64,000 nucleotides of DNA from an uncultured Sphingomonadales bacterium. GTDB lineage: Bacteria; Pseudomonadota; Alphaproteobacteria; Sphingomonadales; Sphingomonadaceae. Under the pieces are notes generated by a model. It ran no database searches. It saw only the letters and a list, made by a program, of their open reading frames with translations, and was not told where the DNA came from. Below are positions 1 through 64,000 of this stretch, piece by piece (the stretch's first letter is position 1; each line of letters opens with the position of its first letter). The DNA is taken from positions 84,379 through 148,378 of the forward strand of contig CAILBC010000012.1 of NCBI GenBank assembly GCA_903832325.1. The letters are read 5' to 3'. A program made the position numbers and the translations under genes.

Positions 1-436
1 CGCCCACGCCGGCCAGCGCCATGACCGACCCGCCGATGGCGCGGCGCGCAATGCTTTCACCCAGAAACGCGGCCGCCAGAAACAGCGCGATCAGCGGCGC
101 AATGAACGACAGCGCCATCGCCTCGGCCAGCGGAGTATGGACGGTGCCCCAGAAAAACAGCGTCGCCATGACCCCGGCCAGCGCCGAGCGCGCCAGATGC
201 AGCCGCAGGATCGCCGCGCGGGGCAGCCAGCCACCGCCCTGGCGCCGGCGCACGGTGACCCACACCGGGGTCATCAACAGGGCGCCAAACACATTGCGCC
301 AGAACAGCGCGGCATAGGCGCCCACCGCGATCGCCGCGGCCTTCATCACCCCGTCCATCACGCTGAAACTGGCGAGCCCCGCCAGGGTCATGCCGATCGG
401 AAAAAGAGCCTGACGCGCGCGCATGGCCGTTGCCAT
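1..436 (-). CDS. DMT/EamA family transporter (5' part; runs off window start)
   Basis: Manual translation MATAMRARQALFPIGMTLAGLASFSVMDGVMK...LAEAMALSFIAPL..LAAAFLGE is hydrophobic with the EamA pattern. Not in the ORF track because there is no stop in the window. Confidence 0.75.
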   Translation of the reverse strand, partial: MATAMRARQALFPIGMTLAGLASFSVMDGVMKAAAIAVGAYAALFWRNVFGALLMTPVWVTVRRRQGGGWLPRAAILRLHLARSALAGVMATLFFWGTVHTPLAEAMALSFIAPLIALFLAAAFLGESIARRAIGGSVMALAGVG

Positions 437-686
437 AGCCACAACGTTCCCCCCTGGCAAAACGACCCTGCAAAAACGACACCGATAAACGGTCTGGCGC
501 AAAAGCCAGGCTGGCAAAGGCCCGAGCGCCGGTTTTTCGTTTGCGGCGTGGGACTTTTGCCGGTCTGGCGCTTGATTGCGGGCCACGGCTGGGGCAGGGA
601 ACCAGCAGGGCAACGGCGTGTCATGGCGCGCCGCAGCGCCCCCCGTTCGCTTATTCGGCCTCTTATTCGGCAGGGATTATCCAGCC

Positions 687-2189
687 ATGCGCGCACGCCA
701 CAGGACCTCCATTTTTGTCCTGCCAGGGGCCTGGTTGCTGGTGGCCGGCCTGTTTGCCGCACCGATCGGCGCCGCGCCGGCGCAGCAGGGCCCCACCGAC
801 CTGACACCGCAAGCCCGCGCCGTGGCCACACCGCCAAAACCGAAGCTCAGGACGCCCGGAGTTGCGACCGCCAATGCGACGGCAAAACCGGCGATAAAGC
901 CAGCCGTGAAGAAAGCGGCCGTGGCCCCGGCCAAAGGCACCACGCAGACCGGTACCGTGCCCGCCGCCGGCGCGGCAGCGGCCGCTGCCGACAGCGCGTT
1001 CGAAGTGGAACAGCCCGAATCGCTGCCGGTGGCGCACTGGACGATCGATGATGCCAGGGCGCTGCTCACCGCGATCCGCAATGTCGGCGCCGAAGGGCTG
1101 TTTCCCCGCGATTATCAGCCCGTGGCGCTGGCCACGCAGATTGCCGCGGGCGAAAGCCCCGATCTCGACACGCTGGCCAGCCACGTGTTTGTCTGGCTGG
1201 CCGAAGACCTGCGCGATGGCCGCACGCCGATGCCGGCGCGCGAACAGTGGTTTGCGGTGGACCCCGATCAGGATCTGCACCCCAATTCGCAACTGCTGGC
1301 CGAAGCGACCGAACTGCACGATGTGCCGGGCGTGCTGGCCTCGCTGATCCCCACGCATCCCGATTATGCCCTGCTGAAGGACATGCTGGCCAAGGCCAAG
1401 GACCCGCGCCAGATCGCGATGATCCGCGCCAATCTCGATCGCTGGCGCTGGCTGGGCCGCGATCTGGGGCTGCAATACCTGATGATCAACGTGCCCGAAC
1501 AGATGCTGCGGCTGACGGTGAACAACAAGATCATCCACACCTATCGCGCGATTGTCGGCCGCCCGGGCAAGACCGCCACCCCGCAATTGGCCGAACAAGT
1601 CAAGAATGTGGTGTTCAACCCCACCTGGACCGTGCCGCAATCGATCGTGGTGGGCGAAGGGCTGGGCAAGAGCCTGATCGGCAACCCGGCCAAGGCCAAG
1701 CGCGAAGGCTATGTCGCCACCGAAAACGCCGATGGCACGATCACCGTGGTGCAGCAGCCGGGCGATACCAATTCGCTGGGCCGGGCCAAGCTCGACATGC
1801 CCAACGAACACGCGATCTATATCCACGACACGCCCAATCGCGGGCTGTTCGCGCTGCCCGCGCGCGCGCTGAGCCATGGCTGCGTGCGTGCCGAACATGC
1901 CACCGAACTGGCCATGACCATGGCCATTCTGGGCGCAGAGCTGCCGCCCGAAACTGCAATCGAATATTCGCTGTCAGGCAAATATACCAAGGTGCCGATG
2001 GCCAAGCCGTTCCCGGTCTACATCGCCTATTTTACCGTGGCGCGCGATGTGAACGGGCTGATGCGCAGCTTTCCCGATATCTATGGCCGCGATCCTGCGG
2101 TGCTGGCCAGCTTTGCCCAGCCGCGCGCGCTGCACACCACCCAGCGCAAAAGCAACGAGGCGATCATCAAGCTGGATAATCCGCTGTGA
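687..2189 (+). CDS. Murein L,D-transpeptidase (YcbB/LdtD-like, YkuD domain)
   Basis: Signal peptide, Ala/Pro/Lys-rich linker, YIHDTP...SHGCVR catalytic motif, 'NPTWTVP'. Start at ATG 687 preferred over 576. Confidence 0.88.
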   Translation: MRARHRTSIFVLPGAWLLVAGLFAAPIGAAPAQQGPTDLTPQARAVATPPKPKLRTPGVATANATAKPAIKPAVKKAAVAPAKGTTQTGTVPAAGAAAAAADSAFEVEQPESLPVAHWTIDDARALLTAIRNVGAEGLFPRDYQPVALATQIAAGESPDLDTLASHVFVWLAEDLRDGRTPMPAREQWFAVDPDQDLHPNSQLLAEATELHDVPGVLASLIPTHPDYALLKDMLAKAKDPRQIAMIRANLDRWRWLGRDLGLQYLMINVPEQMLRLTVNNKIIHTYRAIVGRPGKTATPQLAEQVKNVVFNPTWTVPQSIVVGEGLGKSLIGNPAKAKREGYVATENADGTITVVQQPGDTNSLGRAKLDMPNEHAIYIHDTPNRGLFALPARALSHGCVRAEHATELAMTMAILGAELPPETAIEYSLSGKYTKVPMAKPFPVYIAYFTVARDVNGLMRSFPDIYGRDPAVLASFAQPRALHTTQRKSNEAIIKLDNPL

Positions 2190-2248
2190 TTGTCTGGCCC
2201 GGAACTGCATTTCGCGGAGCGGGCTGGCACTGACTCCGTACCGGAAGC

Positions 2249-2854
2249 CTATCCCAGCCCCAGCCGGTCGGCGAACAGCAGGCGGCCGGCGGCAAGGTGC
2301 CACAGCGCATTGCCGAAATCGCCCGGCGCCATTGCGAAACAGCCGTCGCTGCGCCCCAGGCGGCCCCATTTCTGCAACATCGCCGGATCGGCATACCAGG
2401 CCGGGTGCATCACGATGGCGCGCGCCCCGGCGTTGGAATTGTCGGGTTCAAGCCCGGCAAGGCGGATCGAAGCGCCATATTTGCCATCATACCACTGGCA
2501 GGTGACATAGGCCCCGCGCGAGGTTGCCTCGCTGTTCGGCTCGTTTGAAAAGCGTTTCAGAAAGCCGTCGTGATCCGGGTCTGACCCTTTGCCGTGGGCC
2601 ACCAGAAACGAATGGACCTGCCCCGCCTCAAGATCGGCGAAATGGAGCCGGGGCAGCGCCGAAGGCAGCGCAAAATCGGCCAGGCCGACAACATCGCTGC
2701 GCCACACCAAAGACTGCACCCGGTCCAGCCGATCACGCGCTGCGGTCAGGATACGCCGGTGCTGTTCCGTTATGCGGTAGCCTTGCGCAAAGACGCGGCC
2801 CGGCACCAGCGCGGCAGCCGCCCCGGTCAGCACGGTGCGGCGGGTCAGCGTCAT
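2249..2854 (-). CDS. Murein L,D-transpeptidase catalytic domain protein (YkuD_2-like), Tat-type signal
   Basis: TRRTVL twin-arginine-like leader; VAHGKGSD, NSEATSRG, VMH...GRSDGCF motifs. Confidence 0.8.
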   Translation of the reverse strand: MTLTRRTVLTGAAAALVPGRVFAQGYRITEQHRRILTAARDRLDRVQSLVWRSDVVGLADFALPSALPRLHFADLEAGQVHSFLVAHGKGSDPDHDGFLKRFSNEPNSEATSRGAYVTCQWYDGKYGASIRLAGLEPDNSNAGARAIVMHPAWYADPAMLQKWGRLGRSDGCFAMAPGDFGNALWHLAAGRLLFADRLGLG

Positions 2855-3342
2855 TGTGCCGCCAGCGCCGTCAGCGTGCCGCCATCAACCCGCATCACCG
2901 TCCATTCGTCCATCGGCCGTGCGCCCAGTGCGCGATAGAACCCGATCGCCGGCGCATTCCAATCGAGCACCGCCCATTCCAGCCGCGCACAGTCGCGTTC
3001 AATCGCCAGAGCCGCCAGATGCGCCAGCAAGGCCTTGCCCAGCCCCGCGCCGCGCGCCGCCGGACGCACGAACAGATCCTCAAGGTAGATCCCCGGGCGC
3101 CCTTCGAATGTCGAAAAATTGTGAAAGAACAGCGCCATTCCTTGCGCCACGCCGTCGGCTTCGCCGATCACCACTTCGGCGTGGGGTCGCGGGCCAAACA
3201 GATGCCGGCCCAGCGCTGCGTCATCCAGTCGCACCTCGTGCGACAGGTCTTCATAAGCGGCCAGTTCGCGGATCAGCGCGGCAATCAACGGCAGGTCGGC
3301 AGGGTTTGCCGGGCGGATGCTGGTCTTTGATGCCTGGATCAT
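2851..3342 (-). CDS. GNAT N-acetyltransferase (spermine/spermidine acetyltransferase-like)
   Basis: FSTFEGRPGIYLEDLFVRP..RGAGLGKALL, VLDWNAPAIGFY; ATGA overlap with the downstream gene. Confidence 0.88.
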   Translation of the reverse strand: MIQASKTSIRPANPADLPLIAALIRELAAYEDLSHEVRLDDAALGRHLFGPRPHAEVVIGEADGVAQGMALFFHNFSTFEGRPGIYLEDLFVRPAARGAGLGKALLAHLAALAIERDCARLEWAVLDWNAPAIGFYRALGARPMDEWTVMRVDGGTLTALAAQ

Positions 3343-3389
3343 GGCAGCAGGAATGCCAAGCTCCGCGCCCAGTGTCGAGCGGGAACGGC

Positions 3390-3980
3390 CTAGTCTCCGA
3401 TCGTCATCCGGTCGCCGACGATGGTGACCGGGCCCAGCTGGCGCAGGGCCGTCTGGCCCAGCAGGCTTGTACCCAGACCGCGCACGACCACCGCGTCAAT
3501 ATCGTGCAGCACATGGCCGCCGATCTGCAACCGGTCGATCCGGACATGCGCGCCATAGCCCGGGCCCGATGCCGTCGTCACCACCTGGCGATATGTCGCA
3601 GGATCGGGCAGAACCCCGACCCCGCGCGCGTCGGCCTCGCTCAGCGCAACGCCGTCTGCGCCGGTATCGATGACGAAACGCACCGGCTGGTCATTGACCG
3701 AGGCATCGCCACGGAACTGCCCCCCGGGATCGCGCATCAGCACCAGCGCGCCGCCGCCCGCCACTGGCGCACCGGCAAAACCGGGCGCCCCCGGCTTTGC
3801 AACCCCCGGTGTAGCAACCCCCGGTGTAGCCAACATCGGCAGGCCCGCGCCATCGCCAGGCGCACCCTGCGCGGTTTCGCCCGGGGTTCCTGCCGCTGTA
3901 TTGGCAAAAGTGCCCAGCGAAGGTGCCAGCACGACCACCAGCACCAGAATGCCGATGACAAAGATGAGATAGCGCTGCAT
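3390..3980 (-). CDS. Retropepsin-like (clan AA) aspartic protease
   Basis: N-terminal TM segment MQRYLIFVIGILVLVVVL, FVIDTGA active-site motif, SLLGQ. Confidence 0.85.
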   Translation of the reverse strand: MQRYLIFVIGILVLVVVLAPSLGTFANTAAGTPGETAQGAPGDGAGLPMLATPGVATPGVAKPGAPGFAGAPVAGGGALVLMRDPGGQFRGDASVNDQPVRFVIDTGADGVALSEADARGVGVLPDPATYRQVVTTASGPGYGAHVRIDRLQIGGHVLHDIDAVVVRGLGTSLLGQTALRQLGPVTIVGDRMTIGD

Positions 3981-4006
3981 CGGATCTGGTGCGCAAATGG
4001 CCGGGA

Positions 4007-5125
4007 TCAGCCGACCGGTTCGGCTTCGCGCGCTTCGATTTCGGCCACTTTGGCTTCGACCAGCGAAACGATGTGGTCCAGCATGTCGGCCGATTGCACA
4101 TGGTGGTCGGTCACGCCCGACAGATAGACCATGTGTTTGCCATTGCCGCCGCCGGTAATGCCGATATCGGTTTCGCGCGCTTCGCCCGGCCCGTTGACCA
4201 CGCAACCGAGCACCGACAGCGAAATCGGCGTCTTGATATGCTGCAACCGTACCTCGAGCGCCTCGACCGTGCGGATCACGTCAAACCCCTGCCGCGCGCA
4301 CGACGGACATGACACCACGCGCACGCCCCGGGTGCGCAGCCCCAGGCTTTTGAGGATTTCAAAGCCGACGCGCACTTCCTCTTCGGGTTCGGCCGACAAG
4401 GATACCCGCAACGTATCGCCGATCCCGGCCCACAGCAGATTGCCAAGTCCGATCGAGGATTTGACCGTGCCGCCGATCAGCCCGCCGGCCTCGGTAATGC
4501 CAAGGTGCAGCGGGCAATCGACCGCTTCGGCCAGGCCCATATAGGCCGCAACCGCCAGGAACACGTCAGACGCCTTCACGGCGACCTTGAATTGGTGGAA
4601 ATCGTGATCCTGCAACAGCTTGATATGATCGAGCGCGGATTCGATCAGCGCCTCGGGACAGGGTTCGCCGTATTTTTCCAGCAAGTCCTTTTCCAGGCTG
4701 CCGCCATTGACCCCGATCCGGATCGCACAGCCGTTGGCCTTGGCCGCGCGCACCACTTCTGCAACCCGGTCGCTGCTGCCGATATTGCCCGGATTGATGC
4801 GCAGGCACGCAGCGCCCGCGTCGGCAGCTTCAAGCGCGCGTTTGTAGTGGAAATGGATATCCGCGATCAGCGGCACCCGCGCCGCCCGCGCAATCTGGCG
4901 GAACGCGGCAGTGCTCGCCTCATCCGGGCACGACACGCGAATCAGATCGGCCCCGGCGTCTTCACAGCGGCGGATCTGGTCGATCGTCGCCACAGCATCG
5001 GCCGTGGGGGTGTTGGTCATGGTTTGCACGGTGATCGGGGCATCACCGCCAACGGGAACCGCGCCGACCATGATCTGGCGGCTTTGACGACGCGCGATAT
5101 CGCGCCAGGGGCGTATGGAAGACAT
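4007..5125 (-). CDS. ispG: HMBPP synthase (flavodoxin-dependent)
   Basis: [27 protein letters not shown] and [10 protein letters not shown] 4Fe-4S cysteines. Confidence 0.97.
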
Positions 5126-5189
5126 GGCGCCCCTATACCGGACGCGGGGCCCCGGCGCAAAGGCGGTTTATGCGCCGGCATATGGCCGC

Positions 5190-5223
5190 AAAAAAGGGGC
5201 AGCCCGCGCGGGGCCGCCCCTTT
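5190..5223 (-). terminator. Intrinsic terminator after the TBDR
   Basis: Minus strand GGGGCGGCCC-CGCGC-GGGCTGCCCC followed by a T-run. Confidence 0.75.
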
Positions 5224-5253
5224 CCCGAAGTCCGCAAGTTCAGATCGGCTTGA

Positions 5254-8184
5254 TCAGAACTTTGCCGTCAGACCGACATAGAGCATCCGGCCATAGAGGT
5301 CGTAGGTATCGGCCACTGTGGCAGTGCCCGGCCAGACCACCGGATTGGTGTCGTTGAAGGTCGGCGGAGTTTTGTCGAAGATGTTGTTGATCCCGCCATA
5401 AAGCGTGAACTTCTTGTCCGCGCCGACAAAGATCTGGCCCTTCACGCCATGGTACCACACCGCATCGATGTGGTTGCCACCCAGCGTGTCATAGAGCGGG
5501 CCGAGGTACTGGACCGTCCATGCAACGCTGACGGTCTGGTTCTGCGCCGTGAGCACCGCGTTCACGCGATCCTTGAAGCCCGAACCCAGACGGCCGCACG
5601 AATAGCAGTCAGCCTGGCCCAGTTCGTTCTGCACCGCGCCGCCCGGATAAGGGGTCTGCGCTTGCGAAAAGCTGTGGTTCCACTGCACGTTCGCACCGAA
5701 CCCGCCACCCGTGCCGAGGAAACGCACCGGCACCTTGTAGTCGAACTTCGTGTCGAGGCCCGACACTTTGTACGAACCGGTGTTGAGGTTCAGCGCGTTG
5801 ACCCGCGTGATGAACCCGGTGTTGGGATCGCGGATGACGTTGTTGCAGAACACCGGGTTGCCCGAAGCAAAGCATTCGTCGACCGAAACCTGCTGGCCGA
5901 TGATGCCCACCGCGTTCTTCACCTTGATGCTGTAGTAATCGACTTTCAGCAGCAGGTTGCGGATGAAGCTGGGGGTGGCGACCACACTGGCGGTCAGGGT
6001 GTCGGCGGTTTCCGCCTTCAGGTTGAGGTTGCCGCCGAGCAGGCCGTCAACGGTCTGCAACTGCGAGGTGGTATAGGCAAAGGCGCCACGGTTCTTGACC
6101 GTGTTGGCAATGCCCGCGATCGAGGAGCAAGCCGCCGGCAGTGCCGACAGCGCAGCACCGTCGCCATTGCCGCCGCCCTGGTCGCACGGGTCGACGATGG
6201 CGGGGAAGGTCTGGCTGACGGCCGAATACAGTTCCCCGATGTTCGGCGCGCGGGTGGCGCGGGCGAACATGGCGCTGAAACGGATGTCGCTGCTGGGGGC
6301 GTAGTTGGCGCCCGCCTTCCAGCTGGAAACCCCGCCCACCGTCGAATAGTCGGCGTAGCGATAGGCGCCTTCGATGCTCAGCGATTTCACCAGCGGACGA
6401 TCGGCGATGATCGGCGCGACGACTTCGACGAAGCCTTCCTTCACGTTGAAGCTGCCGACCGTGTTCGAGATCTGGTTGCCCGAAGACAGGCCCAGCTGGG
6501 TGAACGGATCGAACGTTTCAGAGCTGCGTTCCTTGCGGTATTCTGCCCCTGCAGCAACCGCGATCGGGCCGGCCCACAGCGAGAACAGTTCGCCGTTGAT
6601 CTGCGCCGAAGCCACGTCCTGATAGACTTTGGCAAGGTAGCGGTATGCCGCCGAGTCACCCGTGTTGACGTGCACGGTCGACCCGTCGGGCGCAACAATA
6701 TCCTTGGTCGGGCCGGTGTAGGTCTGCAGGAACTTCGCCGCCGCCGGAGTGACGGTGTTGAAGCCGAAGATGTTGATCGGCACGCAGCCAGCCGCCTGGG
6801 CGGCCGGGTCCGAACAGACCACGGCGCCGTTGGCGCCCACGGTGTTCGACAGCGCCGCGCCATAGTTGGGCGCATAGATGCCGCCTGCGGTGGTGAAATC
6901 GCGGCTCTGCGAATGTTCGTAATAAACGTCGAACTTCCACTTGGGCGCGATATCGCCCTTCAGGCCCAGCACGCCGCGGAAATAATCGCGGTCGTTCTTG
7001 TTGCTGCGGCTGAAGATATCGACCGAGCGACGACGGAACTGGATCACGTCAACGCCGTTGGCAATGGCCGCGGCGCGGATCGCGGCGGGCACATAGGGGC
7101 TGCTGATCGGGATACCGGCATAGGCCGAACCGTCAAAGTTGAGCGCCGCACCCGGGCCGCTGTTGGCAACGGCCAGCGCTTCGAGCCCGGCGTTCGACCG
7201 GGTCTTGGTATATGTGCCTTCGGCATAGAGATCGGCCGCACCGAAATCATAATGCGTCAGCGCGCTGAGCGCATAGCGTTCCACCGGCAGCGCCAGATAG
7301 CGGTGCGGGTTCCGGTTGTAGCCATCGACGTTTGCGCCCTGATAGCCCTTGACCGCGTTGTTGCCGTCAAAGGTGTAGGTCAGGCCGTTGGCCGGCGAAA
7401 ACGCGGCCTGATCGCCATTGGCCACGCTGAACAGGCCCTGCGCGGCATAGGAGCTCTGGTTGGGATGGTCGTGCGCCGAGAACGTGCGGTTGGCCGAAGA
7501 CAGACCGCGATCGTTGTCATAGCTGCCGACGATCGTGATGTTGCCGCGGCCACCGGCGAAGTTGTGCCCGGCGAGCAGCGAAATGTATTGGCGGCCGGCA
7601 TCACCCTTGTCCGAAATGCCGCCCTGCGCGTGCAGCTGCAGGCCTTCAAAGTTGCGCTTGGTCACAAAGTTGACCACGCCCGCGATTGCTTCCGAACCAT
7701 AGACCGCCGAGGCGCCGCCGGTCACGATTTCAACGCGATCAACCAGTTCTTCGGGAAGGTTGTTCAGATCGGCAGCCGACGATCCGGCGATGCCGACGGT
7801 GCGGCGGCCGTTGATCAGCACCAGCGTGCGCGACGAACCGAGGTTGCGCAAGTTGACAGTGGCTTCACCGTTGCCGGTGTTCGAAAAGTTCGAGCTCGAC
7901 CGGCTGATGCCCTGGCCCACTTCAGGCAGGGTGTTGAGCAAGTCGGAAACGTTGGTCGCGCCGGTCGAAGTCAGCTTGTCGTTGGAAATGACCGAAATCG
8001 GCACCGTTGCCTTCAGGTCGGGGCGCGCAATGCGCGAGCCGGTAACGACAATGGTTTCAGCCGCAGCCGCATCGGGCGCGGCGGGGGTGGCTGGTGCATC
8101 GGCAGCAAAGGCCGTGCCCGAAAACAAGCCAAGGGCCAACGCCGCGCAAGCGACACTGCCCTTCATCGAAGGAAGCTTGGTCAT
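5254..8184 (-). CDS. TonB-dependent receptor (~976 aa)
   Basis: Signal peptide, TonB box ETIVVTGSRIAR, plug VNLRNLG..RTLVLING, C-terminal GRMLYVGLTAKF. Start MTKLPS at 8184. Confidence 0.93.
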   Translation of the reverse strand: MTKLPSMKGSVACAALALGLFSGTAFAADAPATPAAPDAAAAETIVVTGSRIARPDLKATVPISVISNDKLTSTGATNVSDLLNTLPEVGQGISRSSSNFSNTGNGEATVNLRNLGSSRTLVLINGRRTVGIAGSSAADLNNLPEELVDRVEIVTGGASAVYGSEAIAGVVNFVTKRNFEGLQLHAQGGISDKGDAGRQYISLLAGHNFAGGRGNITIVGSYDNDRGLSSANRTFSAHDHPNQSSYAAQGLFSVANGDQAAFSPANGLTYTFDGNNAVKGYQGANVDGYNRNPHRYLALPVERYALSALTHYDFGAADLYAEGTYTKTRSNAGLEALAVANSGPGAALNFDGSAYAGIPISSPYVPAAIRAAAIANGVDVIQFRRRSVDIFSRSNKNDRDYFRGVLGLKGDIAPKWKFDVYYEHSQSRDFTTAGGIYAPNYGAALSNTVGANGAVVCSDPAAQAAGCVPINIFGFNTVTPAAAKFLQTYTGPTKDIVAPDGSTVHVNTGDSAAYRYLAKVYQDVASAQINGELFSLWAGPIAVAAGAEYRKERSSETFDPFTQLGLSSGNQISNTVGSFNVKEGFVEVVAPIIADRPLVKSLSIEGAYRYADYSTVGGVSSWKAGANYAPSSDIRFSAMFARATRAPNIGELYSAVSQTFPAIVDPCDQGGGNGDGAALSALPAACSSIAGIANTVKNRGAFAYTTSQLQTVDGLLGGNLNLKAETADTLTASVVATPSFIRNLLLKVDYYSIKVKNAVGIIGQQVSVDECFASGNPVFCNNVIRDPNTGFITRVNALNLNTGSYKVSGLDTKFDYKVPVRFLGTGGGFGANVQWNHSFSQAQTPYPGGAVQNELGQADCYSCGRLGSGFKDRVNAVLTAQNQTVSVAWTVQYLGPLYDTLGGNHIDAVWYHGVKGQIFVGADKKFTLYGGINNIFDKTPPTFNDTNPVVWPGTATVADTYDLYGRMLYVGLTAKF

Positions 8185-8351
8185 GAAAAATGCCCCTGTA
8201 ACACGGCACGGGTTTCCCCGGCGCCGGTCTGTGGATCGAGTGGGCGACGCGTCGGGCCGTGGAGGTGGCCCGGCGCCATCAGCCTGGCGAATGGGAACCG
8301 GTTGGCGCATCGGACGGGGCAAAGTAAAGCAGGCTGGTATCGGCAGCGACC

Positions 8352-8372
8352 AGTTACAGCCAGAATGTAACT
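8352..8372. promoter_or_regulatory. Palindrome AGTTACA-N7-TGTAACT upstream of the TBDR
   Basis: Perfect 7-bp arms in an AT-richer intergenic region; regulator unknown. Confidence 0.5.
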
Positions 8373-8427
8373 TATTTGCCACACTTGGGCCGCTGTAAAA
8401 TATGACGGTAATCCGCCCGAAAATCCG

Positions 8428-8439
8428 GCAAACGTTCGC
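8428..8439. promoter_or_regulatory. LacI-family-like operator GCAAACGTTCGC
   Basis: One mismatch from the palindrome GCAAACGTTTGC; central AACGTT core typical of LacI-family operators. Confidence 0.35.
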
Positions 8440-8541
8440 AATGGTGTGGGGTTTCTGCAACGTTATGTTACGATAACCCGGCCCAGCCGCCAATATTTTC
8501 TGCAATGGGGCGCAGCCGCGACACAAAATTGCGCGGGGCGC

Positions 8542-8577
8542 AAAAAAGGGGCGGCCTGCGCACAGACCGCCCCCTTT
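8542..8577 (-). terminator. Intrinsic terminator after the upstream TBDR
   Basis: Minus strand GGGGCGGTCTG-TGCG-CAGGCCGCCCC-TTTTTT. Confidence 0.8.
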
Positions 8578-8620
8578 GCAACCGGATCAGGCAGCCCCGA
8601 AAGGGGTCAACCGCCCGGCC

Positions 8621-8680
8621 GGCACTTTACGTTCCCTGCCAGCACTTCACGTTCCCTGTCAGTACTTCACGTTCAGCGTC
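8621..8680. repeat. Imperfect 20-bp tandem triplication covering the TBDR 3' end
   Basis: ggcactttacgttccctgcc / agcacttcacgttccctgtc / agtacttcacgttcagcgtc. Confidence 0.85.
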
Positions 8681-11532
8681 AGGCGGAAATAGCGGCCGAT
8701 GATGCCGTCCATGTGCATCGCCGGGTTCACCGGGATGAACGCGCCGCCATAGGTTTCCGCATCGACCGGCGCCTTGGTATCGAACAGGTTGTCGACATCA
8801 AAGCTGACCTTGATCTTGGGCGTAAGCTGATAGCCCGAAACCAGGTTGATCGACGTGAACGAGGCCACTTTGCAGAACTGCGAATTCTGCGCGCCCGGCG
8901 TGGCCGTGGCGAGCACATAGGCCCCGTTCCACGCGCCGGCGCAAGTGGACTGCGAACCACCGGCAACGCTCGGGTCGGTCACGCTGAACGAACTGATCCA
9001 GTATCCGCTCAGACCGAGGCTGAGCGGGCCTTTTTCGACAAACAGCGACGCATTGATGCGATCGCGCGGGTTGCCGGTATCGCCCGACACGCCCGACGGA
9101 CCATGCGTTCCGGCCAGATGATAGACCGAACCATTGGGCGCGGTGAGGTCATAGTTGAACGTGTGCGTCCAGTCGATCCGCGCGCGGATCGAGGCATTGG
9201 CCAGCTTGAAGCGATATTCGCTGTTGATGTCGATCCCGCTGGTCGTGGTCGACTGCGCATTGACATAGCCGGCAAAGCAGGCGGCCAGCGGCCCGGCAAT
9301 CGGCAGCGAGGCCCCGGGGATCTGGTTGCCGTTGCCATCCTGCACCCCGGCGATCGGAATCGCGGGCGAACGCACGCAATTGGTCGAATCGAAGGCATAG
9401 CTGGGCAGCTGCGAGGCCGAAACGATCTGGTTGTTGATCTTGATGTGGTAGTAATCGAACGTGGTCGACCAGCCCTTGATCGGCTCGACCACCGCGCCCG
9501 CCGTGAACGAGGTCGACTTTTCAGGCCGCAGGCCCTTCGACGTGGTCTGCGCAAAGCCGACTTGTTCCGAACAGGTGGCCGGAACCGTGCCGGCCGGGAA
9601 CGGACCGCCCGCACCATTGGGGCACAGCACCGGATCGACAAAGCCGCCCAGGCCAAAGATGGTCTGCGACGTGCCGTATTCCGCCGGTGACGGCGCACGG
9701 AACCCCTTTGAGAACGTGCCGCGCAGCAAAATCCAGGGCTGCGCCTTCCACGTCAGGCCGGCCTTGGGCGTGATCGAGTTGCCATAGCTGGTGTAATAGT
9801 CATCGCGCAGCGCACCGTTGAATTCGACCGTGTCGAAAATGCGCGCATCGACTTCCACATATTCCGCAATGTCGGTTTCGCGGCCGATGGCATACGTGCT
9901 GAACGTGCCGCCGATCGCGCCCGACAGCACCGGCGCCGGGCCGGGGTTGTACAGATCCTTGTTGACCACGCTGGCACCCAGCGCGACCGACAGATCACCG
10001 CCGGGCAGCGTGGCGATTTTCTTGCTGGCATGGGCTTCGGCATAGAGCAGCTGGTCGGTGGCCAGGTTGCGGAACCGCGGCGCAATCGCGTTGATCACCG
10101 CAGGGGTATTGCCGCCCAGCGGGTTGAATTTCGGGTTGTCCGACCCATCGACCGTGTTCAGCGCTGCGAACAGACTGTTATAATTCACATAGTTGCTGAA
10201 TTTTTCAGTGGTGACGACATAGCTGCCGCCGATCGCGCTGGCAAAATCCCAGCCGGCGATCGTACCGGTCAGATCGATCGCGGCGCGCCAGGTCTTGCTG
10301 TCGATATCGATCGTCGGCAGGCCGATATCGGCAATCACGCCCTGCAGATAGGACCCGGCACCATTGCCCATGCCCATGAAATTGGCGGGAACGGTAAAGT
10401 TCGAAATCAGCCCGATTGCCGGAACCGGCAGGCTGCCGATCGGGTTGGACACGTTGCCCGCGAACGACCCGCCGGGATAGGTGTTGTAACCGGTGCCGGT
10501 CTGCTGGCCTTCGCTATCAAACAGGGATGCGCGCACTTTGACCTGCCAGCCGGCACCGAAATCCTTGGTGAACCCGATCAGCAGGTTGGCATTGCGCGTG
10601 GGCGACAGCAGCTTTTGCGGCGAGGTATACGTGCACAGGCTGGCCGCGAGCGCGCCGGCGTTGCAATTGGAATTGAGGAAAGTCAGCGTGTTGTTGGCAT
10701 TCACCAGATAGGGCGTCTGCGTGGCCGGCTGGCCGGCATTGGTGAAATTGACCGCGCCGGGGCGCATGTCATTGCCGCCAAAGCGCGAAAAGTTGAGATT
10801 GCCCCAGGGCGCATAGCCCGCGCGCTGCGCCAGCAGGATCGAATCCTGATCGTGGAATTCGGCGGTGACGTAGAAATTGTAGCCGTCGTGGCCAAGATCG
10901 CCCTTGCCCAGCGCCAGCGCGACATGGCGCGTGGCGCCGCCGCCATGTTCGGAATTGCCGACATCGAATTGCGCTTCGGCCCCGGTGATCTGCTTTTTCA
11001 GAATCACGTTGACCACGCCGGCAATCGCATCGGAGCCGTAAATGGCCGAGGCGCCATCCTTCAGCACTTCGACGCGTTCCACCGCGAACAGCGGGATCGA
11101 CTGGACATCGGTGAACTGGCGTTCGCCATCGTCCGACAGCGGATAGGGCGACAGACGGTGCCCATCGACCAGCACCAGCGTCGCGCCGACCGACAGGCCG
11201 CGCAGCGCGATGCCCGAGGCGCCACCGGCAAAAGCTTCGGAATTGCTGTTGGACAGTGTGCCGGCGCCGTTCGACGTCAGGTTCGACAGCACGGTGGCGA
11301 GGTTGTCATACCCGGTCGTAGCCAGCTGCTTGGCATCGATCAGCGTGAGCGGGCTGGCCGTTTCGGTGTTGATGCGCTTGATCGACGATCCGGTGACGAC
11401 GATTTCAGGCGCAGGCGCAGCATCTTTTGCCGGGGTGGCGGGCGCGCTTTGCGCAAGCGCCGGTGCGGCAATCAGGGCAAGGCCGAGCGCGGCACCGGCA
11501 ACGCCGGCGTGGAGCTGTGTCAGGTGCTTCAT
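8659..11532 (-). CDS. TonB-dependent receptor (~957 aa)
   Basis: MKHLTQLH signal peptide, EIVVTGSSIKR TonB box, RVEVLKDGASAIYGSDAIAGVVN, C-terminal GRYFRLTLNVKY. Confidence 0.93.
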   Translation of the reverse strand: MKHLTQLHAGVAGAALGLALIAAPALAQSAPATPAKDAAPAPEIVVTGSSIKRINTETASPLTLIDAKQLATTGYDNLATVLSNLTSNGAGTLSNSNSEAFAGGASGIALRGLSVGATLVLVDGHRLSPYPLSDDGERQFTDVQSIPLFAVERVEVLKDGASAIYGSDAIAGVVNVILKKQITGAEAQFDVGNSEHGGGATRHVALALGKGDLGHDGYNFYVTAEFHDQDSILLAQRAGYAPWGNLNFSRFGGNDMRPGAVNFTNAGQPATQTPYLVNANNTLTFLNSNCNAGALAASLCTYTSPQKLLSPTRNANLLIGFTKDFGAGWQVKVRASLFDSEGQQTGTGYNTYPGGSFAGNVSNPIGSLPVPAIGLISNFTVPANFMGMGNGAGSYLQGVIADIGLPTIDIDSKTWRAAIDLTGTIAGWDFASAIGGSYVVTTEKFSNYVNYNSLFAALNTVDGSDNPKFNPLGGNTPAVINAIAPRFRNLATDQLLYAEAHASKKIATLPGGDLSVALGASVVNKDLYNPGPAPVLSGAIGGTFSTYAIGRETDIAEYVEVDARIFDTVEFNGALRDDYYTSYGNSITPKAGLTWKAQPWILLRGTFSKGFRAPSPAEYGTSQTIFGLGGFVDPVLCPNGAGGPFPAGTVPATCSEQVGFAQTTSKGLRPEKSTSFTAGAVVEPIKGWSTTFDYYHIKINNQIVSASQLPSYAFDSTNCVRSPAIPIAGVQDGNGNQIPGASLPIAGPLAACFAGYVNAQSTTTSGIDINSEYRFKLANASIRARIDWTHTFNYDLTAPNGSVYHLAGTHGPSGVSGDTGNPRDRINASLFVEKGPLSLGLSGYWISSFSVTDPSVAGGSQSTCAGAWNGAYVLATATPGAQNSQFCKVASFTSINLVSGYQLTPKIKVSFDVDNLFDTKAPVDAETYGGAFIPVNPAMHMDGIIGRYFRLTLNVKY

Positions 11533-11873
11533 GGTTGTGCGGACCCTTGATGTTGGAGGCATTCGGGTGGCCTGAGACCGGCCGGTTCTTGTGGCAAACA
11601 CGCGATCGGCCCACCCGGACTGCCCAAAGGCGCAGATTGCGGCCCTGGCATGGTCGCGGTCAGACCAAGGCGCGCGCTCTGGCAGCGCCGGGCGGACGGC
11701 GTAAATTGCCCAAATGGACATCACGGGATTTTGAGTGTCGCTGTAACCGAATTGCAACAGGATCAACGCGCAACAGCATGATTTTTGCACGGCGCGCCCC
11801 GGTGCAGGGCCGGAACGTTACCGGATCCTGGATCACGGATTACCGATACTTAATCGTTGAATCCGGGGCCTGA

Positions 11874-12713
11874 TCAGGCGGCGAGAAACAGCAGCGGGTC
11901 CAGCTTTCGCCCGTGCCAGTTCAGCGCCCAGTGCAAGTGGGGCCCGGTCGCGCGCCCGGTCATGCCCACTTCGCCGATCGTGTCCCCCTGGCGCAGAACG
12001 GTGCCTTCGGTCACATGGAGCGCGCGGGCGTGGAGCATCGCGCTGTTCAGCCCCATGCCATGATCGACGATCACCAGGTGGCCTTCCAGCGTGAAGGGTT
12101 CGCCGGCCGCGGCAAGCACCACCACCCCGTCGGCGGGCGCCAGAATCGCCGATCCGGCGGGCGCGGCCAGATCGAGCCCGCCGTGATAGGCCGCCGGCAC
12201 CCCGCGAAACACGCGCTGCGCGCCAAACCGCCCCGACAGCGGCCCATGCGCGGGGCGCATCATCATCTGCCGCCAGCCCTGCGCGCCGGTATCGTGCCGC
12301 CGCGCCGCGCCGATCTGCGCCAGTTCGGCACTGCGCCGCCGCGCAAATTCGGCATCGGCCATGCCCGGCGGGTGCATCGGCGTGTTGACATGTTCGATCT
12401 GCCAGGCGCGCGGGGCCACGGCGATGATCTGGCTGATCGGGCCGGCAGCAGCTTGCGCGGATAGCACCGCCTGTGGCGGCGAATCACGGTCAAACGCCAG
12501 CAGGAACACGCCATCGGGGGCATGGGCCAGATCGCGATCATCCAGCCGCAAGCCGCTGGCGCCCGGTGGCAGATGCCCGCGCAGCCAACCGCCCTGCGTG
12601 GGCTGCCCGGTCAGCGCAAAACGGTCATCCGCCGCATGTGCGGCGCGTGACCCAAGGGTGGCGAGCGCCCCGGCGGCGAACAGCAGGTGTCGCCGGGTGC
12701 AGGCCGCGATCAT
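11874..12713 (-). CDS. M23 family metallopeptidase
   Basis: HGGLD (HxxxD) and GPHLHW motifs; TRRHLL leader; ATGA overlap with the upstream gene. Confidence 0.9.
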   Translation of the reverse strand: MIAACTRRHLLFAAGALATLGSRAAHAADDRFALTGQPTQGGWLRGHLPPGASGLRLDDRDLAHAPDGVFLLAFDRDSPPQAVLSAQAAAGPISQIIAVAPRAWQIEHVNTPMHPPGMADAEFARRRSAELAQIGAARRHDTGAQGWRQMMMRPAHGPLSGRFGAQRVFRGVPAAYHGGLDLAAPAGSAILAPADGVVVLAAAGEPFTLEGHLVIVDHGMGLNSAMLHARALHVTEGTVLRQGDTIGEVGMTGRATGPHLHWALNWHGRKLDPLLFLAA

Positions 12714-12922
12714 TCCTGGCCGAGCAGGCGCCGCGTGGCGATGGCGCAGCTGGCATAGGCTTCCTGCCGTTCCGCGCTCCAGTACCGCAGCAGATCGAGC
12801 GGGATCGGCGCGCCGGTCACCGCGCAAAGCACATGATCGCCCGCCGAAAGCTGGCGAAACGTGCCGGGAAGATAATGAAGCCGCGCCAGGCGACCGACAG
12901 GGGGAGAAAGCATGGCCATCAC
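12710..12922 (-). CDS. DUF2093-like small protein
   Basis: LHY...F...GDHVLCAVTGAPIPLDLLRYWS..RQEAY pattern; typical position after xseA. Confidence 0.8.
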   Translation of the reverse strand: MMAMLSPPVGRLARLHYLPGTFRQLSAGDHVLCAVTGAPIPLDLLRYWSAERQEAYASCAIATRRLLGQE

Positions 12923-12939
12923 CTAGGCGGATTTGCCGG

Positions 12940-14421
12940 TCAAAGCAATTTCGGCTGTTGCCCGGCGCGGTCTGTCACCGGTTTTTCGGGCGCACCGCTG
13001 CGCGGTCGCGGCTTTGGCGCGCCAGAGTCCCCCGCGGGAACAACCGCCAGCGGACCATCGGCAAATTTCAGCACCAGATCACCCAGACCCGCCGCTGCGG
13101 CACGCGTCTTCACCACGCGCCCGGCCGGATCGGTCACCAGCACATAGCCGCGCTGCAGCGGCGCCTCGGGATCGAGCGAGCGACGCAGCCGATCAAGCGC
13201 ATCGACCGTGCGCCGCGCCTGGGCGATGCGTTGCAGCAACAGATCGGGCCGCAGGCGCTGTGCCGCCAGCCGGTCGCTTTCCCGGCGCAGCCGCGCCTGC
13301 AACAGCGCGGGGCGCAGCGCGCCGCCGTGGCGCGCCAGCTGCGCGGCGGCCAGATCGGTGCGATGGCCCAGCGACCGGCGCAAGCGGTCACCCAGATCAT
13401 CAAGCCGCTGCGCCTGCGCGGCGAGCAGCGCCTGCGGCTGGGGCAGGCGCCGCGCGCGCAGATCGAGCCGTTCGCGCGCCTGCGCCATCTGCCGGCCGAT
13501 TGCGCGCTGACGCCGCGCCGCAAATTCGGAAAGCGCCGTCGCCAGGTCAGCGCGCACCGGCACTGCCATTTCGGCCGCGGCCGTTGGCGTCGGCGCACGC
13601 CGGTCGGCTGCGAAATCGGCCAGCGTGGTATCGGTTTCGTGCCCCACGGCGCTGATCACCGGAATGGTCGAGCCGGCAATCGCGCGCACCACCACTTCCT
13701 CGTTGAACGCCCACAGATCCTCGATCGATCCGCCGCCCCGCGCCACGATTACCAGATCGGGCCGGGGAACCGGTCCATCGGGCGGCAGATCGGAAAAGCC
13801 GCGCACCGCCGCCGCCACTTGCGCGGCCGCACCCTGCCCCTGCACCAGCACCGGCCAGACCACGACATGGCTGGGAAAACGATCGCGCAGCCGATGCAGG
13901 ATATCGCGGATCACCGCCCCGGTGGGCGACGTCACCACGCCGATCACGCGCGGCAGATAGGGGATCGGCCGTTTGCGCGCGGCATCGAACAGCCCTTCGG
14001 CAGCCAGCCGCGCCTTGGTCTTTTCCAGCAGGGCGAGCAGGGCGCCTTCGCCGGCAATTTCCATCCGTTCGATCACGATCTGGTAATTCGACCGGCCGGG
14101 ATAAGTCGTCAGCTTGCCCGTGGCGATCACTTCGACCCCGTCGGCGGGCTGAAATCCCAGCCGCTGCACCGAACCGCGCCACATCACCCCGTCCAGCCGC
14201 GCGGCATCGTCCTTCAGGCTGCAATAGAGATGCCCCGAGGCGGCGCGTTTCACCCCCGACAGCTCGCCGCGCACGCGGACATAGCCGAAACGATCCTCCA
14301 CCGTGCGCTTGAGCAGTTGCGACAGTTCGGAAATCGACAGCGCCGGGGCGTTGTCGCCCGCGGTTTCGCTCGCTAACAGCGCGGAGGGAGCGTCATCGTC
14401 GCTCGCGAAAGGAGTACTCAT
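12940..14421 (-). CDS. xseA: Exodeoxyribonuclease VII large subunit
   Basis: [53 protein letters not shown]. Start MSTPF at 14421 with SD AGGA. Confidence 0.95.
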
Positions 14422-15712
14422 GAATATCCTGTTGCTCGGGGGCGGTGGGCGCGAACATGCGCTGGCGTGGAAACTGGCGCAAAGCCCCCGGCTCGGCAAG
14501 CTTCATGCGGTACCCGGCAATCCGGGCATTGCCGAACACGCCCTGTGCCACGCGATCGACCTGACTGATCACGACGCGGTGATCGCGCTGTGCGATGAGG
14601 AACGCATCGACCTGGTGGTGATCGGGCCCGAGGCACCGCTGGTCGACGGTCTGGCCGACACTTTGCGCGGGTCCGGCATCAGCGTGTTCGGGCCTTCGCA
14701 GGCCGCGGCACAGCTGGAAGGGTCCAAGGGCTTTACCAAGGATCTGTGCGCCCGCGCGGGCATTCCCACCGCCGCCTATCTGCGCACCGCCAGCCGCGAC
14801 GAGGCGCTGTCGGCACTGGGCCGGTTCGGCCTGCCGGTGGTGATCAAGGCCGATGGCCTGGCCGCGGGCAAAGGCGTGGTGATTGCCGAAACCACCGATG
14901 ACGCGCGCGCCGCGATTGCCGACATGTTTGGCGGCCAGTTCGGCGGCCAGTTCGGCGGGGCCGGCGCCGAAGTGGTGATCGAGGAATTCATGACCGGCGA
15001 AGAGGCCAGCTTTTTCGCGCTGACCGATGGCGCCACCATCGTCCCATTCGGTTCGGCGCAAGATCACAAGCGCGTGGGCGATGGCGATAGCGGGCCCAAC
15101 ACCGGCGGCATGGGCGCCTATAGCCCGGCGCGCGTGCTGACCCCTGATCTGGAAAGCGAAGTGCTGACCCGGATCATCGCGCCCACGGTGCAGGCGATGG
15201 CCGATGCCGGCATGGCCTATTCCGGGGTGCTTTATGCCGGGCTGATGCTGACCGCCGAGGGGCCAAGGCTGATCGAATACAATTGCCGCTTTGGCGATCC
15301 CGAATGCCAGGTGCTGATGCTGCGGCTGGAAAGCGATCTGATCGAAGTGCTGTCGGCCGTGGCCGACAGCTGGCTGGCGGCGATTGCCCCGCCGGTGTTT
15401 TCGCCGCAGCCGGCGCTGACCGTGGTGATGGCCGCAAACGGCTATCCGGGCACGCCGCAAAAGGGCGGGATGATCGCCGGGCTGGCCGATGCCGAACGCG
15501 ATGGGGCCAAAGTGTTTCATGCCGGAACGCTGCGCGATGATCAGGGCGTGCTGCGCGCCAGCGGCGGCCGCGTGCTTGCGGTATCGGTCTGCGCGCCCAG
15601 CGTGCGCGCGGCGCGCGATGCCGCCTATCGCGCGGTCGACGCGATCGATTTTCCGCAAGGGTTCTGCCGCCGCGACATCGGCTGGCGCGAAATCGCGCGC
15701 GAGGCGGAATGA
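14420..15712 (+). CDS. purD: Phosphoribosylamine--glycine ligase
   Basis: [59 protein letters not shown]; SD AAGGAG. Confidence 0.97.
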
Positions 15713-15797
15713 TCAACTACAGGCGCCGCCGCTTCGACTCTGCGATGCGGGGGAGCGGGCCGGTACCGACTTCCCGAAACGGAGTTTCGGGTCAGAC

Positions 15798-15815
15798 ACT
15801 GACAAGCCAGTCAGT
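15798..15815. promoter_or_regulatory. Palindrome ACTGAC-N6-GTCAGT preceding an AT-rich tract
   Basis: Perfect 6-bp arms; followed by the AT-rich stretch 15816-15870 and preceded by the hairpin CCCGAAAC-gga-GTTTCGGG (15773-15791). Confidence 0.4.
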
Positions 15816-15994
15816 AATGCCAATGTAAAATTTGGCCTTATAATTGTAAAAATTCTTTTTTTCAGCGATACTCCTGCTTTGGACATGAGCAATCCGGCGA
15901 ATCACTTGTCATCATGAAGTTTACCCCTACGATAAACGCGGGCTTGCGTGCTTGACCGGCGCAAGATTGGGTAATTCATTGTCGTGGGGGCAAC

Positions 15995-17395
15995 ATGAAC
16001 AAGGTTTTGGCCGGTACGCTGATTGCGTGCCTTGCATCATTTGCGTTTTCCGGAAATGTCGCCGCTCAGACCGCACCGCCGAATTACGGCAATTACCAAA
16101 GCCTCGATGGCAATTTCCGGATCGGAATCGAGCTTTCGGCTCCGTTGTTCGGGCTTCCCACGCGCGCTGCCGCATTTGAGCAGACGACCATCAATGATAT
16201 TACCCGATTTGTCGATCCGGCCGAGATCGCGGCCTATCTCAATCAGCCCCTGTCAACTTCGATCTATGCCCAGCAAGGGCAAGTCAACGGTGTGTTCGAT
16301 CTGCGCGGCGTTCCAGTGCTGGCCGGTTATGCGGCAAACAGCCCCGTTCTGACAGTGCGGTTCGTCAATCCGGTCGCTGCTCCCGCAGTCATCAGTATAC
16401 CCGGCGCCACGTATCTGACACTGACCGACAGCGCGGGGCAGCCCTGCAGCTTTACCTATAACGGCGCGAACCGGAGCCAGTCCTATGCCCAGTTCGATGC
16501 CGACACCAGCGATGGCAATACGGCGACCGCGCGGCGCATGCTGCAATGCCTTGGCCGCGCCTGGGCAAATTTTTCGCCGGTCGATCCCCTGGTAGGAAAC
16601 CCCTATTCCCTGCAAGGCACAATGGTGCGCGCGGGGCTTGATCTGACCAGCGGTGATTCGCTTGCGGAAAGGTCTGCGGCAGGAAACGGTGCCAATTCGG
16701 CGGGTGATTCCTGGGTGATCGGGGGAGCCTATGCCGGCGGAACGGCAGACCGTTATGACCTGACCCGGATCGAAGCGCGCATCGCCAAGGGCTGGCGTGT
16801 TTTTGCCGGCAGCCGGGCGCGACTGAAACTTGACCTGCCGTTCAATTTTACGCGCATCAAGGGCGCCGTTGCCTATACCGGGCAAGTCGGCCTGGCGTTG
16901 GAACTGCCGGTAAAGCCCAACTGGTCGATCGAACCGCGCCTGTCCTATGGCCTGGTGTATTCGGCTGATCAGGGATCGGTCGGGCACATTGCGCAAGGTT
17001 CCATTGCCAGTCGCTATGCAATCGGCCACATCGGCCGTGGCGTCCTGACCATCGGCAACATGGTCAGCTATGGCGGGACGCTCAAGACACCGGGCAGCCT
17101 CGACCTCAACCCCGACATCAAGAACTGGGGCTTTCGCAACGGTCTGGCTTATGAATTGCCGCTGAAAATGCGGGTTTCACAGCATCTGATGTCGGTTCGT
17201 GCCAGCTATGTTTATACCACCTTTGCGGGCGACAAATTGTACAACAACAATTTTCACGAAGCGACGCTGTCGCTGGGTGTCCGCGGCCGTGAAGACACCC
17301 CAAAACAATTCCGCGATGTGGTCCGCCTGATTTTCAGCACTGTCCAGGCGCATCATTTCCACACGTGGACCGCCGGCCTGGGCTTTCATTTCTGA
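15995..17395 (+). CDS. Uncharacterised secreted / outer-membrane beta-barrel protein
   Basis: Sec signal (..GNVAAQ); C-terminal half with alternating aromatic/hydrophobic strands ending WTAGLGFHF (beta-signal-like). Confidence 0.65.
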   Translation: MNKVLAGTLIACLASFAFSGNVAAQTAPPNYGNYQSLDGNFRIGIELSAPLFGLPTRAAAFEQTTINDITRFVDPAEIAAYLNQPLSTSIYAQQGQVNGVFDLRGVPVLAGYAANSPVLTVRFVNPVAAPAVISIPGATYLTLTDSAGQPCSFTYNGANRSQSYAQFDADTSDGNTATARRMLQCLGRAWANFSPVDPLVGNPYSLQGTMVRAGLDLTSGDSLAERSAAGNGANSAGDSWVIGGAYAGGTADRYDLTRIEARIAKGWRVFAGSRARLKLDLPFNFTRIKGAVAYTGQVGLALELPVKPNWSIEPRLSYGLVYSADQGSVGHIAQGSIASRYAIGHIGRGVLTIGNMVSYGGTLKTPGSLDLNPDIKNWGFRNGLAYELPLKMRVSQHLMSVRASYVYTTFAGDKLYNNNFHEATLSLGVRGREDTPKQFRDVVRLIFSTVQAHHFHTWTAGLGFHF

Positions 17396-17556
17396 CGCCG
17401 GCCCCTTGGGCGCTGGCGCATCGGGCTGACGCGCATCGGGCTGACCCGGGGCGCTGGCCCCACGGCAGAAACCGGCACGTGATGGACCAGTTCACCATGG
17501 ACAAGACTGTGTATTGACGCGACCATTGCAGCCGCGGACTCGCTGGGGGACACGGC

Positions 17557-20500
17557 ATGCCAAACTTGTTCTGGTCGCGATGGTCCGGCAATATCGTGCT
17601 GGTCTTGCTGGCGGCCCTGCCGCTGGCCGCGCGCGGCGATCTGCCGCCGCAGGTTTCCATGGCCACGCCCGGCAGCAGCGGGCAGGCCGGCGGCACGATT
17701 GACCGTTTCACCTTGCGTTTTTCCGAAGCGATGGTCGCGCTGGGTGATCCGCGCGCGACTGCGCCCGCCACCAGCACGTGCCCGGGCGCCGGTGCAGGCC
17801 GCTGGGTCGATGCGCAGACCTGGGTGCTGGAATTTTCGGCCAGCCTGCCGCCTGCCACGCGCTGCGCGGTAACATTGCGCGACGGGCTGGCGACGCTGGC
17901 CGGATCGCGGATCATCGGGCTGAAGGATTTTGCCATCGACACCGCCGGCCCTTCGGTGCGCGCGGTGCTGGCGCCGGGCGAATCGGGCGATATCGATGAA
18001 GACCAGGTGTTTCTGGTCGCCACCAACGGCCCGGCCGATATCGGCTCTGTGGTGGCGCATGCTTCCTGCGCGATCGACGGATTGGGCGAGGCGGTGGCGG
18101 TGGACGTGCTGCCGCAGGGCACCGCCGCCAAAGTGCTGGGCGGGCTGGGCGCGAATGATTGGCGCAGCAGCAATTTCCTGTCCAACGCCGGGGTTCCGGC
18201 CGGGGCCACCGCGCAGACCGGTGGCGGCCATGCGCTCGACACAATACTGGCGCTGAAATGCCGGCGGCCGCTGCCGCCCAACCACGGCATGGCGCTGGTC
18301 TGGCCGCATAATGTCACCGATCCGCACGGGGTGCCCGCCGGGCGCGACCAGCGGTTTGATTTTACCGTGCGCGCCGCGTTCGAGGCGCGGTTCGAATGCA
18401 GCCGGATCAATGGCAAGGCGGGGTGCAACCCGATTACCCCGGCGCAACTGGTCTTTGCCACGGGGATCGATCGTGCGGCTGCGCTGGCGGTGCGGATGAA
18501 GCTGGCCGATGGCAGCGAACGCAGCCCGACGCTGGATGATGATCAGCGCAACGCGGCGCAGATTACCAATCTGAATTTTGCCGGCCCCTTTCCGGCCGAC
18601 AGCGATGCGCATCTGGTGCTGCCCGACGGCATTCGCGATCTTTCGGGCCGGCCGCTGGCCAATGCCGGGCGGTTTCCGCTGACCGTCCATTTCGACCCGG
18701 CCCCGCCGCTGGTGAAATTTGCCGCGCCCTTCGGGATTATCGAAGCCAACGAAGGCAGCAGCCTGCCGGTAACGGTGCGCGCGGTAGAGCCGGCGCTGGC
18801 CGGGCATGTCACCTCGATCGGCGCGATGAGCAGCCGCATCGCCGATGATGACCGATCGATCGCCGAGGCGCTGCGCAAAGTGGCCAAGGCCAACGAAGAT
18901 GATTTCGAAACGATCGACAAGCCCGGCAGCAAACCGGGCGGCGAAACGGTGACAATCAACCACACCGGGGAAAAACCGATCCTGCAATCGGGCACGCCGT
19001 TGCGGCTGGGCCTGCCGGGCAAAGGGCGCGATTTCGAAGTGGTCGGCATTCCGCTGGGCGGCAAGGGGTTTCATCTGGTTGAAGTGGCCAGCCCCGCGCT
19101 CGGTGCTGCGCTGCTGGGGCGCAAAGTGCCGCGCTATGTTGCCGCCGGTGCGCTGGTGACCGACATGGCGGTCCATTTCAAATGGGGCCGCGAAAGCAGC
19201 CTGGTGTGGGTCACGCGCCTGTCCACCGGGCAGCCGGTGGGCCACGCCGCGATCCGCATCAGCGATTCGTGCAACGGGCGCCAGCTTGCCGCGGGGCAGT
19301 CCGATGCCAGCGGGCGCATGGCAGTGCATGGCGCATTGCCCGTGCCGACGATGGGCGAGGGCTGCAGCAATGGCGACGACCATCCGCTGATGGTTTCGGC
19401 GCGCGCCGATGGTGACATGAGCTTTGCCCTGTCGAGCTGGGACAAGGGCATCGCACCTTATGATTTCGACCTGCCGTTTGGCCAGGCTGACCAGCGCGAC
19501 GTGATCCACACGGTGTTTGACCGCACGCTGGTGCGCATTGGCGAAACCGTGCATTTCCGCCACATCATGCGCCACCCGGGCGGCGGTGGCTTTGCCTTTG
19601 GCCAGGGATTTTCGGGCACGCTGGTGCTCGCGCACCAGGGGTCGGACACGCGCTTTACCCAAAACGTGACGATCAACGGCGCCACCGGGGGCGATGGCGA
19701 ATGGACCGTGCCGCAGGGCGCCCCGCTCGGCGATTATGCGCTGAGCTTTGAAACCGGGGGCAAGACCATCGAGACCGGACAGACCATCCGGGTCGACGAA
19801 TACAAGCTGCCGACGATGCGCGCCACAATCACCGGCCCCGGCCAGGCCGAGGCCATGGTGCAGCCGGCTTCTGTGCCATTGTCGCTGTTTGTCGGCTATC
19901 TGTCGGGCGGCGGGGCGGGCCAATTGCCGGTCACGCTGCGCAGCCAGTTCAGCACCTGGTTTGTCAGCCCGAAAGGGTGGGATGCCTACAGCTTTGGCGG
20001 CGATGCCGTGGCGGAAGGCACGCGCCCGCTGGGCGGCGGCCGGGATGGCGGTGAGGATGGCGGAGACGAAGACGGGGCCGGCCTGCCCTATGCCCAGACG
20101 CTGCCCGCAACGCTTGGCGCCGATGGCACCGCGCATGCCGATGTGACGGTGGGGCGCGCGATCACCCGGCCGCTGGGGCTGACGGTGGAAATGGATTACC
20201 CCGATGCCAATGGCCAGACGATGACGGCCTCGCGCATTTTGCGGCTGTTTCCGGCGGCACTGCAGGTGGGGATCAAAACCGACGGGTGGATGATGCGCGA
20301 TGATGATCTGCGGCTGCAGATGGTCGTGCTGGATCTTTCCGACAAGCCGGTTTCGGGCACAACGGTGCACATCGACCTTTATACGCGCGAAACGATCACT
20401 GCGCGGCGGCGGCTGATCGGCGGCTTTTATGCCTATGACAACCAGGAAAAAGTCTCGCATCTGGCAGGCGGCTGCACAACCACCAGCGACAGCACCGGAC

Positions 20501-23346
20501 GCGCGGAATGCAAGCTGGCGCCCGGGATTTCGGGCCAGGTGATCGCAGTGGCGCGGGTGACCGATGCCGCCGGGCACGAAACCCGCGCGGTGCGCGATGT
20601 GTGGCTGGCGGGCAAGGATGCCTGGTGGTTTGGCGGCGACAATGGCGACCGCATGGACGTGATTCCCGAAGCGACCGAATATCGCGCCGGCGAAACCGCG
20701 CGGTTCCAGGTGCGCATGCCGTTCCGCGAGGCGACCGCGCTGGTCACCGTGGAACGCGAAGGCGTGCTGTCGAGCTTTGTCACCACATTGTCGGGCAATG
20801 ATCCGGTGGTCGAGGTGCCGATGCCCGGCAGCTATGCGCCCAATGTCTATGTGTCGGTGATGGCGGTGCGCGGGCGCGTGGGCGGCTGGACGCTGTGGAT
20901 GTCTGACCTTGCGCGGCGCTGGCACTTGCCGTTTTTCCAGGCCGATGCCGCTGCGCCCACCGCGACGGTCGATCTGGCCAAGCCCAGCTATCGCCTGGGC
21001 GTGGCGCAAGTGCATGTCGGCTGGGAAACGCACCGCCTGGCGGTGGCGGTCAGCGCCGATCACGAACGCTATCGCGTGCGCGACCAGGCGCGCATTGCGC
21101 TGGCGATCAAGCGGCCCGATGGCACGCCTGCCGCCGGCGCCGATGTCACGCTGGTGGCCGTGGACGAGGCGCTGCTGCAGCTGATGCCCAATCACAGCTG
21201 GGACGTGCTGGGCGCGATGATGGGCGAGCGCAATCTGGAAGTCGTTACCTCCACCGCGCAGATGCAGGTGGTCGGCAAACGCCATTACGGGCGCAAGGCG
21301 GTGGCCGCAGGCGGCGGCGGCGGCGATGCATCGGGGGTCAATCGCGAAAATTTCCAGCCGGTGCTGCTGTGGCGCGGGCATGTGCCGCTGGATGCAGCGG
21401 GGCAGGCGCATGTTGACGTGCCGCTGTCCGATGCGCTGTCGCGGTTCCGGATCGTGGCGGTGGCGACCGATGGCGCGCAATTGTTCGGCACCGGGCAGAC
21501 CAGCGTGCGCACCGCGCAGGACCTTTCGATCTATCCCGGGCTGCCCGATGTGGTGCGCAGCGGCGATCGCTATGACGCGGTGTTCACGCTGAAAAACGGA
21601 TCGGATCACCCGATGACGGTGACCGCGCAACCGACCATCAGCCCGGCGGTGGCGCACGCCGGGCCGCTGACGCTGACCATTCCGGCAGGCGCGGCGGGGC
21701 GCATGCGCTGGGGCCTGACCGCACCGGCCAATCCGGGCACGCTGACCTGGACGCTGAACGCACGGAGCAGCGACGGCCACGCGCATGACAGCGTGACCGC
21801 GCACCAGGACGTGGTGCCGGCAGTGCCCGAAACGGTGATGATGGCCAGCCTGATGCGCGTCGGCGATCCGCCGCCGATGATCGCCATTCCGCAGGGCGCA
21901 CTGCCCGGCGGATGGGTGGGCGTGGTATTGTCCGACACGCTGGCGGCGCCGCTCGACGGGGTGCGCCGCTATATGACCGACTATCCCTACAATTGCCTGG
22001 AACAACGGCTGTCGCGGATCGTGGCCAATGGCGACAGTGCATCGTGGACCACGCTGGTGGCCAGCCTGCCGACTTATATCGATGCCGATGGCCTGGCCCG
22101 CTATTGGCCCGATGCGGGGATGCCCGGTTTGCCCGAACTGACCGCCTATGTGATGGCGACAACCAGCGCGGCGGGGCTGGGCCTGCCCGATGATGCGCGG
22201 CGCAAGATGATTGCCGCGCTGCAACGCGTGGTAACCGGGCAATTGCGGCGCGATCGCCCGTACCAGATCGATGACCGGCCGCTGCGGCTGGCGGCGCTGG
22301 CCGCGCTGGCGCGCGCGGGCGCTGCCGATGCCGGCATGGTCGCGCGGATCGACATGGTGCCCGCAGACATTCCGACCGGCGCGCTGGCCGATTGGATGGT
22401 GGCGCTCGATCGCGTGCCGGGCGTGGCCAATGCCGCCACTTTGCGCGCCGCGGCGGCGGGCGAACTGCGCCGCCGGCTGGTCTGGGCGGGCACCCGGCTC
22501 GATCTGGCGGACAAAGACCGTGCCCCGTGGTGGATGATGGTCAGCGCCGACGACATGGCGATCCATGCGCTGGATGCCGTGATTGGCCGGCCCGACTGGG
22601 CCGCCGAAGTGCCACGGATGATGGCAGGCGTTGCCGCGCGGCAGCTGCACGGGGCGTGGGACACCACCCCGGCCAATGCCTGGGGCACCATCGTGTCGCA
22701 CCGCTTTGCCACGGCCTATCCGCCCGGCGCGATCGCCGGCACGACCCATGTCGCGCTGGCCGGGCATGCGGCCGATGTGTCCTGGCCGCGCCACGGCGAC
22801 AGTGCGCCGCTGCGCCTGCCACTGGCGGCGGGGTCGATGACACTGGCGCAAACCGGCGGGTCCGGGCCCTGGGCAACGGTGAGCGTTCATGCTGCGGTGC
22901 GGCTGACCAGCCCGCTGTTTGCCGGATATCGCCTGACCCGCACGGTCAGCGTGGTTTCGGCGCGCCAGCCGGGCCGGCTGAGCCAGGGCGACGTGCTGCG
23001 CGTGCGGCTGGAAATCGATGCCGATGCCGGGCGCACCTGGGTTGCGCTGGGCGATCCCTTGCCGCCGGGCGCGGTGGTGATGTCATCGCTGGGCGGCCAA
23101 TCGCAACTGCTGCAACAGGGCACGGGGCGCAACGACACGATCGCGCCGGCCTGGGTGGAGGGCACGCGGGCGACCTGGCGCGCCTATTTCGCCTGGCTGC
23201 CGCAAGGGCACAGTGTGGTGGAATATACCGTGCGGCTGAACAGTGCGGGGCAATTCACGCTGCCGCCATCGCATATCGAGGCGATGTATGCGCCGGCCAT
23301 CCAGGCCTCGCTGCCCAATGCCCCGGTTACGGTAACGAGCCGGTGA
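17557..23346 (+). CDS. Bacterial alpha-2-macroglobulin (YfhM-like)
   Basis: 1929 aa, MG-domain patterns, RENFQP, YPYNCLEQ thioester motif, C-terminal EAMYAP; directly upstream of pbpC. Confidence 0.92.
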   Translation: MPNLFWSRWSGNIVLVLLAALPLAARGDLPPQVSMATPGSSGQAGGTIDRFTLRFSEAMVALGDPRATAPATSTCPGAGAGRWVDAQTWVLEFSASLPPATRCAVTLRDGLATLAGSRIIGLKDFAIDTAGPSVRAVLAPGESGDIDEDQVFLVATNGPADIGSVVAHASCAIDGLGEAVAVDVLPQGTAAKVLGGLGANDWRSSNFLSNAGVPAGATAQTGGGHALDTILALKCRRPLPPNHGMALVWPHNVTDPHGVPAGRDQRFDFTVRAAFEARFECSRINGKAGCNPITPAQLVFATGIDRAAALAVRMKLADGSERSPTLDDDQRNAAQITNLNFAGPFPADSDAHLVLPDGIRDLSGRPLANAGRFPLTVHFDPAPPLVKFAAPFGIIEANEGSSLPVTVRAVEPALAGHVTSIGAMSSRIADDDRSIAEALRKVAKANEDDFETIDKPGSKPGGETVTINHTGEKPILQSGTPLRLGLPGKGRDFEVVGIPLGGKGFHLVEVASPALGAALLGRKVPRYVAAGALVTDMAVHFKWGRESSLVWVTRLSTGQPVGHAAIRISDSCNGRQLAAGQSDASGRMAVHGALPVPTMGEGCSNGDDHPLMVSARADGDMSFALSSWDKGIAPYDFDLPFGQADQRDVIHTVFDRTLVRIGETVHFRHIMRHPGGGGFAFGQGFSGTLVLAHQGSDTRFTQNVTINGATGGDGEWTVPQGAPLGDYALSFETGGKTIETGQTIRVDEYKLPTMRATITGPGQAEAMVQPASVPLSLFVGYLSGGGAGQLPVTLRSQFSTWFVSPKGWDAYSFGGDAVAEGTRPLGGGRDGGEDGGDEDGAGLPYAQTLPATLGADGTAHADVTVGRAITRPLGLTVEMDYPDANGQTMTASRILRLFPAALQVGIKTDGWMMRDDDLRLQMVVLDLSDKPVSGTTVHIDLYTRETITARRRLIGGFYAYDNQEKVSHLAGGCTTTSDSTGRAECKLAPGISGQVIAVARVTDAAGHETRAVRDVWLAGKDAWWFGGDNGDRMDVIPEATEYRAGETARFQVRMPFREATALVTVEREGVLSSFVTTLSGNDPVVEVPMPGSYAPNVYVSVMAVRGRVGGWTLWMSDLARRWHLPFFQADAAAPTATVDLAKPSYRLGVAQVHVGWETHRLAVAVSADHERYRVRDQARIALAIKRPDGTPAAGADVTLVAVDEALLQLMPNHSWDVLGAMMGERNLEVVTSTAQMQVVGKRHYGRKAVAAGGGGGDASGVNRENFQPVLLWRGHVPLDAAGQAHVDVPLSDALSRFRIVAVATDGAQLFGTGQTSVRTAQDLSIYPGLPDVVRSGDRYDAVFTLKNGSDHPMTVTAQPTISPAVAHAGPLTLTIPAGAAGRMRWGLTAPANPGTLTWTLNARSSDGHAHDSVTAHQDVVPAVPETVMMASLMRVGDPPPMIAIPQGALPGGWVGVVLSDTLAAPLDGVRRYMTDYPYNCLEQRLSRIVANGDSASWTTLVASLPTYIDADGLARYWPDAGMPGLPELTAYVMATTSAAGLGLPDDARRKMIAALQRVVTGQLRRDRPYQIDDRPLRLAALAALARAGAADAGMVARIDMVPADIPTGALADWMVALDRVPGVANAATLRAAAAGELRRRLVWAGTRLDLADKDRAPWWMMVSADDMAIHALDAVIGRPDWAAEVPRMMAGVAARQLHGAWDTTPANAWGTIVSHRFATAYPPGAIAGTTHVALAGHAADVSWPRHGDSAPLRLPLAAGSMTLAQTGGSGPWATVSVHAAVRLTSPLFAGYRLTRTVSVVSARQPGRLSQGDVLRVRLEIDADAGRTWVALGDPLPPGAVVMSSLGGQSQLLQQGTGRNDTIAPAWVEGTRATWRAYFAWLPQGHSVVEYTVRLNSAGQFTLPPSHIEAMYAPAIQASLPNAPVTVTSR

Positions 23347-23349
23347 CCC

Positions 23350-25470
23350 ATGGCGCCGGATGCGCGACGGATTGCACTGTGGGGCCTGCTGGCAGTCGCG
23401 CTGGCCATGGCAGGTTGGGCAGCATGGCGCACGACGCCCCCGGCAGTGCCGGACTTTGTTCTACAGCGCGCGCAATGGGCGCCGAGCGAGGCCTGGCTTT
23501 ATGACCGCAACGGGCGGCTGCTTGACGAAACCCGGGTTGATTACACGGTGCGCCGGCTGGGCTGGGAGCGGCTGGGGGACATCGGTCCGGCGCTGCCGCA
23601 TGCGTTGATTGCCGCCGAAGACCGGCGCTTTGCCTATCACGGCGGGGTTGACTGGGTGGCGCTGGCGGCGGCGCTGCGCGACCGGATCACCGGGCATCAT
23701 CCCCGCGGCGCATCCACACTGACCATGCAGCTGGCCGGGTTCCTGTGGCCCGAAATCGGCCGCCCGGGCCGGCGATCGGCGTGGGACAAACTGCGCCAGA
23801 TGCGCGCCGCCTGGGCGATCGAAAGCCGCTGGACCAAGCCGCAGATTCTGGAGGCCTATCTCAACCTCGCGCCGTTTCGCGGCGAAACCCAAGGGGTGGC
23901 AGCCGGCGCGGCGGCGCTGTTTGCCAAGACGCCGGCGGCAATTGACCGGCGCGAGGCGGCGATCATGGTCACGCTGCTGCGCAATCCGGCGGGATCGTCG
24001 GGCGATCTGGCGCATCGTGCGTGCCGGCTGGTGGCGGCGGCCGATTGCCCGGTGCTGTTGCCGCTGGCGCAGGCGGCCACCGCCGATTCGGGGCTGCGCG
24101 GGATGGACCCGGGGCTTGCCCCGCATCTGGCCGTGCATCTGCTCACCCGGCCGGGCATGCGCGTGACAACCACGATCGATGCTGCGGTACAGGACATGGC
24201 GGCCACCGCGCTGCGCCACCAGTTGCAGGGGCTGGGCCCCCGGCGCGCGCGCGATGGTGCGGTGGTGGTGATCGACAACGCCGATGGGCGCGTGCTGGCC
24301 TATGTGGGCGGGGTGGGGCTGGGATCGACTGCTGCGGCAGTGGATGGCGCATCGGCGCCGCGCCAGGCCGGATCGACGCTGAAACCGCACCTTTATGCCC
24401 AACTGATCGAGCGCAAATGGCTGACTGCGGCATCGATTCTGGACGATTCGCCAGTGCAGCTCGACACGGCATCGGGGCTTTATGTGCCGCAGAATTACGA
24501 CAAGGCATTCATGGGCCCGGTTTCGGTGCGCCGTGCGCTGGCCAATTCGCTGAACGTGCCGGCGGTGCGCGCGCTGCTGCTCGACGGGGTGCAGGATTTT
24601 CGCGACCGGCTGGCAGACCTCGGGTATGCCGGGCTGGACAGCGACGGCAGCTTTTACGGCTATTCACTGGCGCTGGGATCGGCCGAAGTGACGCTGCTGG
24701 ACCAGGCCAATGCCTATCGCACGCTCGCCAATCTGGGCCGTTGGTCAGCGTTGCGGCTGCGGCGCGATGCACCGGCGGGGGACAGCCGCCAGGTGATCGA
24801 CCCGCGCGCGGCGTGGATCGTGGGGGATATCCTGTCTGACGCGGGCGCACGCGCGGGCACGTTCGGGGTCGATTCGGCGCTGCGCCTGCCATTCTGGGCA
24901 GCGGCCAAGACCGGCACATCAAAGGCCATGCGCGATAACTGGTGCATCGGGTTTTCCGACCGCTTTACCGTGGCGGTGTGGGTCGGCAATCTGGAGGGCG
25001 ACCCGATGCGCGCGGTATCGGGCACCAGTGGCGCGGCGCCGGTGTGGCGCGATGTCATGCTGGCGCTGCACCAGGACCGGCCCGGCCGCCAGCCGCCGCG
25101 CCCCGCCGGGATCAGCCCTCTGACCGTGCATTTCCAGACCGGCAGCGAAGGCACGCGGCCCGAATGGTTCCTGGCCGGGACCACCCAGGGCGTGATCCGC
25201 GCCGAACCCGAATTCGCGCAGCGCCAGCACATTGCCAATCCCGTTTCGGGCGCGGTCTATGCGTGGGACCCGGACATTCCCGGCGGGCACCAGGCGATCG
25301 GCGTGGTGGTGCGCGGCGATGTCGCCGGGCTGCGGCTGCGGCTGGACGATCACGATCTGGGCCCGGCCGCCGCGGCGATGCAGATGCCGCTGGTGCCCGG
25401 GGTGCATGTGCTGACGCTGATCGAAGCGGGCGGGCGGGTGATCGACCGCGTGCGCTTCACCGTGCGATGA
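23350..25470 (+). CDS. pbpC: Penicillin-binding protein 1C
   Basis: AAEDRRF, RGASTLTMQ, LEAYLN transglycosylase motifs; GSTLKP, NSLN, KTGTS transpeptidase motifs. Confidence 0.93.
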   Translation: MAPDARRIALWGLLAVALAMAGWAAWRTTPPAVPDFVLQRAQWAPSEAWLYDRNGRLLDETRVDYTVRRLGWERLGDIGPALPHALIAAEDRRFAYHGGVDWVALAAALRDRITGHHPRGASTLTMQLAGFLWPEIGRPGRRSAWDKLRQMRAAWAIESRWTKPQILEAYLNLAPFRGETQGVAAGAAALFAKTPAAIDRREAAIMVTLLRNPAGSSGDLAHRACRLVAAADCPVLLPLAQAATADSGLRGMDPGLAPHLAVHLLTRPGMRVTTTIDAAVQDMAATALRHQLQGLGPRRARDGAVVVIDNADGRVLAYVGGVGLGSTAAAVDGASAPRQAGSTLKPHLYAQLIERKWLTAASILDDSPVQLDTASGLYVPQNYDKAFMGPVSVRRALANSLNVPAVRALLLDGVQDFRDRLADLGYAGLDSDGSFYGYSLALGSAEVTLLDQANAYRTLANLGRWSALRLRRDAPAGDSRQVIDPRAAWIVGDILSDAGARAGTFGVDSALRLPFWAAAKTGTSKAMRDNWCIGFSDRFTVAVWVGNLEGDPMRAVSGTSGAAPVWRDVMLALHQDRPGRQPPRPAGISPLTVHFQTGSEGTRPEWFLAGTTQGVIRAEPEFAQRQHIANPVSGAVYAWDPDIPGGHQAIGVVVRGDVAGLRLRLDDHDLGPAAAAMQMPLVPGVHVLTLIEAGGRVIDRVRFTVR

Positions 25471-26548
25471 TCCCCGCCCCGTCGGCCGGGGTTTCCACGC
25501 TGATCAGCGGCAGCGCGCCATCGGGCGTGCGATAGCCGGCGTTGACCGCATCGCGCACTGCCGCGACATGCCCTGCACGCATCACCGCCACCACCGCGCC
25601 GCCAAATCCGCCACCGGTTTGCCGCGCGCCGCCCTCTGCGCCGATCGCGTGATCCAGCAGCCCCGCCAGCCGGTCGGTCGGGGGCACGGTAATGCCGAAA
25701 TCGTGCGCCTGAGACTGGTGCGATTCGCGCATCAGCCGCCCGGTCGCCACCAGATCGCCCGCGGCAAGGGCCTCGGCCGCATCGCAGGTGCGGCGGTTTT
25801 CGCTGATCACATGGCGCGCGCGGTGCCAGGCCACATCGTCCAGCCGGCCGCGCACCCCCGCCAGCATGCCATCATCGGCATCGCGCAGCGCCGGCACGCC
25901 GATCACCGCGGCGGCGCGTTCGCATTCGGCGCGCCGGGTGTTGTATTCGCCATCGACCAGCCCGCGCCGCACGCCCGATTGCACGATCATCACCGCCAGA
26001 TCGTCGGGCAGCGCGATCTGCCGCAATGCCAGCGACCGGCAATCGATCAGCAGGGCATGACCGCCACGCGTGGCGGCACAGGCGATCTGATCGAGATTGC
26101 CGCAGCGCACCCCGGGAAAGCCGCATTCGGCGCGCTGGGCCAGCAGCGCAATATCGAGCGCCGACCATGCGACCCCGGCAGCGGCGAGCAAGGCATGGGC
26201 CAGCGCAACCTCAAGGCTGGCGGAGGACGACAGGCCGGTGCCCTGGGGAATGGTGCCGGTGAGCGTCAGCGTACCGCCCGGCACGGCAACCCCCGCGCGG
26301 ATCAGTTCATCAACCACCCCGCGCACATAATTGCGCCAGCCGCCCCCCGGCAAGGCGGCTACGGTGGCGGGGTCGAACCGGTCATCCTGTACCAGGTCGA
26401 GCGCCGCAACGTGCAGGACCGCGCCGGGGTCGGGCGCAAAATTCACGCGTGTTTCCGCACCGATCGCCATCGGCATGGCAAAGCCATCATTGTAATCGGT
26501 GTGTTCGCCGATGAGGTTGACCCGGCCCGGCGCGCGCGCGGCGATCAT
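25457..26548 (-). CDS. galK: Galactokinase
   Basis: [31 protein letters not shown] motifs. Confidence 0.92.
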
Positions 26549-27579
26549 GCCGTGGCCCCGTTGCCCGGCGCGCACGCGCGCAGCCGTGCGGCAGCCACTT
26601 CGGGCGTGAGATCGCGCTGCGGTTCGGCCAGCATTTCATAACCGACCATGAATTTGCGCACGGTCGCCGATCGCAGCAACGGCGGATAGAAATGCGCATG
26701 CAGCCGCCAATGCGGTGCCGGCCCTTGGCCCGGCGCCTGGTGCCAGCCCATCGAATAGGGCATCGAACAATCGAACAGCGCATCGTAGTGCCCGGTGATC
26801 ACGCGCAGCATCCGCGCCAGCGCATCGCGCGCGGCATCGTCCAGATCATCCAGCCGCGCGACCGCATCGCGCGCGATCAGCAGCACTTCGAACGGCCAGG
26901 CCGCCCAGAACGGCACGACCGCCAGCCAATGATCATTTTGCGCAAGAACACGATCGCCTGCTGCCAGTTCGCGCGCCGCCACCGTATCGAGCAAGGTCGC
27001 GCCATGATCGCGATGCCACGCCGCCTGTTCGCGATCTTCGTCCGCCAGTTCGCTGGGCACGAAATCGCTCGCCCAGATCTGCCCGTGGGGGTGCGGGCTG
27101 GAACAGCCCATCATCGCGCCCTTGTTTTCGAACACCTGGACATAGCCGTAGATCGCGCCAAGCTCGGCAGACTGGTCAGCCCAGGTATCGACCAGCGCGC
27201 GCACCGCCGGAGTGTCGAGATCGGCCAGCGTCTTGCCGTGATCGGGCGAATAGCAGATCACCCGCGCGGTGCCGCGCGCTGCTGCGGCAACGAACACATC
27301 ATCATCGGCAGGCGGCGCGGGCGTGTCGGCCAGCAGCGCGGGAAAATCGTTGGCGAAGACATACGTCGCATCATAGGCGGGGTTGGTCTGCCCGCCGGCG
27401 CGGTGGTTGCCCGGGCACAGATGGCACGCCGGATCGTGCGCCGGGCCGCCGCGCGGCGCGGTTTCGCCCACATCGCCCTGCCACGGGCGTTTGGCGCGAT
27501 GCGGGGATACCAGCACCCACCGGCCGGTCAGCAGATTGCGCCGGCGGTGCGGATGATCGAGCGGATCAAAGCCTGTCAT
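26545..27579 (-). CDS. galT: Galactose-1-phosphate uridylyltransferase
   Basis: [57 protein letters not shown]. Confidence 0.96.
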
Positions 27580-27666
27580 GCCCGTCAGATACCCCACCCA
27601 AGGGCCTGGCGGTATCGAAAAGGCATTGGCCTGCAAAGCCTTGCAGACCTATTCATGGGCGGCGTT

Positions 27667-28704
27667 TCAGCCCAAAAGCGGGGCCAGAAGCGGGGCCACC
27701 AGCGCCTTCAGATCGGCCTCTGGCCGGGCGCCATAGTGCGAAATCACTTCGGCGGCGCAGATCGCGCCAAGCCCCAGGCAGGTTTCCAGCGGTGCGCCGC
27801 GCGCGTGGCCAAACAGGAACCCGGCGGCAAACAGATCGCCCGCGCCGGTCGTATCGACCACTTGCGCCACGGGCGAGGCGGCGACCATCGCGTGTTCGCC
27901 GCCGCTGACCGCATGGGCGCCCTTTTCGCTGCGCGTGACCACCAGCGTCGGGATCTGCGGGGCCAGCGCGGCGATCCCTTCATGGAAATCATCCTTGCCG
28001 GTCAGGGCGGCCAGTTCGTGTTCGTTGGCGAACAGGATATCGATTTCGCCGGCATCGATCAGCGCGCGGAAATCATCGCCATGGCGTGAAATCACAAACG
28101 AATCGGACAGCGTGAAGGCCACCTTGCGCCCCGCGGCGCGGGCCGTGGCGATGGCGCGGCGCATCGCGCGGCGCGGTTCCTCCGGATCCCACAAATAGCC
28201 TTCGAGATAGAGCACCGCGGCATCGGCGATCACCGTTTCGTCCAGCGCGTCGGCGGGCAGGAACTGCGACGCACCCAGAAAGGTGTTCATCGTGCGCTGA
28301 CCATCGGGCGTGACAAAAATCAGGCAGCGGGCAGTGGCAGGCTGGCCATTGCGCGCCGGGGTGGCAAAATCGATTCCGCCGGCGCGAATGTCATGGGCAA
28401 AGACATCGCCCAGCTGATCTTCGGCAACTTGCCCGATAAACCCGCAGCGTGCGCCCAGCGCCGCGAGGCCCGCCAGGGTGTTGGCCGCCGACCCGCCCGA
28501 AATTTCGCGCGCGGGGCCCATCGCGGCATAAAGCGCGTGGGCCTGGCCCTCGTCGACCAGCGTCATCCCGCCTTTGGCCAGGCCCAGCCGCACAATGTCA
28601 TCGTCGCTGGCCGGGGCCATGACATCGACAATGGCATTGCCGATGGCCACCACATCAAAGCGCGGGTGATCGATTGCAGACGGCGTAGTGGCGGATTGCG
28701 GCAC
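27667..28704 (-). CDS. PfkB family / adenosine kinase
   Basis: IGNAIVD, GGSAANT, DTTGAGDLFAAGF; GTG start. Confidence 0.88.
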   Translation of the reverse strand: MPQSATTPSAIDHPRFDVVAIGNAIVDVMAPASDDDIVRLGLAKGGMTLVDEGQAHALYAAMGPAREISGGSAANTLAGLAALGARCGFIGQVAEDQLGDVFAHDIRAGGIDFATPARNGQPATARCLIFVTPDGQRTMNTFLGASQFLPADALDETVIADAAVLYLEGYLWDPEEPRRAMRRAIATARAAGRKVAFTLSDSFVISRHGDDFRALIDAGEIDILFANEHELAALTGKDDFHEGIAALAPQIPTLVVTRSEKGAHAVSGGEHAMVAASPVAQVVDTTGAGDLFAAGFLFGHARGAPLETCLGLGAICAAEVISHYGARPEADLKALVAPLLAPLLG

Positions 28705-28838
28705 CCGGCAAGCTCCAGATGGTGGTTGAGGGCTTTGCGCCTAATCGTTCTGGATCGCTGCGGCAAGCCGCCGCGGGGCCGCGCCCAGGCGGAGTGGTGC
28801 CGATTGACACACCGGGGGCGCGGCGCGATGGCTGCGCG

Positions 28839-29216
28839 GTGCGTTTTCTGCTTGCCCTGCCGCCCGTGCTTTTGCTGTCCGCCTGTGGTGGCGATGGCAT
28901 TGCCCCGCCACCGGCGGCCATCAGCCAGCCCGAAACCCACCTGCCGCACCATGCCGCCCCGCGCGAAACCGGCCTGTCCGGGGTGATCGGTGCCGATGCC
29001 GAGGGCCTGATCCGCCAGTTCGGCACACCCCGGCTGGATATTCACGATGGCGATGCGCGCAAGCTGCAATGGTCGGGCACGGCGTGCATCATGGACGCCT
29101 ATCTTTATCCCGGCGACCATGGCGGCCGGCCGCAGGCAACCTTTGTCGACACGCGGCGCGGCGATGGCCGCGATGTCGACCGTGCGGCCTGCATCGCGGC
29201 GCTGCGGAAGTACTAG
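28839..29216 (+). CDS. Hypothetical lipoprotein
   Basis: GTG start, hydrophobic leader with lipobox LSAC. Confidence 0.6.
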   Translation: MRFLLALPPVLLLSACGGDGIAPPPAAISQPETHLPHHAAPRETGLSGVIGADAEGLIRQFGTPRLDIHDGDARKLQWSGTACIMDAYLYPGDHGGRPQATFVDTRRGDGRDVDRAACIAALRKY

Positions 29217-29232
29217 AGCGAGATGACTTCAG

Positions 29233-29250
29233 GTTGAAGCAAGCTTCAAC
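29233..29250. terminator. Hairpin between convergent genes
   Basis: GTTGAAGC-aa-GCTTCAAC perfect inverted repeat. Confidence 0.4.
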
Positions 29251-29310
29251 AAAGGCATCAGCAACGCTCAAGCGCCGCGCGGGCTTAGCGCCTGATGACC
29301 TGATTCAATC

Positions 29311-30489
29311 TCATGCCATCAGGCTCAAATCTTCTACACCGAACGTGATTTCGGCGTTGTCCTGCAGGCGGCGGACCAGCGCGGCACCCAGAATCGAACC
29401 CGGCGTGCCGATGCCGCCCGGCGCATCGCTTTCGCGCAAGGCAATCCCGGTTTCCGCGATCATCCGGCTGGTCGAGCCATAGCCCGGATCATAGCGGCCC
29501 TTGACGCCAAAGCGCAGCGTTCGCCCATCGGGCCATTCGCCGATGAACAGGACATCGTAGGACCCGTTGGCACGGTCTTCGGCGCTGGGGCCATCGCCCG
29601 GCTTGGGATCGTTGGGGGTGCCGATCATCGGTGTCGTGGCGATATGGTTGGCAATCGCCTGGCCCTGATCGCCGGGGCCGGTCAGGATCATCTCGTCATA
29701 GACAAAATCGCTGCCATAGGGGTGCCCGAGCAGCAGATTGGTGCGGTGCACATTCTTGGTGTTGATCACCGCCATGATGAACGGGGCGGCCCAGCTGCCG
29801 GTTTCGTCTTCATACAGCGGGGTGTTGGCCGGGGGCTGGTCGGGGCCGGTGAACCCCGGGGTCAGGCCGAACGGGCTGACCATGATCTGCGCCAGCGCGG
29901 GTTCGCGCGCGATCGCCGCCAGTGTCGCCTTGAGGCTGTAGGCGGTGCCGCCGGAGAAGCCGCCGTTCATGGTGCGCACCCGGCATTTGACGCGCGGTGC
30001 GGGGCTGCCGAAACGGGCAAGCGCTTCGGCCTGAAGCGACAGCACGCCCAGATCGAACGGGATCGAATCAAACCCCGATGAAAACGCGATGCGCGCGCCG
30101 GTGGCACGGGCCTGCGCATCAAACTGGTCGATCATCTGGCGCATCCACACCGGTTCGCCGCACAGATCGGCATAATGCGTGCCCGCTGCCACGCAGGCCT
30201 CCAGCACCGGGGTGCCATAAAGCTGATAGGGGCCGACGGTGGTGACAACGACATGCGTCGACTGCGCCATGGCGGCCAAAGATGCGGGATCATCGCTATC
30301 GGCCACGACCAGCGGGGTGTCGGCGGGCGCGCCGATCAGATCGCGCACTTGCGCCAGCTTTTCCAGGCTGCGCCCGGCCATGGCCCAGCTCAGCCCCGAT
30401 CCGCCGTGTTGGCGCGCCAGGTATTCCGCCACCAGCCGCCCGGTATAGCCGGTGGCGCCATAGACGATCAGATCGTAAGTCCGTGCCAT
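29311..30489 (-). CDS. Saccharopine dehydrogenase-like oxidoreductase
   Basis: YGATGYTG Rossmann motif, TTVGPY, YADLCGE, GFDSIPFD, DPGYGST. Confidence 0.85.
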   Translation of the reverse strand: MARTYDLIVYGATGYTGRLVAEYLARQHGGSGLSWAMAGRSLEKLAQVRDLIGAPADTPLVVADSDDPASLAAMAQSTHVVVTTVGPYQLYGTPVLEACVAAGTHYADLCGEPVWMRQMIDQFDAQARATGARIAFSSGFDSIPFDLGVLSLQAEALARFGSPAPRVKCRVRTMNGGFSGGTAYSLKATLAAIAREPALAQIMVSPFGLTPGFTGPDQPPANTPLYEDETGSWAAPFIMAVINTKNVHRTNLLLGHPYGSDFVYDEMILTGPGDQGQAIANHIATTPMIGTPNDPKPGDGPSAEDRANGSYDVLFIGEWPDGRTLRFGVKGRYDPGYGSTSRMIAETGIALRESDAPGGIGTPGSILGAALVRRLQDNAEITFGVEDLSLMA

Positions 30490-30566
30490 GCCCTCATCCC
30501 TTCATGCGTGTTTAAACGCATGATTAAAGGAGGGGCGGGCAATCGGCAATATGCATTGGGCGCAGA

Positions 30567-31121
<555 letters not shown>

Positions 31122-31146
31122 GTGGTGCCTTTCCAGGTTTGCGAAA

Positions 31147-31605
31147 TCAGGGTTCCAGATTGGCCGGGCCGAACGCCAGTGGCAAGAGTGCGCTCAGCCG
31201 CATGTCCACGGTTTCCTGCGCGCCGGTGGCAATAACCAGCGGATCGGTACCGCCCAGCGCCGCCAGTTCGTGCAGCACCTGGCGGCATCGCCCGCAAGGG
31301 GTGACCACTGCGCCCGGCACACCGCCCGGCCCGCCGGCAATCGCCACCGCAACCAGACCGGCGCGATGGCCTTGCTGGCTGGCCAGCGCCGCCGCCACCG
31401 TTTCGGCGCAAAGCGACAGGCCATAACTGGCATTTTCGAAATTGCTGCCGGTCACCACGGTGCCATCGGCAAAGCGCAGCGCCGCGCCGACCTGAAACCC
31501 CGAATAGGGCGCATAGGCCCCCGCCATCGCCGCACGCGCCGCGGCGATAAGCTCCGCACGATCTTCGGGCAGCTCCGCGCGATCATCAGGCAGGATTGGC
31601 GTCAT
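31147..31605 (-). CDS. cdd: Cytidine deaminase
   Basis: [32 protein letters not shown] zinc motifs. Confidence 0.92.
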
Positions 31606-32315
31606 GGCTGCACCACCACCCAGCGCACCGGCCCGCCCACCCCCGCCAGCCGCAGGCGGTGCGTTGCCGTCCACAGCACCCAGGGCCGTGCGACATAGGT
31701 GGGCGGGCGGAAATCGCCGCTGACCCAGACATTGCGATCGATCCGCGCCGCGAGGTGATAGCGCGCCTCCAGCGCGGGGGAGGGCATCAGCACCACCGGG
31801 CGGCCGAGATGGCGCTCGATCTCGTTGAGAAACGTGGTCAGTTCGCTGTCGATCACCGCCTGCCCCGGCGGATCGGGGCAATGTTGCGGATCAAGATCGA
31901 GCGCGATGGCCGCGGGCAGCAAATGCCGATCACGCGGCACGGTGGTGACGAAATTGCTCGCCTGCACATCGGCGGCCACGCACAGATCGTAAACGTGCAC
32001 TGCGCCCACCTGCAATCCGGCCGCGCGCGCCGCATCGAGCGACCGGGCAAAAGCCGGATCGCGCACCGCAGCGCCGCTGCTGGCCGTAAGATAGACAAAA
32101 TCGGCGCCATGGCCGCCCGGCCCGGTGGCCTTCAGCGTGGGCCATTCCACCGCACCATCGCCGGCATCAAGCCACAGCCCCTGCACCGCATAGCGTGTGC
32201 GATCGGGCGCCCAATGGATTGCCCAATACCACGCGGCCAGCGCCGCCAGCGCCAGCACGATCGCCAGGGCCGGAATCAGCAGCCAGCGTTTGGACCGCAA
32301 TATTGCCAGAATCAC
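31602..32315 (-). CDS. Membrane-anchored GH25 (lysozyme-like) protein with degenerate catalytic motifs
   Basis: N-terminal TM, FVYLTASSG, GAVHVY, W.LW pattern of GH25; GLWLD in place of GIDVS and DLD in place of DxE. Confidence 0.7.
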   Translation of the reverse strand: MILAILRSKRWLLIPALAIVLALAALAAWYWAIHWAPDRTRYAVQGLWLDAGDGAVEWPTLKATGPGGHGADFVYLTASSGAAVRDPAFARSLDAARAAGLQVGAVHVYDLCVAADVQASNFVTTVPRDRHLLPAAIALDLDPQHCPDPPGQAVIDSELTTFLNEIERHLGRPVVLMPSPALEARYHLAARIDRNVWVSGDFRPPTYVARPWVLWTATHRLRLAGVGGPVRWVVVQP

Positions 32316-32414
32316 GTTTCCCCCGGATCGGCCACATGCCGGTCAGTGCCGACTTGCGCGGGCGCAGGATCGGCACAAGCAGGATGCGCGCATACAGGAT
32401 GGGCGCATAAGGGT

Positions 32415-32897
32415 CTAACCCTTGATGTGCAGCACGCAGATCAGAGTGAACAGGCGCCGCGCGGTGGCAAAATCGGTCTCGATCTTGCCTTCAAGTTTTT
32501 CCAGCAGCATCATCGCGGCATCGTTGTGAACCCCGCGCCGGGCCATGTCGATCGTTTCAATTTCCTGCGCGGTGGCGCGGCGAATCGCCTGATAATACGA
32601 TTCGCAGATCGCGAAATAATCGCGGATCGGCCGGCGGAACCGCCCCAGCCCCAGAATCACCGTTTCCAGATGTTGCGCATCGCCATCCGATACGATCAGC
32701 ACCAGACGGCCATCTTCAACCGAAAGGCGCAGGCGATAGGGGCCCAGATGCCCCGCAGCGGCCGCGCGCAACGGTTTGAAGCTGTTTTCTTCGATCAGAT
32801 CGAAAATCGCGATGCGACGTTCCTGCTCGATATCGGCGTTGCGCCAGATGATCGTCGCCTCGTCGAGTTCGATATGGGCAATTCGCGGGTCCGCCAT
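32415..32897 (-). CDS. UPF0262 family protein
   Basis: EQERRIAIFDLIEENSF, DYFAICESYY, ARRLFTLICVLH. Confidence 0.85.
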   Translation of the reverse strand: MADPRIAHIELDEATIIWRNADIEQERRIAIFDLIEENSFKPLRAAAAGHLGPYRLRLSVEDGRLVLIVSDGDAQHLETVILGLGRFRRPIRDYFAICESYYQAIRRATAQEIETIDMARRGVHNDAAMMLLEKLEGKIETDFATARRLFTLICVLHIKG

Positions 32898-33034
32898 GAT
32901 TGCCCCAAGTCTTTGCACAGGCGCTGCGTCATCGGCAAGCCCTCCCCGCTTTCCACAGGCCCATCCCGCTTTCTGCGGGGTAGAGATGGGGCCACGCGCT
33001 TGTCGCACGGCAGGGACTGGGGCACAGTAACGCG

Positions 33035-34546
33035 ATGTCTGTAACCACATCGATCCTTTCGCGCGAAACCGAACCGGCGCGCGCGCTGCCCGCCAATGTC
33101 GAGGCCGAGGCCGCCTTTCTCGGGGCGGTGCTGATCGACAACCGCATCCTGGAGGAAATGACCTGCCCGCTGACCGCGGACCATTTCTTTGCCCCGGTGC
33201 ACGGCCGCGTCTTTGCGCGAATCGCCGCGCTGATCGATCGCAAGGCGGTGGTCACCCCGGTCACGCTCAAGCCCTATTTCGAAACCGACGAGGGGCTGAA
33301 GGAGCTTGGCGGCACCGCCTATCTGGCGCGGCTGACCGCCGACGGGCAGGGCCTGCTCGCGCCGCGCGAGCTGGCGCAGCAGATCTATGATCTGGCACTG
33401 CTGCGCGAACTGATCACGGTCGGCCGCACCCTGGTCGAACAGGCGATGGACACCAGCGAAAGCGTTTCGCCGCTGGGCCAGATCGAAGCCGCCGAATCGG
33501 CGCTCTATGCCGTGGCCGAAGGCGCGCAGACCGGCAGCGAGGCGCAAAGTTTTTCCGTCGCCACGCGCGCCTCGCTGGAAATGATCGAAAAGGCGCTGCT
33601 GTCGGGCGGGCACATTTCGGGCAAGACCACCGGGCTGACCTCGGTCAACGAAAAGATCGGCGGCCTGCACGATTCCGACCTTATCATCCTCGCCGGGCGG
33701 CCGGGCATGGGCAAGACCAGCCTGGTGACCAATATCGCGTTCAATGCCGCCGACCGGTTGCGCCGCGATATGGTCGACGGCATTCCCGCCAAGGAATCGG
33801 TGGGCGCGGCGGTTGCCTTTTTCAGCCTGGAAATGAGCGCGGACCAGCTGGCGACGCGTATTCTGGCCGAACAGTCGGGGATCAGTTCCGAAGCGCTGCG
33901 CATGGGGCGGATCAGCCGCGAGGATTTTCAGCAACTGTCATTTGCCAGCCAGCGCCTGGCCGAATTGCCGCTGTTCATCGATGATACGCCGGCGCTGTCG
34001 ATCGGCGCGTTGCGGGCGCGGGCGCGGCGGCTGAAACGGCGGCACGATGTCGGGTTGATCGTGGTCGATTACCTGCAGCTGCTGCAGGGAACGGGCCGCA
34101 CCGACAACCGCGTGAACGAAATTTCGGAAATCAGCCGGGGGCTCAAGACTCTGGCCAAAGAGCTGTCGGTGCCGGTGATCGCGCTGTCGCAGCTGTCGCG
34201 CGCGGTCGAACAACGGGATGACAAGCGCCCGATGCTGTCGGACTTGCGCGAATCGGGGTCGATCGAACAGGACGCCGACATGGTCTGGTTCGTGTTCCGC
34301 GAAGACTATTACGTCGCCTCGCGCGAGCCCAAGCGACCGGTCGATGGCGACGATTCCAAAATCCATGAGGCGCATTCGGCCTGGGCCGCCGACATGGAGC
34401 GGGTCTATGGCCTGGCCGAACTGATCGTCGCGAAACAGCGCCATGGCTCCACCGGCAAAGTGCGCCTGCGGTTCGAACCGCGAATCACCCGCTTTTCCGA
34501 TCTGGCGCCCGATGCGATGGGCGCCAATGCCTATGGCGATGACTGA
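33035..34546 (+). CDS. dnaB: Replicative DNA helicase
   Basis: AGRPGMGKT, FFSLEMS, VDYLQL, LSQLSR, DLRESGSIEQDAD, AKQRHG. Confidence 0.97.
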   Translation: MSVTTSILSRETEPARALPANVEAEAAFLGAVLIDNRILEEMTCPLTADHFFAPVHGRVFARIAALIDRKAVVTPVTLKPYFETDEGLKELGGTAYLARLTADGQGLLAPRELAQQIYDLALLRELITVGRTLVEQAMDTSESVSPLGQIEAAESALYAVAEGAQTGSEAQSFSVATRASLEMIEKALLSGGHISGKTTGLTSVNEKIGGLHDSDLIILAGRPGMGKTSLVTNIAFNAADRLRRDMVDGIPAKESVGAAVAFFSLEMSADQLATRILAEQSGISSEALRMGRISREDFQQLSFASQRLAELPLFIDDTPALSIGALRARARRLKRRHDVGLIVVDYLQLLQGTGRTDNRVNEISEISRGLKTLAKELSVPVIALSQLSRAVEQRDDKRPMLSDLRESGSIEQDADMVWFVFREDYYVASREPKRPVDGDDSKIHEAHSAWAADMERVYGLAELIVAKQRHGSTGKVRLRFEPRITRFSDLAPDAMGANAYGDD

Positions 34547-34641
34547 TCCGCAACAGATGGGTTCATTGCGGTGCGGGACGGTCTGGCGCCGGGGTGGCCT
34601 GACCGGATAAGGCAATCGGCAGACGGTGTTGGGGGTCTGGG

Positions 34642-35142
34642 GTGGAATATTTGCTTCACGCGGTCGATCGGCTGGCGCCCGGGGTGCACGGCTGGGTGAC
34701 CATGGTCGGCCAGGCGCCCGCCGGGGCGATCGTGCTTGGCATGATCCTGGTGATCGGGCTGGCGGGACGGCTGCTGACCCCGTTTCTGCTGCTGATCCCG
34801 GCGCTGGCTGCCGGACTGGCGGCCGGTTTGACTCTGGCGCAAGGCGCAGGCTGGCACCCGGTCCTGGCCGGGCTTGCCGGCTTTGTCGTCGCGGCTGCGG
34901 CGTTCTATGCGGTGGCCAATCTGTTTCCGGTGCGGCTGGCGCTGGCGCTGGCCGTCTTTCCGATCGTGGTGCCGGGCCTGTGGCATCTGGCGGCGGGCGC
35001 GTTCGACGGGTGGTGGACGCTGGCGATCACACTGGCCGGGGCGATCATCACGGCCGACCTGCTGCGCCGCTTTGTCACCAGCGAGGACAATGCGCTGTAT
35101 ATCTGGATTGCCGACCTCATCGCCGACTTGCGCGATGATTAG
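34642..35142 (+). CDS. Hypothetical integral membrane protein
   Basis: Four to five hydrophobic segments; no family recognised. Confidence 0.6.
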   Translation: MEYLLHAVDRLAPGVHGWVTMVGQAPAGAIVLGMILVIGLAGRLLTPFLLLIPALAAGLAAGLTLAQGAGWHPVLAGLAGFVVAAAAFYAVANLFPVRLALALAVFPIVVPGLWHLAAGAFDGWWTLAITLAGAIITADLLRRFVTSEDNALYIWIADLIADLRDD

Positions 35143-35152
35143 GGCGTAAACC

Positions 35153-35181
35153 TTGACTCGCTGGGCAGCAGGGCCTAGTGG
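35153..35181 (+). promoter_or_regulatory. Putative sigma70 promoter of rpoZ
   Basis: TTGACT-N17-TAGTGG. Confidence 0.5.
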
Positions 35182-35226
35182 CGGCTGCTTATTCCACCCT
35201 CCCGGTCTGTTTTACGGAGTGCCCTG

Positions 35227-35571
35227 ATGGCGCGCGTTACCGTCGAAGATTGCGTCGACAAGGTTTCCAATCGGTTCGATCTCGTGCTGCTGGCCGCAGA
35301 GCGTGCCCGTGCAATTTCGGGCGGGGCCGAACTGACGGTCGATCGCGATCGCGACAAGAATCCGGTGGTCGCCTTGCGCGAAATCGCCGAAGAAACCGTG
35401 ATTCCCGCGATCCTGAAAGAAAACGTGATCCAGTCGCTGCAGCGCGTGCTGCCCGATGACGATGATCAGGTCGATGAAATCGGTTCGCTGTCGCAATCGG
35501 CCGAAGCGCTGCGCATCACCGCCGCCGCGCCGGTGCGCAACACCTCGCTGGGCGCCGATTACGACGGCTGA
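35227..35571 (+). CDS. rpoZ: RNA polymerase omega subunit
   Basis: [28 protein letters not shown]...[12 protein letters not shown]. Confidence 0.97.
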
Positions 35572-35742
35572 TCCACCGGGCGCGCTTTGGCGCGCCCGCA
35601 TATTGTCCCCGCACATGGCCCCCGCATATGGGCCCCCGGCCATTGCCTGAGGGGGCCAATCACAAGACCAGAAACGCGGCGCCGGGGATAATCCCCGTGC
35701 GCCCGCTTGCGCTTGGCCGGGCCCGCCGCCACATTCGCGCAC

Positions 35743-38289
35743 ATGGTCAGCCAGCTATCCTTGCGGGGTGTCCGTTCCGACCAGGGACGCGGCGCCGTGC
35801 GTGCCGTGCTGGGGCCCACCAATACCGGCAAGACGCACCTGGCGATCGAACGGCTTTGCGCGCATTCGTCGGGTGCAATCGGCTTTCCGCTGCGGCTGCT
35901 GGCGCGCGAAGTCTATGACCGGGTGGTCGCGCTGAAAGGACCGGATCAGGTTGCGCTGATTACCGGCGAGGAACGGATCGAACCGAAGAACGCACGCTGG
36001 CTGCTATGCACGGCCGAGGCCATGCCGCAGCGCCCCGACCTGGCCTTTGTCGCCATCGATGAAGCGCAGCTTTCCGCCGATCCCGAACGCGGCCACGTAT
36101 TTACCGACCGCCTGCTGCACACCCGCGGGCGCGAAGAGACAATGATTCTGGGCTCTGCCACGCTCGAACCGATGATTCGCGCGCTGGTGCCCGAGGCCGA
36201 GATTGTCAGCCGGCCGCGCTTTTCCACACTCAGCCATGTCGGCGCGCGCAAGCTGTCACGCATTCCGCCGCGCAGCGCAATTGTCGCGTTCAGCGCCGAA
36301 CAGGTCTATGCCATGGCCGAAATGCTGCGGCGGTTTCGCGGCGGCGCAGCGGTGGTGATGGGCGCGCTGAGCCCGCAGACGCGCAATGCCCAGGTGGCAA
36401 TGTATCAGGCGGGCGAAGTCGATTATCTGGTGGCGACCGACGCCATCGGCATGGGGCTGAACCTGGATGTGCACCATGTCGCCTTTGCGGGGCTGGGCAA
36501 ATATGACGGGCATCGCCAGCGGCGGCTGACCACTGCCGAAATGGCGCAGATTGCCGGGCGCGCCGGCCGCCACCACCGCGACGGCACGTTTGGCACGCTG
36601 GCCGGGCTTGGCGCGCAGGGTGCCGAACTCACCGACGATGAAGTCTATGCCATCGAGGAACACCGCTTTCCCCCGCTGACCCGGCTGTTCTGGCGTGAGG
36701 CCGATCTGCGCTTCGGATCGATCGAGACGCTGCTGGGTGATCTGTCGTGTCCGCCGCCGCGGGCCGAACTGGCCAGCCCGCCCGAAGCGATTGACCTGGC
36801 CGTGCTGCGGCTGCTGTCGGACGATGCCGACATTGCCGGATCGGTGCGCGGCGAAGGCGCAGTGCGGCGATTCTGGCAGGCGTGCTGCCTGCCCGACTTC
36901 CGCCAGCAGGGTGCCGAAACCCACGCCCGCTTTGTCGGCCGCCTGTGGCAGGATCTGCGCCATGGCTATCTGGGCGCGGATTATGTGGCGCAGGCCATCG
37001 CGCAGCTGGACAATCCGGCGGGCGATATTCACGCGCTGCAGGGGCGCATAGCCGCAATCCGCAGCTGGGCCTATATCGCGCAGCGGCCCGATTGGGTGCT
37101 GGCACGCGAGGAAATGGCGGGGCGCGCGCGCGCGGTGGAAACGCGGCTGTCCGATGCGCTGCACGCGCGGCTGACCGAACGCTTTGTCAACCGGCGGACC
37201 ACCGTGCTGATGCGCAAGGCCGGCGGCGATGCGCTGATGCTGCCCGTGCGCGTGTCAGAGGCGGGGGCGGTGCTGGTCGATGACGAACCGATCGGCCATC
37301 TCGACGGGTTTCGGTTTCGCGTCGATCCGCTGGCCCGCGCCGCCGATCGCAAGCTGCTGCTGGCGGCGGCCGAGCGCCATCTGCCTGGCCTGCTGGCGGC
37401 GCGCGCGGCGCTGTTGATTGCTGCGGCGGCCACGCCCGAGGGGCTGACTTTCACGGATCAGGGTCTGGTCTGGGACGAGGGCGTGGTGGCGCGGCTGGAA
37501 CCGGGGCGCAGCCTGCTCGATCCGCGGCTGCGGCTGGACCCGGCGCTCGATCGCCTGTCGCCGGTTTTGCGCGATCGCGTGCGCGATGCGCTGCGCGGCT
37601 GGTTCGATGGCCAGGTGGCGCGCGTGCTGGCCCCGTTGCAGGCGCTGGCCGAGGCCGCGGTTGCGCCCGAATCAGGGCCCGATCTGCGCGGGCTGCTGCT
37701 GCGGCTGGTCGATGGCGGCGGCGTTCTGGCGCGCGAAGGGTCCGGGCTGGACTTGCTTGATTCGCGCCAGCGCGACGTCTTGCGCCGGCTGGGCCTGCGC
37801 ATTGGCGGGCTCGATCTGTTTGTGCCGGCGATGCTGCGCCCGGCGGCAATGCGGCTGTGGCTGCGGCTCGCGGCGTTGCGCGCGGTTCCCCCGGTTGCCC
37901 CGCCCGATGCGCTGCCCGCCACTGTCGTGACAAAAATTGCGCCCCAGGGCTATCGCCGGCTGGGCAAAGAGGCGCTGCGCGTCGATCTGGCCGATCGCCT
38001 GCTGCAAGAGGCGCATCGCTGCCGGATTGCCGCGCCCGGCCGGCGGGTGTTTCTCGATCCCGCGCGGGCACGGTCGATGGGCCTGTCCACTGCCGCCTAT
38101 GCGGCGCTGCTGCGATTGGCCGGGTTTCGCGTGACCATGCCCCGGCCCCTGCCCGAAGGGGCATTCGGCCCGGCGGCACCACCGCTGTGGGATTGGCACG
38201 CGCCGCTGCCACCGCCCTCGACCAAGCGGACCACACCGGCGCGGCCCGCCACGGGCGCCTTTGCCGCACTGGCCGAATTGCTGCGCTGA
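35743..38289 (+). CDS. SF2 helicase (Suv3/MgpS-like)
   Basis: GPTNTGKT, IDEAQ, ATDAIGMGLN, QIAGRAGR. Confidence 0.88.
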   Translation: MVSQLSLRGVRSDQGRGAVRAVLGPTNTGKTHLAIERLCAHSSGAIGFPLRLLAREVYDRVVALKGPDQVALITGEERIEPKNARWLLCTAEAMPQRPDLAFVAIDEAQLSADPERGHVFTDRLLHTRGREETMILGSATLEPMIRALVPEAEIVSRPRFSTLSHVGARKLSRIPPRSAIVAFSAEQVYAMAEMLRRFRGGAAVVMGALSPQTRNAQVAMYQAGEVDYLVATDAIGMGLNLDVHHVAFAGLGKYDGHRQRRLTTAEMAQIAGRAGRHHRDGTFGTLAGLGAQGAELTDDEVYAIEEHRFPPLTRLFWREADLRFGSIETLLGDLSCPPPRAELASPPEAIDLAVLRLLSDDADIAGSVRGEGAVRRFWQACCLPDFRQQGAETHARFVGRLWQDLRHGYLGADYVAQAIAQLDNPAGDIHALQGRIAAIRSWAYIAQRPDWVLAREEMAGRARAVETRLSDALHARLTERFVNRRTTVLMRKAGGDALMLPVRVSEAGAVLVDDEPIGHLDGFRFRVDPLARAADRKLLLAAAERHLPGLLAARAALLIAAAATPEGLTFTDQGLVWDEGVVARLEPGRSLLDPRLRLDPALDRLSPVLRDRVRDALRGWFDGQVARVLAPLQALAEAAVAPESGPDLRGLLLRLVDGGGVLAREGSGLDLLDSRQRDVLRRLGLRIGGLDLFVPAMLRPAAMRLWLRLAALRAVPPVAPPDALPATVVTKIAPQGYRRLGKEALRVDLADRLLQEAHRCRIAAPGRRVFLDPARARSMGLSTAAYAALLRLAGFRVTMPRPLPEGAFGPAAPPLWDWHAPLPPPSTKRTTPARPATGAFAALAELLR

Positions 38290-38684
38290 TGGCGGCGGTG
38301 CCCTCGCCCGCCCGGCCCGTGCCAACTGCGCCGGCGCTGCAGCCTGGACTGCGCATCGACAAACTGCTGTGGTTTCTGCGGCTGGCCGCCACGCGCAGCC
38401 ATGCGCAGGAATGGGCGTGCACAGGGCATATCCGGCTGAACGGGCGCCGCGTCGAACGGCCCAGCGCGGCAGTGCGCGCGGGCGACATGCTGGTGCTGCC
38501 GCTGCACGGCGGGGTGCGCGTGATCGAAGTTCTGGCCATCCCCGCGCGGCGCGGCCCCGCACCCGAAGCGCAGGCCTGTTATCGCTATGTCGATGCGCGG
38601 GCCGCAATTCCGGCGCAAGACCCCGGCCCGGACCGGGCAGGGCCTGACGCCGCGGCGGGCGAATCGCCCGACCAAGGCGGATAG
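38289..38684 (+). CDS. RNA-binding S4 domain protein (Hsp15-like)
   Basis: RIDKLLWFLRL...G.IRLNG; stop/start overlap with the helicase. Confidence 0.85.
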   Translation: MAAVPSPARPVPTAPALQPGLRIDKLLWFLRLAATRSHAQEWACTGHIRLNGRRVERPSAAVRAGDMLVLPLHGGVRVIEVLAIPARRGPAPEAQACYRYVDARAAIPAQDPGPDRAGPDAAAGESPDQGG

Positions 38685-38710
38685 CAGGCCGGTAACGGGC
38701 ACAGTAAGGG

Positions 38711-38740
38711 TTGACGGGCAGGCCCAGACGCCTCTAGCAC
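38711..38740 (+). promoter_or_regulatory. Putative sigma70 promoter of fdxA
   Basis: TTGACG-N18-TAGCAC. Confidence 0.4.
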
Positions 38741-38785
38741 TTTGGCTTCAATGTCCGCCCAGAGATCCGAGGAACAATCGCCACC

Positions 38786-39124
38786 ATGACCTATGTCGTC
38801 ACCGAAGCCTGCATCAAGTGCAAGTTCATGGACTGCGTCGAGGTCTGCCCCGTCGACTGCTTCTACGAAGGCGAAAACATGCTGGTGATCAACCCCAGCG
38901 AATGCATCGATTGCGGCGTGTGCGAGCCCGAATGCCCGGCCGAAGCCATCCTGCCCGACACCGAAAGCGGTCTGGAACAGTGGCTTGAGCTGAATGCCAG
39001 GTTTTCTGCCGATTGGCCGAACATCACCGCCAAGAAAGATGCCCCGGCCGATGCCGACGATCACAAGGGCGAAGACGGCAAGTTCGACAAGTACTTTTCG
39101 GCAGAGCCCGGCCAGGGCGACTGA
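38786..39124 (+). CDS. fdxA: 7Fe-type ferredoxin
   Basis: [26 protein letters not shown]...[12 protein letters not shown]. Confidence 0.95.
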
Positions 39125-39593
39125 GCGCCGTTCCGGCCTCTGCGCGACCTGCGGACAGGCGCCGGACAGGCGCCAGATAGCCACCGGGCAGCCGCGGGTC
39201 AGCCAGTGGCGGTCATGATTGGGGGCGATTTTGCACCCGGATTGCCCCCCGTATCCATGCGGATACGGGGAATGCACCGTTTTTGGCCAGATTCCGGGCG
39301 CAGAGCACTGGAATTTTTGTCACAGACTTGCTATATCCGCAGACAGACGCCGGAAACCTGTTCTTTGGTCCGGCGTGCTGCAACACGAAACAGGCAGGAT
39401 AGACGGCAAACGGAACGCTGGGCTTTGCTCGACCGCGGATAAGACGGTCGTTTGCCGGACCACTCCCCAAAGGGCCCGGATCGCACCTTGCAAAAATGCA
39501 ATCGTGCACATTCGCAGATGTCTTGTCGCAGACATGTGCGAACGGCCCCGTATCCGTCCCCGTTTCTGTCCTGCTGCGTCGAAAGGATATGCA

Positions 39594-40118
39594 ATGGCAG
39601 CCAAGGCTCTTGCCTTCGATGTTGGGGATTATGTCGTTTATCCAAAGCACGGCGTGGGCCGTGTGGTAGAACTGCAGAACGAGGAAATCGCGGGAATGAA
39701 GCTGGAGCTTTATGTGCTCCGCTTTGAAAAGGAACGCATGACCCTGCGCGTGCCGGTGAACAAGGTCGAAGCGATCGGCATGCGCAAGCTGTCTTCGGAC
39801 AAGACCCTGCGCGAAGCGCTCGACACGCTGAAGGGCAAGCCCAAGGTGAAGCGCACGATGTGGTCGCGTCGCGCGCAGGAATACGAAGCCAAGATCAATT
39901 CGGGTGACCTCGTGTCGATCGCCGAAGTCACGCGCGACCTGTTTCGCGCCGACGATCAGCCCGAACAGTCCTATTCGGAACGCCAGATTTTCGAAGCGGC
40001 CTCATCGCGCCTCGCGCGCGAACTGGCGGCGATGGAAAAGACCGACGAACCCGCCGCGCTCAAGAAGATCCTCGCGATCCTGAACGAGCACGCACCGAAG
40101 TACTACGAAACCGCCTGA
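39594..40118 (+). CDS. carD: CarD family transcription factor
   Basis: FDVGDYVVYPKHGVG, WSRRAQEYEAKINSG; SD GAAAGGA. Confidence 0.95.
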   Translation: MAAKALAFDVGDYVVYPKHGVGRVVELQNEEIAGMKLELYVLRFEKERMTLRVPVNKVEAIGMRKLSSDKTLREALDTLKGKPKVKRTMWSRRAQEYEAKINSGDLVSIAEVTRDLFRADDQPEQSYSERQIFEAASSRLARELAAMEKTDEPAALKKILAILNEHAPKYYETA

Positions 40119-40139
40119 CCCGCATCTGGTCCAGGCCAA

Positions 40140-40175
40140 CAAAACGGGCCGCCGGCATTCCGGCGGCCCGTTTTG
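40140..40175 (+). terminator. Intrinsic terminator after carD
   Basis: CAAAACGGGCCGCCGG-catt-CCGGCGGCCCGTTTTG, a perfect 16-bp stem. Confidence 0.85.
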
Positions 40176-40343
40176 CGTTATGCGGCACGCTGTGCGACCG
40201 CCTTTTTTCGATCTTCAGACGGGAACCTTGCGCAGGTGACCCGTTTGTGGACCAATCGAGCCATGGAAATCCCGCCGCACCCCGGATATCAGGGGTGCGC
40301 GGTTGCGACGAAACGTCGCCGCCTGCCACCATCGGAGCGCGCC

Positions 40344-41090
40344 ATGGCCAGTTTGTCCGTTTCGCCGTTGCACAGGGTTTCGCCCGGTCTGCTGGCCCTG
40401 CTCGCAGCTATTCCCGGCGGCTGCGATACGCCCAGGATGGCGATCGATGGCCACGTCGGCGTGCCCTTTGCCCAGATCGATCTGACCAATCAGAAAGTGC
40501 GCGCCGTGACGCTGCTGGGGTCGGACACGGTGCATATCGTGCATGGTGACCGGCTGGCGATCAAAGTGGAAGGCGATGCCGCGGCCAAGGCAGCGCTGCG
40601 CTTTGTGCTTGGCGATGGCAAGCTGGGCATCGGGCGCGATCCGCTGGCCGGGCCCGGCACCGGCGCGGCCACGGTAACCGTTACCACCCCGGCGATTGAC
40701 CAGTTGAACATGGCCGGATCGGGCACGATGTCGAGCGACCGGCTGACGGGCAAAGCGGTGGGCGTAACCATTGGCGGGTCGGGCCATGTGGTGACCGCGC
40801 GAATCGAAACCGCGCGGCTGGATTTGTCAGTGATGGGATCGGGATCGTTCACCGGCAGCGGCCATGCGGGCAAGCTCGATCTGTCGCTGGCGGGCAGCGG
40901 CGAAGTCGACCTGGCGCAGCTGAAAGCCGACGAGGCGGCAATCGACGTGGCCGGATCGGGCACGGCCGACCTTGCCAGTGATGGCCCGGTCACGGGAACA
41001 GTGGCCGGATCGGGCACGATCACCGTGCACGGCAAGGCGCATTGCGATGTCAGCATTGCCGGATCGGGCAAAGTGACCTGCACCCCCTGA
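40344..41090 (+). CDS. Head GIN domain (DUF2807-like) protein, probable lipoprotein
   Basis: Repeated hydrophobic-x-GSG beta-helix units; N-terminal hydrophobic stretch ending in GGC. Confidence 0.8.
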   Translation: MASLSVSPLHRVSPGLLALLAAIPGGCDTPRMAIDGHVGVPFAQIDLTNQKVRAVTLLGSDTVHIVHGDRLAIKVEGDAAAKAALRFVLGDGKLGIGRDPLAGPGTGAATVTVTTPAIDQLNMAGSGTMSSDRLTGKAVGVTIGGSGHVVTARIETARLDLSVMGSGSFTGSGHAGKLDLSLAGSGEVDLAQLKADEAAIDVAGSGTADLASDGPVTGTVAGSGTITVHGKAHCDVSIAGSGKVTCTP

Positions 41091-41161
41091 TCTGGCCCTT
41101 CTGGCCTGCCCCTTATGATCTGCCCGTTCTGATCTGCCCCTTATGATCTTCTGGCGCGCAA

Positions 41162-42130
41162 TCAGGCTGCGGCGCGGCGCAAGCGGTCGTTGATCGCCAG
41201 GCCGATATCGTGATCGGGGATCGGCGCGATGGCAAGGCGCGGCTGTGCAGCGGCGGCACCCGCATGAAGGCAGGCATAAAGCCGTGCCGCCGCCTCGGCC
41301 AGATCGCCGTCGGCCGACAGCGTGACATCGCCCGGCACGGGTCCAAAGCCGATCATGAATTCATCGGCGGCGGGGCGCTCTGCACCCAGCCGGACCGGTT
41401 TTCCGGGGGCATAGTGGCTGGCAAGCTGGCCCGGCGCTTCGATTCCGGAACCCGCTGTCGGCATCGGTGCGCTGCCCAAAACCGCTGCGATTGCCTCCGC
41501 GCTGATCGGTCCCGGGCGAAGCAACGACCAGCCGACAATGCAGCCGCTGTTTTGCCGGACAGCGACAATCGTTGATTCAATGCCCCGCGCGCACCGGCCA
41601 CCGTCCAGAATCAAATCGACCCTGTTCCCCAGCGAATCGAACACATGGCCAGCGGTTGTCGGGCTGACCCCGCCGCTGCGGTTGGCCGACGGCGCCGCCA
41701 GCGGCAGGCCGGTCGCTGCCAACAGCGCTCGCATCACGGGATGGGCCGGGCAGCGCACGGCAATTGTGGGCAACCCCGCCGAAACGGCCGCGCTCAACCC
41801 GGCGCGTTCATGGCGCGGCAACACGAGTGTCAGCGGCCCGGGCCAGAATTCGCTGGCCAGTTTTCGCGCATCGCGATCGAAAAAGGCCAACCCCGACGCA
41901 CTCCACTGATCGGCAACATGGACGATCAGCGGGTTGAAATCGGGGCGCCCCTTGGCGCGATAGATTGCCGCCACGGCATCATCGCTATCGGCGCGCGCAG
42001 CCAGGCCATAGACCGTTTCAGTGGGCACGGCGACCGTGCCGCCGGCGCGGATGACCTCTGCCGCGCGGGCAATCGCCGGGCCAAGCGCATCACCTTGCGC
42101 CAAGAGACAGTTGGACTTTGTCGCGGGCAT
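41162..42130 (-). CDS. tsaC: L-threonylcarbamoyladenylate synthase (Sua5 type)
   Basis: PTETVYGLAA, KGRPDFNPLIVH, AAPSANRSG, APGQLASHYAP. Confidence 0.93.
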   Translation of the reverse strand: MPATKSNCLLAQGDALGPAIARAAEVIRAGGTVAVPTETVYGLAARADSDDAVAAIYRAKGRPDFNPLIVHVADQWSASGLAFFDRDARKLASEFWPGPLTLVLPRHERAGLSAAVSAGLPTIAVRCPAHPVMRALLAATGLPLAAPSANRSGGVSPTTAGHVFDSLGNRVDLILDGGRCARGIESTIVAVRQNSGCIVGWSLLRPGPISAEAIAAVLGSAPMPTAGSGIEAPGQLASHYAPGKPVRLGAERPAADEFMIGFGPVPGDVTLSADGDLAEAAARLYACLHAGAAAAQPRLAIAPIPDHDIGLAINDRLRRAAA

Positions 42131-42179
42131 TGCGCTTGGCTATAGGACGCACAAGAGGCTTGCCAAGGAAAACCGAACG

Positions 42180-43901
42180 ATGACTTTCACTGCGCCGACC
42201 GCCGACCAGGTTCTTGCCATAACGGTCAACGCCGGGATTGAAGAGCTGGCGCAGCACGACCGCTTTTCCGCCGCGACGCCCGATCTGGTGGCCGCGATTG
42301 TCGAAGGCATCGGCCAGCTTGCCGCCGGGGAATGGGCCCCGCTCAACCGTATTGGCGATACGCGCGGCGCGCGGTGGGACCAGGGCACGGTGCACCTGCC
42401 CGACGGTTTTGCCGAGGCCTATCGCGGCTATGTCGAACAGGGCTGGAACAGCGTGGCCGGGCCGGTCGATCATGGCGGGCAGGGCCTGCCGTTCACGCTG
42501 GCGACTTGCGTGCTGGAAACGCTGGGCGCGGCGAACATGGGCTTTGCGCTGCTGCCGATTCTGACCGTGGGCGCGATCGAGGCGCTGGATCATCACGGCA
42601 GCGATGCGCAAAAGGCGATGTATCTGGACAAGCTGGTGTCGGGCGAATGGTCGGGCACGATGAACCTGACCGAGCCGCAGGCGGGATCGGATGTGGGCGC
42701 GCTGCGCACCACGGCGACCCCTGTTGCCAGCGGCGAACACGCCGGCAAATACCTGATCAAGGGCACCAAGATCTACATCACCTGGGGCGAGCACGATCTG
42801 GCCGACAATATCATCCATCTGGTGCTGGCACGCACCCCCGGTGCACCAGCCGGATCACGCGGAATTTCGCTGTTTGTCGTGCCCAAATATCATGTCGGGC
42901 CGGATGGCGCGCCGGGTGCGCGCAACGATGTGCGCTGCGCCTCGATCGAACACAAGCTGGGGATCAACGCCTCACCCACATGCGTGATGGTCTATGGCGA
43001 TAACGACGCCTGCATTGGCGAGCTGGTCGGGCATGAGTTCGGCGGGCTGCGCGCGATGTTCACGATGATGAATTCGGCGCGGATCAATGTTGGCAGCCAG
43101 GGCGTGCAGATTGCCGAAGCGGCGCTGCAAAAGGCCCGCGATTATGCGCGCGATCGCATCCAGTCGGCCCGGGCCAGCAGCGCCGACAAGACACCGGTGG
43201 CAATTATCGAACACCCCGATGTGCGGCGCATGCTGCTGCGCATGCGCGCGATGACCGAGGCCTCGCGCGCGCTGCTCTATTACACCGCCGGCCAGGTCGA
43301 TCGCGGCGCGCTGGGCGATGCCGCAGCGCAGGCCCGCGCCGAAGTGCTGGTGCCGATGCTGAAGGCCTGGGGCACCGATGTCGGCTGCGAAGTGGCCAGC
43401 CTGGGCGTGCAGATCCACGGCGGCATGGGCTTTGTCGAGGAAACCGGCGCGGCGCAGTTCTATCGCGATGCGCGGATCGCGCCGATTTATGAAGGCACCA
43501 ACGGCATCCAGGCCGCCGATCTGGTTACGCGAAAGCTGGGGCTGGACAATGGCGGGGTGCTGCAGGCGCTGATCGCCGACATTCTGGCCGATTGCGCGGA
43601 AAGCCCGGAATTGGCCGCGCTGGCGCGCGATGCGGCCGCGATTGCCAGCTGGATGGCCAGCGGCGATGCCAGCCTGGATGACAAACTGGCCGGATCGGTG
43701 CCGTTCACCACGATGTGCGCGGTGGCGGTGGCCGGCTGGCAACTGGTGCGCCAGGTTCATGCCACCGGATCGGAGGAAAAGGCTTCGATCACACGCTTTT
43801 TCAACCGCACGATCGCGCCCGAGGCGCGCGGGCTGGGCGCGGCGGCGATGGCCGGCGCGGCGCTGCTTTATGATCTTGATACCGCTGCGCTGGTTGGCTG
43901 A
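42180..43901 (+). CDS. Acyl-CoA dehydrogenase (long, DmdC/FadE5-like)
   Basis: MNLTEPQAGSDVG, GTKIYITWGEHD, EHKLGINASPTC, QIHGGMG, IYEGTNGIQA. Confidence 0.9.
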   Translation: MTFTAPTADQVLAITVNAGIEELAQHDRFSAATPDLVAAIVEGIGQLAAGEWAPLNRIGDTRGARWDQGTVHLPDGFAEAYRGYVEQGWNSVAGPVDHGGQGLPFTLATCVLETLGAANMGFALLPILTVGAIEALDHHGSDAQKAMYLDKLVSGEWSGTMNLTEPQAGSDVGALRTTATPVASGEHAGKYLIKGTKIYITWGEHDLADNIIHLVLARTPGAPAGSRGISLFVVPKYHVGPDGAPGARNDVRCASIEHKLGINASPTCVMVYGDNDACIGELVGHEFGGLRAMFTMMNSARINVGSQGVQIAEAALQKARDYARDRIQSARASSADKTPVAIIEHPDVRRMLLRMRAMTEASRALLYYTAGQVDRGALGDAAAQARAEVLVPMLKAWGTDVGCEVASLGVQIHGGMGFVEETGAAQFYRDARIAPIYEGTNGIQAADLVTRKLGLDNGGVLQALIADILADCAESPELAALARDAAAIASWMASGDASLDDKLAGSVPFTTMCAVAVAGWQLVRQVHATGSEEKASITRFFNRTIAPEARGLGAAAMAGAALLYDLDTAALVG

Positions 43902-43910
43902 GCCGGGACC

Positions 43911-44732
43911 ATGACCGATCAGATCGCGATTTTGCGGCGTATTGCCGATGCGCTGGATCGCCTGGCCCCGCCCGTACCCGCCGCCATCGACTGGATGGTG
44001 CACCCCGCCTATGTCTGGCAGGGGGCGACCACCCGCGCGGTGCCCGTGCTGGAGGCGCCGTCGCTCGATCTGATCCGCGGCATTGATGCGCAAAAGGCCG
44101 CGGTGGTGGGCAATGTCCTGCGGCTGGCCGCAGGGGCCGCGGCGCACGACATGCTGCTGTGGGGTGCACGCGGCATGGGCAAATCGGCGCTGTTGCGCGC
44201 CAGTGTGGCCGCTGCTGCCGCCGCGCACCCGGGGCGGATTGCCTTGGTGCAGGCCACCGCCGATGCCGGGCTGGCAGCGCTGTTTGCGACGTTGCGCGGG
44301 CATGCGCGCAGCTATCTGGTGTTCATCGACGATCTCGGCTTTGACGATGGCGACAGCGAAGGCCCGCGCCGGCTGCGATCATGGCTGGAAGGCGGGGTGG
44401 AAGCGCGCCCCGCCAATGTGCGGCTGGCGGTAACATCGAACCGCCGCGCGATTGTGGAACGCCACATGCGCGAACAGGACGATCCGATCAATCCGCGCGA
44501 TGTGGTTGATGATCAACTGGCGCTGGCCGACCGCTTTGGACTGAGCCTGGGCTTTCACGCCTGTTCGCAAGACGATTACCTGGCGATCGTGGCCGGCTAT
44601 GCCGCGCATCATGCGCTGCAATTCGATGCGGCCGACGCGCTGGAATGGTCGAAACGGCGCGGCAGCCGATCGGGCCGTGTCGCCTGGCACTATGTGACCG
44701 AACTGGCCGGGCGCAGCGCCCGGATCATCTGA
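43911..44732 (+). CDS. DUF815-like AAA+ ATPase
   Basis: WGARGMGKS Walker A, FIDDLGF, LADRFGLSLGFH. Confidence 0.85.
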   Translation: MTDQIAILRRIADALDRLAPPVPAAIDWMVHPAYVWQGATTRAVPVLEAPSLDLIRGIDAQKAAVVGNVLRLAAGAAAHDMLLWGARGMGKSALLRASVAAAAAAHPGRIALVQATADAGLAALFATLRGHARSYLVFIDDLGFDDGDSEGPRRLRSWLEGGVEARPANVRLAVTSNRRAIVERHMREQDDPINPRDVVDDQLALADRFGLSLGFHACSQDDYLAIVAGYAAHHALQFDAADALEWSKRRGSRSGRVAWHYVTELAGRSARII

Positions 44733-44762
44733 ATACCTGATCCGGGGGCCTGATCGGGGCGC

Positions 44763-46226
44763 CTACTGCTGCGGCTTGTTCAGGTCGGAATTCTCGTCTT
44801 TGCGGATGGTATAGTGTTGCGGCATCGCGCCGATCGGCGGTGCCACACGCGTGGGCAGCGGGATGATCGCCGCGGCCGGCTTTGCCCCCGGGGCAGTCAC
44901 GCGCCAGACAATGCCGCCGACATCGTCGCTGATCAGCAGGGCGCCATCGGCGGCAAAAGCCACCCACGCCGGGCGGCCCCGCGCCTGGCCCTTGGCATCC
45001 ATGAACCCGGTCAACACCGGCACGGGGGGGGCGGGCAGCACATTGCCGCGATCGTCAAAACCGACAAACACGACGTCATAACCGCTCATCGGCTTGCGAT
45101 TCCACGATCCGTGGTTGGCAATGAACGCGCCACTGGCAAATTTTTCGCCCATCAGATTGCCGCCGCGCGCAAAGGCCAGCCCCAGCGGGGCCACATGCAC
45201 GCCAAGCGCATATTCGGGCTTTCGCACATAATCGGTCAGGTATTGGGGCATCGGCGCCTGCACCCGCCAATCGGGATATTTTTTCCAATAGAGCCAGGGC
45301 CAGCCATAATGTGCACCCAGCGGCACATTGGTCAGATAATCGGGCACGAGATCCGACCCGAGCATGTCGCGTTCGTTGACCACGGTCCACAGTTCGCCGC
45401 TGCGCGGATTGAAATCCATCCCGTTGGGATTGCGCAAGCCACTGGCAAACTGGCGCGCGGCATGTTTGGTGAAATCATATTCGAAAATCGCGGCGCGATC
45501 TTTTTCGTGCTCGATGCCGTCATCGGCGATGTTGCTGGACGATCCGACAGTCACATACAGCCGCGTTCCATCGGCGCTGAGAATCAGGTTGCGCGCCCAA
45601 TGGTTGCCGCCGCCGACCAGGTCCATCAGCTTTTCGGGTTTGCCGGTCAGGCTGGTCTGCCCGGGCTGAAACGGCCACGACACCACCGCATCGGTGTTGG
45701 CAACATAAAGCCGCCCATCGCGCAGCACCATGCCGAACGGCGAATTGAGCGCCGGATTGGACATGACAAAGCGTTGGTCGGCATGGCCGGTGCCCTTGCT
45801 GTCACGCAGCACGACAATCGTGTTGGGCGATGGTTCGCCCGCCCCGGCAGCCTTGAACAGATAGCTGGCGACCAGCCCCGACAGCCCGCCGCCCGATGCG
45901 CGCGGCGGCGAATTGGTCTGCGCGGCCAGAATGTCGCCATTGGGCAGCACGGTCAGCGTGCGCGGATGGTTGAGCCCATCGGCAAAGCGGGTGACGGTCA
46001 GCCCGGCGGCAGCCTGCGGCGCTTCGCCAGCCTTCCAGCCCACCGGTTTGGCAATGCCGATAGTGGGAAAGGATTGCGGGCGCGGCTCGGTTATCTTCGG
46101 ATGCGGGCCGGTGGTTTCCACAAACGGCACTTGCGCCGGATCGGGCTGCAGCAGCCAGGTGACGGCGCCGCCGCCCACAACGACAACGGCGCCAAGGCCG
46201 ATGAGAAAAGTCCTGAGTTTGGTCAT
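44763..46226 (-). CDS. PQQ-dependent sugar/sorbosone dehydrogenase family protein
   Basis: HPRTL, LYVTVGSSSN, GLRNPNG, NERDMLG, HGSWNR, SDDVG. Confidence 0.85.
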   Translation of the reverse strand: MTKLRTFLIGLGAVVVVGGGAVTWLLQPDPAQVPFVETTGPHPKITEPRPQSFPTIGIAKPVGWKAGEAPQAAAGLTVTRFADGLNHPRTLTVLPNGDILAAQTNSPPRASGGGLSGLVASYLFKAAGAGEPSPNTIVVLRDSKGTGHADQRFVMSNPALNSPFGMVLRDGRLYVANTDAVVSWPFQPGQTSLTGKPEKLMDLVGGGNHWARNLILSADGTRLYVTVGSSSNIADDGIEHEKDRAAIFEYDFTKHAARQFASGLRNPNGMDFNPRSGELWTVVNERDMLGSDLVPDYLTNVPLGAHYGWPWLYWKKYPDWRVQAPMPQYLTDYVRKPEYALGVHVAPLGLAFARGGNLMGEKFASGAFIANHGSWNRKPMSGYDVVFVGFDDRGNVLPAPPVPVLTGFMDAKGQARGRPAWVAFAADGALLISDDVGGIVWRVTAPGAKPAAAIIPLPTRVAPPIGAMPQHYTIRKDENSDLNKPQQ

Positions 46227-46276
46227 GGCGGCGAAACTAGGCGCGCAACGGGGCGACAGCAACGGACAATTGGCCT

Positions 46277-46777
46277 ATGGAGCGGAGCATGTTTGCCTTT
46301 TCCCCCGCGGCCCATGCCGACAAGCCCGAACTCTATCGCGATCTCGTCGAAGCGGCGCAGGCGCTGACCGCCGGAGAGGCCGATGGCGTGGCCAATATGG
46401 CCAATCTGGCCGCGCTGATCTGGACATTTCTGCCCGATCTCAACTGGGCGGGATTCTATCGCCTGCCTGCGGGCAGCGACGAGCTCGTGCTGGGTCCGTT
46501 CATCGGCAAACCGGCCTGTATCCGCATTGCGCTTGGCACCGGGGTGTGCGGCACTGCCGCTGCCACGCGGACCAGCCAGTGCGTCGCCGATGTCCATGCT
46601 TTTCCCGGGCATATTGCCTGCGATGCAAACAGTCGGTCGGAACTGGTCGTGCCGGTGCTGCGCGATGGCGCGGTGATCGCGGTGATCGATCTCGACAGCC
46701 CCTCACCCGCCCGTTTCGATGCCGACGACACCGCCGGAATCATCGCCCTGGCCAAGGCCATCGCGCCGGTTATCTGA
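46277..46777 (+). CDS. GAF-domain free methionine-(R)-sulfoxide reductase-like protein
   Basis: WAGFY, GPFIGKPACIRI..G.GVCG, DVHAFPGHIACD..S.SE. Confidence 0.85.
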   Translation: MERSMFAFSPAAHADKPELYRDLVEAAQALTAGEADGVANMANLAALIWTFLPDLNWAGFYRLPAGSDELVLGPFIGKPACIRIALGTGVCGTAAATRTSQCVADVHAFPGHIACDANSRSELVVPVLRDGAVIAVIDLDSPSPARFDADDTAGIIALAKAIAPVI

Positions 46778-46915
46778 TTTCCAATACGATAGTGGTCCGA
46801 ATCGGGACAGGCGCCGCAGGTCGCTTGGTCTTTGGCGGAACTGCGTGGTAAATTCCGGGTTAACGCCGTTCTGCGACCGTTCGCAGGCCGGGTGCTGTTG
46901 CCGGGGATTGTCCAG

Positions 46916-47827
46916 ATGCGTCCGTATCGATCGTTTGAAACCTTGCGCCGCCTTGGGTTGATTGCCCTGCCTTCAATTGCCCTGGCGTCATGCGCCGTCG
47001 CTTCGTGCACACTGGCCGGCAGTGCCGCCCAGGCGCAGCAGGCGCCGATGGCCTCACCTCCGCCGGGCTGGGTGTGGCAGGGCACCTGGCAGGATGGGCG
47101 CTGGTATGGCCAGTGGGTGCCAGGCCCCGGTATGTCTGGCCCCGGTATGTCTGGCCCCGGTATGTCTGGCCCCGGTATGTCTGGCCCCGGAATGTCTGGC
47201 GCCGCCTATGGCCCGGCGGGCACCTATGTGCCGCCCCGGGTGATTGACGCCGACATGCAGCGCATGATCGACCGTTGCCGCGATTATCGCCATGACAGCG
47301 GTGTGGCCGGCGCAGTGGTTGGCGGGATCGTTGGCGGCGTGGTCGGCAACCGCGTGGTGAGCGGTGACCGGGTGGCCGGCACCCTGGGCGGCGCGGCACT
47401 GGGCGCGGTGGCCGGTGGGGCCATCGACCATGCCGGAAAGCGCCGGCGTGATCGCGAGTGCGAGGCATTTTTTGCCGACCATCCCGACTATGCCCCCGGT
47501 GGCGCGGCCTATGGCCCGCCCCCCGGGGTTCCGCCGCAGCCCGGTGCCGCAGGCGTACCAATGGCCTATGGCGTACCGATGACTTATGGCGTGCCGATGG
47601 CCTATGCCACGGGAACTTATGCCACCATGCCCATGGCCCCGGCAGGCTACATGATGATGCCGGTGCAGCAGGGGGGCCAGATCCCGCAAGCCCCACAGGC
47701 GCCCTGCGTGGAAACCAAAACGGTCACCACCGAATATGTCGACGCCCCGCGCCATCGTCTGATGCGCGCAAAACCGCATGCAGTCGCACCGCGGCGCAAG
47801 GAAAAGCGGGTCTATACCGGCAGCTGA
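46916..47827 (+). CDS. Secreted Pro/Gly/Met-rich glycine-zipper protein
   Basis: Signal peptide, GWVWQGTWQDGRWYGQW, (GPGMS)x5, glycine zipper GAVVGGIVGGVVG..GGAALGAVAGG. Confidence 0.65.
   Translation: MRPYRSFETLRRLGLIALPSIALASCAVASCTLAGSAAQAQQAPMASPPPGWVWQGTWQDGRWYGQWVPGPGMSGPGMSGPGMSGPGMSGPGMSGAAYGPAGTYVPPRVIDADMQRMIDRCRDYRHDSGVAGAVVGGIVGGVVGNRVVSGDRVAGTLGGAALGAVAGGAIDHAGKRRRDRECEAFFADHPDYAPGGAAYGPPPGVPPQPGAAGVPMAYGVPMTYGVPMAYATGTYATMPMAPAGYMMMPVQQGGQIPQAPQAPCVETKTVTTEYVDAPRHRLMRAKPHAVAPRRKEKRVYTGS
47123..47197. repeat. 15-bp coding tandem repeat x5 (GPGMS)
   Basis: ggccccggtatgtct x4 plus ggccccggaatgtct. Confidence 0.95.
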
Positions 47828-48717
47828 TCGGGCTCGGCGCGGGGCATGCCATTCGGCGCGGCACCGCGCCACAGCACCGATCCCGCGCCGGCGGCAATGA
47901 CACAGGCGATGGCAACCCATTGCCGCGCGCTGAGCGTTTCGCCCAGCAGCATGCTTGCCGCCAGCGCGCCTACCGCCGGTTCGGCCGCGATCAGCACGCC
48001 GAATGCGCGCCGCTCAATCCCCTTGAGCGCAATGCGTTCAAGCCAGAATGGCGCCGCGCCCGAAACCATCGCAACCCCCAGGCCCAGCGTCATGACATGC
48101 GGATCGAGCAGATGTGACCCGGCCCGGGCAATTCCCGCCGGCGCGATCACCAGCGCGGCCACGGTCATGCCCAGCGCCACCGCCTGGCCGGGATCGACCT
48201 GCCCGCCGCGTTGCCCGAACACGATATACAGCGCCCAGAACAGCGCGGCGAGCAGCGCCAGGCCCACACCCGCCGGATCAAGCGCCTGGACCGGACCGGC
48301 AATCGGCAACAGCAGGGCAAGGCCCGCAACGGCAAGCGCGATCCACGCAAAATCGGCCGGGCGGCGTGAATGGATCAGCGACACGCACAGCGGCCCGAGA
48401 AATTCGATCGCCATCGCCAGCCCCAGCGGGATTGTCGTCAGCGCCTTGTAAAACGCCAGGTTCATGGCGCCGAGCGACCCGCCATAAAGCGCAAGATCGG
48501 TCAGTTCGCGCCTGGTCCAGCGCCGGCGCCACGGCCGGGTGAGCGCCACCAGCACCAGCGCCGAAAACACCGCGCGATAAAGCGAGGTGCCTTCGGCCCC
48601 GACGGCGGCAAACAAGCCTTTGGCAAGCGAAGTGCCAACCGAGATCAGCAGCATCGCACCAAACAGCGCAAGATAGGGGCCTGGCGTTGCAAGCGCTGGG
48701 TGGCGGCCGGTGGACAT
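47812..48717 (-). CDS. EamA/RhtA-like amino-acid exporter
   Basis: GTSLAKGLF, MNLAFY, IEFLGPL, FWALYI, EPAVGAL. Start MSTGRH at 48717 preferred. Confidence 0.85.
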   Translation of the reverse strand: MSTGRHPALATPGPYLALFGAMLLISVGTSLAKGLFAAVGAEGTSLYRAVFSALVLVALTRPWRRRWTRRELTDLALYGGSLGAMNLAFYKALTTIPLGLAMAIEFLGPLCVSLIHSRRPADFAWIALAVAGLALLLPIAGPVQALDPAGVGLALLAALFWALYIVFGQRGGQVDPGQAVALGMTVAALVIAPAGIARAGSHLLDPHVMTLGLGVAMVSGAAPFWLERIALKGIERRAFGVLIAAEPAVGALAASMLLGETLSARQWVAIACVIAAGAGSVLWRGAAPNGMPRAEPDQLPV

Positions 48718-48724
48718 CACCGGA

Positions 48725-48877
48725 TCAGGCAGCCGGTGTAGTGTCGCGGGTTCTGGCAGGCGCATGCGCGCGGGCCCAGGGGGCGTCATAGTGGATTGCC
48801 ACGCTGGCTTCGAACGTATCGCGGGCGAGCATCAGCAGGCGGGTCGGAAAGCGGGTGGCCTGGTCGTTGCGGGGCAT
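48725..48877 (-). CDS. 50-aa small protein upstream of the exporter
   Basis: Strong SD AGGAGA before ATG 48877; MPRNDQATRFPTRLLMLARDTFEASVAIHYDAPW...; stop lies 7 nt before the exporter ATG. Confidence 0.6.
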   Translation of the reverse strand: MPRNDQATRFPTRLLMLARDTFEASVAIHYDAPWARAHAPARTRDTTPAA

Positions 48878-48986
48878 CGGGTTTCTCCTGTGATCGGTCG
48901 ATGCGGGGGAAATATCCTGATGCCGGCAGGGATTGGCGCCGAATTTGGGTGGAGATATGCATAATTTGATCATATTGGCCATCATT

Positions 48987-49475
48987 ATGCGAAAAACCGT
49001 CGATCTGGATGATTTCGATTTGCGCCTGCTCGAAGAAGTCCGGCGCGACAACCAGCAACCCGCGCGCGTCCTGGCCGACACGGTGGGGCTTTCGGTCTCG
49101 GCGGTGCTGCGCCGATTGCGGCGATTGCGCGAAGATCGGGTGATCGTGGCCGATCGCGCAGTGGTCGATCCCGCGCTGACCGGATCAGCACTGACCATGC
49201 ATGTGCTGATCAAGATGAAGCAGGCGGGCGCGAGTGCCATGGATGGCTTTGCCCGCAGCCTTACCCGCTATCGCGAAGTGACCGGGGCCTGGGACGTGAC
49301 CGGTGACGATGATTTCGTGCTGAAAGTGCAAGTGGGGTCGATCGAGGAATACGACCGTTTCACCCGCCGTGCGCTGAGCGAGGATGAGGGCGTCTATGCC
49401 TTCAAGACATTGATCACGATTCGCGCGATTGTCGATGATGACGGGTCGCGCCGGCCGATCCTGCCGCCCGATTGA
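48987..49475 (+). CDS. Lrp/AsnC family transcriptional regulator
   Basis: LDDFDLRLL..., HTH GLSVSAVLRRLRRL, VTGDDDFVL. Confidence 0.92.
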   Translation: MRKTVDLDDFDLRLLEEVRRDNQQPARVLADTVGLSVSAVLRRLRRLREDRVIVADRAVVDPALTGSALTMHVLIKMKQAGASAMDGFARSLTRYREVTGAWDVTGDDDFVLKVQVGSIEEYDRFTRRALSEDEGVYAFKTLITIRAIVDDDGSRRPILPPD

Positions 49476-49483
49476 AACGAACC

Positions 49484-49510
49484 GGGCCCCGCCAGCGGCT
49501 GGCGGGGCCC
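49484..49510. terminator. Hairpin between the convergent Lrp and acyl-CoA dehydrogenase genes
   Basis: GGGCCCCGCCAG-cgg-CTGGCGGGGCCC. Confidence 0.65.
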
Positions 49511-49554
49511 ATCTCAGAGCGGCCCATCTCAAAGCGGCCAGGATCAACTGCGGG

Positions 49555-50709
49555 TCACAGTTTGCGCCCGATCAGCTCCTTCATGATCTCGTTGGTGCCG
49601 CCAAAGATGCGCGTGACGCGCGCACCGCGCCAGGCGCGGGCAATGGCATATTCGTTCATATAGCCAGCGCCGCCATGCAGTTGCAGGCATTTGTCCATCA
49701 CTTCCCACTGCAATTCGGTATGCCACAGCTTTGCCGCGGCGCCTTCCTCCGGGGTGAGTTCGCGCTTAAGATGGCGGGCCAGCGCCCAATCAAGATGGGC
49801 CCAGCCGACTTGCAGCTTGGTCTTCAGATCGGCGAGCGTGAAGCGCGTGTTCTGAAAATCGATCACCGGTTTGCCAAAGGCCTTGCGATCGCGGGTAAAG
49901 GCCACCGTATCGTCAAACGCGCGCTGCGCCGAGGCCTGCGCGCTGATCGCGATCGACAGGCGTTCCTGCGGCAGTTCGCTCATCAGATAGATGAAGCCCT
50001 TGCCCTCTTCGCCCAGGCAATTGGTGATCGGCACGCGCACATCGTTGAAAAACAGTTCCGACGTATCGGCTTCATCCTGGCCGATCTTGTCGAGATTGCG
50101 GCCGCGCTGAAACCCTTCGCGATCGCCTTCGACCAGCACGATAGAAACGCCCTTCCACGCCGGCTGCACGTCGGTATCGGTCTTGCAGCAGACCAGGATC
50201 AGATCGGCGTTCTGGCCATTGGTGATATAGGTCTTGGACCCGTTGATCACGTAATGGTTGCCATCTTTCTTTGCAGTGGTGCGCATGCTCTGAAGGTCGG
50301 ACCCGGTGCCCGGCTCGGTCATGGCGATGGCCGTAACCACCTCACCCGACACCATTTTCGGCAGCCATTTGCGCTTTTGCTCGTCAGAGCCATAGGTGAT
50401 CAGATAATTGACCACGATATCGGATTGCAGCGAAAACCCGGTGGTGACGCGGCCGTAATAGGCGCTTTCTTCGTCAACGATCGCGTTATAGCCGAAATCG
50501 AGCCCCAGCCCGCCGAATTCTTCGGGAACGGTGGGGCACAGCATGCCCAGCTCGCCGGCCTTTGGCCAGATCGATTTGGGGACAATGCCGTCCTCGGCCC
50601 ATTTCGCACCGTTCGGCTCGATTTCTTCCTGGAGAAATCGGCGCACGGTGTGGCGGAACGCCTCGTGGTCTTCGTTGTAGGCCGAGCGGGGGATCAGGTC
50701 GAGCGACAT
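49555..50709 (-). CDS. Acyl-CoA dehydrogenase
   Basis: IAMTEPGTGSDLQ, NGSKTYITNG, DTSELFF, QLHGGAGYM, IFGGTNEIMKE. Confidence 0.93.
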   Translation of the reverse strand: MSLDLIPRSAYNEDHEAFRHTVRRFLQEEIEPNGAKWAEDGIVPKSIWPKAGELGMLCPTVPEEFGGLGLDFGYNAIVDEESAYYGRVTTGFSLQSDIVVNYLITYGSDEQKRKWLPKMVSGEVVTAIAMTEPGTGSDLQSMRTTAKKDGNHYVINGSKTYITNGQNADLILVCCKTDTDVQPAWKGVSIVLVEGDREGFQRGRNLDKIGQDEADTSELFFNDVRVPITNCLGEEGKGFIYLMSELPQERLSIAISAQASAQRAFDDTVAFTRDRKAFGKPVIDFQNTRFTLADLKTKLQVGWAHLDWALARHLKRELTPEEGAAAKLWHTELQWEVMDKCLQLHGGAGYMNEYAIARAWRGARVTRIFGGTNEIMKELIGRKL

Positions 50710-50735
50710 GGCTTCGTCTCTCCGGGGTTTGGTTG

Positions 50736-50753
50736 GTTTACGCTGACGTAAGC
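50736..50753. promoter_or_regulatory. LiuR-like operator GTTTACGCTGACGTAAGC
   Basis: TTACG-N4-CGTAA palindrome close to the LiuR consensus sTTTACGTwwACGTAAAs as I recall it; ~27-44 bp upstream of the acyl-CoA dehydrogenase. Confidence 0.55.
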
Positions 50754-50831
50754 CAAGTCGCGGAGTGCGGTCAATCGAAATTAATCAAGCGATTAAAGGC
50801 CTGTCCCCTGGGCAGGCGCGATCTTTGCAAG

Positions 50832-51821
50832 TCAGATCGCGCCCCCGGTAAGGCGCTGGCAAATCAGATCCAGCTGGTCGAGTGTCTTGTAGCGAATCGT
50901 GACGGACCCGGTGCGCGGGTCCGTATCGGCGTTGATCGCCACCTTGAGCCCCAGAAATTCCTCCAGATGAGCCTGGACCGCGGCGATATCGGCGGATTCG
51001 CCAGGTGACCGATCGGCGCGCGCGCGGCGCGGCGCCGCAGCTTCCGGCCGGCCGATGCGCTTGGCCAGCTTTTCGGTTTCGCGCACCGACAGGCCCCGCG
51101 CCACCACATCGCGCGCCGCCGCCGCCGGATCAGGCAGCGTTGCCAGCGCGCGGGCATGGCCCATCGACAGCTCGTTGCGCTCAATCAGGCCGAGCACTTC
51201 ATCCGGCAAGCCCAGCAGGCGCATGATATTGGCGACATGGCTGCGTGATTTGTCGACAAAGCGCGCAATGTCCTGCTGTGTCAGCCCGTCGCGTTCAGAC
51301 AGCTTTTGATAGGCGCGCGCCTCTTCCACAGGGTTGAGATCTTCGCGCTGCAGGTTTTCGATCAGCGCCAGCGCGGTCACTTCGCGTTCGTCAAGCTGGC
51401 GCACGATCGCCGGGATTTCGTGAATGCGCGCGCGCTGCGATGCGCGCCAGCGCCGCTCACCCGCTACGAGCTGATAGCGATCTCCACCCAGTGGCCGCAC
51501 GACCACCGGCTGAATCACGCCGCGCGCCGCGATTGACGCGGCCAGTTCATCCAGCGCGGTTTCATCGAAATGGCGGCGCGGCTGATCAGGGTGGGGTTCG
51601 ATCTGCGCCACGGGCAAAAGCATCAGGCCGCCGTTGGCCGTGCCCGACAGCACGCGCGCCTCGGCGCCGGCGGGTGCTGCCGGGCCCTCGGCCGGCTGCG
51701 CCACCACTGCTTCTTCGCGGCGGGTTTCGCCCAGCAGCGCGCCAAGGCCCCGGCCCAGTGCCGGGCGGCGGGCAGTGGCCACCTTTGCCGCAGGTTGGGT
51801 TCCGGTCACATCGCCGCTCAT
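50832..51821 (-). CDS. parB: Chromosome partitioning protein ParB
   Basis: LGRGLGALL, QPRRHF, VAGERRWRA, LIENLQREDL. Confidence 0.96.
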   Translation of the reverse strand: MSGDVTGTQPAAKVATARRPALGRGLGALLGETRREEAVVAQPAEGPAAPAGAEARVLSGTANGGLMLLPVAQIEPHPDQPRRHFDETALDELAASIAARGVIQPVVVRPLGGDRYQLVAGERRWRASQRARIHEIPAIVRQLDEREVTALALIENLQREDLNPVEEARAYQKLSERDGLTQQDIARFVDKSRSHVANIMRLLGLPDEVLGLIERNELSMGHARALATLPDPAAAARDVVARGLSVRETEKLAKRIGRPEAAAPRRARADRSPGESADIAAVQAHLEEFLGLKVAINADTDPRTGSVTIRYKTLDQLDLICQRLTGGAI

Positions 51822-52594
51822 GCCGCTTTCCTCTTTGCGGGGAGGCGCGCGATGATTTCGCGGGCCAGCTTGATATAGGCCTGCGATCCGACACAGGCGT
51901 GGTCATAGATCAGCGCGGGCAAGCCGTGGCTGGGCGCTTCGGACAGGCGGACATTGCGCGGGATCACCGATTCGAAGACCAGATCGTTCAGGCACGACCG
52001 CACGTCTTCCGCCACCTGGTCGGTAAGCCGGTTGCGGCGGTCATACATCGTCAGCACGATGCCCAGGATGCCAAGATCGGCGTTGAAGCGTTCCTGCACG
52101 CGCTCGACCGTCTGCAACAACTGGCTCAACCCCTCCAGCGCGAAAAATTCGCATTGCAGCGGCACAAGAAGCGTATCGGCCGCGCTGAGTGCATTGAGCG
52201 TGAGCAGCCCGAGCGAGGGCGGGCAATCAATCAGGCAGATGTCATGCCCAGAATCGTTCGCGAGCGCGCGACGCAGCCGTTCGGTGCGATTGTCGACCGA
52301 GACCAGTTCAACCTCTGCGCCTGACAGATCGACCGTGGCGGGAACAAGATCGAGCCCGGGAATGCGTGTGGCCATATGGCATTCGGCCACCGGCACCTGA
52401 TCGATCAGCAATTCATAGGATGACCGTTCGCGGTCGGCAGTGCCAATGCCGAGCCCGGTGGAGGCATTGCCCTGGGGATCAAGATCAATCAGCAGCACTT
52501 TCGACCCGGTCGCCGCCAGCGCCGTGGCGACATTGATGGCGGTGGTGGTCTTGCCCACGCCGCCCTTCTGATTGGCAATCGCGATCGTGATCAT
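51818..52594 (-). CDS. parA: Chromosome partitioning ATPase ParA
   Basis: NQKGGVGKTTT, DLDPQGNAS, DCPPSLG, QCEFFALEG. Confidence 0.96.
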   Translation of the reverse strand: MITIAIANQKGGVGKTTTAINVATALAATGSKVLLIDLDPQGNASTGLGIGTADRERSSYELLIDQVPVAECHMATRIPGLDLVPATVDLSGAEVELVSVDNRTERLRRALANDSGHDICLIDCPPSLGLLTLNALSAADTLLVPLQCEFFALEGLSQLLQTVERVQERFNADLGILGIVLTMYDRRNRLTDQVAEDVRSCLNDLVFESVIPRNVRLSEAPSHGLPALIYDHACVGSQAYIKLAREIIARLPAKRKAA

Positions 52595-53316
52595 CGGTGC
52601 GCGCCTTTTCTGGCTGATTGGCCTTGGATTCGGGGCTGATTTGCTACGTCAGTCTGGCCCGACGGTGTTTCGAGCAGATGTCCGACCAGAACCCCGGCCG
52701 ACGAATCGGTCAGCGATTGTTCCACGTGGAACGTATGCCGCCACCCTTTCGCCAAGTCCTGCAATTCATGCCGGGCCTTGGCCCCCTTGGGCAACAACCA
52801 AAGTGTCTGCGGTGTGGAAAACCGTGCGGATAGATCGAGCAATCGTTCCAACGGAGCAAATGCACGCGCCGAAATTACCGCGTGCGTCTGCGCTGGCAAA
52901 TCTTCTACACGCGCCAGTACCACACTGACCCGATGCAGACCCAGCGAATCAACCACGCGCTGCAACCATTCGGTTCGCAACCGCCGCGAATCAACCAGAA
53001 CCACCGGGCGATCGGGCTGGAGCGCAGCAATCACCAGGCCAGGAAAGCCCGCCCCCGTTCCGAGATCGAGCCAGGACCCACCTGGCAATGTTCCACGTGA
53101 AACAGTCAGCAATTGGGCGCTGTCGACAATGTGGCGCTGCCACACGGTATCGAGACTGGACCGGGCAACCAGATTCTGCCGGCCATTTTCATCCACAAGC
53201 AAGTCCGCCAGCCGCGCCAACCGGTCGAGTGCCGCAGCGTCCGATCCGAAATGTTCGCACAACCAGGCACGCGCAGCATCTTCGGACTCCAGCGCGGGGG
53301 TGGCAGATGTCATCAT
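52591..53316 (-). CDS. rsmG: 16S rRNA m7G527 methyltransferase
   Basis: QNLV...[24 protein letters not shown]. Confidence 0.93.
52718..52733. promoter_or_regulatory. parS site (inside rsmG)
   Basis: TGTTCCACGTGGAACG. Confidence 0.8.
53089..53104. promoter_or_regulatory. parS site (inside rsmG)
   Basis: TGTTCCACGTGAAACA. Confidence 0.88.
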
Positions 53317-55157
53317 GCTGCCCGGCGGCGCGCGTGCACCAGCAGGCTTGCCAAAGCCGCGGGAGTAATCCCCGGCACGCGCCCGGCCACTGCCAGCGTC
53401 TCGGGCCGGGCCTGGGTCAACCGCTCCACCATTTCACGCGAAAGACCAGGCACGGCAGCAAAGGGAAAGTCATCACCAAGCACCACGCCGTCACTCGCGC
53501 GCAAGTCGCGCAATTCCGCCTCCTGCCGCGCCAGATAGGGCGCATAGGCGGCATCCTCCTCGATCTCCTCGGCCAACCATGGATCGATTGCCAGACCATC
53601 AAGCCAGGGCAAAACCCCCGCGAGCGTCATCTCGGGAAACCGCAGCCATTCGCCCAACGTGCGCCAGGCACCATCGGCGCGGATGGGCAGGCCCGCCTGC
53701 GCAAGATCGTTGGCCGTTACCTGGCGGGACAAGGCGTTCTCGATTACGCCCCGCTCCGCCTGCCGCCGTTCAAACCAGGTACGACGTTCCGACCCGATGC
53801 ATCCCGCCGCAATCGCCAGCGGCGTCAAGCGGGCCATGGCATTGTTCGCGCGAAGCCGCAGCCGGTATTCCGCGCGCGCAGTCAGCATGCGATAGGGTTC
53901 GCTCACGCCGTGCAGTGTCAGGTCGTCGATCATCACCGCGATGTAGCTGTTGGCACGATCGAGGTGCGGAGCTTCACGGCCGAGCACAATTGCAGCGGCA
54001 TTCAGCCCGGCAACCAACCCTTGCGCGGCGGCCTCTTCGTAACCGGTGGTGCCGTTGATCTGCCCAGCGCAATAAAGTCCGGGAATTGCGCGCAGCTCAA
54101 GGCTTGCCCGCAGGGCGCGCGGATCGATGTGATCGTATTCCACCGCATAGCCGGGCACGGTTATCGCCACCTGCTCCAGCCCTTCGATGCTGCGCATCAT
54201 CGCGATCTGGACGTCGGTGGGCAGCGAAGTCGATACGCCATTGGGATAGACCGCATGGTCATCGAGACCCTCGGGCTCAAGAAAAATCTGGTGCCCGTCG
54301 CGATCGCCAAAGCGGTGGATCTTGTCTTCAATGGACGGGCAATAGCGCGGCCCCTGAGCCCCGATCGCGCCGGTGAACAGTGGTGACCGATCGAGCCCGG
54401 CGCGGATGATATCGTGTGTTTGCGCATTGGTGCGCGCGATCGCGCAGAACACCTGGGGCAAGGCGCGGCCCCGGCTGAGCGGCGACATCGTCCAGGGTTC
54501 AGCGTCGCTTGGCTGTTCGGGCAAGCGCGCCCAATCGATCGTGCGTCCGTCCAGCCGGGGCGGGGTGCCGGTTTTCAACCGGGCCATTGGCAAATCGGCC
54601 GCACGCAACTGCGCCGCGAGGCGATGTGCGGCGTTTTCACCGATACGCCCGCCCTCCATTCGCTCTTCACCGCGATACAGCCGCCCACCGAGAAATGTCC
54701 CCGTGCACAGCACCACTGCGGAGGCTGCCAGCGCAGTCCCGTCGGCCAGATCAACCCCGCAAACACGCCCACCATTGAGCCGTAGCGCAGCCGCTTCGCC
54801 GCCAACGACCGTCAGACCCGCTTGCCCGGCAACGACGGCCTGGACTGCAGCGCGAAACCGCTTCCTGTCGGCCTGAATACGTGGCCCCTGCACCGCGCTG
54901 CCCTTGGACCGGTTGAGCATCCGGTAATGGATCGCCCCGGCATCCGCCGCGCGCGCCAGGACACCGTCAAAGGCATCGACTTCGCGCACAAGATGGCCCT
55001 TGCCGAGCCCGCCAATCGCCGGGTTGCAACTCATCGCCCCAATCGCCGCCGGATCAAACGAGACAAGCGCAGTGCGCGCGCCCATCCGCGCGGCAACGGT
55101 GGCCGCCTCGACGCCGGCATGCCCGCCGCCAACCACGATGACATCGAACTGGTGCAT
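53313..55157 (-). CDS. mnmG: tRNA uridine-5-carboxymethylaminomethyl synthesis enzyme
   Basis: [50 protein letters not shown]. Confidence 0.97.
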
Positions 55158-55207
55158 GGTGGCGCGATACCGCATTCCACTGCCGAGGTCAAAAACACCG
55201 GACGCGA

Positions 55208-55223
55208 TGTTTCACGTGAAACA
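55208..55223. promoter_or_regulatory. parS site (perfect palindrome)
   Basis: TGTTTCACGTGAAACA. Confidence 0.95.
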
Positions 55224-55255
55224 CATGCAACGACGAGCCTCAGAAAGCCGTTCCG

Positions 55256-55271
55256 TGTTTCACGTGAAACA
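55256..55271. promoter_or_regulatory. parS site (perfect palindrome)
   Basis: TGTTTCACGTGAAACA. Confidence 0.95.
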
Positions 55272-55276
55272 TTGGC

Positions 55277-56575
55277 CTATTTGCCGATGCAGAACCGCCC
55301 GAACAGCGCATCGAGCATCGCTTCGACGTCCGTGCGCCCGATCAACGCATCAAGCGCGCGCCGGGCCACCCGCAAATTTTCTGCAGCCAGCAAGCCATCG
55401 CGCTGATCTACAGCCGCACGCAGGCCGTTGCGTACATTCTCAAGGCACACAGCCTGCCGCCGATTGAGCGCAGCCTGTCCTGGCACCGGCAGGGCCACGC
55501 GCGCGGCCTCCACGAGTGCCCCGCGCAGGGTGTCCATCCCGGCCCCACTATGAGCCGACACTGAAAGTGCGGTGGCTGACTTCCCCACGGCATCGGCACG
55601 ATCGCACTGCGCCGAAATTTCCAGCACCGGGCGATCAACCGGCCCTGCCCCTTCGGGCCCGAGCCATAGCACCAGATCGGCCCGCTCCGCCTCGGCACGG
55701 GCCCGCGCAATCCCGATCGCCTCGATTGCTCCGGCGCCCTCTTCGCGCAAGCCCGCCGTATCGACAATGCTGAATGGCACACCGTCGATCGCGACCGCTT
55801 GCACCAGCACATCGCGCGTGGTGCCGGGTTCGGGCGCCACAATCGCGCCTTCGCTCTCGATCAGTGCGTTGAACATCGTTGACTTGCCCGCATTGGGCGG
55901 CCCGGCCAGGACCACCCGAAACCCCTCGCGCAGGGGCTCTGCCCGCGGGCGATCGAGCCAGGCGGTCAGGCTGTCTGCCAGCGCCCTGCACTCCGTGGCA
56001 AACCCCGGTGGCAACGCCGTGCCCTCACCTGCCACATCGTCATCGTCGGCAAAATCGAGCGTTGCCTCCAGCCGCGCTGAAAGCATCAGCACAGCCACGC
56101 GCCAGCCTTCGGCCGCGCGCGACAGGGCGCCGCCGGCCATGGCCTGGGCGCTGCGCCTCTGGAGCTCGGTTTCAGCGGTCAGCAGATCAGCCAGGCCCTC
56201 GACCTCAGCCAGATCGAGCCGGCCATTGGCAAAGGCGCGCCGGGTGAATTCCCCGGGCTCGGCCTGACGTAGCCCAATCGCCGTCAATGCCCCGGCGATT
56301 GCGGCCGCAACCGCACGGCCCCCATGGCAATGAAGCTCTGCGCAGTCCTCACCCGTGGCACTGGCCGGCGTGGGAAACCACAGCACCAAAGCCCGATCGA
56401 GTTCGCCACCATCGCGTGGATCGCGCAGCACGCGCAAGCTCGCGCGGCGTGGCTTGGGCAGCGCCACGCAAAGCCGGCCCAACGCTTCGGCCGCCGCCGG
56501 GCCGCTGATCCGGATCACGCCAAGCGCAGCCGGCAATTGCCCGGAACTCAGTGCAAATATCGTGTCGATCGCCAT
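55277..56575 (-). CDS. mnmE: tRNA modification GTPase
   Basis: TGEDCAELHCHGG, EFTRRAF, GPPNAGKS, GTTRD, DTAGLR, C-terminal FCIGK. Confidence 0.96.
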   Translation of the reverse strand: MAIDTIFALSSGQLPAALGVIRISGPAAAEALGRLCVALPKPRRASLRVLRDPRDGGELDRALVLWFPTPASATGEDCAELHCHGGRAVAAAIAGALTAIGLRQAEPGEFTRRAFANGRLDLAEVEGLADLLTAETELQRRSAQAMAGGALSRAAEGWRVAVLMLSARLEATLDFADDDDVAGEGTALPPGFATECRALADSLTAWLDRPRAEPLREGFRVVLAGPPNAGKSTMFNALIESEGAIVAPEPGTTRDVLVQAVAIDGVPFSIVDTAGLREEGAGAIEAIGIARARAEAERADLVLWLGPEGAGPVDRPVLEISAQCDRADAVGKSATALSVSAHSGAGMDTLRGALVEAARVALPVPGQAALNRRQAVCLENVRNGLRAAVDQRDGLLAAENLRVARRALDALIGRTDVEAMLDALFGRFCIGK

Positions 56576-56622
56576 GCCGCGCCCTTATCCGAAATGCTGC
56601 ATCGCGGCACCCGGTTTCGGCG

Positions 56623-56910
56623 CTATTCCGGTTTGGGGTCGGCCTTGCTGCCACCCGTCATGCCGGACTTGAACCCGGCCATCGCCGCGCCGGCGCCCTG
56701 TTCGAAAAGCTGCTGAAACATCTTCAGCCCCATTTCACCCATGGGCGCCATCTGCCGCGCATATCCACTGATCTGTTCCAGCGAGCTTTCGCCCTTCATC
56801 GCCTTGACCACGGCCTCGACATAGGCGTCGTTCGCTTTCGACACATCGGGCAGCCCCAGGAAACGGCGCGCCTCTTCCGGAGTGCAGTCGATTTCAAAAT
56901 TGACTTTCAT
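56623..56910 (-). CDS. DUF6489-like small protein
   Basis: MKVNFEIDCTPEEARRFLGLPDV. Confidence 0.75.
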   Translation of the reverse strand: MKVNFEIDCTPEEARRFLGLPDVSKANDAYVEAVVKAMKGESSLEQISGYARQMAPMGEMGLKMFQQLFEQGAGAAMAGFKSGMTGGSKADPKPE

Positions 56911-57246
56911 CGGTGGTCCTTTCCCGCGATTGGCGTGCAACAGCGCGTCACCGGTCGTGCCCCGCAAGACTGTCACGGCAGATCACGCCTGTCCATGCCA
57001 ACGCTCTGCGCTGCATTTTCGCGTGGCCAATCGACGATCGACCAAACACTGCTGGCATAGGGACCAACACCTCTCAGAGCCTTGGCACCATCCGAATCTT
57101 GGCACCATCTGAAGCTTGGCCGGGATCAATGCAGCCGGCCCCGGATTGGTGTCACTGGACTCGGCGGGACAAGGTCCGGTACATTGCACCGTGATCTGCC
57201 AGGGCCTTGGCCGACAGGGCGTTGATCAAACCAGGAGGGCGCAGAA

Positions 57247-57630
57247 ATGCAATTGGGCTTGGCCGCGTGGCACCGCTACATGCTCGGGAACGATCCCGGC
57301 CTGCTTGACGAGCTCATCGCGGACGATGCGGTGTTCCATTCGCCCGTTGTCCACACACCGCAAGCGGGCAAGGCCAAAGTGCTGCTTTATCTGCACGCTG
57401 CCGGCAAAGTTCTGGGCAACGACGCCTTTCGCTACGTCCGCGAACTGGTCGACGGGCCAGAGGCGCTGCTCGAGTTTGAAACCGAAATCGATGGTATCCT
57501 GATCAACGGCATCGATCTGATCCGCTTCGATCTCGAAGGCCGGATTGTCGATTTCAAAGTCATGGTCCGCCCGCTGAAGGCCATCAACAAATTGTGGGGC
57601 ATGATGGCCGCGCAGCTTGAACAGCCCTGA
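57247..57630 (+). CDS. NTF2/SnoaL-like protein
   Basis: ADDAVFHSPVVHTPQ.G, INGIDLIRF, KVMVRPL. Confidence 0.85.
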   Translation: MQLGLAAWHRYMLGNDPGLLDELIADDAVFHSPVVHTPQAGKAKVLLYLHAAGKVLGNDAFRYVRELVDGPEALLEFETEIDGILINGIDLIRFDLEGRIVDFKVMVRPLKAINKLWGMMAAQLEQP

Positions 57631-57659
57631 CGCAAACCGAATCACAGTGTGTAAAACAA

Positions 57660-57693
57660 TTCGGGCGGCAAGATAAAACCTTTGCCGCCCGAA
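57660..57693. terminator. Hairpin between the convergent NTF2 gene and rho
   Basis: TTCGGGCGGCAA-N10-TTGCCGCCCGAA. Confidence 0.7.
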
Positions 57694-57698
57694 TGTGT

Positions 57699-58955
57699 TT
57701 ACTGGTTCATCGTCGCAAAGAAATCTTCGTTGGTTTTGGAATCCTTCATCTTGCCGAGAAGGAATTCCATCGCATCGACAGTGCCCATCTGCATCAGGAT
57801 ACGGCGGAGCACCCACATCTTGGATAGCTGGTCGCGCGCGACAAGCAGCTCTTCCTTGCGCGTGCCGCTCTTGCCAACGTCAAGCGCGGGGAAAATGCGC
57901 TTGTCCGCGACCTTGCGGTCGAGCACGATTTCCGAATTGCCGGTGCCCTTGAATTCTTCAAAGATCACTTCGTCCATCCGGCTGCCGGTATCGATCAGCG
58001 CGGTGGCGATGATGGAAAGCGAACCACCTTCCTCGATGTTGCGCGCGGCGCCAAAGAAGCGTTTCGGGCGCTGCAGCGCGTTGGCATCCACACCACCGGT
58101 CAGCACTTTGCCCGAGCTGGGCACCACGGTGTTGTAGGCACGACCGAGGCGCGTAATCGAATCGAGCAGAATCACCACATCGCGCTTGTGTTCCACCAGC
58201 CGCTTTGCCTTTTCGATCACCATTTCGGCAACCTGGACGTGGCGGGTGGCAGGTTCGTCAAACGTCGACGAAATGACTTCACCATTCACGGACCGCTGCA
58301 TGTCGGTCACTTCTTCCGGGCGTTCGTCGATCAGCAGCACGATCAGGAACACTTCGGGGTGGTTGTCGGTAATCGCCTTGGCAATGTTCTGCAGCAGCAC
58401 GGTCTTGCCGGTGCGCGGCGGCGCCACGATCAGCGCGCGCTGGCCTTTGCCCTGCGGGCTGACCAGATCGATCACGCGTGCCGACTTGTCCTTGACGGTG
58501 GGGTCCAGCGTATCGAGACGCAGGCGTTCATTGGGATAGAGCGGGGTCAGGTTGTCGAAATTGACGCGGTGGCGCACCGCATCGGGATCGTCGAAATTGA
58601 CCTTGATCAGCCGGGTAATCGCGAAATAGCGTTCGCCATCCTTGGGCTCGCGAATTTCGCCTTCCACCGTATCGCCGGTGCGCAGGCCCCATTTGCGGAC
58701 CTGATTCGGGGATACATAGATGTCGTCGGGCCCGGCGAGATAATTCGCTTCGGGGCTGCGCAGGAAACCGAACCCGTCGGGCATGACCTCGATGGTGCCG
58801 ATGCCCAGGATTTCTTCGCCGTCTTCGGCCATTTCCTTCAGGATGGCAAACATCAGGTCCTGGCGGCGCATCGTGCTGGCGCCTTCGACGCCCAGCTCTT
58901 CGGCCATTGCAACCAGCTCTGCCGGCTTCTTTTTCTTCAATTCTTTCAGATGCAT
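57699..58955 (-). CDS. rho: Transcription termination factor Rho
   Basis: [43 protein letters not shown]. Confidence 0.98.
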
Positions 58956-59066
58956 GGGTATATTCCAGCAAGGGAGTGTGCCGGCCGGACGGTCATCGGG
59001 CTTGGAGAAAGCAGACCGTGTGCAGGCCGCAGGGCCCGCAACAGAAAAATCCGGAAGGTGGACTTG

Positions 59067-59095
59067 CCCTTATCGGCGCAGGCCCGCCGCGTCAA
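59067..59095 (-). promoter_or_regulatory. Putative rho promoter
   Basis: Minus strand TTGACG-N17-TAAGGG, followed by a ~110-nt leader. Confidence 0.45.
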
Positions 59096-59109
59096 TCGGC
59101 GACAACTGC

Positions 59110-59187
59110 AACCACGCCAGACAGCCTGGCCAGACAACCACGCCAGACAACCACGCCAGTCAGCCGGGCCAGAAAGCCTGGCCAGAC
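59110..59187. repeat. 13-bp tandem array, six units of two alternating types
   Basis: aaccacgccagac / agcctggccagac / aaccacgccagac / aaccacgccagtc / agccgggccagaa / agcctggccagac. Confidence 0.9.
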
Positions 59188-59209
59188 AGCCGCGGGCCGG
59201 CGCGCGCGT

Positions 59210-59653
59210 TCAGAAGGGCTTCACGATCACCAGAATGATGATGATCGCTGCGGCCACGCCCGGCACTTCATTGGCCAGCCGCAATTGCCGGCCGGTCAGT
59301 TTGCGTCGCCCGACTGCGAGATGGCGCGCATAATCGGCCATCCACACGTGATAGCCGCTCAGCACCAGCACCACTGCCAGCTTGGCATGGAACCACCCTT
59401 GCGTGAACCAGCCGCCACTCACCGCCAGCGCAAGACCCAGCACCCAGACCACGACCAGCGAAGGCCACAGGATGATTTTCAGCAGCCGCGCCTCACGATC
59501 GATCCACAGCGCGTTTTCCGCCGCATCCGCGGGCAGCTCCTGATGATAGACAAAGAACCGGGGCAGCATGAACAGCCCTGCCATCCAGAACACCACGAAA
59601 ATCACGTGGCCGGCCTTGAGCCAAAGATAGAGCATTGTGATCACCTGCAGCAT
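59210..59653 (-). CDS. hemJ: Protoporphyrinogen oxidase HemJ (CopD-like family)
   Basis: WLKAGHVIFVVFWMAGLFMLPRFFVYH, NEVP, VIVKPF; located between hemE and rho. Confidence 0.88.
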   Translation of the reverse strand: MLQVITMLYLWLKAGHVIFVVFWMAGLFMLPRFFVYHQELPADAAENALWIDREARLLKIILWPSLVVVWVLGLALAVSGGWFTQGWFHAKLAVVLVLSGYHVWMADYARHLAVGRRKLTGRQLRLANEVPGVAAAIIIILVIVKPF

Positions 59654-59786
59654 CAAACGACGATAGTCCGCTATGACCGCTGCCGGAAGGGCCGATCCAT
59701 TGCAAGCCGTCCTTTGTGGCGCATATACGGATGTGCGATGAGTGGAACGCATCGCACAACGTGACGCTCAGGCGCCGCGCGGGCTT

Positions 59787-59827
59787 ATACCAATGTGCGT
59801 CAAGTCAAGCTCACTGCACATTGGTAT
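59787..59827. repeat. Perfect 12-bp inverted repeat with 17-nt spacer
   Basis: ATACCAATGTGC-N17-GCACATTGGTAT. Confidence 0.85.
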
Positions 59828-60015
59828 TACTTCAGCGAAGGGGATGAAGGCCGCGGTATCCGCTTGCCCTTGAGCCGGCCCGACAAGTGGAATGATCCGC
59901 ACCGGTCGCAGCAATAGGGCCGCACGCGATAGCCGTGCACTGCCGCCACCGCCAACGCTGCGGCATGATCGGCAAACCGCACCTTTTCCTTGCAAATCCG
60001 CAGTCTGGTCCGCAT
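59827..60015 (-). CDS. 62-aa basic Cys/His-rich small protein (zinc-ribbon-like)
   Basis: MRTRLRICKEKVRF...RPYCCDRCGSFHLSGRLKG; Cys, CxxC and His pattern. Confidence 0.55.
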   Translation of the reverse strand: MRTRLRICKEKVRFADHAAALAVAAVHGYRVRPYCCDRCGSFHLSGRLKGKRIPRPSSPSLK

Positions 60016-60034
60016 CGTCCCCACTGTCTCGATT

Positions 60035-60094
60035 GCGCAAAATCGACTGTGCAAAATCGACTGTGCAAAATCGACTGCGCAAAATCCACTGTGC
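60035..60094. repeat. 14-bp tandem repeat x4+
   Basis: gcgcaaaatcgact / gtgcaaaatcgact / gtgcaaaatcgact / gcgcaaaatccact / gtgc. Confidence 0.93.
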
Positions 60095-60278
60095 CGTATC
60101 ATGCCCGCTGTCGGCGCGATCAGGGCACCGCTGCGCACCCGGACGCAGCAATTGCCCCGTGTCGCCGGTTTCGGTGTCGCCCGTTTCGCAAAAGGAAACG
60201 AACCTGTCCACGTCCGTGTCCCGACGACCCTTGCAAGCCCCTGGCCGCAATCCCCGATCAATCCTTGTCCAGGCGCTC

Positions 60279-61778
60279 ATGCCCGGGCTGCTGCCCGGGC
60301 TGCTCATCGCGGTTTTTGTGGCGGCATCGGTAAGCGCGATCGTCCACCGCGGCCCGTGGTACGATGAATTCTACTCGTTCTACCTGGTGCGTCCCGATGC
60401 CCCGCTCAGCGTGCTTGTGCCTGCATGGCTGCGGGATAACCACCCGCCCCTGTTTTATGCTGTGGCATGGCTCTGGACGCGATTTCTGGGCATGTTTGGC
60501 CTGGCGGGCACTGTGGAGGCATCGCGCACGGTCAATCTGGCAGTGCTGGGCGTGGCCGTGCCATTGCTGTGGCACATCGCCCGCACCGATGCCTGGTTTC
60601 GCCGCGTGGTCTGGTATGATTGCGCCGCGCTGGCCGCAACCGCGCCGGCCATCGACCGGATTGACCAGTTGCGGTCCTATTTCCTGTCGTTTGCGCTGGC
60701 TGCGGTGATCCTGCCCCTGCTCGCGCGGCGACTGCGGGATGATCATGCCGGCCGGAATGACAATGCCCTGCTGGCCCTGCTCTTGCTGCTGGGGTTCAGC
60801 CTGCACCTTGTCACAACGGTCATTCTGGCGGGCGTGGTGTTTGCCTGCATGGTTGCTCTGGTGGTGGGCCGGCGGTGGCGCGATGCGATGGTGCTGGCGA
60901 TCATTGCCGCGCTGGCGCTGCTTCCCTTTGCCGTGACGATGGCGCTGCAACTGGCCACGATCGAGGCCAATACGCGCGTATTCTGGATTCCGCCCGGGCT
61001 CAATGCCGCACGCTGGGCGATCGAAACCGAAACGCTGGGCGCGCTCACCGCCAATCCAGTGCTCGGCTTGCTGGCCCTGGGCGGAACCGCACTGATCCTG
61101 GCCGAAGCCGCACGCGGGGATCGACGATCCCGCCAGGCGCTAACGCTGATCGCCACGCTGGGCGGCGGATTGGCGCTGGCGCTAGGACTGCTCGTGGCGG
61201 TGCATTTGCACCGGCCGATGCTGATCACGCGCTATCTCGTGGCCGTCGATCCGGTGCTGGCGCTGATCGTGGCGGTCGCCGCCGAACGCCTGCGACAGGC
61301 GATGGTACTGCGTCTGCGACAGCCAATGGCCCTGCGTCTGTGCGCTGCGTTCGATGTTGCGGTTCTCGCCGGATCGGTACTGGCGATAGGAACCAATCTG
61401 GCTGCCACGATTGCCCAGCCGTCGTGGGATGGCACCGGCCGTGCACTTGCCGCGCTGGTCCGCACCTGCCCCGATACCGCGATCCATCCCGATTTGCGCT
61501 GGAACGCGATGCCGTTGACGCTGCCACCACGCGACAATCGCGACGTCATGCCCTTTTCCTATGATTTCGTGGCACAGCGCTTTGGCTTTGTCATCGCGCC
61601 GGGGCATCGGGTTTCAGCACGGTGCCCCACGGTGTTCTGGACCGAACATGCCTCGGAACAGCACCCGACGGCGCAGGCCGTGATCACCGGCCTGCGCCGG
61701 TCGGGCTATGCCATCGCATCGGGCCGGATGATCCGCATCGGCAATGGCTGGATACTGATCACCCGGCCATACACCTGA
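60279..61778 (+). CDS. Polytopic membrane protein, GT-C glycosyltransferase-like
   Basis: First TM followed by PWYDE, DNHPPLFY, LRSY, ITRY; ~10 hydrophobic segments and a soluble C-terminus. Confidence 0.6.
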   Translation: MPGLLPGLLIAVFVAASVSAIVHRGPWYDEFYSFYLVRPDAPLSVLVPAWLRDNHPPLFYAVAWLWTRFLGMFGLAGTVEASRTVNLAVLGVAVPLLWHIARTDAWFRRVVWYDCAALAATAPAIDRIDQLRSYFLSFALAAVILPLLARRLRDDHAGRNDNALLALLLLLGFSLHLVTTVILAGVVFACMVALVVGRRWRDAMVLAIIAALALLPFAVTMALQLATIEANTRVFWIPPGLNAARWAIETETLGALTANPVLGLLALGGTALILAEAARGDRRSRQALTLIATLGGGLALALGLLVAVHLHRPMLITRYLVAVDPVLALIVAVAAERLRQAMVLRLRQPMALRLCAAFDVAVLAGSVLAIGTNLAATIAQPSWDGTGRALAALVRTCPDTAIHPDLRWNAMPLTLPPRDNRDVMPFSYDFVAQRFGFVIAPGHRVSARCPTVFWTEHASEQHPTAQAVITGLRRSGYAIASGRMIRIGNGWILITRPYT

Positions 61779-61790
61779 TGATTCGCGCGC

Positions 61791-62819
61791 TCAGGCGGGG
61801 CGCCATTCCCTGACAATCGCCAGCAGACGCTCGACATGGTCGATCGGGGTGAACTGGCCGATGCCGTGCCCCAGGTTGAACACATGCGGCCGCCCGGCAA
61901 AGGCATCGAGCACCGCGCGGGTGCGCTCTTCCAGCCGATCGCCGCCGGCCAACAGCAGCAAGGGATCAAGATTGCCCTGCACCGGCAGACCGTCGGGCAA
62001 AGTTTTCGCGGCCCACAGCGGGTCGATCGTTTCATCGACGCCCACGGCACCCACCCCGGTTTCGCGGGCATAGGCGGCAAGCTTTTCGCCCGCACCCTTG
62101 GGAAACCCGATTACCGGCACGCCCGGGTGGCGCGCGGCAAGTTCTGCGACAATGCGCGCGGTGGGTGCGATCACCCAGCGTTCGAATTCCTGCGGGGCAA
62201 GGCTTCCCGACCACGAATCGAACAGTTGCACCGCTTCGGCCCCGGCGGCGATCTGCCCGCACAAGTATTCCACGGTCACCGTGCTGATCGCATCGATGAT
62301 CGCCTGGAACGCGGCCGGATCGCGATAGGCCAGCGCGCGTGTTTCATGCTGATCGCGGCTGCCTTCGCCCGCCACCATGTAGGTCGCCACGGTCCAGGGG
62401 CTGCCGGCAAAGCCCAGCAGGGTGGTTTCAGGGCCCAAAGCGGCCCGTACCCTGGCCACGGTGTCATAGATGATCGCCAGGCGCTCTGGCACCGCCACCA
62501 GCGTCTCAAGCGCGGTATCGAGCAACTGGGGCGACAGACGCGGCCCTTCGCCGACAAGGAATTCCAGCGTCTGTCCCATGGCATGGGGCACGATCAGGAT
62601 ATCGCTGAACAGGATCGCCCCGTCAAAGCCGAACCGCCGCACCGGCTGAAGCGTAATCTCGGCTGCGGCCTCGCTGTCATAGACGAGATCGAGAAAGCCG
62701 CCCTTTTCCGCGCGCAAGGCGCGATATTCGGGGAGGTAACGGCCCGCCTGCCGCATGAGCCAGACCGGACGCCGGGCAAGATTGGAACCGAAAAGTGTCT
62801 CGAGCAAAGGGCCGGGCAT
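61791..62819 (-). CDS. hemE: Uroporphyrinogen decarboxylase
   Basis: WLMRQAGRYLPEY, AILFSDIL, FAGSPWTVATY, QGNLDP, NLGHGI. Confidence 0.97.
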   Translation of the reverse strand: MPGPLLETLFGSNLARRPVWLMRQAGRYLPEYRALRAEKGGFLDLVYDSEAAAEITLQPVRRFGFDGAILFSDILIVPHAMGQTLEFLVGEGPRLSPQLLDTALETLVAVPERLAIIYDTVARVRAALGPETTLLGFAGSPWTVATYMVAGEGSRDQHETRALAYRDPAAFQAIIDAISTVTVEYLCGQIAAGAEAVQLFDSWSGSLAPQEFERWVIAPTARIVAELAARHPGVPVIGFPKGAGEKLAAYARETGVGAVGVDETIDPLWAAKTLPDGLPVQGNLDPLLLLAGGDRLEERTRAVLDAFAGRPHVFNLGHGIGQFTPIDHVERLLAIVREWRPA

Positions 62820-62834
62820 CGCGTGGTCGTCCAT

Positions 62835-63190
62835 TCAAAAACTAAAAAGAGTCTTATTTGAATCTGGATGTAGGACTCTGTTGGTCCTGTGGATATCGGG
62901 GATGAACGCGTCCTGCCCCAATTGATCCACCAAGCCTACAAAAATGTTTCACCCGCGACTCTGCAGTGACAGCGGTGCAAGCAAAACTTGTCCGCGTTGT
63001 CCACATGCTGTGGGTAAACCCCACCCGCCTGTGGCGAAAACACCGCGGCGTTGCGGGATCATGGGTATGGAATCGTGCCTCGCGCTTGTCCCGGCTTTCA
63101 TCCCGTGGTTTATCCGGTGCCTGTCCACAGATGCATCCCGCCCCGCATCGCCATTGGCTTTGCCCGGTGGATAGCGACGAAAAAGGGTCC
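62835..63190. other. Chromosomal replication origin (oriC) candidate
   Basis: hemE/ppsR intergenic location; AT-rich tract 62835-62865; DnaA-box-like TGTGGATAT (62888), TGATCCACC (62923), TTGTCCACA (62997), TGTGGGTAA (63009), CTGTCCACA (63121); five GANTC sites. Confidence 0.8.
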
Positions 63191-64000
63191 ATGCAGCGTC
63201 TTCATCTCCATCTCCTGTCGGATTCCACCGGCGAGACGCTCGAAATGGTCGCCAAGGCGGCGCTGGCGCAATTCGAAGATGCCGATGTTGTGCGGCATTT
63301 CTGGCCGATGGTGCGATCGCAGCAGCATCTTGACCGGATCATGGCCGAAATCAGCGCAAATCCCGGGCTGGTCATGTTCACGGTGGTCAGCACCGAAATC
63401 CGCGCGCGGCTGGAACAGCGCTGCACGGCGCTGGGCCTGCGCAGCGTGGCCGCGCTCGATACGGTGACCGATGCGCTGGAAACGCTGCTCGGCCAGCAGG
63501 CCAAAGGCCGCCCCGGGCGCCAGCACATGATGGACGATGCCTATTTCCGCCGCGTAGATGCGATCCAGTTCACCATTGCGCATGACGACGGCATCTCCGC
63601 GGAAAACTGGGAACAGGCCGACATCATCCTGGCCGGCGTTTCGCGCAGTTCCAAGACGCCAACCTCGATCTATCTCGCCAACCGGGGATTTCGTGTGGCC
63701 AATATCCCGATTGTGGTGGAAAGCCCGCCGCCGCCATCGCTGTTTGCAGTGCGCCGGCCGCTGATTGTCGGGCTGACCACCAGCCCCGAACGGCTGATCC
63801 AGGTGCGGCGCAATCGCCTGCTGTCGCTCAACCAGGCGCCCGAAACCAGCTATGTCGACAGCGACCATGTTTCGCGCGAGGTGCAATATGCCCGGCGCAT
63901 GTTTGCCGACAACGGCTGGCCGGTGATCGATGTCAGCCGCCGCTCGATCGAGGAAACCGCCGCTGCGGTGATCAACCTTTATAACGAACGCCACAATATC
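63191..64000 (+). CDS. ppsR: Pyruvate,water dikinase regulatory protein (kinase/pyrophosphorylase, DUF299); no stop in window
   Basis: Manual translation MQRLHLHLLSDSTGET..., HDDG, GVSRSSKTPTSIYLA, DVSRRSIEETAA. Confidence 0.92.
   Translation, partial: MQRLHLHLLSDSTGETLEMVAKAALAQFEDADVVRHFWPMVRSQQHLDRIMAEISANPGLVMFTVVSTEIRARLEQRCTALGLRSVAALDTVTDALETLLGQQAKGRPGRQHMMDDAYFRRVDAIQFTIAHDDGISAENWEQADIILAGVSRSSKTPTSIYLANRGFRVANIPIVVESPPPPSLFAVRRPLIVGLTTSPERLIQVRRNRLLSLNQAPETSYVDSDHVSREVQYARRMFADNGWPVIDVSRRSIEETAAAVINLYNERHNI

Follow-up and report, generated by a model that had tools for sequence, protein, structure and literature searches.

The purD and xseA genes of this sphingomonad start on one palindromic CATG. 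The overlap joins two housekeeping genes head to head; it is genuine and conserved across the family. In the window (the whole stretch of 64,000 nucleotides analysed), the two genes lie on opposite strands with overlapping 5′ ends, as in divergent overlapping pairs, and zero intergenic DNA remains at their junction. The locus is double-coded DNA, of a known kind (head-to-head overlap, face-to-face promoters) and a new, well-documented case. The elements discussed in this section are:

12940-14421, minus strand: xseA, exodeoxyribonuclease VII large subunit, 493 aa, ATG at 14421 (TIGR00237, equivalog)
14420-15712, plus strand: purD, phosphoribosylamine--glycine ligase, 430 aa, ATG at 14420 (TIGR00877, equivalog_domain)
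14419-14422, both strands: shared palindrome CATG, start codons overlapping by 2 nt in phase 123:213
14350-14421, minus strand: XseA N-terminal extension, residues 1-24, lying over the purD promoter, leader and Shine-Dalgarno (SD) sequence

The overlapping start codons and their conservation

Both proteins pass the curated cut-offs of their NCBIfam profiles: the purD product scores 500 bits against TIGR00877 over residues 1-425 (cut-off 288 bits) and XseA 428 bits against TIGR00237 over residues 29-459 (cut-off 180 bits). XseA also aligns with the E. coli ExoVII large subunit (8TXR_A; E 6e-76), the alignment starting with residue 25 opposite residue 6, while the purD N-terminus aligns from residue 1 in all relatives. 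On the plus strand, AAAGGAG (14408-14414) is followed by TACTC and the purD ATG (14420-14422); on the minus strand, AGGA (14430 to 14427) is followed by TATTC and the xseA ATG (14421 to 14419). The initial annotation had proposed that the two genes start on this one CATG, and the positions bear this out.

It had also raised the question of conservation across Sphingomonadales, and comparison of the loci shows that both the CATG overlap and the SD of purD are kept throughout the family. A shared CATG followed by an open xseA frame is present in 23/24 named Sphingomonadales-type loci and in about 52-53 of 60 further genomes of Sphingomonadaceae (GTDB sense). On the other hand, it was found in none of 30 genomes from other families of the order, nor in the other Alphaproteobacteria examined; in these the divergent xseA/purD pair is separated by a spacer of 40-200 nt. 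Within the family, an insert of ~150 bp has abolished the overlap in one locus (L006), where most of the XseA tail is also missing; here, and in a few other lineages, the starts are separated and both genes are retained.

The position of the xseA start was set by comparing 84 loci. In the window there is no in-frame ATG, GTG or TTG between 14421 and the conserved LSISELS, and the next candidates downstream would cost conserved residues. An in-frame xseA ATG lies exactly at -2 from the purD ATG in 23 of 24 related named loci despite the variable length of the N-terminal extension, and in two loci (L014 and L018) the ATG of the CATG is the sole possible xseA start. Were the tail non-coding, about two thirds of the genomes would be out of phase; instead, the frame is open and in phase from the CATG in ~75 independent genomes despite indels, and the lengths are 2 mod 3 in 32 of 33 genus matches.

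The overlap could be an annotation artefact, with XseA starting further inside and 14350-14421 being plain intergenic DNA that carries the purD promoter. Indeed, the tail differs in length between loci (GDN at residue 17-32), is rich in D, P, G and S and of low complexity, it is missing from both E. coli XseA and the TIGR00237 profile, and L006 manages without most of it. However, the missing internal start and a phase that is kept while the tail varies between 17 and 32 residues strongly disfavour this reading, which we consider highly improbable; a start further inside xseA, which would have undone the shared start, is not borne out. An upstream TTG (14499) was likewise rejected as the xseA start, as upstream in-frame starts are unconserved and a stop codon closely precedes the CATG in several relatives. 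Comparative evidence is thus strong that the overlapping start codons are those used.

Divergent overlaps are rare: a survey of 58 genomes counted 331 among ~15,000 overlaps, and 57 of these divergent ones spanned less than 5 nt (Lillo & Krakauer 2007, PMC2174442). The purD/xseA pair shares with this class the opposite-strand 5′ overlap and the phase 123:213, dominant among divergent overlaps; whereas those counts are annotation-based and often suspected mispredictions, purD/xseA is backed by ~80 genomes and one promoter mapped by TSS-seq. A crude genome-wide screen, run with no gene caller and indicative only, gave 29 candidate pairs sharing a CATG, among which purD/xseA is the only one with both N-termini protein-like plus SDs.

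purD initiation signals within xseA

Two signals for purD expression lie in the first xseA codons:

14351-14379, plus strand: purD sigma-70 promoter in xseA codons 15-24; -35 TTGTCG (14351-14356), 17-nt spacer, -10 TAACAG (14374-14379)
14408-14414, plus strand: purD SD AAAGGAG, 5 nt before the ATG, inside xseA codons 3-5 (T-P-F)

The promoter predicts a purD transcription start site (TSS) at ~14385-14387 and a leader of ~33 nt. The motif TTGTC[GCA]-N17-TA[ACG][CG]A[GA] is present in 82-83 of 83 overlap loci and leaves its mark on xseA codon usage: the codon opposite the 'TA' of the -10 is a rare NTA in 83/83 overlap loci (GTA 49, TTA 19, CTA 14, ATA 1; in the window, TTA at codon 16) against a baseline of 0.3-3%, and the Asp of GDN opposite the -35 is GAC in 82/82 against 46-60%, neither comparison being corrected for shared ancestry. 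A published TSS map places the start of N. aromaticivorans purD (Saro_0172) at 172816 (+), with -10 taggag and -35 ttgtcg (Myers et al. 2021 Table S2, PMC8407463). In the sequence of that genome (G407:C1, locus L081), whose identity was checked with a second TSS and promoter of the same table, the -10 lies at 172803-08, the -35 at 172780-85 and CATGAA at 172860-65, so that the published TSS falls 46 nt inside xseA.

The element has the features of alphaproteobacterial sigma-70 promoters with a non-T at -7, namely a TTG -35, a 17-bp spacer and T-12/A-11, with the TSS mapped in the congener N. aromaticivorans. More than 80% of the sigma-70 promoters of that species lack -7T, as the purD promoter does (PMC8407463). 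The purD promoter matches this class with its TTG -35, its 17-bp spacer, a -10 of the form TAnnAG with G at -7, and a TSS on the 8th base after the -10 (7 nt past it). The promoter of N. aromaticivorans purD figures in the list of that paper, where its location within the xseA coding sequence goes unremarked (PMC8407463). A scan of 13900-14950 for promoters and terminators of E. coli consensus, uninformative for Alphaproteobacteria, gave no match; such a scan misses the purD promoter because -7T is absent.

The purD SD is purine-rich, strong and conserved (median dG -6.5 against a background of -2.6 kcal/mol, p 3e-15), and the recurrent P-F at XseA residues 4-5 is its protein shadow. A leaderless purD mRNA is rejected in view of this strong SD and the mapped leader.

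These data indicate that purD is transcribed from within xseA, as the TSS shows for the congener. We propose that the xseA frame was lengthened upstream, across the short spacer that other Alphaproteobacteria keep, until it reached the sequence complementary to the purD ATG, and that the purD promoter, ~33-nt leader and strong SD are now translated as a poorly constrained XseA tail of ~24 residues. Once formed, the CATG would be held in place, as neither gene can do without its half as a start codon. The purD -10 and -35 appear in translation as the tail motifs L-[L/V]-A and G-D-N; these DNA signals, with the SD for P-F, would set the conserved tail residues.

Candidate signals for xseA within purD

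The signals assigned to xseA lie in the first purD codons:

14427-14430, minus strand: xseA SD AGGA, weak, 5 nt before the ATG, inside purD codons 3-4 (ATC CTG)
14454-14482, minus strand: candidate xseA promoter in purD codons 12-21; -35 TTGCGC (14482 to 14477), 17-nt spacer, -10 CATGTT (14459 to 14454)

AGGA is kept in 29/32 overlap loci and is enriched over purD codons 2-7 of the outgroups (p 0.003, a statistic that ignores phylogeny), but its dG is only -4.1, the 24th percentile of the background. The initial annotation had placed both SDs inside the partner gene, in codons 3-4. The purD SD is confirmed as strong and conserved although it occupies xseA codons 3-5, while the xseA site does sit in purD codons 3-4 and proved weak. 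Translation of xseA would proceed from this weak site.

The DNA upstream of xseA all belongs to purD, so that the xseA promoter must sit inside the first purD codons. The best candidate is TTGCGC-N17-CATGTT, with a predicted TSS at ~14446 and a leader of ~25 nt. Its support consists of two synonymous sites at the correct spacing. At purD codon 21, CAA is used in 78 of 82 Gln (baseline 17%) and at codon 13, CAT in 78 of 80 His (baseline 37-48%), both without correction for shared ancestry; these codons rank first and third in AT3 bias among 75 two-fold columns. The bias was not found in outgroups. Against the candidate, CAT at codon 13 persists in two genomes where xseA is not adjacent (L144 and L147), and codons close to a 5′ end tend to be AT-rich in general.

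The proposal that each promoter and 5′ UTR lies inside the partner ORF therefore holds for purD, by its conserved -35/-10, the forced rare codons and the congener TSS, and has reached the stage of a promoter candidate for xseA. The N. aromaticivorans table (PMC8407463) has no entry for an xseA TSS, and the supplements of a Zymomonas mobilis TSS paper mention neither gene.

An xseA mRNA could instead be leaderless, transcribed from the A of its ATG (14421), which would make AGGA irrelevant and restrict the antisense overlap to the purD leader. Leaderless mRNAs are frequent in some Alphaproteobacteria, and both the weak SD and the missing TSS entry would fit. However, sequence inspection finds AACAGG at -12..-7 and a poor GTTCGC at -35, while GATATT, the hexamer most like a -10, leaves just 2 nt to the ATG; by this inspection no -10 is placed for transcription from that A. 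As the retention of AGGA also argues against it, we regard a leaderless xseA mRNA as very unlikely.

Facing promoters and overlapping transcripts

With an xseA promoter inside purD, the two mRNAs would share:

14387-14446: predicted complementary region of the two mRNAs, ~60 bp (purD side from congener TSS-seq, xseA side inferred)

Since the first xseA codons have to be part of the xseA mRNA, this mRNA is bound to be antisense to the purD leader over its full length; complementarity is certain for at least 14387-14421 provided that the purD TSS is as in N. aromaticivorans. At its 5′ end, each mRNA would thus almost certainly be antisense to the other. The two promoters would face each other ~60 bp apart and would probably give rise to asymmetric interference, helping to keep expression of the ExoVII large subunit low relative to purD, with no regulated switch. 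Taken as a whole, this picture (head-to-head overlap, interleaved initiation signals, purD promoter in xseA, xseA promoter in purD, asymmetric interference) appears probable to us.

Face-to-face promoters with transcriptional interference are familiar from pR/pL of coliphage 186. The scbA/scbR genes of Streptomyces coelicolor overlap by 53 bp at their 5′ ends and show sitting-duck interference (PMC3134472), and in the restriction-modification system Ecl18kI, also with face-to-face promoters, one TSS lies opposite the partner's initiation codon (PMC2760811). These two systems resemble the arrangement predicted for purD/xseA in having divergent genes, promoters pointing at each other and a 5′ transcript overlap of ~50-60 bp. 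In all three, however, the genes are separated by intergenic DNA, a dedicated regulator is present and interference has been demonstrated, whereas purD/xseA has no intergenic DNA, no known regulator and a predicted overlap. Divergent excludons (ExcludonFinder, PMC12288877) are likewise divergent neighbours with overlapping 5′ UTRs and a short intergenic distance, but excludon status requires measured transcript overlap and reciprocal expression, while purD/xseA is known from sequence and the congener purD TSS. The E. coli xseA gene, too, lies divergently next to an operon for purine biosynthesis, yet the partner is guaB, the intergenic region is 161 bp and the overlap is zero. A literature search on xseA and purD retrieved only unrelated E. 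coli convergent pairs.

The same geometry could serve a regulatory toggle, or divergent excludon, in which purD and xseA are expressed in a mutually exclusive manner and purine supply is coupled to ssDNA degradation through face-to-face promoters, a ~60-bp sense/antisense duplex, RNA polymerase collision and RNase III cleavage. The likeness to scbA/scbR and Ecl18kI, the 16 divergent excludons of E. coli, the family-wide conservation of the layout and the divergence of E. coli xseA from guaB speak for it. Against it, both genes are constitutive and housekeeping, with no known reason for exclusivity; conservation of the CATG is no argument for regulation, as the need for the two start codons already accounts for it; no additional conserved operator-like element was seen; and the lineages that split the starts, L006 among them, lost neither gene. 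In addition, an Rfam search of 13800-15000 at a permissive threshold gave no match, hence no riboswitch or leader RNA family. We consider such a toggle unlikely, and an either-or switch between purine synthesis and ExoVII is pure inference. Also quite unlikely is that the interlocked starts are a selected coupling device, in which purD promoter firing and the ~60-bp duplex would couple synthesis of the ExoVII large subunit inversely to transcription of the purine pathway; if true, the independent xseA/guaB pairing of E. coli would point to a general link between purine supply and ssDNA exonuclease level. A more modest form of this idea would make the conserved XseA N-terminal motifs nothing but the promoter's translated shadow, with no function in the protein.

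Overlaps between divergent start codons are usually written off as errors of annotation; purD/xseA is anchored by ~80 genomes and a published TSS, and annotators should keep the long xseA start. The embedded promoter shapes the protein: the residue opposite the -10 is free to be Val, Leu or Ile as long as its codon ends in TA, GDN must use GAC, and the P-F dipeptide is the complement of an SD sequence. A synonymous recoding or a deletion at the 5′ end of one gene in sphingomonads, the engineered N. aromaticivorans among them, would impair the other gene unnoticed. Finally, the pair offers a natural, genetically tractable system in which face-to-face promoter interference over ~60 bp may be studied through purely synonymous mutations.

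Start site shared by purD and xseA

The junction sequence in the window is GCGAAAGGAGTACTCATGAATATCCTGTTG. The palindromic CATG at 14419-14422 is common to both start codons and the two genes overlap by 2 nt, which confirms in the window the proposal of the initial annotation that purD and xseA begin on one CATG. The gene identities are unambiguous: in NCBIfam, purD matches TIGR00877 (500 bits, residues 1-425) and xseA matches TIGR00237 (428 bits), the latter match beginning no earlier than residue 29 of a 493-aa product. In an alignment with 8TXR_A, the E. coli ExoVII large subunit of known structure, residue 25 of the window XseA pairs with E. coli residue 6; therefore, the window protein has approximately 19-20 additional N-terminal residues.

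Features of the purD/xseA region
14408-14414, plus strand: purD Shine-Dalgarno AAAGGAG, then 5 nt and the ATG at 14420
14430 to 14427, minus strand: weak xseA Shine-Dalgarno AGGA, then 5 nt and the ATG at 14421 to 14419
14351-14356 and 14374-14379, plus strand: purD promoter by conserved motif, -35 TTGTCG and -10 TAACAG
14482 to 14477 and 14459 to 14454, minus strand: candidate xseA promoter at biased purD codons, TTGCGC and CATGTT, 17 nt apart
12710-12922, minus strand: 70-codon ORF downstream of xseA
11874-12827, minus strand: M23/LytM-type peptidase ORF downstream of xseA

Both genes were located in each of 80 xseA loci taken from named genomes. In 23 of the 24 Sphingomonadales-type loci (genera including Caenibius, Novosphingobium, Erythrobacter, Sphingobium, Rhizorhapis, Sphingopyxis, Sphingomonas, Hephaestia and Allosphingosinicella), the xseA frame has an ATG exactly 2 nt "behind" that of purD, a position held despite the varying length of the N-terminal tail. 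The junction CATG is also present in 53 of 60 additional genomes of the same family, with the xseA frame open in 52 of these 53; the overlap is thus conserved across the family. In a pattern scan across the window's genus, the length was 2 mod 3, which keeps the xseA frame, in 32 of 33 matches; if the DNA were non-coding, about two thirds would be expected to have lost phase. Initiation of xseA at the CATG rather than deeper agrees with the finding that, after the ATG at 14421, the window holds no in-frame ATG, GTG or TTG until the conserved LSISELS block, and that this ATG is the sole possible xseA start in two comparison loci (L014 and L018).

As for the two Shine-Dalgarno sequences initially annotated, that of purD is strong and conserved (median anti-SD duplex energy -6.5 vs -2.6 kcal/mol for the antisense-of-coding background, p 3e-15), and Pro-Phe recurs at XseA residues 4-5 because it is encoded by its complement. 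The AGGA of xseA is weak (-4.1, 24th percentile of background), though found in 29 of 32 loci and, in a comparison uncorrected for phylogeny, enriched relative to codons 2-7 of outgroup purD (p 0.003).

Distribution, exceptions and origin

In the nine other families of the order, 28 of 30 genomes keep xseA and purD as divergent neighbours, with the xseA domain 117-349 nt from the purD ATG, that is, with a real gap; a shared CATG was found in none of the 30, locus L175 being a possible exception. Other Alphaproteobacteria mostly have gaps of 37-100 nt, and purD adjoining xseA was not found in the loci examined outside this class. The overlap, confined to Sphingomonadaceae (GTDB sense) among relatives that have gaps, is thus a derived character of this one family; it arose when the xseA frame was extended across a short ancestral spacer. 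Among outgroup loci L020-L061, the short spacers of many non-sphingomonad Alphaproteobacteria carry a conserved ATG[A/C]TACAAG (or CCTAGC), which often abuts the xseA ATG and resembles the sphingomonad -10 region GCTA[A/C]CAG; as this element is TATCAT on the opposite strand, it may serve as a -10 that is shared or bidirectional. In E. coli K-12 (L089, NC_000913.3 2632604-2635602), xseA (b2509) is divergent from the purine-biosynthesis operon guaBA (b2508-b2507) across a 161-bp spacer; that two distant lineages each have xseA head-to-head with a purine gene, though not the same one, may be coincidence.

Within the family, a Sphingobium-like clade (L095, L103, L108, L134, L012) has a shifted junction. 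The two ATGs are 5-7 nt apart in L095, L103 and L134, the first two having a CATG 9 nt before the canonical start codon of purD and L134 a 5-nt gap between starts. The purD ATG is replaced by ATT in L012 and by ATC in L108, where a second CATG, 9 nt upstream, would again serve both genes. The sole named family member to have lost the overlap is L006, an Erythrobacteraceae MAG, in which an insert of ~150 bp with a long inverted repeat (CTTCGACAGGCTGAG...GCTGAGCCTGTCGAAG) separates the genes (purD ATG at 1335, xseA ATG at 1483); it looks like a MITE/REP element. Here XseA is shortened, with the N-terminus MSDMIAETRPGDNA, and the -10 "GCTA" is gone.

Promoters, one a candidate, inside the partner genes

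The motif TTGTC[G/C/A]-N17-TA[A/C/G][C/G]A[G/A] precedes the purD ATG in 82-83 of 83 overlap loci (those with the shared CATG) and reads L-[L/V]-A-x4-G-D-N on the xseA strand. The xseA codon opposite the -10 "TA" is NTA in 83/83 loci (GTA 49, TTA 19, CTA 14, ATA 1), the residue being free to be Val, Leu or Ile. In these taxa, TTA and CTA make up 0.3% and 0.9% of the Leu codons of purD and xseA, and GTA 2.9% of their Val codons (0.0%, 0.3% and 2.2% in the genome of the window). For the Asp of GDN, the codon is GAC in 82/82 loci vs 46-60% elsewhere. Such fixed synonymous sites show a constraint acting on DNA, not protein.

For Novosphingobium aromaticivorans purD (Saro_0172), a TSS is mapped at 172816 (+), with -10 "taggag" and -35 "ttgtcg" (Myers et al. 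2021, Table S2, PMC8407463). Contig 1 of genome G407, from the genus scan, matches this promoter exactly (TTGTCG 172780-85, TAGGAG 172803-08, CATGAA 172860-65). We identify G407 as the strain of Myers et al. from its sequence, because the TSS of the neighbouring M23-peptidase gene Saro_0169 (171354; -10 tacatt, -35 tgttct; PMC8407463) also falls on the right bases, at position 75 of locus L081, just past the xseA stop codon. Therefore, the N. aromaticivorans purD TSS lies 46 nt inside the xseA ORF, with a 45-nt leader; by homology, the window TSS would be at ~14385-14387, with a leader of ~33 nt. The promoter and 5′ UTR of purD had been expected inside xseA, and both the conserved motif and the mapped TSS place them there. 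In the window, the peptidase and 70-codon ORFs overlap in their longest forms, which makes a peptidase start later than 12827 probable. An E. coli-style promoter scan of the junction region saw nothing, because the purD promoter has a non-T base at -7. A G there is normal for N. aromaticivorans sigma-70 promoters, >80% of which lack -7T (PMC8407463).

Since all the DNA upstream of xseA belongs to purD, xseA must, logically, be transcribed from within that gene. Among 75 two-fold columns of purD, two codons take ranks one and three for AT3 bias: CAT makes up 78 of 80 His at codon 13 (baseline 37-48%; outgroups 11 CAT to 10 CAC), and CAA makes up 78 of 82 Gln at codon 21 (baseline 17%; not Gln in outgroups). 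Their invariant bases supply the TTG and the -11 A of TTGCGC-N17-CATGTT, for which we put the chance of being the xseA promoter slightly above even. The predicted TSS would be near 14446, giving a 25-nt leader containing AGGA. Against this candidate, AT-rich codons are common near 5′ ends, and CAT persists in L144 and L147, where xseA does not adjoin purD; also against it, the published N. aromaticivorans list gives no xseA TSS (PMC8407463). A leaderless xseA mRNA appears less likely, as AACAGG occupies positions -12 to -7. In L019, L024, L026 and L050, codon 13, otherwise the invariant His of the PurD GGREHAL motif, is Asp (GAT), with the "AT" kept.

Antisense 5′ ends and possible interference

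Whatever its TSS, the xseA mRNA spans its own first codons, so that the whole purD leader, SD included, is perfectly complementary to it. Of the proposed head-to-head mRNA overlap, the part that stands is thus the purD leader, antisense to xseA mRNA given the TSS mapped in N. aromaticivorans; on the xseA side the promoter is a candidate, with which TSSs at 14387 and 14446 are predicted to face each other ~60 bp apart. The structural reading, with promoter and leader inside the partner ORF and antisense 5′ ends, is supported. This geometry matches that of the known interference systems scbA/scbR (53-bp overlap) and Ecl18kI (where a TSS faces the start codon of the partner gene), and is like that of divergent excludons.

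Overlaps of the divergent kind are strongly under-represented (among ~15,000 overlaps from 58 genomes they number 331, with 57 of these below 5 nt), and phase 123:213, that of purD/xseA, dominates among them (PMC2174442). E. coli has 2. A crude screen of 22,187 CATG sites in the 4.57-Mb window genome gave purD/xseA as the only clean case. The screen also returned, outside the window (contig C22, ~29693-29804), an argininosuccinate-lyase-like ORF and a divergent lipoprotein-like ORF (…LLAGCMSLAGCDRE…), whose 5′ ends may share several tens of nt head-to-head if the starts used allow it. The purD/xseA pair is an unusually well-supported case of an already known divergent-overlap type.

The initial annotation suggested that the layout would allow mutually exclusive expression, which is unlikely as the reason for conservation: the CATG is conserved because two start codons are needed. 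Nothing in this analysis argues for a regulated either/or switch between purD and xseA, and no additional conserved element or RNA family was found at the junction. The most economical reading is passive interference, in which a dominant housekeeping purD promoter would keep the ExoVII large subunit low.
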